Shown here: positions 1-34,183 of the stretch, one piece after another | Layout: each line of letters starts with the position of its first letter | Position numbering within the stretch: position 1 is the stretch's first letter | NCBI GenBank assembly: GCA_048938895.1 | Contig: JBHLLU010000043.1 | Coordinates: 1 to 34,183 of the forward strand | Reading direction: 5' to 3' | From: Promethearchaeota archaeon | Lineage (GTDB): Archaea; Asgardarchaeota; Lokiarchaeia; Sigyniarchaeales; SOKP01 | Length of the DNA stretch: 34,183 bases | Notes under the pieces: generated by a model | Told to the model about the DNA's origin: nothing | Database searches by the model: none | The model's input: only the letters and a program-made list of their open reading frames with translations | Program-made: the position numbers and the translations under genes

Positions 1-936
1 ATAGTTTTAGATCAACAAATACCGGAAGAAATTGAAAAAATTTTATCAAATCTATGCGCAGAAGAATCTGAGAGATTAAAATCAAATGAGGAGATTTATA
101 CTGCTTTTTACATTAAAGACCTAAATAGTTTTGATGATAATGATAAAGAAATTATTGCTAAGAATGAAACACTTATAGAAGCGTGGGTAAATAACTTATA
201 TTGGGCTATACTTGAGTTTACATCGGAAAAAACTGAAGAGGAAAAAATTGCAATTTTGCTAAATGATAAACATATTTTTGAAACTCTAGAAAAACTTTCG
301 AATGGTCCAATTCCTTTAGAATGGTTAAGAGAGTGGTTTATTGAGGAATTCCCTGAGAAAAACTTTGAAGAAATCATAGACACATTGGTTGATAAACAAT
401 TTATTTTTATAAATCAAATTGGTTTAGTAGAAAAATATGTGCTACTTTTGAAAGAAGTAAATGCGGAGAGGATACCTCCTGATAGTGTGATTGAATATAT
501 TGATGATAAACCAGAATTAATTGATTTATTGCTCCCTAAAGTCCAAGAATATTATAGTGAATATGAAAAGAAAACTGAGGAGCAATTGAAACAAGATAGT
601 TTTACTCTATTTAAAATAATGGCAGATGCAAAAAAATATAATCTTCTTTCCGAGTTGAGAAATGGATTAATTGCCAAAGATAAATTACACAAGTTAGTTT
701 CAAAAAAATCACTTGATTCTTTAATGGAAAATATTGAATATCTAAAAAAATATGATGTTATCGAAGAGCTTGATTATAATGATGAAACTTATATTGTTTT
801 GAAGACGAATCTTCAAATAACCACTGCCTTCCCCGAATGGATGAGAAAATTATTACCGAAGGAATCCGAACCTATAGTAGCTAATAAGTATAATTTAAAA
901 TTAAATGAACAGGAGAAAGAAAAGGAAATAAATTGA
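1..936 (+). CDS. Hypothetical protein, 5'-truncated by the window edge; possible winged-helix-like segments
   Basis: Frame 1 is open from base 1 (IVLDQQIPEEIEKILSNL...) to TGA at 934-936, so the 256 start is internal. Segments such as FEEIIDTLVDKQFI and IEYLKKYDVI resemble wHTH recognition helix plus wing. Confidence 0.75.
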   Translation: MVLDQQIPEEIEKILSNLCAEESERLKSNEEIYTAFYIKDLNSFDDNDKEIIAKNETLIEAWVNNLYWAILEFTSEKTEEEKIAILLNDKHIFETLEKLSNGPIPLEWLREWFIEEFPEKNFEEIIDTLVDKQFIFINQIGLVEKYVLLLKEVNAERIPPDSVIEYIDDKPELIDLLLPKVQEYYSEYEKKTEEQLKQDSFTLFKIMADAKKYNLLSELRNGLIAKDKLHKLVSKKSLDSLMENIEYLKKYDVIEELDYNDETYIVLKTNLQITTAFPEWMRKLLPKESEPIVANKYNLKLNEQEKEKEIN

Positions 937-940
937 AATT

Positions 941-1198
941 ATGCTAAATGAGGAAGAATCAAAAGAGGATTTAAAAAATCTTTTAGGATATATGGGAATT
1001 GAAATACTATTTGCAATAGATAAGGGTGCGAAGAATTTTGAAACAATTAAATTATTTTCGGGATTACCAATTTCCTGTATTAAAGGTAGAATACCCGTTT
1101 TACTCGAATTAAATCTAATTAAAATTGTTAAGAAAGAGCATTTTTTAACAGAAAAAGGAGTAAATTTCAAAAATCAGCTCGAAAATAATGTTAATTAG
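941..1198 (+). CDS. Small winged-helix-like protein
   Basis: 85 aa, 4 nt after the previous stop; HTH-like pattern EILFAIDKGAKNFETIK...RIPVLLELNLI...HFLTEKG. Confidence 0.7.
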   Translation: MLNEEESKEDLKNLLGYMGIEILFAIDKGAKNFETIKLFSGLPISCIKGRIPVLLELNLIKIVKKEHFLTEKGVNFKNQLENNVN

Positions 1199-1362
1199 CT
1201 AATTTTTCTTCCAAATTTTTATTTTTAGAGAAAAAATCAGATTGGGGCGACAAGAATCATAACTATGAGCAATAGTTCTTTTTGTCATAAGTTCATCATT
1301 TTTCTTCTCATATAATGTTAGATTCTATTCCTTAATTCTTTTTTTCTTAAGTTTTAATTAAT

Positions 1363-1842
1363 TTAATCTTCTATATTATTTTGATTTGATGATTCTTCTA
1401 TTGTATTTCTAAATTTCTTTTCATAGTACCCTGGACTTTTAAATCCTCCATGTTCTTCAATAAATTTCTTTAAGCCTTCCTTAAGAAGGATTTGATTTTT
1501 ATAGGAATTATATTCATCTATAGAAAGTTCCTTTCGTTTTACTAAAAAATCTAATATTCTGAGAGCTTCCTCTTTAGTAGTGCATCTCCTTATAAAGTCA
1601 ATTGCTCCAGGATTGATTAATTCTCTTGGAATATTTGTTCTGTTAAAAGATTTATCTATTTTGAAAGCTGGTTGAATTGATTCAATTTTAACGATTTTTT
1701 TCTTTCTTGTTATTTCATCTAATAAATGAGGAAAATCTTTGTCTAGTTTATTTTTATCATAATTAATTGTTAGTCCATCCTGTTTTTTAATGATTGGCTC
1801 AATTCCCTCCTTTCTTTTTTCTTTTTTATTATCGACCATCAA
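1363..1842 (-). CDS. DUF2095-like archaeal conserved protein
   Basis: Motifs FPHL, PGAIDFIRRC-x-T-x-EEAL-x-ILDFL and C-terminal GYY match my recollection of DUF2095. Confidence 0.7.
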   Translation of the reverse strand: MMVDNKKEKRKEGIEPIIKKQDGLTINYDKNKLDKDFPHLLDEITRKKKIVKIESIQPAFKIDKSFNRTNIPRELINPGAIDFIRRCTTKEEALRILDFLVKRKELSIDEYNSYKNQILLKEGLKKFIEEHGGFKSPGYYEKKFRNTIEESSNQNNIED

Positions 1843-2045
1843 AAATTTCCTTTACCAATAGATATTTGATAAAGAAATAATTAAATAATGTAATAAAATT
1901 ATCGATCATAAATTAAAAAGAAATTCAACGTTACCAACTTCGTTTGTAAGGATCTGTTTATCATAAAATTGAATTATATATATCATAAAAGTAATAAAAT
2001 ATGCTTGTTTTTAATTACTAAGAACTCAAGGTCGTGTAAAAAAAA

Positions 2046-2630
2046 TTGAAGTCTGGATATAAACATATAAAAGATACTTTTGAAAGGCATGAGAAAGGAT
2101 ATCAGACACCATATTGGGAGCGTGGAATTGAATATCGAAGAGGTAAATCTGTCCAAAGAGTTGATAAACCTACTAAACTTCATCGAGCAAGAGAATTAGG
2201 GTATAAAGCTAAACAAGGATATATTATCGTTAGAACACGTATTAGAAAAGGTGGTATGCATAAAACCCGCCCTAAAAGAGGTAGAAAACCTAGAGCTATG
2301 GGTGTTTCTAAATATACAACAGGAAAAAATCTCCAATGGATTGCAGAAGAAAGAGTTCAAAGAAAATATCCAAATATGCAAGTGTTAAATTCATATAAAA
2401 TTTATGCTGATGGTAGAAATTGGTATTATGAAGTTATTATGGTAGATCCTTATCATCCTGTAATTAAAGCAGATCCGAAGATTAACTGGATCTGTGAAAA
2501 CCAGCATAAGAAAAGAGTCACAAGAGGATTAACATCTGCTGGAAAGAGAGCAAGAGGTTTACGTAAAAAAGGATGGGGTTCCGAAAAAACTAGACCGAGC
2601 ATCAGAGCAAATAAAGGACGAGGAAAATAA
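2046..2630 (+). CDS. rpl15e: 50S ribosomal protein L15e
   Basis: ARELGYKAKQGYIIVRTR, IAEERVQRKYPNMQVLNSY, YEVIMVDP, RGLTSAG; TTG start. Confidence 0.97.
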   Translation: MKSGYKHIKDTFERHEKGYQTPYWERGIEYRRGKSVQRVDKPTKLHRARELGYKAKQGYIIVRTRIRKGGMHKTRPKRGRKPRAMGVSKYTTGKNLQWIAEERVQRKYPNMQVLNSYKIYADGRNWYYEVIMVDPYHPVIKADPKINWICENQHKKRVTRGLTSAGKRARGLRKKGWGSEKTRPSIRANKGRGK

Positions 2631-2751
2631 TTCGATCCCATTACCAGCTCAACATGAAATATATTTATTTTAGAGATATTATTATTTTTTGAGATTTTAA
2701 ATTAAGGTAAAATTTGAAGAATATCCCCATATTAGTAATAATTTCAATAAG

Positions 2752-2855
2752 CGGACCCGGCAGGATTCGAACCTGCGACTTTCGGATTAGAAGTCCGACG
2801 CCCTATTTACTTGGTTATTATAAAGAAAAAAACCACCAGGCTAGGCTACGAGTCC
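2752..2855 (-). tRNA. tRNA-Arg(TCT) with a 29-nt D-loop intron
   Basis: Minus strand GGACTCG TA GCCT AGCCTGG [intron] ATA GGGC G TCGGA CTTCTAA TCCGA AAGTC GCAGG TTCGAAT CCTGC CGGGTCC G; all four stems pair; CCA not encoded. Confidence 0.95.
2807..2835 (-). other. Non-canonical tRNA intron (about position 19/20) with relaxed bulge-helix-bulge motif
   Basis: Outer helix CCTA/TAGG, central helix GCCT/AAGT (one C-A mismatch), 3-nt bulges GG|T and AA|A, inner helix GGTT/AACC. Confidence 0.85.
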
Positions 2856-3170
2856 ATTTTCAATTCTATTAATATTTAAAATATTGATTAATCTTTAAAT
2901 TTTTGTACCCCGATTATTCACCTTCTTACCATCAAAAAAATCTTTAAATATATAGAGCCGTGATAGAAAAGGAAGCAAAAAAGGAAGTTTTAACCTTTTA
3001 TCGCTTTTGAACATAAATCTTGTTATAGCGAATAAGTCTGGCTAAAATCAGGTTCATAAATTAATAAATTATTAATATATTTCTTTTAATAAAGTTCATC
3101 CCTAAATTAAATTTAAGATGAATGTTATATTTAGTGTTTTAAATTAGAATCTAAAAAGAGAGTATTTCAT

Positions 3171-3896
3171 TTGCTTAAAAAAAAAATATATATACATCAA
3201 AACATTCCTTATGCATTTAATTGGAACAAGGGGCATCATAAAGAGAAATACTCTCAATTAACTGCTAATCGAAGGGAATTAAATAATCTTAAACGTCATT
3301 TCAAAGAAGTGTATGAAGGAATAATCCCGAATGATTTATTCAATTCACGATACCTTCCTAGAGTATCACAATTTAAAATTAAGGGTATTAAAACTGCATT
3401 TATTAGAAGTTTTAGCAAGAAATTGATAAGAGCAGGTCAAGTCCAATATTCTGGTTCAGATTCTAAATTACCTCGATATGCCCAAAAAGTAATTGAGACT
3501 TATAAAATCGAAAAAAAGAAGAATATCCCAGGACACGATCCTATATTGAAAAATATTCTCATTAAAGATAAAGATTCAATCGCAATAGAAGTACCTGTTT
3601 GGTATGAAAGAGAGGATAACACAATTACAGGCCATATCGATTTACTCCAAGTTCAAGATGATTTAATTAAAGTGATTGATTATAAGCCAGAAGGAAATTT
3701 TTTAATTTCTTTGCCACAAGTTGCAATGTATGGATATATTTTAAAGTCTAAATTAGATATAAAGAATATCAAGTGTATATCCTTCAATAAAGATGAGGTT
3801 TGGGAATATGATCCTAGTATTCTTATTACAGAAATCAAAAAATATTTAATTTCTCATCAAATTAACCATAGACCTTGGGAGAAATTCTTACAATAA
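3171..3896 (+). CDS. PD-(D/E)XK nuclease family protein (RecB/Cas4-like fold)
   Basis: IAIEVPV...ITGHIDLL...VIDYKP...QVAMY motif order; TTG start. Confidence 0.8.
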   Translation: MLKKKIYIHQNIPYAFNWNKGHHKEKYSQLTANRRELNNLKRHFKEVYEGIIPNDLFNSRYLPRVSQFKIKGIKTAFIRSFSKKLIRAGQVQYSGSDSKLPRYAQKVIETYKIEKKKNIPGHDPILKNILIKDKDSIAIEVPVWYEREDNTITGHIDLLQVQDDLIKVIDYKPEGNFLISLPQVAMYGYILKSKLDIKNIKCISFNKDEVWEYDPSILITEIKKYLISHQINHRPWEKFLQ

Positions 3897-3905
3897 AGGA
3901 TTTAA

Positions 3906-4178
3906 CTATTTTTTCTCTTTTGGTTCAGTATTTTCAAGCTCTTGTTTTGTCTTTAAATAGCCTTTTAATAAGAAATAACAAAGAATAAGTGAAATTGTTT
4001 CTAACAATAGCCCAAAAAAAATAATCACAGTTCCATTATATCCAAGATATCGCAAAAAAATCGCAATAGTGAGCCCGGATGAGGCTAAAGCAAAAACAAT
4101 AATTCCTCTAATAATATCAATGAAAGAATTCTTGATATAGACCAGTTCTTTCTTAATCCAAGAGAATAACGAAGACAT
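3906..4178 (-). CDS. Small membrane protein, two TM helices
   Basis: 90 aa with two hydrophobic stretches and a basic tail; fills the gap between genes. Confidence 0.7.
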   Translation of the reverse strand: MSSLFSWIKKELVYIKNSFIDIIRGIIVFALASSGLTIAIFLRYLGYNGTVIIFFGLLLETISLILCYFLLKGYLKTKQELENTEPKEKK

Positions 4179-4286
4179 AAGGAGTAAAAGTTGTTTTCTA
4201 ATATTTTTTTATATAAATTAATTAAAGAATATTTTAATATCTTTTTTATTTTAAAGTTAAATCTCTTTAAGCTATTTTAAAAGAAA

Positions 4287-6491
4287 TTATTTTGTCTTAA
4301 ACTTAGAATACAGTGCTTTATCTAGTAATAAACCAATTTTCTTAGCAATTTGGGAAGCAATTTCATATCGTTCCCCATCAAGTAATTTTAGATTATCAAT
4401 AGGTGTCTTGAGATCGCCTACTCTTTTATTTAGTACATTTGTACTAATTTCACCTACCATCTTTCTTAACTTTTCAGAATCTGGCAAATTTATTTTAGGA
4501 TCAAAACTTTTAATTTTTTCAACTGCAAAATTAAAAAATTCGACGATTAGTTCAATTGAGTTTCCCCTTAACTCGCTGTGAAGCTTAATATTCTCTGTGG
4601 CCGTTTTAGAATCCTTTTCTTGCCAATATAGTTGATTTGGGTTAATTCCGGGGCTGTTTATCCTCATCAATGAACTAGTTATTCTTCTTTCGATCCAATT
4701 TAACGTACTTAATTCTTGCTTTTCCCGGATTTTTTTAGCTTGAAGCTCTTTTTCTTTCTCCTTTGCCTCAATCTTTTGCTCAACACCTTCTTTACGAATT
4801 TGTTCAAAATATTCAAGTCTTTTTACTATATCATAACCAATACAATAAGAAATTGGAGATATTAAATCAGGTTTTAACTTTAAGGATGCTATATCTGCGT
4901 AAACCATGCTATTATCCTCTTTTAAAAGGTAAATTCCTTCTTTTAGAGAAATTTCAATCAATCGAGCTAAAATAAAACCGTTCACGAGAAAGGGTTGATT
5001 AGCTGCGTTTAAGACGATAACTAACTCTTCCTGCCTTTTATTTAGTCGTTTTATTATTAATTCTTCTAATTTTATTTTTACCCACTCTTCTGATTCTGTA
5101 GTACTATCAATTTTTTTTAGAGCTAACAATAATAGCGATCTATCATTTGATACCTTAGAATAAAGTTCAATTACCCTACTGAGCTGTCTTAAAATTTTGG
5201 ATAGAATGTAGAAGAAAATATCCTTTACAATTTTATTAATAATATCTTCAAAATCTAATATGAATAAAATATGAGAATAATTTTTTAAGTTCAAATCAGT
5301 TAAAAAAACTTTATCAATAACTTGCTTTTTTTTAGAGATTCCTTGATTATTTTTTTGATCAGTTAATGCCAAAATATCAAGTTTCTTTATATTATACCTA
5401 ATCATATTTCTTTTAACATCTTCAGCCACAGTATCATCTAAATCTAAAAGATAAAGAATATTATATACACCATATTTATTTAGTAAAAAGATGATTTCAT
5501 CGAAACCAGATTCGTTTAACGATTGTAGGTAATAAATGAAATCATTAGGATTTTCACGTAACTTCTTAATTAATTCTGATTTTAAATAGTTAAGTAGTTT
5601 ACTTTCAAACTGCTCGTAATTAATTTTTTCACTTAGAGCATTTTCTATTTTTTCGATTAGATCCTTCTTAATGTTATTACCCTCTTTAAAGGCTCTCAAG
5701 CCAGGTATAGAAATAGGAAAACTCTCAAAATTAAAATCTACAACCTTTCTTTTTATCATTCTTACAGGCATAGCTTCTACTTGTAATTCCTTATAAGATT
5801 TAAATTCATAATCACTCCGAATTTTGTTAATCAATCGATCAAGCGTTGCCAGTTCGATGAATTTATCTTCCTTTTCTTCCACCTGTAATTTTTTTTCTAA
5901 ATCAACTGAGAGATCTTTAAAGGCAGAGCTTTCTTCTAGAATATTCATTTTAGTTTCATTAGTAAGTCCAATTAGATCCCCTATTAAATCGTAAAAGTAA
6001 AATGATGGGTAATTTCGAACAATTTCTTGTAATTCCTGTTCAATTTGGTTTTCTATATCCTTAATCATCTTCTCTTTTTCAGCTTCTTGAAGATCTGTGT
6101 TTCTAATTTCAATCAGAAAGGAGATAAATCGGTTTTCCAATTCAATTCTTTTATTGAGAAGATTAATTTCTAATGAAAATGAATTTTTTAAAAGTGTGTC
6201 CAATTCATCCATTAAAATTTCCTTTTCGGATAATTCCAATTTCTTGGTTGAATCGAAAGTAAACTTATTTGAATCTATTTTATGTTGAACTTTTAAGCCT
6301 AAGTTATGATAGATATGAACGGTCGCTGTTGCAATTAAGAGGTTTTTAAATGTTGAGTCTTTTTTAGCAAGTTCAAATATCTTAATTTTATCTGCTTCTC
6401 TTTTGAAATGTGAAATTATTAAATCAACTGTTTGGAAAAATCTAAAAGTACTTTCAATTGCAGTTGTCTTTCTTTTTATCCCACTAATCAT
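4287..6491 (-). CDS. Large helical/coiled-coil hypothetical protein (734 aa)
   Basis: Long ORF with charged helical segments; overlaps the upstream gene by 8 nt. Confidence 0.85.
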   Translation of the reverse strand: MISGIKRKTTAIESTFRFFQTVDLIISHFKREADKIKIFELAKKDSTFKNLLIATATVHIYHNLGLKVQHKIDSNKFTFDSTKKLELSEKEILMDELDTLLKNSFSLEINLLNKRIELENRFISFLIEIRNTDLQEAEKEKMIKDIENQIEQELQEIVRNYPSFYFYDLIGDLIGLTNETKMNILEESSAFKDLSVDLEKKLQVEEKEDKFIELATLDRLINKIRSDYEFKSYKELQVEAMPVRMIKRKVVDFNFESFPISIPGLRAFKEGNNIKKDLIEKIENALSEKINYEQFESKLLNYLKSELIKKLRENPNDFIYYLQSLNESGFDEIIFLLNKYGVYNILYLLDLDDTVAEDVKRNMIRYNIKKLDILALTDQKNNQGISKKKQVIDKVFLTDLNLKNYSHILFILDFEDIINKIVKDIFFYILSKILRQLSRVIELYSKVSNDRSLLLLALKKIDSTTESEEWVKIKLEELIIKRLNKRQEELVIVLNAANQPFLVNGFILARLIEISLKEGIYLLKEDNSMVYADIASLKLKPDLISPISYCIGYDIVKRLEYFEQIRKEGVEQKIEAKEKEKELQAKKIREKQELSTLNWIERRITSSLMRINSPGINPNQLYWQEKDSKTATENIKLHSELRGNSIELIVEFFNFAVEKIKSFDPKINLPDSEKLRKMVGEISTNVLNKRVGDLKTPIDNLKLLDGERYEIASQIAKKIGLLLDKALYSKFKTK

Positions 6492-8790
6492 ACTTTATCC
6501 ACTCTCTATATACTTCTTTAAAATTATCTGATAATTCATATCTTACGTTATTATGCCAAAATTTAAAGTTAATTACATGAAAAAGGTCTCCTTTGAACAA
6601 CTCCTTTTCCTCTTCAGTTAAATTATGCTTTAAAATCAATGTTAGTGGCTGTGGTATAAGTTTTGAGAAGTAAATTAAATATATATTTTTGATATAGTTA
6701 TAAAATGCACTCTCACCATTAATTTTTAAAAATTCAATAGGAATTAACTTTTCTTCTTGAAGATTTGTGAGTTTTAATTCACTTTTTACCTTGCTTTTAA
6801 CGTATTTAGGAAATTCTTTATTGATTCCAAGACTAAATTCAAATTGTTTATAAAAATCAAGTAAGTAATTTCTCTCCTCAACATTGGGTATTTTCGCAAT
6901 GTAAGTATCTAAGAATTTTAAAAAGTTCTCATGTTTCTGTTCATTTTTTTCCCGATTTTCAAGATATTCCAAAAAATTATAATAGATTTCAGTTAGATCC
7001 CAGTTCTTCTGATTTTCAATTTTTAAAAACTTCTTTGTATAATCTATAATCCAGTCAAGAACATAAGATTTCCATTCTAAATTTATCCCACCAATCCTCT
7101 TTTCTAAAAATCGATGAAATTTATTTGCAAAACTTACTGGATCAACTATTTGATCATTAAATTCATCTTTAACATAGCGATTAATCGTCGAGTGTCTTAG
7201 AATATAACTTAACAAAAAGTTTAATTCATTTGAGAATTTTTTAAATTTCTCTAAATGTCCTTTAATTAATTCTCTATTGTTCTCCATTTGGATTTCAGCA
7301 AATGAAACCAAATCTTCGATTTTTAAGTTTATTTTTTCGAAAAATGATTCCAGATTTTTCATTACTAACTTATTAAATTCATTTTTAAGACTTATATCAT
7401 TGAATTGTGAATATTTCCTTCCTGTGATTGATTCTATTTCTATCTGGTTAAATAAATATTCCTGGAATTTATCCAATAATTTAATACCTAAAATTTTAGC
7501 GGGGATCTGCTCTTTATTAAAAGAGGCTTTAAGATTTTTTATTAAATCCATCGTTAATGTTTTCAAACGACGACGAGAAAGAAAATTTGGAAGAGCCATT
7601 CTAATCAAATCAACACATTGTTTATTCATTTCTGAAAAATAGTTAAATACAGATGTCAATTCTACTACTCTCAAATTTTCCTTGGTGACTACAGAACGGT
7701 TGATAAAATTAGTAGCAATATTACAAATATCCCCAAAATCCTCATTTTCTAATCTACCTTTATTTATAATGAATTGTTGATATCTAATTAATAAAGCCGA
7801 TAATTCCCCCATTTCTCCGGATGTTAGAAACGTATTGGAATATTGTAAAAACTTATTTAAATATCCTTCTAGATTAAGCATAATATTCTTACATTCAGTG
7901 ACTAGCTCGTTAGCTGTTTGAATTGCAGTAAATGTATTGATTTTTTCTTCTAATCTTGATATTAAGAAATTTATTATATCGTCTTGAAATTCATCTAGTG
8001 TACCTGTATTTGCTAAATTAATGAGACTTGTTCCTAGGTTTAAAGTCTTATCAGTAATAAAATTAGCACTAGGTTCTGATATTGAATATTTAAGATGTTC
8101 TTGTGCATGTTGTCCTTCATAAGGAGTACTAACTTTTTCAAATTTTGAATTTAATAATCTAATCTCAATTGGGTTTTTATCCCATAGAATCTCTACATCT
8201 GATATAATTTTGGCATAAGTAGTTAACAATTCTTTTTCCGTAGGGAGAGATGCGCTTAAGCCAATTAATTTCTTATTCCACTTGTCTTCAATTAATTCCC
8301 CAAATAGTCTCTTGCTAAACCTTGAAGCAAATTTATCGTAAAATAATTGTTTATCCTCCACCGTAAATTCTGATCTATCAGCAAATTCTTCAACTTCATA
8401 AAATAATTTACATATATCGTTTACTGAATTCCTTGATTTATGGATATTTAGATATCCTGTTTCTGGTTTTAAAGCTAGTAATAGACTTTCACAATCTTTA
8501 AATCTTCCTGGTAAAAAAACCATAGATTTCGGGTAAATGTTTGTTCTTGAACTTTCTTCATCAAGGTTGTATAAATTAAATTCAATACTAAATACTTCTG
8601 ATCCTGTGTAGTCTCTTAATATTGCATTGTACATTGATAAAAATTGAATTACCTCTCTTGAGAGTTCATTAACCTTCTTTCTTGTCAATCTACCGGGACC
8701 AATGACATCTCCTGTTATGAGATCGTTCGGGGATGAATAACCAAATATTAAAGAAAATTGATAATTTATTGATTCCCTTGTGGTTATCAT
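6484..8790 (-). CDS. Large helical hypothetical protein (768 aa)
   Basis: Long ORF, no recognised motif; stop overlaps the start of the 734-aa gene. Confidence 0.85.
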   Translation of the reverse strand: MITTRESINYQFSLIFGYSSPNDLITGDVIGPGRLTRKKVNELSREVIQFLSMYNAILRDYTGSEVFSIEFNLYNLDEESSRTNIYPKSMVFLPGRFKDCESLLLALKPETGYLNIHKSRNSVNDICKLFYEVEEFADRSEFTVEDKQLFYDKFASRFSKRLFGELIEDKWNKKLIGLSASLPTEKELLTTYAKIISDVEILWDKNPIEIRLLNSKFEKVSTPYEGQHAQEHLKYSISEPSANFITDKTLNLGTSLINLANTGTLDEFQDDIINFLISRLEEKINTFTAIQTANELVTECKNIMLNLEGYLNKFLQYSNTFLTSGEMGELSALLIRYQQFIINKGRLENEDFGDICNIATNFINRSVVTKENLRVVELTSVFNYFSEMNKQCVDLIRMALPNFLSRRRLKTLTMDLIKNLKASFNKEQIPAKILGIKLLDKFQEYLFNQIEIESITGRKYSQFNDISLKNEFNKLVMKNLESFFEKINLKIEDLVSFAEIQMENNRELIKGHLEKFKKFSNELNFLLSYILRHSTINRYVKDEFNDQIVDPVSFANKFHRFLEKRIGGINLEWKSYVLDWIIDYTKKFLKIENQKNWDLTEIYYNFLEYLENREKNEQKHENFLKFLDTYIAKIPNVEERNYLLDFYKQFEFSLGINKEFPKYVKSKVKSELKLTNLQEEKLIPIEFLKINGESAFYNYIKNIYLIYFSKLIPQPLTLILKHNLTEEEKELFKGDLFHVINFKFWHNNVRYELSDNFKEVYREWIKYD

Positions 8791-8939
8791 GATATAACAA
8801 CAGTTGTTAATTGTAAAATTAATAAAATTTAAGTATTAATTCTTTTTGCACTTTCTTTTCAAAATAATTTTATTATCCTTAAAAAATTCAAAATCTCCTA
8901 GATAGGCAGATGTTTTTTAAGGTTTTTTTTGATTATTGC

Positions 8940-8955
8940 TCTTAGACGTCTAAGA
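8940..8955. promoter_or_regulatory. Perfect 16-bp palindrome TCTTAGACGTCTAAGA, candidate operator
   Basis: Self-complementary; lies in the divergent intergenic region 8791-9071. Confidence 0.4.
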
Positions 8956-9071
8956 TAAATAATAATTTAGAATCTTCTATCACATTAAAAAATAAAAATA
9001 TAATAAGAAAAATTATTATTATAATTATAACATTCATTACATATTCTTTTAAGCATTTAAGGTGAATAGAT

Positions 9072-9476
9072 ATACAGTTTGGTTCTGATTTAGGGATAAA
9101 TCAAGAAGATATAGAAAAAATTAGTCCTCAGATAACATTTATAACTTCCAATGCAGACATAGAAGCTATTGCACTAGTGAGTTCCGAAGGTTATCAAATT
9201 GCTTTTTCTGCCCTACCACAATATCACGTTGATGGTGATCAATTCTGTGGACTTGCTAGTGCATTATTAATGACGGGAAGATCTACTATTCAAACATTAT
9301 TTCAAGAAGATTTAAGTGAAGTTATTGTAAGGGCAGAAAATGGGTATATTGTTATTACAAATGCGGGAAGATTAGTAATTGTTTGTGCAGGAACAATAAT
9401 AGATACCTTAATGAAGACTGTAAAAGTTATGCGTATTGCTGCGAAAAACCTTTACAAGGTATTCGAAAATAGATAA
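9072..9476 (+). CDS. Roadblock/LC7 (MglB-like) domain protein; start probably upstream of GTG 9177
   Basis: DIEAIALVSSEGYQIA...ASALLMTG...EVIVRAENGYIVITNAG pattern. The frame is open back to TGA 9063-9065. AGGTGA (9060-9065) precedes an ATA at 9072. Confidence 0.8.
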   Translation: MQFGSDLGINQEDIEKISPQITFITSNADIEAIALVSSEGYQIAFSALPQYHVDGDQFCGLASALLMTGRSTIQTLFQEDLSEVIVRAENGYIVITNAGRLVIVCAGTIIDTLMKTVKVMRIAAKNLYKVFENR

Positions 9477-9610
9477 GTTCTATGAATTCTGTTTTCGATA
9501 AAGATATTCAATTGACTTTTTTGAAAGTCTAAACTCTTTTTATTGTCATATTGTAAAAAATATTGTGTGAAAAAAGTTAAGTTTTTAAGTGAACCGATAA
9601 AATTATCAGT

Positions 9611-9620
9611 ATATTAAATA
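9611..9620 (+). promoter_or_regulatory. Candidate TATA box for a leaderless trp leader transcript
   Basis: ATATTAAATA lies 20-29 nt upstream of ATG 9640; weak evidence in AT-rich DNA. Confidence 0.35.
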
Positions 9621-9639
9621 AATCATTCAAATTTTGTTC

Positions 9640-9696
9640 ATGAAACTTGCTACTACCCCTGAGTGGTGCTGGCAGTGGCCTTGGCGTTGGCGATGA
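9640..9696 (+). CDS. Trp-rich leader peptide (TrpL-like), MKLATTPEWCWQWPWRWR
   Basis: ATG AAA CTT GCT ACT ACC CCT GAG TGG TGC TGG CAG TGG CCT TGG CGT TGG CGA TGA; five TGG in nine consecutive codons, directly upstream of trpB2. Confidence 0.85.
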   Translation: MKLATTPEWCWQWPWRWR

Positions 9697-9700
9697 CGCC
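9683..9700 (+). promoter_or_regulatory. GNRA-capped hairpin overlapping the end of the leader ORF
   Basis: GGCGTTG-GCGA-TGACGCC: 7-bp stem (two G-U pairs) containing the stop codon. Confidence 0.6.
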
Positions 9701-9856
9701 CTTACATTGGATGAAATTTATTTAAACCTTACATTTTCTTAACATTAATTTTTTCATAAAATAAACTGATTTTCGTAGTGTGCATTAATCTATTGAATTC
9801 CAATATTTTAACGATACACATTTAATGTATAAAAACAATTATTTGTGGTAAGAAAA

Positions 9857-11260
9857 ATGGTAGATTATTTCAAAGCACGGATATTTTTAGAGCCAAATGA
9901 GGTTCCTAAGGAATGGATAAATATTGTTCCGGATTTACCTGCTCCTATGACTCCTTTGGTCAATCCTATGGATGGAAAACCGGCACCACCGGAAATGGCT
10001 TTCGCGATTTTTCCTAAAGAATGTGTTCTTCAAGAAGTATCTCAAGAGGAAACAATACCCATCCCAAATGAAGTCAGAGAAATATTCATCAGTACTTATA
10101 GACCAACACCTCTCCATCGCGCTTTAAGGCTGGAAAAAGAGCTAGGAATAGAAGGAGATGATATAAAAATATTCTATAAAAATGAGTCAGTATCTCCTAC
10201 AGGATCACATAAACCCAATACTGCTATTGCTCAGGCATTTTATGCGAAGAGAGATGGAATAGAAGAGTTGGTCACAGAAACGGGTGCGGGTCAATGGGGT
10301 TCAGGTTTAGCATATGGATGTAACTTATTTGATATTAAATGTACTGTTTATATGGTAAGAGCAAGTTTTATCCAAAAACCTGGTAGAAAAATTCTAATGA
10401 GAGCATATAATGCTGAAGTTCATGCGAGTCCTTCAAGTCTTACGGAATCAGGCAAACTCTTCGTAGAGAAAGACCCAGATCATCCTGGAAGTCTTGGAAT
10501 TGCAATTTCCGAAGCACTGGAACATAGTTTGAGCAGTGATAAAATTAGATATTCTTTAGGGAGCGTTGTAAATTTTGTTCTTCTACATCAAACAATTGTT
10601 GGTCAAGAAGCAAAGGTTCAATTAGGGAAAGTGGGGATTAAGAATCCTGATATCGTAATTGGATGCATGGGTGGTGGATCTAACTTCGCAGGGTTGATGA
10701 TTCCATTTGCTAAAGATAAATTAAATGGAATTAATCCGGATATTGAGATTATAGGAGTAGAACCGCGCGCTTGTCCTAGTGTCTGCAAAGGTGAATATCG
10801 ATGGGATTTTGGGGATACTTCAATGAAAGGTCCAATTGTGAAAATGCATACTCTTGGTCATACCTTTATTCCAAGCCCAATTCATGCAGGTGGATTAAGA
10901 TATCACGGAATAGCTCCTATTGTTTCAATATTATATAATAATAAAATAATTTCGGCAGAAATGCATCATCAAACCGAGGCGATAGGTGCGGGTTTACAAT
11001 TTGCTAAAGCAGAAGGGATCCTTCCTGCTCCCGAAACAACACATGCAATTAAGGAAGCTATCGATCAAGCTTTAAAAGCTAAGGAAGAGAAAGAAAAGAA
11101 AGTAATTCTCTTTAATTTTAGTGGTCATGGGTTTTTTGATTTATTAGCCTATAAGAATTACATGACTGGTGATTTAGAAGATTATGAATTACCAACTGAA
11201 GAAATCCAAAGGGCTCTAAGTTCAGATGAAATGCCAATAATTGATGAATCTCAATTTTAA
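9857..11260 (+). CDS. trpB2: Tryptophan synthase beta subunit, TrpB2 type (stand-alone)
   Basis: PTGSHKPNTA (PLP lysine), TETGAGQWG, HPGSLGIAISEA, GGGSNF, IHAGGLRYHG, PAPET, FSGHG. ATG 9857 preferred over GTG 9845. Confidence 0.95.
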   Translation: MVDYFKARIFLEPNEVPKEWINIVPDLPAPMTPLVNPMDGKPAPPEMAFAIFPKECVLQEVSQEETIPIPNEVREIFISTYRPTPLHRALRLEKELGIEGDDIKIFYKNESVSPTGSHKPNTAIAQAFYAKRDGIEELVTETGAGQWGSGLAYGCNLFDIKCTVYMVRASFIQKPGRKILMRAYNAEVHASPSSLTESGKLFVEKDPDHPGSLGIAISEALEHSLSSDKIRYSLGSVVNFVLLHQTIVGQEAKVQLGKVGIKNPDIVIGCMGGGSNFAGLMIPFAKDKLNGINPDIEIIGVEPRACPSVCKGEYRWDFGDTSMKGPIVKMHTLGHTFIPSPIHAGGLRYHGIAPIVSILYNNKIISAEMHHQTEAIGAGLQFAKAEGILPAPETTHAIKEAIDQALKAKEEKEKKVILFNFSGHGFFDLLAYKNYMTGDLEDYELPTEEIQRALSSDEMPIIDESQF

Positions 11261-11265
11261 TTATA

Positions 11266-11280
11266 TTTTTTTTTTTTTTT
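11266..11280 (+). terminator. Poly-T archaeal terminator after trpB2
   Basis: 15 consecutive T beginning 6 nt after the stop. Confidence 0.7.
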
Positions 11281-11343
11281 ATTTGGAAAATCTTAATACT
11301 TAAGGATACTTTAAATATTAAATATTCGAGAGATGGGTAATTA

Positions 11344-12408
11344 TTGGATCCCTTTTCCTTCATAATTGTTTTCTTTTTATACTTTATTGGTTCTATTCTC
11401 CTATATATTACACTATTATCAAAACAGAAAAATGAAAGAATAGCATTTGCCAATAATCTGGTAGTTTCTTTAACCTTTTTAGGATCCATTACAATCAATT
11501 TAATTATTATTCATATTATAAATCCGCATAATCCTCGCTTTATTGCATTCCCATTTGATATTTTAATGCTCCTCTTTATAATCTTATTTATCCCCCTTTT
11601 TTCCCTTGTTGTACTCCAAGAAAAGAGAAGAGTCGAAAAAGGAAGAATTTTTTTTACTGAGTTCAAAAAGCAAAAAACATTACCCCTAAAATATGATATC
11701 TATAGAAAGTTAGCTCATTTAGTTGTATTAGGGATCATCTTCTTCTATTTCACCCTGGGGTTTTTAATAAAAAATGTTTTTAGGTATATTGCGGAATTCT
11801 TACCAAATTTTATGATTGAAATGTTTGAAATGGGTGATGATATTATGACTTTCACCCAAAATTTAGTAGTATTTTTAGTCGGTGTATCATTAATAGGATT
11901 ATTAATCGCTGATTTTACTAGAATTTTAAAACCTAAATATTATCCTCTAAAACCTGTAAATCAACTACTCAAGGAAAAGGAATTGTTTACGAGGCTAGGC
12001 CCTCATATTTCTATGAGTATTGGTTGTTTTTCTATTATTCTTTTATTTGGACTTATTCAACCGATTGGCCCTTTAATAATCTGTACGTCTATGACTATGG
12101 CTGTTCTAGGAGACACTGCTTCGAATCTTTTTGGTCGGGTGGTTGGGAAAAGAAAAATTCGTGATACAAATAAAACCTATGAAGGATTATTTGCAGGAAT
12201 TATTGTAGCATTTATGTCAGGAGTAATTATTTTGGTGATACTAGAAAAGTTTTACATGCCAAAAAACTTTGGATTATTCTTAATACCCGCAATTGGCGCC
12301 GTAATCATTGGTTTTATTGATTATATAGATTTAGAAATTGATGATAATTTAACTTATAATTTTATTCTGTCAACGGTATTATTTTTTAGTTCGATTTTTC
12401 TTTTTTAA
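11344..12408 (+). CDS. CTP-dependent polyprenol (dolichol/phytol)/diacylglycerol kinase family membrane protein
   Basis: Polytopic; RKLAH, GDTASNLFG...G, KTYEG and DDNL motifs. Confidence 0.8.
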   Translation: MDPFSFIIVFFLYFIGSILLYITLLSKQKNERIAFANNLVVSLTFLGSITINLIIIHIINPHNPRFIAFPFDILMLLFIILFIPLFSLVVLQEKRRVEKGRIFFTEFKKQKTLPLKYDIYRKLAHLVVLGIIFFYFTLGFLIKNVFRYIAEFLPNFMIEMFEMGDDIMTFTQNLVVFLVGVSLIGLLIADFTRILKPKYYPLKPVNQLLKEKELFTRLGPHISMSIGCFSIILLFGLIQPIGPLIICTSMTMAVLGDTASNLFGRVVGKRKIRDTNKTYEGLFAGIIVAFMSGVIILVILEKFYMPKNFGLFLIPAIGAVIIGFIDYIDLEIDDNLTYNFILSTVLFFSSIFLF

Positions 12409-12460
12409 ATTAATTAATTTTAGTTATATCAAAACTTTTTTCAATTAAGATGGGTTATTA

Positions 12461-12973
12461 ATGAAAATGATGGAAGAAAAATTAAAAATTGATAAAATTT
12501 CTAAAGGTACTGTTATTGATCATATTGATGCGGGGTATGCTTTAACTATCCTTAGTCTCACGGGTCTAGATGAATCTAAAGATTTAATAACCATTGGTGT
12601 GAATGTCTCTTCAAAAAAATATCAAACAAAAGATATTATTAAAATTGAAAATGTTTTTTTGAATGAAACTCAAATGCAACAAATTTCAATACTTTCCCCA
12701 AATGCCAGTATTTCTCTAATTGAAAATTACAAGGTAATCGAAAAGAAGAAAGTTAACCTTCCAAAAATTATAAAGAAGCTTATTCTCTGTGTAAATCAGA
12801 CTTGTATTTCAAATTCTGATAAAGAGCCAATATCAAGCGAGTTCATGGTCCTAGAAGAGAAACCACTTAAAATTCAATGTATATATTGCGAACGGATCTA
12901 TAAATTAGAGGAAATTGTCTTTACTTCTAAAGAGAAGAAAGAAAAAATATTGAAACAACGAATCCAATTGTAA
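12461..12973 (+). CDS. pyrI: Aspartate carbamoyltransferase regulatory chain
   Basis: GTVIDHI, KDIIKIEN, Zn ligands CVNQTCIS and CIYCER. Confidence 0.95.
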   Translation: MKMMEEKLKIDKISKGTVIDHIDAGYALTILSLTGLDESKDLITIGVNVSSKKYQTKDIIKIENVFLNETQMQQISILSPNASISLIENYKVIEKKKVNLPKIIKKLILCVNQTCISNSDKEPISSEFMVLEEKPLKIQCIYCERIYKLEEIVFTSKEKKEKILKQRIQL

Positions 12974-12991
12974 TGGAAGAAAAGTTAGCAG

Positions 12992-13432
12992 TTAGATGAA
13001 TAATTCCAATATCGAAGAAAAATCAGGTATGAAAAATAGAATGGTGTGAATAAAAACACCACCGATCATAAATAAAAAAAAGAAAATACCAATTCCTGGT
13101 AATATGACATTTTTCCAACTCCATTCATCTTCAATGAATTCGTATTTTAAGACAAAAAAGTTTATGACAAAAGGAAATACAAACCACCAAGTTAACATCC
13201 ATAAAAATAAAAACCATCCTATCATTCCAAATATCAATCTTCCTATAATAGCACTTAAAAAACCTGTTATAGCTCGTATCCAATATAGTTTGGTTTCTTT
13301 TTCTAATCGAAGATCTAACCCTTTTGTTGACTTCTTTTCTACTTTAATTGATTTCTTTTGAAGTTCTTTCTTTTTCTCCTTTATTAACTTTTGCCTTCTT
13401 TTTTTAATATCAACTTTCTTGCGTTTTCCCAT
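12992..13432 (-). CDS. Three-TM membrane protein with Lys-rich N-terminus, possibly EMC6-like
   Basis: LYWIRAITGFLSAIIG first helix, second TM, and a GIGIFFFLFM third TM resemble EMC6/Rab5ip topology; the family call is tentative. Confidence 0.55.
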   Translation of the reverse strand: MGKRKKVDIKKRRQKLIKEKKKELQKKSIKVEKKSTKGLDLRLEKETKLYWIRAITGFLSAIIGRLIFGMIGWFLFLWMLTWWFVFPFVINFFVLKYEFIEDEWSWKNVILPGIGIFFFLFMIGGVFIHTILFFIPDFSSILELFI

Positions 13433-13506
13433 AATTATTAATATAAATATTATTTACTATAAAAATAATTATATAACTTGATAGACTAAAAAATAGACTA
13501 ACTCTT

Positions 13507-15564
13507 ATGAAGATTACAAAGGAGTTTTCCAATTTCGATGTATTTGCCATTACGAAAGAATTGGATATTATCCTAAGAAACGGATCAATTTTGAATATCT
13601 ATGAAGTTCAAGACTTGTTAATAATAAAAATAAATACAACGTCAGGAAAAAAGAATTTAATTATTAAAAAAGACTCCCGGATAAATATTACAGAATTTGA
13701 CTATCCAATCCCTGCATATCCTTCTCAATATATTAGATCTTTAAGAAAATTTCTAAAAAACCGAAGGATATTAAGTGTTTCTCAATATAAATTTGATAGA
13801 ATCGTTTTATTCGAATTAACGGACAGAGAGGGGGGATCTTGGACATTTCTGATTGAGTTATTTAATAAGGGGAATTTCTTGCTATTAGATCAGGACAATG
13901 TCGTAGTAATTGCGAAAAAATATCGCAAATTTAAAGAGAGAAGCATCCTGGCAAAAAAGGAATACAGTTTTCCTATTTCCCAAGAAGAGGATTTCTTCTC
14001 AATAAATAGACTGAATTTTAAAGCTCTTTTTAAAAATGCTGAAAATGAGATTGTGAGAGAGATTTCAAGAAATTTAAAGCTTGGAGGGTTATATAGTGAA
14101 GAAATTTGTCATAGGGCAAAGATCGATAAAAAGTTCCATGGGATAAAACTGAATGATAATGATCTTAATAATCTTTACGAGGGATTTAAGGATTTAAGGA
14201 ATCAACTTCTTTTCGGGTCAATTAAAGCCCATATAGTTAAAGATGACCAGGAAAATGAAATTACTGTTTTACCATTTGAATTAGAGATATTTAAGAATTT
14301 TGAAAAAATAGATTTCCCGAGTTTTAATGCTGCTGTTGATGAATTTTATTCAAAAATTGATTATGATTCTGTTAAAAGCCCAAAAAACCAAGCAATAGTC
14401 AATCAAATTAAAAGCCATGAGAAAGTTTTAGAAAATCAACAAGAATATCTTGATGAGCTCAAGATTAAAAAGACCAACTACTATGCAATAGGAGATTTTC
14501 TATATGCTAATTTCAATAATCTTGAAAAGCTTTTATTAGTTGTATCTGATGCGAGAAAAAAGGGTTATTCTTGGAATGATATCAATGAAAAATTACAATA
14601 CGCTAAGGCTCAAGGTGTAGATGGAGCAGAATTTTTTGTAAAAATTTTACCTTCAATGAACCAACTTTTACTTGATGTTAATGGAAATGACGTATATTTG
14701 GATCTGAGCGAAAGTTTGGGAGAAAATGCAAATTTAATATATTCAAAAGGTAAAAAGGCTGAAAAAAAGATAAAAGGAACAATAGAAGCAATTAACAATA
14801 CAAAAGAAAAAATTAAGAAATTAATAATTAAAAGGGATTCTATTGATACTGGTGTAGATTTTCTAATTCGAAAACCTAAGAAAAAATGGTTTGAAAAATT
14901 TCGGTGGTTTTTTTCTTCTGATGCCTTCTTAGTTATTGGTGGTAGAGATGCCACTTCAAATGAGATAATTTATAAAAAACATTTAGACAAACATGATTTA
15001 GTATTCCATACCAACTTTCCAGGTTCTTCGTTAGTAGTGATTAAAAACCCAGATAATAGAGAAATTACAACTAAAACTATCAATGAAACCGCAGAATTTG
15101 TTGCTAGTTTTTCTCGAGCGTGGAAGGAAAATTGGGGAGTTGTGGATATATTTTATGTAGAACCATCTCAAATAAGTAAAACACCCCCTTCAGGAGAATT
15201 CTTACAAAAAGGCTCTTTTATAATTTCGGGAAAGAAGAATATTATAAGAAATGTAAAGACAGAGTTAACAATTGGTTTATTCTTTGTAGAATTAAATGGT
15301 GCGTCAAGAACTGAAGAACAGATTTTATTTCCCCAAATTATTAGTGGTCCTGGGATTGCAATTAAAAAGCAAACAAAATATACAATTAGAATAGTACCAT
15401 CCAAATCAAGTAATTTAACTGCTGGAAAAATAGCTAAAGAAATAAAATCTCATTATCTTAAAATGGTAAATAAGGATTTAAAAAAGTGGGTTGAGATGTT
15501 GTCTATTGATGATATAATTCTTTTTCTTCCAAGTGGCTCATCTACCATCAAACTTTCAAGTTAA
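13507..15564 (+). CDS. rqc2: NFACT family ribosome quality control protein (Rqc2/NEMF/RqcH homologue)
   Basis: QYKFDRIV, IELFNKGNFLL, coiled coils, WFEKFRWFFSSD...GGRDATSNE, QISKTPPSGEFL-x-KGSFII-x-GK. Confidence 0.92.
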   Translation: MKITKEFSNFDVFAITKELDIILRNGSILNIYEVQDLLIIKINTTSGKKNLIIKKDSRINITEFDYPIPAYPSQYIRSLRKFLKNRRILSVSQYKFDRIVLFELTDREGGSWTFLIELFNKGNFLLLDQDNVVVIAKKYRKFKERSILAKKEYSFPISQEEDFFSINRLNFKALFKNAENEIVREISRNLKLGGLYSEEICHRAKIDKKFHGIKLNDNDLNNLYEGFKDLRNQLLFGSIKAHIVKDDQENEITVLPFELEIFKNFEKIDFPSFNAAVDEFYSKIDYDSVKSPKNQAIVNQIKSHEKVLENQQEYLDELKIKKTNYYAIGDFLYANFNNLEKLLLVVSDARKKGYSWNDINEKLQYAKAQGVDGAEFFVKILPSMNQLLLDVNGNDVYLDLSESLGENANLIYSKGKKAEKKIKGTIEAINNTKEKIKKLIIKRDSIDTGVDFLIRKPKKKWFEKFRWFFSSDAFLVIGGRDATSNEIIYKKHLDKHDLVFHTNFPGSSLVVIKNPDNREITTKTINETAEFVASFSRAWKENWGVVDIFYVEPSQISKTPPSGEFLQKGSFIISGKKNIIRNVKTELTIGLFFVELNGASRTEEQILFPQIISGPGIAIKKQTKYTIRIVPSKSSNLTAGKIAKEIKSHYLKMVNKDLKKWVEMLSIDDIILFLPSGSSTIKLSS

Positions 15565-16304
15565 ATTAGGTTTTTCCATTTTTTAATTTCTTGTATGTTT
15601 TTGTAATTATCAAATAATAAACCACCAATACCTAATGTAGTTAATGATTTTATTTTTTGCAACGGATTTTTATAATTCAGAAAATCCCATGATAATGGAA
15701 TAATCTTATTCTTATGACAGGCTTCAATAAATTCGCTTGAAATCAAATTCGAACGCAAACTTATCATGTCAAATTTCAATTTCTCCTTTTTAGAGTTACT
15801 CAAGTTCATAAATTCGTTTAAGGATAGTCCTTGTCCTTTAGTGATGTTATAACAAATTTTACCTTGAGGATAATTATTTTTAAAATAATTCAATTCATAT
15901 AAATTTCTTCCACTAATAATACAATCTTCTACTAAATCATAGCCATCAATAATCTTAACGAGTTCGTTGAGTATGTTAGGTTCTTTTAAATCAATCATGA
16001 ATCTTGCTCTTCCTTTTAGGATATCAAAGACAGTAGTTAGTAGTGGGATTTCTAACTGTTGAAGCTTAGTTTTGAAAATTCTGACTTCTTTAAACGTAAA
16101 TTTCTGCAATAAACCAGAACCATTTGTTGTCCTTTCCAAAGTTGCATCATGTAGTACTAGTAATTTTCCATCTTTCGTCTTTCTTACATCAAATTCAACA
16201 TAATTAGCCCCATATTCTATAGCTTTAATGAAAGCTGAAATTGTATTTTCATCAAAATCAATTCTAGTCCCTCTATGTCCAATAAATAGAAATTCTGAAA
16301 TCAT
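15561..16304 (-). CDS. Glycerophosphodiester phosphodiesterase
   Basis: GHRG, ENT, VEFDVRKTKDG-x-L-x-VLHD-x-TLERTT. ATG 16304 chosen because the 16439 start overlaps the upstream gene. Confidence 0.92.
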   Translation of the reverse strand: MISEFLFIGHRGTRIDFDENTISAFIKAIEYGANYVEFDVRKTKDGKLLVLHDATLERTTNGSGLLQKFTFKEVRIFKTKLQQLEIPLLTTVFDILKGRARFMIDLKEPNILNELVKIIDGYDLVEDCIISGRNLYELNYFKNNYPQGKICYNITKGQGLSLNEFMNLSNSKKEKLKFDMISLRSNLISSEFIEACHKNKIIPLSWDFLNYKNPLQKIKSLTTLGIGGLLFDNYKNIQEIKKWKNLI

Positions 16305-16309
16305 TATTA

Positions 16310-16738
16310 CTAGGATTCTTGGACTAAATAAAAATAAATAATTATTACAATCAGTCCAATAAAAGTGAGTGAGAATACTAAAAAATTTAAAAGAGTTTGT
16401 CCGATAGAAAGAATAAATAGCAATATCAATTCTTTCCAACTGAGTGGATTACCAGTTAATTCTTTATAATTTCCTAGACTAATCATCATGAACAGGAAAA
16501 ATAAAAGAATTGTTACAATTCTTATAAGAATATCTATAATGACAAACAAAATATTACCATTTGTGAAGACCGAAATTATTTCAAAATTGAACAGAAAAGA
16601 TATCACGTATAAAATTACACCAAAAATACATGAAATAATTACTGTTCGATATGCAAATTTATCGTCAGATCTTCGTTTGATCTTTAATTTTTGTTTTGTT
16701 ATTTGATCTTTCTTTAAATCTTTCGGTACCTTTGACAT
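16310..16738 (-). CDS. Membrane protein, about four TM helices
   Basis: 142 aa hydrophobic ORF tightly packed between co-oriented neighbours. Confidence 0.75.
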   Translation of the reverse strand: MSKVPKDLKKDQITKQKLKIKRRSDDKFAYRTVIISCIFGVILYVISFLFNFEIISVFTNGNILFVIIDILIRIVTILLFFLFMMISLGNYKELTGNPLSWKELILLFILSIGQTLLNFLVFSLTFIGLIVIIIYFYLVQES

Positions 16739-16739
16739 T

Positions 16740-17540
16740 TTAACTTCTTAATCGTTCAATTTTTTCTTTTAATTTAAAAATTTTATAAATATAAAACCCA
16801 AATAAAACTCCAATACTGCTATATACTATTATTGAGAAAACCATAAGTACCAAATCTGTTATTATTATTTCTCTTTCACTTGGTGGATTAATATTAATAA
16901 GAACAGTTTGGCTTTTTATAATGCCCTGTGGATAAGAAGGAACTTCTCCATAAGTTATGTTAAATGCATAACTATTATCATATTCTAATATTGAATCTTC
17001 TGTATCCCCATTTGTACCTGCTTGTTCAATTGGGATTGAAAATTCATAAATAGACACATCCCCTTCTAATGTAGCGGCACCATCACCATTATGGTTCGTA
17101 TCATTTAAAAAGACACTGTTATTAATATGAAAATCAAGGTAATTAAATTCATTCGCACTGATATTGATAAATTGGATAATTTTTGCATCAATAAAATCCT
17201 CTAAATTCTCAGAAGAATTTGTGGATATTAGTAATCCAAAAAATTCTGTTTCATTATGATATTCGCCTACTATATCAAGCTGAATCGATATAAAAAGATC
17301 TTTTTTGGTTTGCATAACCCATAAATCGATTGGTAAATCTATTAAGTCAACCTTAGTTTTAACAGCATCGTTCCATTCGTTCGTTGAATCATCAATAATT
17401 CCATCTATAATTGGAGCCTCTCCAAAGTTAGGATTAATCTCCTCAATAGCCCCATAACCACTAATGACACACAAAGATGAAACTATAGAAAGATTTACCA
17501 TTAAAATCCAAAATAAAATGTATAAAGATTGTTTTCTCAA
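16740..17540 (-). CDS. Surface protein with N-terminal signal, CBM9/DOMON-like beta domain and C-terminal TM anchor
   Basis: Hydrophobic N-terminus, APIIDGIID...EW motif, YEFSIP strand, C-terminal TM plus basic tail. Confidence 0.65.
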   Translation of the reverse strand: MRKQSLYILFWILMVNLSIVSSLCVISGYGAIEEINPNFGEAPIIDGIIDDSTNEWNDAVKTKVDLIDLPIDLWVMQTKKDLFISIQLDIVGEYHNETEFFGLLISTNSSENLEDFIDAKIIQFINISANEFNYLDFHINNSVFLNDTNHNGDGAATLEGDVSIYEFSIPIEQAGTNGDTEDSILEYDNSYAFNITYGEVPSYPQGIIKSQTVLININPPSEREIIITDLVLMVFSIIVYSSIGVLFGFYIYKIFKLKEKIERLRS

Positions 17541-17696
17541 AATATTGTTATATTATTAGTTTAGTTGAATATTAAAATTGATAATTAAAATTTAATTTAA
17601 TATTTTTCCTTACAGTTTTCAATAATCAATCAATATTGAAAAGAATAAAAATTCATATAAAAATAAGGAAGGATAACAAATCAAGTTCCAGATTAA

Positions 17697-18146
17697 TTAG
17701 GATAAAAATCTAGGGAGGAAAACGATGCAATTAAATTTATTTATATATGTAATAATATAGTTTAATAGGTTTCTGATTTCTCGCTTAGCATCAGATTGAT
17801 TAGAATTGTTGTATTCAGCAAAAGGTTTTGGTCCAATAGCTACAAGAACTCCAGATAAATCCTTTTCCCTTTTGATAAAGAACCAAAATGGTTTATTTTT
17901 TTCATTATCCTTTACAGTTATTAGCATCCAAGGATTTAATGTCCAATCACTTTCCTCAGGGTTCAAAACTTTTTCTATTGCCTGTTGAATAATGTATTTT
18001 TTAGACATTTTTATTGATTTACTAAGAGCATTGAAGAAACTTCTTTTTATTTTTAAGTATCCTTCAAAATAGATTTTAGCATCAAATAATTCTAATTTTT
18101 TATCTACTCCGTCTGCAATTTTTAAGGTAACAATCCAAGGTTTCAT
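17697..18146 (-). CDS. Hypothetical protein
   Basis: 149 aa; 4-nt ATGA overlap with the upstream gene. Confidence 0.75.
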   Translation of the reverse strand: MKPWIVTLKIADGVDKKLELFDAKIYFEGYLKIKRSFFNALSKSIKMSKKYIIQQAIEKVLNPEESDWTLNPWMLITVKDNEKNKPFWFFIKREKDLSGVLVAIGPKPFAEYNNSNQSDAKREIRNLLNYIITYINKFNCIVFLPRFLS

Positions 18147-18589
18147 AATTGATTGTTTTTACTATTCTTTAATCTTACTTCTTCAATTTTTATTTCTTTA
18201 AATATATTTTTAATTTTTTCTAATGAAGCATTTAAACTCTTGTTTTTATTGTCTGAAACGCTTAAATTCAAGTAGCACTCATAATAGATATTTTTTTTTA
18301 TTTTTAAAAATCCGGAGGTATGTATAACTTGAAATTTTTGAAGGAGTTTAGAGATTTCCTTTAATATCTTTTTCGATAATTTTATTCCAAAAAGTGTTAA
18401 TTTAATTACTTTTCCTTTCTTTATTGGATAAATTGATAATTTAACTGAATTTTCAATAGACGATTGTATTATTAATAAATTATCGTATGCTTTTAAGTCT
18501 TCAAATTTTGAGAGAGAATCTTCTAAATTAATATTCAAAATCCCTTCTGATTGTTGAATGTACGCATCGGTTATGTTTAATTTATCCAT
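18143..18589 (-). CDS. Hypothetical protein with ACT-like C-terminal domain
   Basis: KILKEISKLL...VIHTSG...YYECYL beta-alpha-beta-beta-alpha-beta pattern. Confidence 0.65.
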   Translation of the reverse strand: MDKLNITDAYIQQSEGILNINLEDSLSKFEDLKAYDNLLIIQSSIENSVKLSIYPIKKGKVIKLTLFGIKLSKKILKEISKLLQKFQVIHTSGFLKIKKNIYYECYLNLSVSDNKNKSLNASLEKIKNIFKEIKIEEVRLKNSKNNQL

Positions 18590-18639
18590 TTTATATAGAA
18601 TTGATATTTTTATTTAATTAATATTTTAATGATTTTTAT

Positions 18640-18984
18640 TTACTGATTTAATGTTTTTTTCTTAAGAGCATTTATTGTACCAGAAGTCTTTATAGGTGAA
18701 AAAATAACTCTTTTTCCGTTAATCTCTTGTACAAGCGTTAATGCTGTGATAATTACTTCTTTAGTTTCGTAAGAAAACCTAATAATACCATAATCTTCTT
18801 TTAAATTTAGTTCCACCAACCATAATCCAATTTTATTTGCTTCTCTCATACCAAAATACCGCCATATTGATTTCCAAATCGCCTTTAAAATATTGTTTTG
18901 ATCCAAAGACGCTTCGGGCTCACGTATTATTTTAAAAGCTATATATCTTTGCCTTTCCAATTTAACGATCCTTAATCTCCTCAC
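18640..18984 (-). CDS. rnp2: RNase P protein component 2 (Pop5/Rpp14)
   Basis: RQRYIAFKI, YFG, GIIR, KTSGTI motifs; coupled to rnp3. Confidence 0.92.
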   Translation of the reverse strand: MRRLRIVKLERQRYIAFKIIREPEASLDQNNILKAIWKSIWRYFGMREANKIGLWLVELNLKEDYGIIRFSYETKEVIITALTLVQEINGKRVIFSPIKTSGTINALKKKTLNQ

Positions 18985-19688
18985 AAATTTTCTGTTTTAA
19001 TTTTTAAACCTTTATTATAACGGGTTTTTGATTTTTCTACTAAAATTAGAGGGTTTTTTATATAAGCATTTTTAGCGATATTAATAGGAATTCCTAATAA
19101 GGAATAGCATATGCTTATTAAAGCTCTTGGGTGTCTGTAATTATAAATATTCGTAAAATTCCCACTTATAATATAATTTGCCTTTAAGGATGTCGCAATT
19201 TGTATATTTTTATATAATGTTCTAAAATTTTTAGACTGAATAGTATTATTACTGACCATAAGAGGTGCAAGTGAGAACTCTATAAAAGATTCATTTTGTT
19301 TCGTTAGTGAGATTACTCCTGGTGTTAGCATTTTAAGAATTTCTGGATCCGAAAATGAAACCAAATCTACTCTTGAGTCTTTAGCAGATTGTAATTGGAC
19401 CTCCTTATTCATCGATTCTATTGAAAGTATATCTCGCGTGTTAGTAAATTTTCTAATATTGGTTTTAAATTCCTCAAGATTTTCTGGTTTTAAAGTGGTT
19501 CTGAAGTAGATATTAATATCTGATCTGGTTTGTAATTTCTTTCTAAGCTCTAAAGGGATTTTGTTTTTATTATTCACAGCTTCTAAAATTACATTTTTAA
19601 TACCTAAATCCTTACATAATTTTATTTTTGTTTCTATTTCCTCTAAATTATTGAAATCTACAGGTAACCTTGATTCAAAATATGACAC
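18981..19688 (-). CDS. rnp3: RNase P protein component 3 (Rpp30)
   Basis: DSRVDLV, IEFSLAPL, IISG...YRHPRAL...LGI...NP; adjacent to Pop5. Confidence 0.88.
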   Translation of the reverse strand: MSYFESRLPVDFNNLEEIETKIKLCKDLGIKNVILEAVNNKNKIPLELRKKLQTRSDINIYFRTTLKPENLEEFKTNIRKFTNTRDILSIESMNKEVQLQSAKDSRVDLVSFSDPEILKMLTPGVISLTKQNESFIEFSLAPLMVSNNTIQSKNFRTLYKNIQIATSLKANYIISGNFTNIYNYRHPRALISICYSLLGIPINIAKNAYIKNPLILVEKSKTRYNKGLKIKTENL

Positions 19689-19800
19689 AGAGTTATAAAC
19701 CTCAAAAAAACTGCTTTAAACTATATAATTAATTAAGATTTTTTAAAAATAAAAAAATTTTAGTATAAATGAATATTTAAGATGTTGAATTTCCAAAAAA

Positions 19801-21102
19801 ATGGGGTTTTTTGTTATTAAAAGAAGAAAGCTCTCAGAAATGAGAAAAAAAATTGAAGATGGAACTGCTGTAGTTTTGACGGTGCAGGACTTGTTAAATA
19901 TGATACATGATGATGAAAAAGTTGAATTTGAGGATGTCGATGTAATCACAACCGCTACGAAGGCGCTGATGAGTGGAATTATGGGAATTTTTTCATTCAG
20001 ACTAAGCCCTCCTAGAACTTTACGAAAATTTACAGAAATAAGTATGAATGGGATTCCGTGCTTTCCCGGTCCCTGCCCAAATGAATACCTAGGTATAGTC
20101 GATTTGATAACTTATGGAACTGCTCAAAGTGGTACCATTGAAAATTACTGTGGAGGTTCCCTGTTTAGAGATCTTGTGGAAGGGAAAACAATTGATATAG
20201 AAGCAAAAAGCTCTGAGGGGGAAATTGTAAAAAAAGATTTGCTGTTAGAAGATATGCAGTTTGCTAAATTAATGGGAACAAGACAAGCCATTAAAAATTA
20301 CAATGCAATGATAAATTGTGAAACATATAGCGTAGATACTATTTTCTCTTGTCTCCCTTTTGAACCCAATAAATCAGAAATCACATTTTCTGGTTGTGGA
20401 GCCCTAAATCCTTTTCAAAATGATCCTGAATTTGAATCTTTTGGGATAGGATCACCAATCCTAGTCAATGGGAATATTGGATATCTCATAGGTCCTGGAA
20501 CTCGAAATTATATTGAAAAGCCCAATATGATGACAATATCCTCTTTTTTAGGTATGAAACCAGAATTTATGGGTGCTTTTAAAACCTCTTTTGGACTAGA
20601 ACCAATATGTAGTTTAGCAATCCCTATACCTATTTTAAATGAGAAAATTTTTAATAACCTTGTAAAATCGGACAATGAAGTTAAATTAAATGTTTTAAGC
20701 TTAGTTGGAAGGGAAAAAGTAGGGGAAGTTACCTATGGAGACGTTTGGGATAATAATTTCAGGATGAAGTTTAATTCAGATGCATGTAAAGGATGTGACA
20801 GTTGTAATGCTATTGGAAAATGTCCAACAAATGCATTCATTATCAAAAGTGGAATCATCTCTGGAATAGACCGTTCTCGTTGCTTTAATTGTGGAAATTG
20901 TGTACATTTGTGTCCAGAAGCATTTAAATTGGATATGAAGCGGGTTAATCTTGAAGGAACTGAGATCCCTGTTGTATTAAGGCAATCAGACAGATATGGG
21001 GCAATTTTACTGGCAGAGCAACTGAAGTCTATGATACTTAATGGAGAATTTCCATTAAAAAGGCCTATCAGTAAATTAAAATTTGCTAAGGAAGTGAAAT
21101 AA
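19801..21102 (+). CDS. DUF39 plus 2x[4Fe-4S] ferredoxin protein (methanogenesis marker 16-like)
   Basis: AVVLT, DVDVITTAT, GPCPNE, FSGCG-x-LNP-x-QNDP, CxxCxxC...CP and CFNCGNCVHLCP, LRQSDR. Confidence 0.8.
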   Translation: MGFFVIKRRKLSEMRKKIEDGTAVVLTVQDLLNMIHDDEKVEFEDVDVITTATKALMSGIMGIFSFRLSPPRTLRKFTEISMNGIPCFPGPCPNEYLGIVDLITYGTAQSGTIENYCGGSLFRDLVEGKTIDIEAKSSEGEIVKKDLLLEDMQFAKLMGTRQAIKNYNAMINCETYSVDTIFSCLPFEPNKSEITFSGCGALNPFQNDPEFESFGIGSPILVNGNIGYLIGPGTRNYIEKPNMMTISSFLGMKPEFMGAFKTSFGLEPICSLAIPIPILNEKIFNNLVKSDNEVKLNVLSLVGREKVGEVTYGDVWDNNFRMKFNSDACKGCDSCNAIGKCPTNAFIIKSGIISGIDRSRCFNCGNCVHLCPEAFKLDMKRVNLEGTEIPVVLRQSDRYGAILLAEQLKSMILNGEFPLKRPISKLKFAKEVK

Positions 21103-21184
21103 GAGATTAATATTATTTCTGCATTTAAATCCATTAATCATATTGTTAATAAAGTTTATTTTTTATTTGTTATTTTGGGGAACT

Positions 21185-22918
21185 ATGAGTAAGCAAATTA
21201 TAAATGGTGGAGATTTAACTGTTAAATGCCTTGTAAAAGAAGGAGTTAGTAAAATATTTGGATTAGTTGGTGGTGAATTATTAAGAATATATGATGCTGT
21301 AGAACGTTGGGGTCGAGAACAAGGCATTGATACCGTTATGGTAAGACATGAACAAGCTGGAGGACATATGGCAGATGCTTGGGCTAGAGCGACTGGAGAG
21401 CTTGGTGTTTGTTTAGGGACTGTTGGACCAGGGGTAACTCATCTTGTCCCCGCTGTTGCCACTGCTAATGCTGATTCTATTCCATTGTTAGTTATTGGTG
21501 CTCAGATTGGGAGGATGTTTGAGGATACAGGTATTCTACAGGGAGGAATTGATCAAATTGCTTTAATGAAGCCTATAACAAAAGCCCAAATACAAGTAGA
21601 GGAACCTTGGGAAATTCCAAAAGCAATCCAAAAAGCAATAAGAATTGCATTATCTGGAAGAAGAGGTCCTGTTTACCTTGAATTTAGGGAAACTGCATTA
21701 GTCAGAAACGCCACCGAAGATGATAGTAAGAAGATTTTATCACCTGACAAGTATAGACCGTTAACTAGACCTAATGGAGAATTAAAAGATATTAACCATG
21801 CTGTTGAAATCTTAAAAAATGGTAAAAAACCATTGATAGTTGCAGGAGGTGGTGTAATAGCTTCAGAGGCTTCAAAAGAATTAACCCTTCTCTCTGAAAC
21901 CTATATGATACCTGCAGGAACCACTATTAATGGAATTGGATCAATAGGGAGTGACAAAAAAACATTTTTAGATTCATACTTAATTAATGATTCTTATCGT
22001 ACTGCTGCAGCTGAAGCGGATATAGTATTATCTTTTGGATGTAAGTGGGATTATTCATTATTTTATGGAGCCTTGCCACTATGGAATCAAGATCAGAAGA
22101 TAATTCAAATTGATATCGATCCAAATGAAATTGGAAAAAATAGACCAATTGAAGTTGGAATTGTTGGTGATTGTAAAGCAGTTCTTCATCAAATCTTAAA
22201 TGAAATGGAAAAAAGTCTTCCCAAAAGTAAAATTACTGAATGGACAGAATGGAATAATTATTTACAGGAAACAAGAAAGACTCAGTTAGATTCGAATCTT
22301 AAAATATTAGAATCAAAGAAATTACCTATGAAACCAGAGAGACTTGTTTATGAAGTATTCGATTTTATCCCTAAAGATGCCCAAATAGTATTAGATGGAG
22401 GAGATATTGCAGTATTTTCCTATAAATTTATTAATCATAAACCACGGTCACCTAGAACTACGTTTTTTCCAATTTCAATGGGACATCTAGGTATTGGTAT
22501 TCCTTATTCTATAGCTGTGAAAATAGCAAAACCAGATAAACTTGTTATGTGTTTAACGGGAGACGGGAGCTTTTTATTTAATGTTCAAGAATTAGAGACT
22601 GCTGTAAGATTAAACTTACCAATAATTATAGTTATTGCTAACAATTGTGCTTGGGGAATGATAAAAAGTAATCAGAAAAAAGCTTTCAGTAGAAGATATT
22701 GTGATGTTGACTTTCCATCGATTGATTATTCAGAAATTGCTAAGGGTTTCGGTTGCTATGGAGAAAAGATTGAAAATCCTGAAGATGTTAAACCTGCAAT
22801 CCAAAGAGCAATAGAATCACAAAAACCAGCAGTTATTGATGTTAGCATTGCATTTGAAACACCAACACCAATGAGATTTTTAGCTCAATATAAAAAGAAT
22901 AAAGGGCTTTTCGGTTAA
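21185..22918 (+). CDS. Thiamine diphosphate-dependent enzyme (acetolactate synthase large subunit-like)
   Basis: RHEQAGGHMADAWARATG, GPG, IQIDIDP-x-EIG, GDGSF...NN motif; ATG 21185. Confidence 0.92.
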   Translation: MSKQIINGGDLTVKCLVKEGVSKIFGLVGGELLRIYDAVERWGREQGIDTVMVRHEQAGGHMADAWARATGELGVCLGTVGPGVTHLVPAVATANADSIPLLVIGAQIGRMFEDTGILQGGIDQIALMKPITKAQIQVEEPWEIPKAIQKAIRIALSGRRGPVYLEFRETALVRNATEDDSKKILSPDKYRPLTRPNGELKDINHAVEILKNGKKPLIVAGGGVIASEASKELTLLSETYMIPAGTTINGIGSIGSDKKTFLDSYLINDSYRTAAAEADIVLSFGCKWDYSLFYGALPLWNQDQKIIQIDIDPNEIGKNRPIEVGIVGDCKAVLHQILNEMEKSLPKSKITEWTEWNNYLQETRKTQLDSNLKILESKKLPMKPERLVYEVFDFIPKDAQIVLDGGDIAVFSYKFINHKPRSPRTTFFPISMGHLGIGIPYSIAVKIAKPDKLVMCLTGDGSFLFNVQELETAVRLNLPIIIVIANNCAWGMIKSNQKKAFSRRYCDVDFPSIDYSEIAKGFGCYGEKIENPEDVKPAIQRAIESQKPAVIDVSIAFETPTPMRFLAQYKKNKGLFG

Positions 22919-22960
22919 ACAAACGTATAAACAAACCAACTTTTAAGGTGAGATGAAAAA

Positions 22961-23755
22961 TTGAGTGAAAAATTTTTAGAAGGAAAAGTAGCATTAGTCA
23001 CAGGCGCAGGAAGCGGATTTGGGCGCGAGATGGCAATTGCTTTTGCGAGTAAAGGGGCAAATTTAGCATTAAACGATATTAACCTAGAGGGGATTAATGA
23101 AACTCGGGAATTGATTTTAAAATCATATAACGTGGATATTGTTCTCGCAGAAGCGGACATTTCGAATGAGGAACAAGTTGAAAAAATGAGGAGAGATGTC
23201 TTTCAACAATTTGATAATCTTTTTCTCTTGGTAAATAATGCAGGAATAAGAGGGGGATCATCTACATTAAAGACTAAACCGAATGATTATGATAAGGTAA
23301 TGGATGTAAATGTGAAAGGAGCGTGGAATGTAACAAGAGTATTTTATAGAAAGATGAGTAAACAAAAGTTTAAACCCGTTGCAGGGAAAATTATAAATAT
23401 TACATCATGCGCAGGAACAGAATGTGGTCTCAATCCTTTTATTGGAATGTATAGTGTGAGTAAAGCAGCTCTTATTGCCTTTACGAAGCTTTGGGCACTT
23501 GAATTAGGGCAGAATAATATCACTGTCAATGGTATTTGCCCAGGAATATTTCTCACTCCCATCTACAACAATGATCCGGAATTCATAAGAGAATGGATAA
23601 AGTTAAGAAATATTAAAATCCCAATAAACCAAATTGGTGAGGCTAAACAGGTTGCCGAAGTAGCATTATTCCTAGCTTCACCTGCCTCAGATTATATAAC
23701 AGGACAAAATATAATCATAGATGGTGGGATGACTTTAAGTATAAACAAATTATAA
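22961..23755 (+). CDS. SDR family oxidoreductase (FabG-like)
   Basis: TGAGSGFG, NNAG, YSVSK, ICPG, YITGQ-x-I-x-IDGG; AGGTGA SD before the TTG start. Confidence 0.93.
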   Translation: MSEKFLEGKVALVTGAGSGFGREMAIAFASKGANLALNDINLEGINETRELILKSYNVDIVLAEADISNEEQVEKMRRDVFQQFDNLFLLVNNAGIRGGSSTLKTKPNDYDKVMDVNVKGAWNVTRVFYRKMSKQKFKPVAGKIINITSCAGTECGLNPFIGMYSVSKAALIAFTKLWALELGQNNITVNGICPGIFLTPIYNNDPEFIREWIKLRNIKIPINQIGEAKQVAEVALFLASPASDYITGQNIIIDGGMTLSINKL

Positions 23756-23775
23756 CACTATTATGTTTTTTCTTT

Positions 23776-24216
23776 TTAGGTTATTTTTTCACATTCAGAA
23801 TTAATAGCTTTCATTGTAACATTGAAATCCTGCCACCAATCTTGACCTTGTTGAGCAACCAGCATAGGATCAATTTTTCTAGAATCTAAGCATCTGATTT
23901 CTTCTTTATGTGCCTTAATTTTGGCTTTCCAAATTTCCGAAAAGATACCCTGTATATTTATTTTAACTTTTTTCACTAATTCTTCATAAGAAACTGAAAC
24001 ATCTTCCGTTTTCTGGAGTTTTTGAAGTTGCTCGAATTTTACCTTTTCTTTTGCTCGATTTAAATCTCCACAACTAATACTAATTGAAAAAGGCTCATCT
24101 TTACCCCATTTACAGAACTGTTGAATTTCACAGAGAGAACAATAATCATTGAACCCTATTGTATAATCCTCTAGTCCGACAATTGAATAATTTAAAATTT
24201 TAGGCATAAATACCAC
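23776..24216 (-). CDS. Hypothetical protein with CxxC-x5-C-x12-C metal-binding-like motif
   Basis: YCSLCEIQQFCKWG...ISC. Confidence 0.75.
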   Translation of the reverse strand: MVFMPKILNYSIVGLEDYTIGFNDYCSLCEIQQFCKWGKDEPFSISISCGDLNRAKEKVKFEQLQKLQKTEDVSVSYEELVKKVKINIQGIFSEIWKAKIKAHKEEIRCLDSRKIDPMLVAQQGQDWWQDFNVTMKAINSECEKIT

Positions 24217-24361
24217 TAAGTTGTTTAACTAAAATAAATCCTATATACTATTATATTTTAGGTCAAAAAATTTTTTAAATACTTATTATTAAATTTAATA
24301 GTTAGCTATTGTTTTTTATTAAAATATCAAAGTATCAAAATAACATTTTATTCCCAAATAA

Positions 24362-24435
24362 GGGAGAGTGGCTTAGCCTGGTATAGCGCACGGCTGATAA
24401 CCGTGAGGTCGGGGGTTCGAAGCCCCCCTTTCCCA
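24362..24435 (+). tRNA. tRNA-Ile(GAT)
   Basis: GGGAGAG...CACGG CTGATAA CCGTG AGGTC GGGGG TTCGAAG CCCCC CTTTCCC A; T-tract follows; no intron. Confidence 0.96.
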
Positions 24436-24512
24436 TTTCTTTTTTTATTTGAGTTAATTTCAATAAGGTTCATTGACTTCATTAAATATAGATCTATCTA
24501 TTAAAATTGCAT

Positions 24513-25109
24513 ATGAAAACTATAATAATTTCTGGAACACCTGGTTGTGGTAAAACCTCTGTTGCGCATGAATTGTCAAATTTAATTCTAGGTAAAATAA
24601 TTTCTTTAAATGAATTGGCTATTTCTGAAAATTTTTCTTTTGACTATGATGAAGATAGAAAAACCGTGATTGTTGATTTTAAAATATTTCTTCCAAATGT
24701 TTTGAAGAAAATTAAAAACCTTAAAAAAAAAAACCCACATCATATCATAATAGAAAGTCATTTTTCTGATGTGATTCCAAATAAATACATTGATTATGCA
24801 TTCATTTTAAGATGCAATCCAGATGAATTAATTAATCGTCTAAAGAAAAAGAATTATAACTCAAAAAAAATAAAAGAAAATATTCAAGCGGAAATATTGG
24901 GAAATTGTACGAATTATTTTATAGAAAAAAATACAAAAAAACCTTTATTCGAAATTGATACATCAAATTTATCAATAGAAGCAGTTGCCAAAATAATTGA
25001 AGAGATTATAAACGGTAAGCAGGAAGGAAAGGAATATAGTATCGGTAAGATCGATTGGCTAGAAAAATTATATCAGGAAGACAGGTTAAAAGAATTTTTT
25101 GATGAATAA
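24513..25109 (+). CDS. Fap7/AK6-type adenylate kinase
   Basis: SGTPGCGKT, IIESH, LRC-x-P, ENIQAEI, EIDT, IDWL. Confidence 0.9.
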   Translation: MKTIIISGTPGCGKTSVAHELSNLILGKIISLNELAISENFSFDYDEDRKTVIVDFKIFLPNVLKKIKNLKKKNPHHIIIESHFSDVIPNKYIDYAFILRCNPDELINRLKKKNYNSKKIKENIQAEILGNCTNYFIEKNTKKPLFEIDTSNLSIEAVAKIIEEIINGKQEGKEYSIGKIDWLEKLYQEDRLKEFFDE

Positions 25110-25133
25110 TAAGTATCAAATTAGGGCAGAATT

Positions 25134-26780
25134 GTGAATTGGGAAATATTAGATACTGATGCTTTAGGACGTATAGGGAAACTATCTATAAATAAGAAGG
25201 AAATGATAACTCCAAATTTATTTCCTGTAGTGCATCCCTATATAAACATTCTTAGTGTGCCAAATATAAAGAAAATTGGTGCTCAATGTGTATTTACGAA
25301 TGCTTATATCATTTATCAAAACCCAGAGATACGGGAATCTGTTTTAAAAAAAGGAATTCATAACTATCTAAAGTTTAATGGAATTATAGCCACAGATAGT
25401 GGTGCTTTTCAAAAATATATGTACAATAAAACCGATATCGACATTAATGCGGAGGTTATCGAACATTTCCAAGAAGATATAGGATCAGATTTTCCTGTAA
25501 TTTTAGATATTCCAGTTCAACCTGATGATGATTATAGGGCTGCTGAAGAAAAGGTTCATTTATCAATACAAAGGGCTAAAGATAATATTAATCGTAGAAG
25601 CAATCACATCTGTCATTGGTTTGGACCAATTCATGGAGGTAAATATTTGGACTTATTGAGAATTAGCACAAAGGAGATGAGTAAACTAGATTTTGATGTG
25701 TTCGCAATAGGGGGATTGGTCAAACATTTATTGGATTATAGATTTGATTTAGTAAGTAAAATTCTCTTAAATGTAAAGAGAGAAATTATCAGTAGTAAAC
25801 CTATTCATATGTTTGGATTAGGTTTACCTCAATTCTTTTCACTTGCGGTAGCATGTGGTTGCGATCTCATGGATTCTGCTGCATATGTACTTTTTGCCAA
25901 AGAAAATAGATATTTTACTTTATCCACAGGGACAAGAAGATTAGAAGAACTTGATGAATTTCCATGCCACTGCCCTATTTGTTGTGAATATGAGCCTAAA
26001 GAAGTAATAAATATGGATGAAAACTTTCGAACTGAAACGTTAGCGAAACATAATTTGTATATTTCCTTTTCAGAATTGAGAACTGTTCGTCAAGCGATCA
26101 AAGAGGGGAATCTATGGGAACTAGTTGAGCAAAGAGTAAGAAACCACCCCGCATTAGTAAAAGCTTTAAAAATGATTAAGTCGGAATTACCATTTTTTGA
26201 GAAGTATGAAAAACTCTATAAATCACATGGGAGACTATATACATCCTTAGAGAGTCTAGAACGTCCTCTATTCTACCGATATGAGCAAAGGATACGTACT
26301 AACTACAGAATACCACAAGAGGTTAAATATTTAGTTTTATTACCAGAATTGGATGTAAAAGGTTTAAAATCACCAAGTATAAAGAAATGGTTGGATGTAA
26401 TTGATGAGAATGTAATTGTTCCCAGAAAATTGCTTCACATCGCATTCATCTCTGACTTTTATGGAACTATTCCTCTTGAATTAACTTCTACTTTCCCTAT
26501 GGGGCAAAATGAGGCTGTTGATATTCTAGAACTCGAAAATGAAGGTTATACAAGACTAGAAAAAAGGATTAATACATATTTTACGTTGTTTGGGCACTAT
26601 TATAAGAAATGTGGAGTATTACTCCCAAACAATTATATTAATCAATTCAATGAGATAACTAGCTACTCAAAAAAAGATATTTATATCAACTTATTTGAGA
26701 ATATCATTTCAGATTTATCATATAATATTTCCATTTTTGATGATTTGGGAGATCTTTTGGAATTCTTTAAACAGGGATGA
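25134..26780 (+). CDS. tgtA: Archaeosine tRNA-guanine(15) transglycosylase
   Basis: TDSGAFQ, HMFGLG, DLMDSAAY, CHCPIC...HN, RQAIKEGNLWELVEQR-x-R-x-HP. Confidence 0.93.
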   Translation: MNWEILDTDALGRIGKLSINKKEMITPNLFPVVHPYINILSVPNIKKIGAQCVFTNAYIIYQNPEIRESVLKKGIHNYLKFNGIIATDSGAFQKYMYNKTDIDINAEVIEHFQEDIGSDFPVILDIPVQPDDDYRAAEEKVHLSIQRAKDNINRRSNHICHWFGPIHGGKYLDLLRISTKEMSKLDFDVFAIGGLVKHLLDYRFDLVSKILLNVKREIISSKPIHMFGLGLPQFFSLAVACGCDLMDSAAYVLFAKENRYFTLSTGTRRLEELDEFPCHCPICCEYEPKEVINMDENFRTETLAKHNLYISFSELRTVRQAIKEGNLWELVEQRVRNHPALVKALKMIKSELPFFEKYEKLYKSHGRLYTSLESLERPLFYRYEQRIRTNYRIPQEVKYLVLLPELDVKGLKSPSIKKWLDVIDENVIVPRKLLHIAFISDFYGTIPLELTSTFPMGQNEAVDILELENEGYTRLEKRINTYFTLFGHYYKKCGVLLPNNYINQFNEITSYSKKDIYINLFENIISDLSYNISIFDDLGDLLEFFKQG

Positions 26781-27205
26781 TTTTGAAAGTTATTGAAAGA
26801 ATATACGCATGGGGTCATGAAAAAATGATGTGTACTCATCGTACTACAATAGAAATTACTAAAGATAAGAATATGTCGAAACAAGGAGATTGTATTATAG
26901 GTGTGAGTGCTTCAAAAGCGTGTGTTGACTTATCTAAAAAGTTAAAAATCCAAATAAAAGACGAGAAAAAGATTAAAGTTATTTTAAAGGTGGATGAGAT
27001 CCAAGATAGTTTCTACGGTTATGGAAATAGAAGATTACAATTACTGGATAGAAATGATATGGTTTTTCGTAAGAGCAACTTTATATGTGAAAGAACTGCC
27101 TTAATCAACTGCTCTAAGTCCTCAATTGAAATAGATAGGGATTTAATTAAGAGTTTAAGAAATTCTAATAAAAAATTATCAATTATTTTTGAAGTGGATG
27201 AATGA
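26777..27205 (+). CDS. DUF371 family protein
   Basis: GH...THRTTIEITKD...GDCIIGV-x-A-x-KA...VFRKS-x-F...RT. Confidence 0.88.
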   Translation: MILKVIERIYAWGHEKMMCTHRTTIEITKDKNMSKQGDCIIGVSASKACVDLSKKLKIQIKDEKKIKVILKVDEIQDSFYGYGNRRLQLLDRNDMVFRKSNFICERTALINCSKSSIEIDRDLIKSLRNSNKKLSIIFEVDE

Positions 27206-28358
27206 TCCAGACCTAAATGATAAGGAAAATGTATTTTTTGTAAAACTAAGGGCCAAAGATGCTCAATATTTTATTCAATTTATAAAAGAAAACTTTGGTA
27301 AAGAAATTATAATTAACCGAAGGTATAAAATTGAGCAAGAAGGAAACTTTAAGCTTTTCCCATTATTAGACAGAAAAGAAATAATTGATAGATTATTTAA
27401 AGAGATACAAAATCACAATCCAGTCGAAATTGTTACCAAAAAACCGATTTTTAATCCAAATTTCAAATTTAAAACCCTTGAGGAAGCGTTACGTGGAAAA
27501 ATCTCTGCTAGTTATATTAATATAATTCCAAAATCCTATGATGTTATCGGAAATATCGCAATCCTCGAGTTTGAGAAACTAGGCGAATTTAATAATAGTG
27601 GATTTAGTAATTTTAAACAACTAGTAGCAAAAGCGGTAATTGAAGTAAATAAAAATGTCTATTCTGTATTTGAGAAAAAAAGTGAAATCAAAGGACCATA
27701 TCGACTAAGAGATTTGGGATTTTTGGTGGGTGAAAATAATACAGAGACTATACATAAGGAAAATGGTTGTACTCTTCACTTAGATATAAAAAAAACATAT
27801 TTTTCACCAAGATTAGTGTTTGAAAGGCAGAGAGTTTCGGAAAGTGATATAAATGAAAAAGAAGTGATTGTAGATATGTTCGCGGGTGTAGGTCCATTTT
27901 CTATACAAATAGCTAAGTTAAATTCGGTTCTCATACATTCCTTTGATGTGAATCCTCATGCTTTTAATTATCTTCAAAAAAATATCAATTCCAATCAACT
28001 GAAGGGAAAAGTTATTGCTTATAATATGAACATCAGAGACCTACTCAAACCATCGAATCAAATTGGAAAAGAATTAAGTGGTTCAGTTGATCGAATAATA
28101 ATGAATTTGCCTGAAAGCTCCATGAATTTTATTGATGTTTTAGTTTATTTGTTGAAAAAATCAGGAGGTTTATTACATTTCTATCATTTCGCAGAAAAAC
28201 CAAACCCAATTGAAAATACATTGACGGATTTGGAAAACAATCTAAATGAATTCAAATGGAAAATAAAGGATATTATTAATTCCAAGATTGTGAAATCATT
28301 TTCTCCTAAGGCAGAGTTAGTTGTACTAGACTTAAGCATTGCGTATTTAAATCCGTAA
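27189..28358 (+). CDS. trm5: Trm5-family tRNA (G37-N1) methyltransferase
   Basis: SYDVIGNIAI, HKENG, YFSPRL-x-FER, DMFAGVGPFSI, DVNP, DRIIMNLP. Confidence 0.88.
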   Translation: MKWMNDPDLNDKENVFFVKLRAKDAQYFIQFIKENFGKEIIINRRYKIEQEGNFKLFPLLDRKEIIDRLFKEIQNHNPVEIVTKKPIFNPNFKFKTLEEALRGKISASYINIIPKSYDVIGNIAILEFEKLGEFNNSGFSNFKQLVAKAVIEVNKNVYSVFEKKSEIKGPYRLRDLGFLVGENNTETIHKENGCTLHLDIKKTYFSPRLVFERQRVSESDINEKEVIVDMFAGVGPFSIQIAKLNSVLIHSFDVNPHAFNYLQKNINSNQLKGKVIAYNMNIRDLLKPSNQIGKELSGSVDRIIMNLPESSMNFIDVLVYLLKKSGGLLHFYHFAEKPNPIENTLTDLENNLNEFKWKIKDIINSKIVKSFSPKAELVVLDLSIAYLNP

Positions 28359-28371
28359 TTTGTCTTTAATT

Positions 28372-31300
28372 CTAGTCCTTAGGTATAAGATTTGGATATA
28401 TTGGCTCAAAATCTTTAGTAAAAAGTTTATGATTCATCCAGATTTTATCTTTTTTGTTCCATTTAAGGTTGAGTAGCGGATTATAACTCCTCAAGAATTC
28501 TAAATCACCATATATGTTTTTAAGCAATGTTTCTCCTTTAACTAAATCTGTTAGAATAAGATAATGCTTTATTTCCAAATATTCAAAGAGAAGATCGAAT
28601 ACATCAAAAAACTCGTCCAATTCGCATTTAGGGAACCAAATTTCGATCATAAAGCCACTTTCGAATGCCCTAGACTTTTCAAAACCATGAAAGTAATATT
28701 CTCCTTCAATTTCATAAATACGGCATATATTAAAAAAACAAAAAATCATAAAAATCTGGTTCTTTTTATCAGTCTCTACATTTGGTAAAATTAAGGTAAC
28801 CTTATCCTGTAAATCTAGATTTTTCATACTAACATACGGGAAAATTAATCCTTTCTTTATAAATGATTCAATAATTTTGATAATGGAATGGTTATTTGTC
28901 CCTAAATAAGATTTAATATCAATAGATCTCCAATTATAAATTTTAGTTAAATCTTTAAATTCAGAAGTCCCTAGACCAAATTCTTCTATAGTAGAAAATT
29001 GCTCTATATTAAATTCTCTTATATCTTGGTCAGGAGTAATATAGTTAGGATTAAATAAGATATTTTGAACATAATTTTTGAATCTGTTTGAAGAGTATTG
29101 CCATCCTGATAAGCTTAAACTATGATTAAAGTGAGTTATTTCGAAAAATTTCTTAATAAAAAAGAAACAATACTCTCTTATTGCTTTTTTCGATTTTAGT
29201 AACCAGTTTAAATATGATTTATTTGGCTTTCTATATGGAAAGAGATATTTAATTAGTATTGGTTGCTCTTGATCAATTTGAGCAGGATACTTAATAGTTT
29301 GAAAACTATTAAGTATAAGTAATTTTAAATCAATATCATCCCAATTATGAGGAAGAAAATACATAAAATATTGAGCGTATCCGAATTTTCTCAATGCTGG
29401 TATAAAATTTATTGAGTTAATATAGGTTGCAAAAAACTTACTTAGTTTTGCATCATTAAATCTGCTTCCATTAATTAGATAAGAATCTAATTGACTTCGG
29501 AATTCAATAAATTGATTTAAAAGCTTTTGGTCAAAAATATTAATTTGACGAGAAACTCTTTTTCTTACATTATTTACTAATTGATTCATACTGCTTTCTA
29601 CTGACCAGAATAGTTTAAAATTCCTATATTTTTTCACATTTTTATGAAATCCCAATTCTTTATCACCTAATAAGTTCTGAGTATAGTTGAAAAATTGTTC
29701 AAATAATTCTTTTGTATGAAAAAACTGTCTCTTTTCAAAATCATAAAAATCTTTAGCTGATATATTAGAAATTCTTATTAAACCCCTCCAGTAGTTCCTT
29801 CGAATAGCAATTAAATTTTCACCAAATAAATTATGAATACTTGTAATAAAATCTCTCTTTTCTTGAATATTTACAGAATAAGGTATAACGTGTATTATAT
29901 TTTCACTTGTATCTTGGTTAATTGCTTCTTGTATGAATAACCTTGGAAAATAGGATTTTAAATTATTAGCTTTCGTTCGAACTTCATTATTTTCCAAAAG
30001 AAAGATTTCAGGATAGAATTTGGCAAATTGACTTGTCATGATTGTATTTAAAAGCATAGGAACTATTACTGGGGGATTATTAAAAAGGAACTTATGAATT
30101 ATAGATTCTATTTTTTCATTTGTGATCTGGTATGATTTAAACGATTTGAATGCTCTTTTATTCATTTCTTCCTTTCTTCTTAGAATCTTCATTAATATTT
30201 TTCGATCTTCAATTATTATTTTTATTGCCTTTAAGCTAAGGATTTTTAGGTTAAAACATGAATTAATTATATCATGATAAAATTTAATTTTCTCAATTTC
30301 TTTTCTATATAACTCACCAGATTTGAAGGATAATGGTAAAATGTCATTAAAAAGGACTTTATGAGCGTATTTATCTCTTAAGATAAGATTTTCTTCTAAT
30401 AAATTAATAGTACCACTTTTTTTTATGTGTAATTCTAATTGATTAATATTATTGAAGTTTAAATTCTCCCCTAAAATCTTTTCAATTGAGACTGAAAGGT
30501 TTAATATAGAACTAATTTTCTCAAGTAGAACGAAAATGCCAAATTTCTGATTTTGCTCAAGGAACTCTAGGAATTCTTTTTTGGTCTGTTTTGATTCAAA
30601 TAATTTAGTGAAATTTTTTTTAAAGCTATTTATATAACCTTGTTGTTTTCGATATTCATTTTCAACTTCTTCTTTAATAGCATTTAAGGTCTCTCTTCTT
30701 TTGTCAAAGGTTAGGCCTGTAACTGAAAAGTTACGTATTCGGAAGAGAATTACGTACTCTAGGATTGAAAGAGGATATATTAAAGGATTAATGGGAAATT
30801 CTGTTAGATGTTCAATTTCATAGTTTTTCCGATAACCTTTGATTGAGGGGTTAACAAATGTTTTGGAATAAATCTCATCTGTAAAATAGTTAAAGTTAAG
30901 AGAATTCTTTACCGTTTTATATAGAAGAAAATTCTTAGAAATTAAATATCCTTTTAGATATAATTTATTTAAATAACTTAGAATATCCTTCAAATATATT
31001 GAGGGTGCATGCAAATTAATAACTATTTTACAGGCAAAACTGTTTTCGATTATTCGAGGATGAGTCATGAAAGGGAAATTTCCCAATAATTTTTTTATTT
31101 TAAATTTTGGTATAATAGGGTTGAAAGTTAACTCACATATAACTGGGGATATCCCGATTGTCGTGTAAACTATATTATAACTAGGTGCTATTGATGTACA
31201 ATTATTAATCCATTGCAAATTTTCATAAAATTTCCTTGAACTCAAGTAAGGTTCAATGGTCTTAGTTTCTTTTAAATGCTTATATAAACCAAGGTAATCA

Positions 31301-32004
31301 GTACTACTTAGATAATTTTTATTTTCATAAAAAATTTTAAGTAGAAATATAATTGTTTTAATTATTTCTTTATTATAAAGAGATTTTGAAGTTTTGGTTG
31401 TATATTTCTCGAAAATTTCATTGTAGTAACTTGAAACGCTACTAACACCCATAACTGTAGCATTTTCATGTATATCCATAAAAAAGAATTGAATTGGTGA
31501 TTCATGAATTTCATGGGATTCCATTTTAAAAAATTTTTTCAATTGATCCAATTGTGATATTAAGAAATCTCGATCAACTATAACGTCTCTAATCAGATTA
31601 TGCCATTTTTTGAATCCAGAAGCTTTCTCGAGTTCATTTTCAACAATTTGATTAATAAATATTTTTATAGTTTTATTGTTTTTTATTTCAGTGGGGATAA
31701 AACAATATAATGCTTCACGAAGAAATATAAAGGGCAGATAAAACTTTTCCATTTCATAGATATTTATAATAAGAACATCTTTGTTATATAATCGATTAAC
31801 TCCCCAATCAAGAATTGAATTTTTAATTTTGTTCTCATCCATTTTATTTGATAGCAGGTTGAAAACAATTTTTTTGTTAATTGGTTTTAATCTTAAATAA
31901 TCACTAATATCAGATATTAAAAATTCTAAGATATTTTGAATTTGATTAGTAAATTCTCCTTTTGACAGCTTAATTATCATGTTAGAATCTATTATGTTAG
32001 GCAT
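28372..32004 (-). CDS. Very large (1210 aa) hypothetical protein with repeated Lrp/AsnC-like modules
   Basis: Long ORF; recurring linker/ferredoxin-like patterns (IAPSYNIVYTTIG, INFIPALRKFG, KKGLIFPYVSMKNLDL); N-terminal LPFIFLREA helix. The domain call is tentative. Confidence 0.8.
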   Translation of the reverse strand: MPNIIDSNMIIKLSKGEFTNQIQNILEFLISDISDYLRLKPINKKIVFNLLSNKMDENKIKNSILDWGVNRLYNKDVLIINIYEMEKFYLPFIFLREALYCFIPTEIKNNKTIKIFINQIVENELEKASGFKKWHNLIRDVIVDRDFLISQLDQLKKFFKMESHEIHESPIQFFFMDIHENATVMGVSSVSSYYNEIFEKYTTKTSKSLYNKEIIKTIIFLLKIFYENKNYLSSTDYLGLYKHLKETKTIEPYLSSRKFYENLQWINNCTSIAPSYNIVYTTIGISPVICELTFNPIIPKFKIKKLLGNFPFMTHPRIIENSFACKIVINLHAPSIYLKDILSYLNKLYLKGYLISKNFLLYKTVKNSLNFNYFTDEIYSKTFVNPSIKGYRKNYEIEHLTEFPINPLIYPLSILEYVILFRIRNFSVTGLTFDKRRETLNAIKEEVENEYRKQQGYINSFKKNFTKLFESKQTKKEFLEFLEQNQKFGIFVLLEKISSILNLSVSIEKILGENLNFNNINQLELHIKKSGTINLLEENLILRDKYAHKVLFNDILPLSFKSGELYRKEIEKIKFYHDIINSCFNLKILSLKAIKIIIEDRKILMKILRRKEEMNKRAFKSFKSYQITNEKIESIIHKFLFNNPPVIVPMLLNTIMTSQFAKFYPEIFLLENNEVRTKANNLKSYFPRLFIQEAINQDTSENIIHVIPYSVNIQEKRDFITSIHNLFGENLIAIRRNYWRGLIRISNISAKDFYDFEKRQFFHTKELFEQFFNYTQNLLGDKELGFHKNVKKYRNFKLFWSVESSMNQLVNNVRKRVSRQINIFDQKLLNQFIEFRSQLDSYLINGSRFNDAKLSKFFATYINSINFIPALRKFGYAQYFMYFLPHNWDDIDLKLLILNSFQTIKYPAQIDQEQPILIKYLFPYRKPNKSYLNWLLKSKKAIREYCFFFIKKFFEITHFNHSLSLSGWQYSSNRFKNYVQNILFNPNYITPDQDIREFNIEQFSTIEEFGLGTSEFKDLTKIYNWRSIDIKSYLGTNNHSIIKIIESFIKKGLIFPYVSMKNLDLQDKVTLILPNVETDKKNQIFMIFCFFNICRIYEIEGEYYFHGFEKSRAFESGFMIEIWFPKCELDEFFDVFDLLFEYLEIKHYLILTDLVKGETLLKNIYGDLEFLRSYNPLLNLKWNKKDKIWMNHKLFTKDFEPIYPNLIPKD

Positions 32005-32161
32005 GAGTGATAAAATGCATTATTTTTGACTAAAATTAGAAGATCATATATCTTTTGAATAATCAAGCCATATATTTATATTTTTACTTCAGAATTATAT
32101 CTTAATGAAGGTTATTGCCGCCTTTTTAAAAAGAAATTAGAGAGGAATTCATAAAGAATTC

Positions 32162-32200
32162 TCATAAATCTTCAGGCATGACTTCTCCACCGTGTGGCAT
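32162..32200 (-). CDS. Micro-ORF copy A, MPHGGEVMPEDL
   Basis: ATG CCA CAC GGT GGA GAA GTC ATG CCT GAA GAT TTA TGA; TTTATATA 20-27 nt upstream suggests a leaderless transcript. Confidence 0.65.
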   Translation of the reverse strand: MPHGGEVMPEDL

Positions 32201-32367
32201 GTAAATTTATTTAATTTGATATATAAAAAATACACAAAAATTCTATATCCCAGATTCAAGCTTATATTTTTTTAATTCAAGACAAGAAATTTTTTCTTGG
32301 AGTTTATATATAAATTAAAAGAATATATTTAACATCCCATTAAAAAAGGGGATGGGGGTTAAAAGTA

Positions 32368-32397
32368 ATGCCACGAGCAGGTGAAACTCTTCTTTAA
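32368..32397 (+). CDS. Micro-ORF copy B, MPRAGETLL
   Basis: ATG CCA CGA GCA GGT GAA ACT CTT CTT TAA; G-rich SD-like GGGGGT upstream. Confidence 0.6.
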   Translation: MPRAGETLL

Positions 32398-32538
32398 ATG
32401 GTTAGTAGAATCCATCATGGATTCCTACTCTATACTTCTTAGACTTATTTGAATCGTGAAATATTGACATTCGTGGAATTTATAATTTTGTAGAATAGGA
32501 TCAATTCCTAATAAAATATTGGTTGGCGGTTAAATATT

Positions 32539-32568
32539 ATGCCACATGGAGGAGAAGTCTGCCCTTAA
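32539..32568 (+). CDS. Micro-ORF copy C, MPHGGEVCP
   Basis: ATG CCA CAT GGA GGA GAA GTC TGC CCT TAA; GGCGGT SD-like upstream. Confidence 0.65.
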   Translation: MPHGGEVCP

Positions 32569-32632
32569 ATGATTATTAGAATCCAATACGGATTCATACT
32601 CTATAGTTTCCTTAAAAAATTTTTTTATGGAT

Positions 32633-33862
32633 TTAATATTTGATATAAATCAATGGAATTATTGAAAGATTCAACAAAAATGCACCCAAAATGATTAAGA
32701 TTTCAGTCATGAAAAAACTAGACAACATGGTGCCTAAAGGAATAAAAAAGAACAAACTCAAATTCTTAAATGTAGCGATAACATGAAAATACAGTGATTT
32801 ATTTCCTTTTTTAAAATTCATCACGAGGATTGATATATTAAAATTTATTATAATCGCAAAAGATGACCCAATGAAATATAGGAAAACAAAAATCGTAAAT
32901 GGTACAATTGTATACAATATATATGCAAGTCCCACTATTGGCATGAGAACAAAAATGAGTTTCTTTGATTTTATTCTTTTTATTAGAAATGCCGCTATAC
33001 CAGAGCTCATTATGCTTAAAAGGAAGTAAAAAATAAGAAAAAGATTAAAAATTTTAAAATTATTGATTCCAAATTTTCCTAATAACCATGGAAAGAAAGG
33101 GTAAGTAAATATTGCGTCACTAAATGCAAAAAATGTAAATATACATAATAAAATATAGACAGTTTTTAGGTTTTTATATAATATTTCGTTTTCAGATTCA
33201 ATCAAATTAGTACAAACTGGATGAGCTATTTGTGAATTTGACTTAGAACGACCATTTTCATTAATAAATGGTAAAAAAACCAGAAGAGGAAATAAAAACA
33301 TATAACTAAAAATGAAAAAAGTCATCCAAGAAGTAATAGAATACACGTCACTAATCAATGTAGAATATAATAGAAAAGGGAAGAATCTACCCAATGCATC
33401 GCCGCATAAAACAAAGAAAAAAGCTTTTTTCTTAACATCATCAGTAGGAGAGATATCTAGAATAAGAGATTTTGTAGAGACATCTAACATAGTGCCGGAT
33501 AAGAATACTAATAGTAATAGGACTCCAAATATAATCATATTCTGATAGGTTAACCCCATTAACATATATATCAGAGCCAATATATATCCTGAAAAGATAA
33601 TATAATATTTTCGTTGATACCCATTGAGTTTATATCTATCCGTTATCGAAGCAAAAACAGGACGTAGTAATATAACGGAATATGCTAAAAATTGAATGAA
33701 TGCAAGAATAATTCGGTTAATATTTAATACATCAAAAAATAGGATTGGAAAATAGCTATTTAGAAAGACAAAAACCGAAGAATACACTAAATAAATAAAT
33801 ACAAATGAAATGTGGTTTACATTAAAATAAGATTTAGTTCCTAACTTCTTTAGTTTTAACAT
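32633..33862 (-). CDS. MFS transporter (BT1/AmpG-like)
   Basis: About 12 TM helices; RPVFASITDRY...RKYY motif; DVST-x-SL-x-LD in TM4. Confidence 0.82.
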   Translation of the reverse strand: MLKLKKLGTKSYFNVNHISFVFIYLVYSSVFVFLNSYFPILFFDVLNINRIILAFIQFLAYSVILLRPVFASITDRYKLNGYQRKYYIIFSGYILALIYMLMGLTYQNMIIFGVLLLLVFLSGTMLDVSTKSLILDISPTDDVKKKAFFFVLCGDALGRFFPFLLYSTLISDVYSITSWMTFFIFSYMFLFPLLVFLPFINENGRSKSNSQIAHPVCTNLIESENEILYKNLKTVYILLCIFTFFAFSDAIFTYPFFPWLLGKFGINNFKIFNLFLIFYFLLSIMSSGIAAFLIKRIKSKKLIFVLMPIVGLAYILYTIVPFTIFVFLYFIGSSFAIIINFNISILVMNFKKGNKSLYFHVIATFKNLSLFFFIPLGTMLSSFFMTEILIILGAFLLNLSIIPLIYIKY

Positions 33863-33965
33863 GATTCAATTTTTGACAATACATATTTAAAGAAAACAAA
33901 AAGCAGGGGATAATTACTTGATTATTTGTAGACTTTAAATAGAGGTATTTTAACCTTAATGTGGA

Positions 33966-34183
33966 ATGGTAAGTATCCTCATATTCGATTTCAAATTAAT
34001 AGCTCAATCATCAGAAAATATAATAAAAGATGTAATCAACGGATTAGAGAACTGGTGTATAGCATTTAACGAATTTTTCTTACTTTTTAGCAAATATCTC
34101 AAATACATTTTTGTTTTTATAATTCTTTTCATAGGAATTTTTACATTATTGCGATTTAGAGGAATTTACCAACAATCGAGGAA
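33966..34183 (+). CDS. Membrane protein, 3'-truncated by the window edge
   Basis: ATG 33966 is open to the end: MVSILIFDFKLIAQSSENIIKDVINGLENWCIAFNEFFLLFSKYLKYIFVFIILFIGIFTLLRFRGIYQQSR. Confidence 0.6.
   Translation, partial: MVSILIFDFKLIAQSSENIIKDVINGLENWCIAFNEFFLLFSKYLKYIFVFIILFIGIFTLLRFRGIYQQSR

Follow-up and report, generated by a model that had tools for sequence, protein, structure and literature searches.

Three paralogous micro-ORFs between a 1,210-residue protein gene and an MFS gene in a Lokiarchaeial genome: candidate free-standing peptide genes

The window, a stretch of 34,183 nucleotides from a Promethearchaeota archaeon, contains an intergenic region of 628 bp (32005-32632) that is flanked on one side by the gene of a large lineage-specific protein, here called BIG, and on the other by a gene encoding an MFS transporter. 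This region harbours three micro-ORFs (copies A, B and C), each of which is preceded by a BRE/TATA promoter and followed by a 3' hairpin of 6-10 bp that carries compensatory changes and runs into a T-rich tract. The features of the locus are as follows:

28372..32004, minus strand: BIG gene, encoding a 1210-aa lineage-specific protein, divergent from copies B and C
32128..32163, minus strand: copy A hairpin and tail, arms GAGAATTC / GAATTCCTC (32142-32163), T-rich tail 32128-32141
32162..32200, minus strand: copy A micro-ORF, 12 codons plus TGA, MPHGGEVMPEDL
32219..32230, minus strand: copy A TATA-like box TTTTTTATATAT at leaderless spacing, its end 18 nt upstream of the ATG
32303..32314, plus strand: copy B TATA box TTTATATATAAA, some 30 nt upstream of the predicted leader start
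32333..32367, plus strand: copy B leader, hairpin CATCCC...GGGATG (32333-32354), then SD-like GGGGGT (32354-32359)
32368..32397, plus strand: copy B micro-ORF, 9 codons plus TAA, MPRAGETLL
32405..32440, plus strand: copy B hairpin and tail, arms GTAGAATCC / GGATTCCTAC (32405-32428), dG -11.6, z -3.6
32479..32489, plus strand: copy C TATA box TTTATAATTTT
32507..32538, plus strand: copy C leader with weak SD-like GGCGGT (32525-32530)
32539..32568, plus strand: copy C micro-ORF, 9 codons plus TAA, MPHGGEVCP
32577..32626, plus strand: copy C hairpin and tail, arms TAGAATCC / GGATTCATA (32577-32598), T-rich tail 32599-32626 with a T7 run
32633..33862, minus strand: gene of a 409-aa MFS transporter (MFS_1, weak BT1), convergent with copy C

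The three micro-ORFs sit exactly where the original prediction had placed them and have the translations that it gave. Over the first seven codons the sole differences between A and C are CAC/CAT and GGT/GGA, both synonymous, while copy B retains M, P, G and E and uses GGT for Gly5; upstream in-frame stops lie 9 nt before the frame of A and at a distance of 27 nt in B. The pattern ATGCCN-N6-GGNGAR occurs seven times on both strands of the 4.65-Mb genome, against 2.7 expected from base composition, and three of these seven lie within the 407 bp that hold the copies, while nhmmer with the three units matches only A, B and C in the genome (E 6e-22 to 9e-17; next best E 6.1). The clustering and the nhmmer result together exclude a chance origin of the cluster. 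A dispersed repeat or MITE is ruled out, as the genome holds just three copies, and two other pattern matches (C44, C152) have neither promoter nor hairpin. Copies B and C form a direct repeat of 103 nt (32335-32437 and 32506-32608, 73% identity) with its onset about 33 nt before the ATG. Similarity to copy A had been described as starting at the ATG; at its far end it does not break off at the stop codons but extends about 70 nt into the conserved hairpin and T-rich tail.

Upstream of the ATG copy A is unlike B and C because it is the leaderless version of the same gene. The leaderless arrangement that had been guessed agrees with its TATA spacing, which is that of the class I units of other genomes, and the box sits near -31..-29, where TATA-like 8-mers upstream of long ORFs peak across the genome. 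Leader sequence is lacking in A and amounts to about 32-35 nt in B and C, where the proposed SD-like sequences are indeed present (GGGGGT in B, a weak GGCGGT in C); SD-like 5-mers in this genome peak at -15..-11 before long ORFs. On the 3' side, the hairpin and tail of copy A are oriented towards the BIG gene and those of copy C towards the 3' end of the MFS gene, and the GAATTC/GAATTC stem of A differs from B and C by a compensatory C:G to U:A change. The original prediction had seen the ORFs but neither the hairpin/terminator nor the leader in B and C, nor the cassette described below. A scan for bacterial-type promoters and terminators returned no terminator-like site, its bacterial model being uninformative for an archaeon; a search of Rfam at E up to 10 returned two chance-level matches only (E 1.4 and 1.9, far below the gathering threshold), and ARAGORN found no tRNA or tmRNA in the region. 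A second ORF across the hairpin (start TAAATG or TAATTG; MVSRIHHGFLLYTS in B, for example) was rejected, since its start is absent in several homologues and its frame relative to the hairpin is not constant.

Within the genus, 20 of 54 genomes have units according to the covariance model R1; across the order the model matches 33 of 151 genomes, every one of them in a single family (19/52 in genus g1 plus the window's own genome, and 13/42 in genus g14); the other 22 genera of the order gave no match with this model. Two R1 matches, G010:C317, which lies within a Gly/Pro/Met-rich coding tail, and G041:C44, look false. The tabulated set comprises 39 units from 30 genomes in two genera of one Promethearchaeota (Loki-type) family, and the micro-ORF is retained in 38 of them, starting with ATG in 37 and GTG in one, with a length of 8-12 codons throughout and TAA as the stop in 33. 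A further set of 23 metagenome loci was chosen by BIG alone, and the micro-ORF is kept in 18. Upstream in-frame stops bound the frames, and the G-[ED] codons lie 9, 12 or 15 nt from the ATG, so that indels before G-[ED] come in multiples of three. Codons 3, 4 and 7-9 vary even between tandem copies; a metal-binding role for a His at position 3 was dropped because this position is variable. The hairpin folds with z < -2 against shuffles in 23 of the 39 units, and 5 of its 9 pairs have changed on both sides, with a G:U wobble in addition (4 of 500 shuffles attain this covariation score). Units whose hairpin has been replaced or has disappeared still retain the start, the M-P-x-x-G-[ED] core and the length of 8-12 codons: five g14 units without the GAATCC hairpin keep the frame (MPHGGEVIP, for instance, compared with MPHGGEVCP of copy C), six units carry a loop insert of about 45 nt, and G063, G012 and G066 have entirely different stems. 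Some copies are decaying, with an ATA start in G002, a frameshift in L134, and the ORF deleted and the hairpin intact in L135.

Several observations bear on whether the frames are translated. Eleven units have a TATA block whose end is 18-22 nt upstream of the ATG; in 26, the same promoter block lies about 60 nt upstream, with an inserted leader that carries GGAGGT or GGTGA 8-9 nt before the ATG; the upstream region of G068b corresponds to the G020 promoter plus leader. The use of a single promoter and a single ATG by both the leaderless and the SD-led versions argues for translation. Conserved codons vary only in the third position (CC[AT], GG[ATG], GA[AGC]). The codon-substitution test proposed earlier gave a modest signal, with pN/pS of 0.81 (0.70-0.94) in frame compared with 0.95 and 1.03 and the in-frame value lowest in 265 of 300 bootstraps; the test is weak because five of the eight codons are nearly free to vary. 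Loss of the ATG with conservation of the nucleotides, which had been named as evidence for an RNA or DNA motif instead, is formally seen once, as ATT for ATG in L126/L127, where the frame stays open from an in-frame ATG three codons further upstream (MIEIPRGGETVP). In L145, where the canonical ATG is likewise ATT, an in-frame upstream ATG gives MAAAGVSIPGCGESTP. A nucleotide motif CCN..GGNGAR, which also resembles an SD sequence, is formally still an alternative to coding. The proposal that peptides of 9-12 aa are translated, constant at the N-terminus and variable in the tail, thus gains comparative support, from ORF retention, from two initiation modes at one ATG and from survival after hairpin loss, and translation itself is a prediction from these patterns.

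The mini-genes form a cassette with the divergent BIG gene and the MFS transporter, as shown by synteny. All 13 genomes with a BIG at least 40% identical have a unit 97-500 nt from the BIG start on the opposite strand, and the metagenome loci picked by BIG alone likewise have a unit near BIG in 18 of 23. An orthologous MFS (58-78% identity) adjoins the unit in 13 g1 loci, and divergent units have a distant MFS adjacent. The MFS gene is convergent in g1 and co-directional in g14, where it possesses its own conserved BRE/TATA between the unit and the MFS ATG; identity between g1 and g14 MFS proteins is just 26-30%. In five genomes (G015, G020, G016, G014 and G002) a gene for a B12-binding radical SAM protein (about 547 aa, mutually 56-73% identical) lies directly 3' of the unit(s) on the same strand. 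The window's genome has no orthologue, its best matches being 24-27% identical and located elsewhere, and the NCBIfam matches of the radical SAM proteins, RiPP and lipid enzymes included, are all far below cut-off. The neighbours of the units are BIG, MFS, TGT, DUF371, Trm5/TYW2, radical SAM or CdhD. The 17 BIGs that accompany the M-P-x-x-G-E class form one clade (100/100) in which the two genera are interleaved; other BIG clades carry other micro-ORF classes, and one genome can hold two classes. Peptide class tracks BIG clade, which is not proof of interaction since adjacent genes are co-inherited. There are exceptions to the synteny: G002 (100% complete) has units, the radical SAM gene and MFS with no BIG match, and in G023 BIG is reduced to a 32-aa remnant. 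In G126 and G151 (g14) the unit lies in a different neighbourhood, with a glycosyltransferase and a convergent HExxxxHH protein and no BIG or MFS nearby; parts of this neighbourhood are found in G128, G125 and G123 at or near contig ends.

BIG itself matches no Pfam, NCBIfam or PDB profile, and none of 13 family members has a significant Pfam family. It has at least 235 relatives, and all those that bear a name are annotated 'hypothetical protein'. Lrp/AsnC (feast/famine) regulators bind small ligands at their RAM domain and are commonly transcribed divergently from a transporter locus. BIG resembles them in being divergent from a transporter-containing locus and in its N-terminal third, modelled as a helical segment plus a beta-alpha-beta-beta-alpha-beta domain. 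The top Foldseek matches of the N-terminal model are Lrp/AsnC regulators (best E 8e-4, prob 1.0), with mean pLDDT of the model 62.5 and a VIA Z of 8.5-9.1 over residues 208-370 at an rmsd of about 9 A when Lrp proteins are aligned over their full length, and the Atlas lead is a cluster of multi-HTH_AsnC proteins (score 0.82); the compact match, residues 277-370, is to a common ferredoxin-like fold. Residues ~208-370 hence seem, as far as the model goes, to form an Lrp/AsnC-like module of helical and RAM/ACT-type parts. Unlike Lrp/AsnC proteins, BIG is eight times longer, has no sequence match to HTH_AsnC or AsnC_trans_reg, and would have a peptide rather than an amino acid as ligand. The C-terminal 411 aa are poorly modelled by AlphaFold (pLDDT 48) and all their Foldseek matches have E above 0.04.

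Taken as a whole, the best explanation, to which we give somewhat better than even chances, is that a free-standing mini-gene of about 75-110 nt is present here in three paralogous copies, A, B and C, and that such micro-genes would be independently transcribed and translated into peptides that work together with BIG and the transporter. Transcription would start at the ATG in copy A and about 32-35 nt before it in B and C, whose leader carries a small hairpin and a G-rich Shine-Dalgarno-like run. The frame of 9-12 codons, M-P-x-x-G-E-x-x-x, would then be translated, and the 6-10-bp RNA hairpin and T-rich tract would end, and probably stabilise, the short transcript. The peptide would be the conserved product, with Met, Pro, Gly and Glu/Asp fixed and the remaining positions drifting, and would most likely be made at its final size to act as a small ligand. 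MFS could move it across the membrane and/or BIG could sense it, and BIG in turn may control the promoters in the shared intergenic region, giving a peptide-plus-regulator circuit. The original prediction had chosen none among signalling peptide, RiPP precursor and regulatory leader; a neighbourhood with a giant Lrp-like protein and an MFS transporter speaks more for a peptide gene standing on its own than for a leader peptide.

Among the other explanations, the least unlikely, though still improbable, is a cis-acting leader peptide in which translation of the micro-ORF would set termination at the hairpin/T-run and hence read-through into the next gene, which is BIG in the case of copy A and, in other genomes, radical SAM, CdhD or MFS. 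With 0-12 nt between stop codon and hairpin, the 5' arm would be covered by a terminating ribosome, and about half of the g1 loci have a co-directional gene within about 60-320 nt (copy A and BIG; radical SAM in G015, G020, G016, G014 and G002; CdhD in G013, G061 and G069; MFS in G012:C90), as do all six g14 BIG-type loci examined for a downstream gene. Leaderless short ORFs act in this way in mycobacteria, where the leaderless transcript similarly opens with a short ORF directly followed by RNA structure (10.1101/834739); in that system the sensed amino acid occurs in runs within the ORF, and the regulated operon always comes after it. The units differ in having the core M-P-x-x-G-E and, in the tabulated peptides, no runs of one sensed amino acid, and about half lack a co-directional gene: in g1 some 10 loci have one and some 10 do not, the latter facing a convergent gene or another unit (copies B and C, G004, G048, G047, G060, G068, G023, G063, G066 and the third copy of G020), and G126 and G151 of g14 also face a convergent gene. 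Moreover, the downstream genes are mutually unrelated, the g14 MFS gene has its own promoter between the unit and its ATG, units in tandem arrays each have their own promoter, no conserved alternative (antiterminator) pairing is seen in the computed folds, and the peptide core is conserved where there is nothing in cis to regulate. A RiPP-like precursor, methylated or otherwise tailored by the B12 radical SAM enzyme and/or BIG and exported by MFS, is the less probable of the two peptide-based alternatives and is itself unlikely. Later genes of the microcin C cluster include an MFS-type exporter (MccC). The adjacent MFS, the radical SAM gene directly 3' of units in five genomes, and the tandem copies with variable tails would fit such a layout, as would the arrangement of a tiny ORF, a hairpin/terminator and later genes: mccA is among the shortest known genes and its ORF is directly followed by a terminator hairpin that gives an abundant short transcript (PMC4231749). 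Nevertheless, radical SAM accompanies the units in only 5 of the 30 tabulated genomes and is absent from the window's own, with family matches far below cut-off; the 8-12 residues have no leader/core division; the neighbours include no RRE, YcaO or LanM domain and no MccB-type (ThiF/E1-like) adenylyltransferase; and the C-terminal Asn of mccA is not conserved, occurring in a single one of the 38 tabulated ORFs with a start codon. The units are, in addition, mostly not the first gene of an operon, and their promoter and termination signals are archaeal.

A non-coding small RNA, or a protein-binding RNA or DNA element, ranks between these two in probability and is likewise unlikely. The transcript of about 70 nt or its hairpin would then be functional, for example as a ligand of the ferredoxin-like domains of BIG, with the open frame a by-product of a purine-rich conserved motif (GGAGAA). 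It would account for the retention of the hairpin through compensatory changes and G:U wobble, for a conservation of the stem TAGAATCC/GGATTCTA that exceeds what a terminator needs, for the SD-like GGNGAR, for a pN/pS just modestly below 1, and for the decayed copy L135 with its hairpin and no ORF; the wholly different stems of G063, G012 and G066 have also been counted in its favour. The ORF, however, persists despite hairpin loss, an upstream ATG restores the frame when the canonical start has gone, the indels ahead of G-[ED] keep to multiples of three, and codons 3, 4 and 7-9 vary between tandem copies, unlike a pairing seed. Neither an SD at the genome-preferred distance nor a leaderless ATG would have a role in such an RNA, and Rfam yielded only its two matches with E above 1. 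A functionless recent local duplication, with chance ORFs in an AT-rich spacer, could draw on the commonness of 9-codon open frames in DNA of 31% GC and on the clear decay of some copies; it is hardly credible given that the unit is conserved across two genera in which the neighbouring BIG is only 40-57% identical and that promoter, start, stop and terminator are all kept.

If the micro-genes do encode peptides, a close parallel may be the leaderless communication peptides (LCP) of Firmicutes with their RopB-clan receptors, which form RRNPP-type cassettes (PMC10518010). There, too, the gene specifies a very short peptide in its mature length, with no secretion leader, which fits units of 8-12 codons bounded by upstream in-frame stops and devoid of a signal or leader sequence; the peptide gene adjoins that of a cytoplasmic regulator, a role that BIG would play for the units; and many peptide 'codes' are matched to receptor clades (PMC10518010). 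The units differ in their archaeal host, in their hydrophilic, acidic peptides, for which secretion, re-import and binding are only putative, and in having an MFS and no Opp-type importer seen in the locus. The candidate receptor, a protein of 1,210 aa with no Pfam family, has an Lrp/AsnC-like module according to its Foldseek matches and is not of the TPR/RRNPP type.

The units, BIG and MFS together look, from their sequences, like an undescribed peptide-based control or signalling cassette, and no earlier description was found in the main text of open-access literature or by a targeted look in an archaeal RiPP survey. The peptides, if made, would be encoded by some of the shortest genes of any archaeon, to which gene callers are blind, and these micro-genes are conserved together with a large, paralogous protein family that is entirely uncharacterised and belongs to the archaea nearest to eukaryotes. 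For Asgard archaea the cassette would then be the first candidate system of regulation or cell-to-cell signalling by peptides, and it would offer a first functional handle on the 1,200-residue BIG family; since the products would need no processing, synthetic peptides allow direct testing. More speculatively, and with considerable doubt, Loki-type Asgard archaea may possess a peptide language in which ready-made peptides from genes of 8-12 codons are carried across the membrane by an MFS transporter and read by giant multi-module Lrp-like paralogues, each with its own class, which would amount to a circuit for self-sensing, or one resembling quorum sensing, whose parts have no relation to bacterial RRNPP systems. 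The peptide classes distinguished in that reading are M-P-x-x-G-E..., M-x-F-x-G-E-T-V-P, M-F-x-G-D-G-..P and others.

Three paralogous micro-ORFs of 9 to 12 codons, A, B and C, lie in the 628 bp spacer between BIG, the gene of a 1210-aa protein, and MFS, the gene of a 409-aa transporter:

28372-32004, minus strand, BIG, 1210-aa ORF, one border of the spacer
32200-32162, minus strand, copy A micro-ORF, translates to MPHGGEVMPEDL
32368-32397, plus strand, copy B micro-ORF, translates to MPRAGETLL
32539-32568, plus strand, copy C micro-ORF, translates to MPHGGEVCP
32633-33862, minus strand, MFS gene, other border of the spacer

Positions and translations are as originally predicted, and A and C differ over their first seven codons at only two sites, both synonymous third positions. 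The pattern ATGCCN-N6-GGNGAR has seven matches in the 4.65 Mb genome (31% GC), where 2.7 are expected, and three of the seven fall inside the spacer, which confirms the cluster and excludes chance as its origin; nhmmer searches of the same genome with all three units returned no further copies. The ORFs delimited by the original prediction stand, but it overlooked a hairpin and T-rich tract beyond the stop codons, and the similarity extends about 40 nt further. This shared 3' end consists of a hairpin (TAGAATCC, a 5-nt loop and GGATTC) followed by CTCTA(A/T) and the T-rich tract; in copy A both hairpin arms read GAATTC, a C:G pair having become U:A by a compensatory change. B and C form a 103-nt direct repeat of 73% identity that begins about 33 nt upstream of the ATG. 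Neither Rfam nor ARAGORN gave a match in the region.

A covariance model (A3, R1) built from 18 such units matched 20 of the 54 genomes of the genus. An order-wide sample yielded matches in 33 of 151 genomes, every one in a single family (19 of 52 genomes in genus g1 plus the window's genome, and 13 of 42 in genus g14), and none in the other 22 genera searched. The resulting table holds 39 units from 30 genomes and leaves out a weak match in G122; two further matches were judged false-looking. The N-terminal 400 aa of BIG, used as anchor for the locus search, were found in 43 of the 54 genomes, often as two to four paralogues each. Where BIG is at least 40% identical, all 12 other genomes carry one to three units on the opposite strand, 97-500 nt from the BIG start, and in G013 a single unit adjoins a BIG homologue. 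Metagenomic contigs picked by BIG homology alone provided 29 loci, of which 28 were analysed (L151 was too short). Of these, 23 have both a BIG of 40% identity or more and upstream DNA of 300 nt or longer; 18 of the 23 contain this unit class, one a related class and four no unit; several metagenome loci are duplicates from different samples.

Of the 39 tabulated units, 38 have an intact start codon (37 ATG, one GTG). Across all 39, the ORFs span nine codons in 27 cases, eight in nine, twelve in two and eleven in one, and end in TAA (33), TAG (five) or TGA (one); most have an in-frame stop 3-27 nt upstream, so that the frames are not much longer. The hairpin 3' of the stop (median dG -8.1 kcal/mol) is followed by T-runs, at which transcripts probably end, and is more stable than shuffled sequences at z < -2 in 23 of 39 units. 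Its six core pairs are retained; two show a compensatory exchange of C:G for U:A, and there is a G:U wobble. The stems in G063, G012 and G066 are wholly unlike the usual hairpin, six g14 units (L084-L088, L090) keep the stem TTAGAATCC/GGATTCTAA with an insert of about 45 nt in the loop, and five g14 units have T-runs without such a hairpin.

Two initiation architectures precede this ORF. In class I (11 units including copy A) a BRE/TATA block, gttcACTTTAAAAAT, ends 18-22 nt before the ATG, a spacing that suggests a leaderless transcript. In class II (26 units, B and C among them) the identical block lies about 60 nt upstream with a 32-38-nt leader inserted. This leader usually starts with TACC or TACT and contains a hairpin; 8-9 nt ahead of the ATG it has GGAGGT, in place of which a g14 subgroup has GGTGA. 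One G068 unit has the class I promoter of G020 nearly base for base, followed by a class II leader. Ahead of long ORFs in the window's genome, SD-like 5-mers peak at -15 to -11 and TATA-like 8-mers at -31 to -29, so both classes match the organism's own signals; transcription starts placed from these spacings are predicted ones. The 3' part of the class II SD, GG[U/C]AU, is able to base-pair with AUGCC at the start, an interaction that may gate translation. A 5' hairpin is possible as well in the leaders at 32333-32367 and 32507-32538 of the window and in class II elsewhere.

BIG itself has no match in Pfam, NCBIfam or the PDB sequences, and its relatives, labelled Promethearchaeota, Loki-, Thor-, Hermod- and Hodarchaeota, are annotated as hypothetical protein throughout. 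With residues 1-420 modelled by AlphaFold (mean pLDDT 62.5), the top Foldseek matches are Lrp/AsnC regulators (best E 8e-4). VIA-align assigns residues 277-370 to a ferredoxin-like (RAM/ACT/S6-type) domain, full-length Lrp/AsnC alignments span 208-370 (Z 8.5-9.1, rmsd about 9 Å), and an Atlas lead points to a cluster of multi-HTH_AsnC proteins (score 0.82). The C-terminal model is too poor for use. Since the models are mediocre, the Lrp-likeness of BIG is a moderately supported lead and not a family membership.

Divergent micro-ORFs of other classes, several of them with a hairpin and T-run of their own, accompany other BIG paralogue clades:

M-[YNIL]-F-x-G-E-T-[VI]-P
M-F-x-(x)-G-D-G-..-P
M-x-L-G-...-G-G-G-P
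M-P-...-G-E-P-P-x-K
M-S-G-[DE]-...-[LI]-N

Examples are MYFGGETVP/MNFQGETVP, MFRGDGGGVP/MFHGDGDLSP, MALGWEGSGGGP/MLGWKGDGGGP, MPGSFGEPPTK/MPYGIGEPPAK and MSGDSEEVGLLN (loci L026, L029, L030, L035, L038, L024, L025, L032, L033, L104, L107, L115, L121 and L037). Three genomes (G069, G047, G042) have two micro-ORF classes each, beside two BIG paralogues. In a maximum likelihood tree of 34 BIG N-termini, with peptide-class labels set by the author, the 17 BIGs with M-P-x-x-G-E peptides form one clade (100/100) in which g1 and g14 are interleaved, and two further classes form one clade each (98/97 and 100/100). In the M-P clade, tails end in Pro or Leu among the five closest relatives (the window is one of them) and are Gly-rich in the other subclade. 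That peptide class tracks BIG clade fits a functional pairing, of which it is no proof as adjacent genes are also co-inherited.

The usual g1 order is a convergent MFS, the unit(s) and a divergent BIG (window, G004, G048, G047, G060, G068). In G015, G020, G016, G014 and G002 a gene for a B12-binding radical SAM enzyme of about 547 aa lies between unit and MFS, co-directional with the unit (it immediately follows the unit(s) at L067 5914-7557 and L068 9009-10640; orthologues in L066, L077 and L078), and in G013, G061 and G069 CdhD is the next gene. G002 (100% complete) has no match to BIG; one intact and one decayed unit, the latter with an ATA start and a broken hairpin, stand there (L068 8596-8871) alongside the radical SAM gene and MFS. 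In G023 an intact unit (L069 7886-7981) adjoins a 32-aa C-terminal remnant, all that survives of BIG there, and the G066:C607 unit comes after the 3' end of a BIG gene. In g14 the order is a divergent BIG, the unit and, on the unit's strand, a distantly related MFS (26-30% identity) that has a conserved BRE/TATA of its own; a conserved promoter-like element, AATGAGTTT(T/A)TAAAT, occurs 30-90 nt past the unit before this co-directional MFS in L083-L088. BIG and MFS are both absent around the unit of a g14 subgroup (G126, G151), which is flanked there by a glycosyltransferase gene and, in convergent orientation, the gene of an HExxxxHH protein; parts of this neighbourhood also appear in G128 and G125, and in G123 the unit reaches the edge of its locus. 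The convergent gene of this second context encodes a soluble 398-424-aa HEGYPGHH protein (L095 7856-9052 and L096 7659-8933, both minus strand) without a Pfam match at E 0.001. Beyond BIG, the window carries at 24362-28358 a tRNA-Ile (GAT) followed by AAA_18, 548-aa TGT (archaeosine-type), DUF371 and Trm5/TYW2 genes, a tRNA-modification block that is syntenic in G002.

The best-supported reading takes the unit for a micro-gene that stands alone and is translated, its peptide functioning together with BIG and MFS. The peptide would be a ligand that may be exported, with MFS as the putative transporter, and BIG would be the sensor that binds it and regulates the promoters of the shared intergenic region. 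The data establish the paralogy, conservation, anatomy and synteny of the units, from which transcript ends, translation, binding, transport and regulation are inferred. A cis-acting leader peptide is a rival; leaderless short-ORF attenuators (10.1101/834739) are a near analogue, but the units here lack a constant downstream gene. The micro-ORF could also be the precursor of a modified peptide. The radical SAM gene bears on this reading, as do its lack of an orthologue in the window's genome and its NCBIfam matches, all far under cut-off; mccA, a micro-gene that carries its own terminator (PMC4231749), is comparable, but MccB and the terminal Asn are missing here. For the ligand reading a near analogue is found in leaderless communication peptides paired with RopB-type receptors (PMC10518010), but the units here come without an RRNPP receptor. 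As a defining component of each is absent, the units belong to none of the three systems. No published description of such units was found in searches of open-access text, nor by a term search of passages from an archaeal RiPP survey.

A non-coding RNA is the remaining rival. The similarity of GGNGAR to an SD, a hairpin stem conserved beyond the needs of termination and the existence of decaying copies count against coding or are neutral to it, whereas the single ATG served by two architectures and conserved codons that differ at third positions only (CC[AT], GG[ATG], GA[AGC]) count for it. Also in favour of coding, the ORF is kept where the hairpin is lost, as in MPHGGEVIP (G128) vs MPHGGEVCP (window), with synonymous differences, and the distance from ATG to G-[ED] is 9, 12 or 15 nt. 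For selection on the peptide, as originally proposed, the signal is modest: over 29 unique 9-codon ORFs the Nei-Gojobori pN/pS of the ORF frame is 0.81 (bootstrap 5-95%: 0.70-0.94), the other two frames give 0.95 and 1.03, and the ORF frame ranks lowest in 265 of 300 bootstraps; five of eight codons are nearly free to vary. On these sequence comparisons the micro-ORFs are probably translated.

Decaying copies also occur in metagenome loci, where a second, more distant unit copy lies about 2 kb from the BIG gene: it is frameshifted in L134 (238-318), has lost the ORF with the hairpin intact in L135 (397-470) and encodes an intact MPPAGEGSS in L136 (372-455), which looks like birth-and-death turnover of units. 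In L126/L127 and L145 the canonical ATG is ATT, and an in-frame ATG lies three or seven codons upstream with the frame staying open, which likewise counts for coding. Where a more distant BIG-type gene ends, weak model matches (L145 6150-6233, L146 6104-6191) have a longer frame whose core is I-P-x-x-G-E-x-x-P; in L145 it reads MAAAGVSIPGCGESTP.
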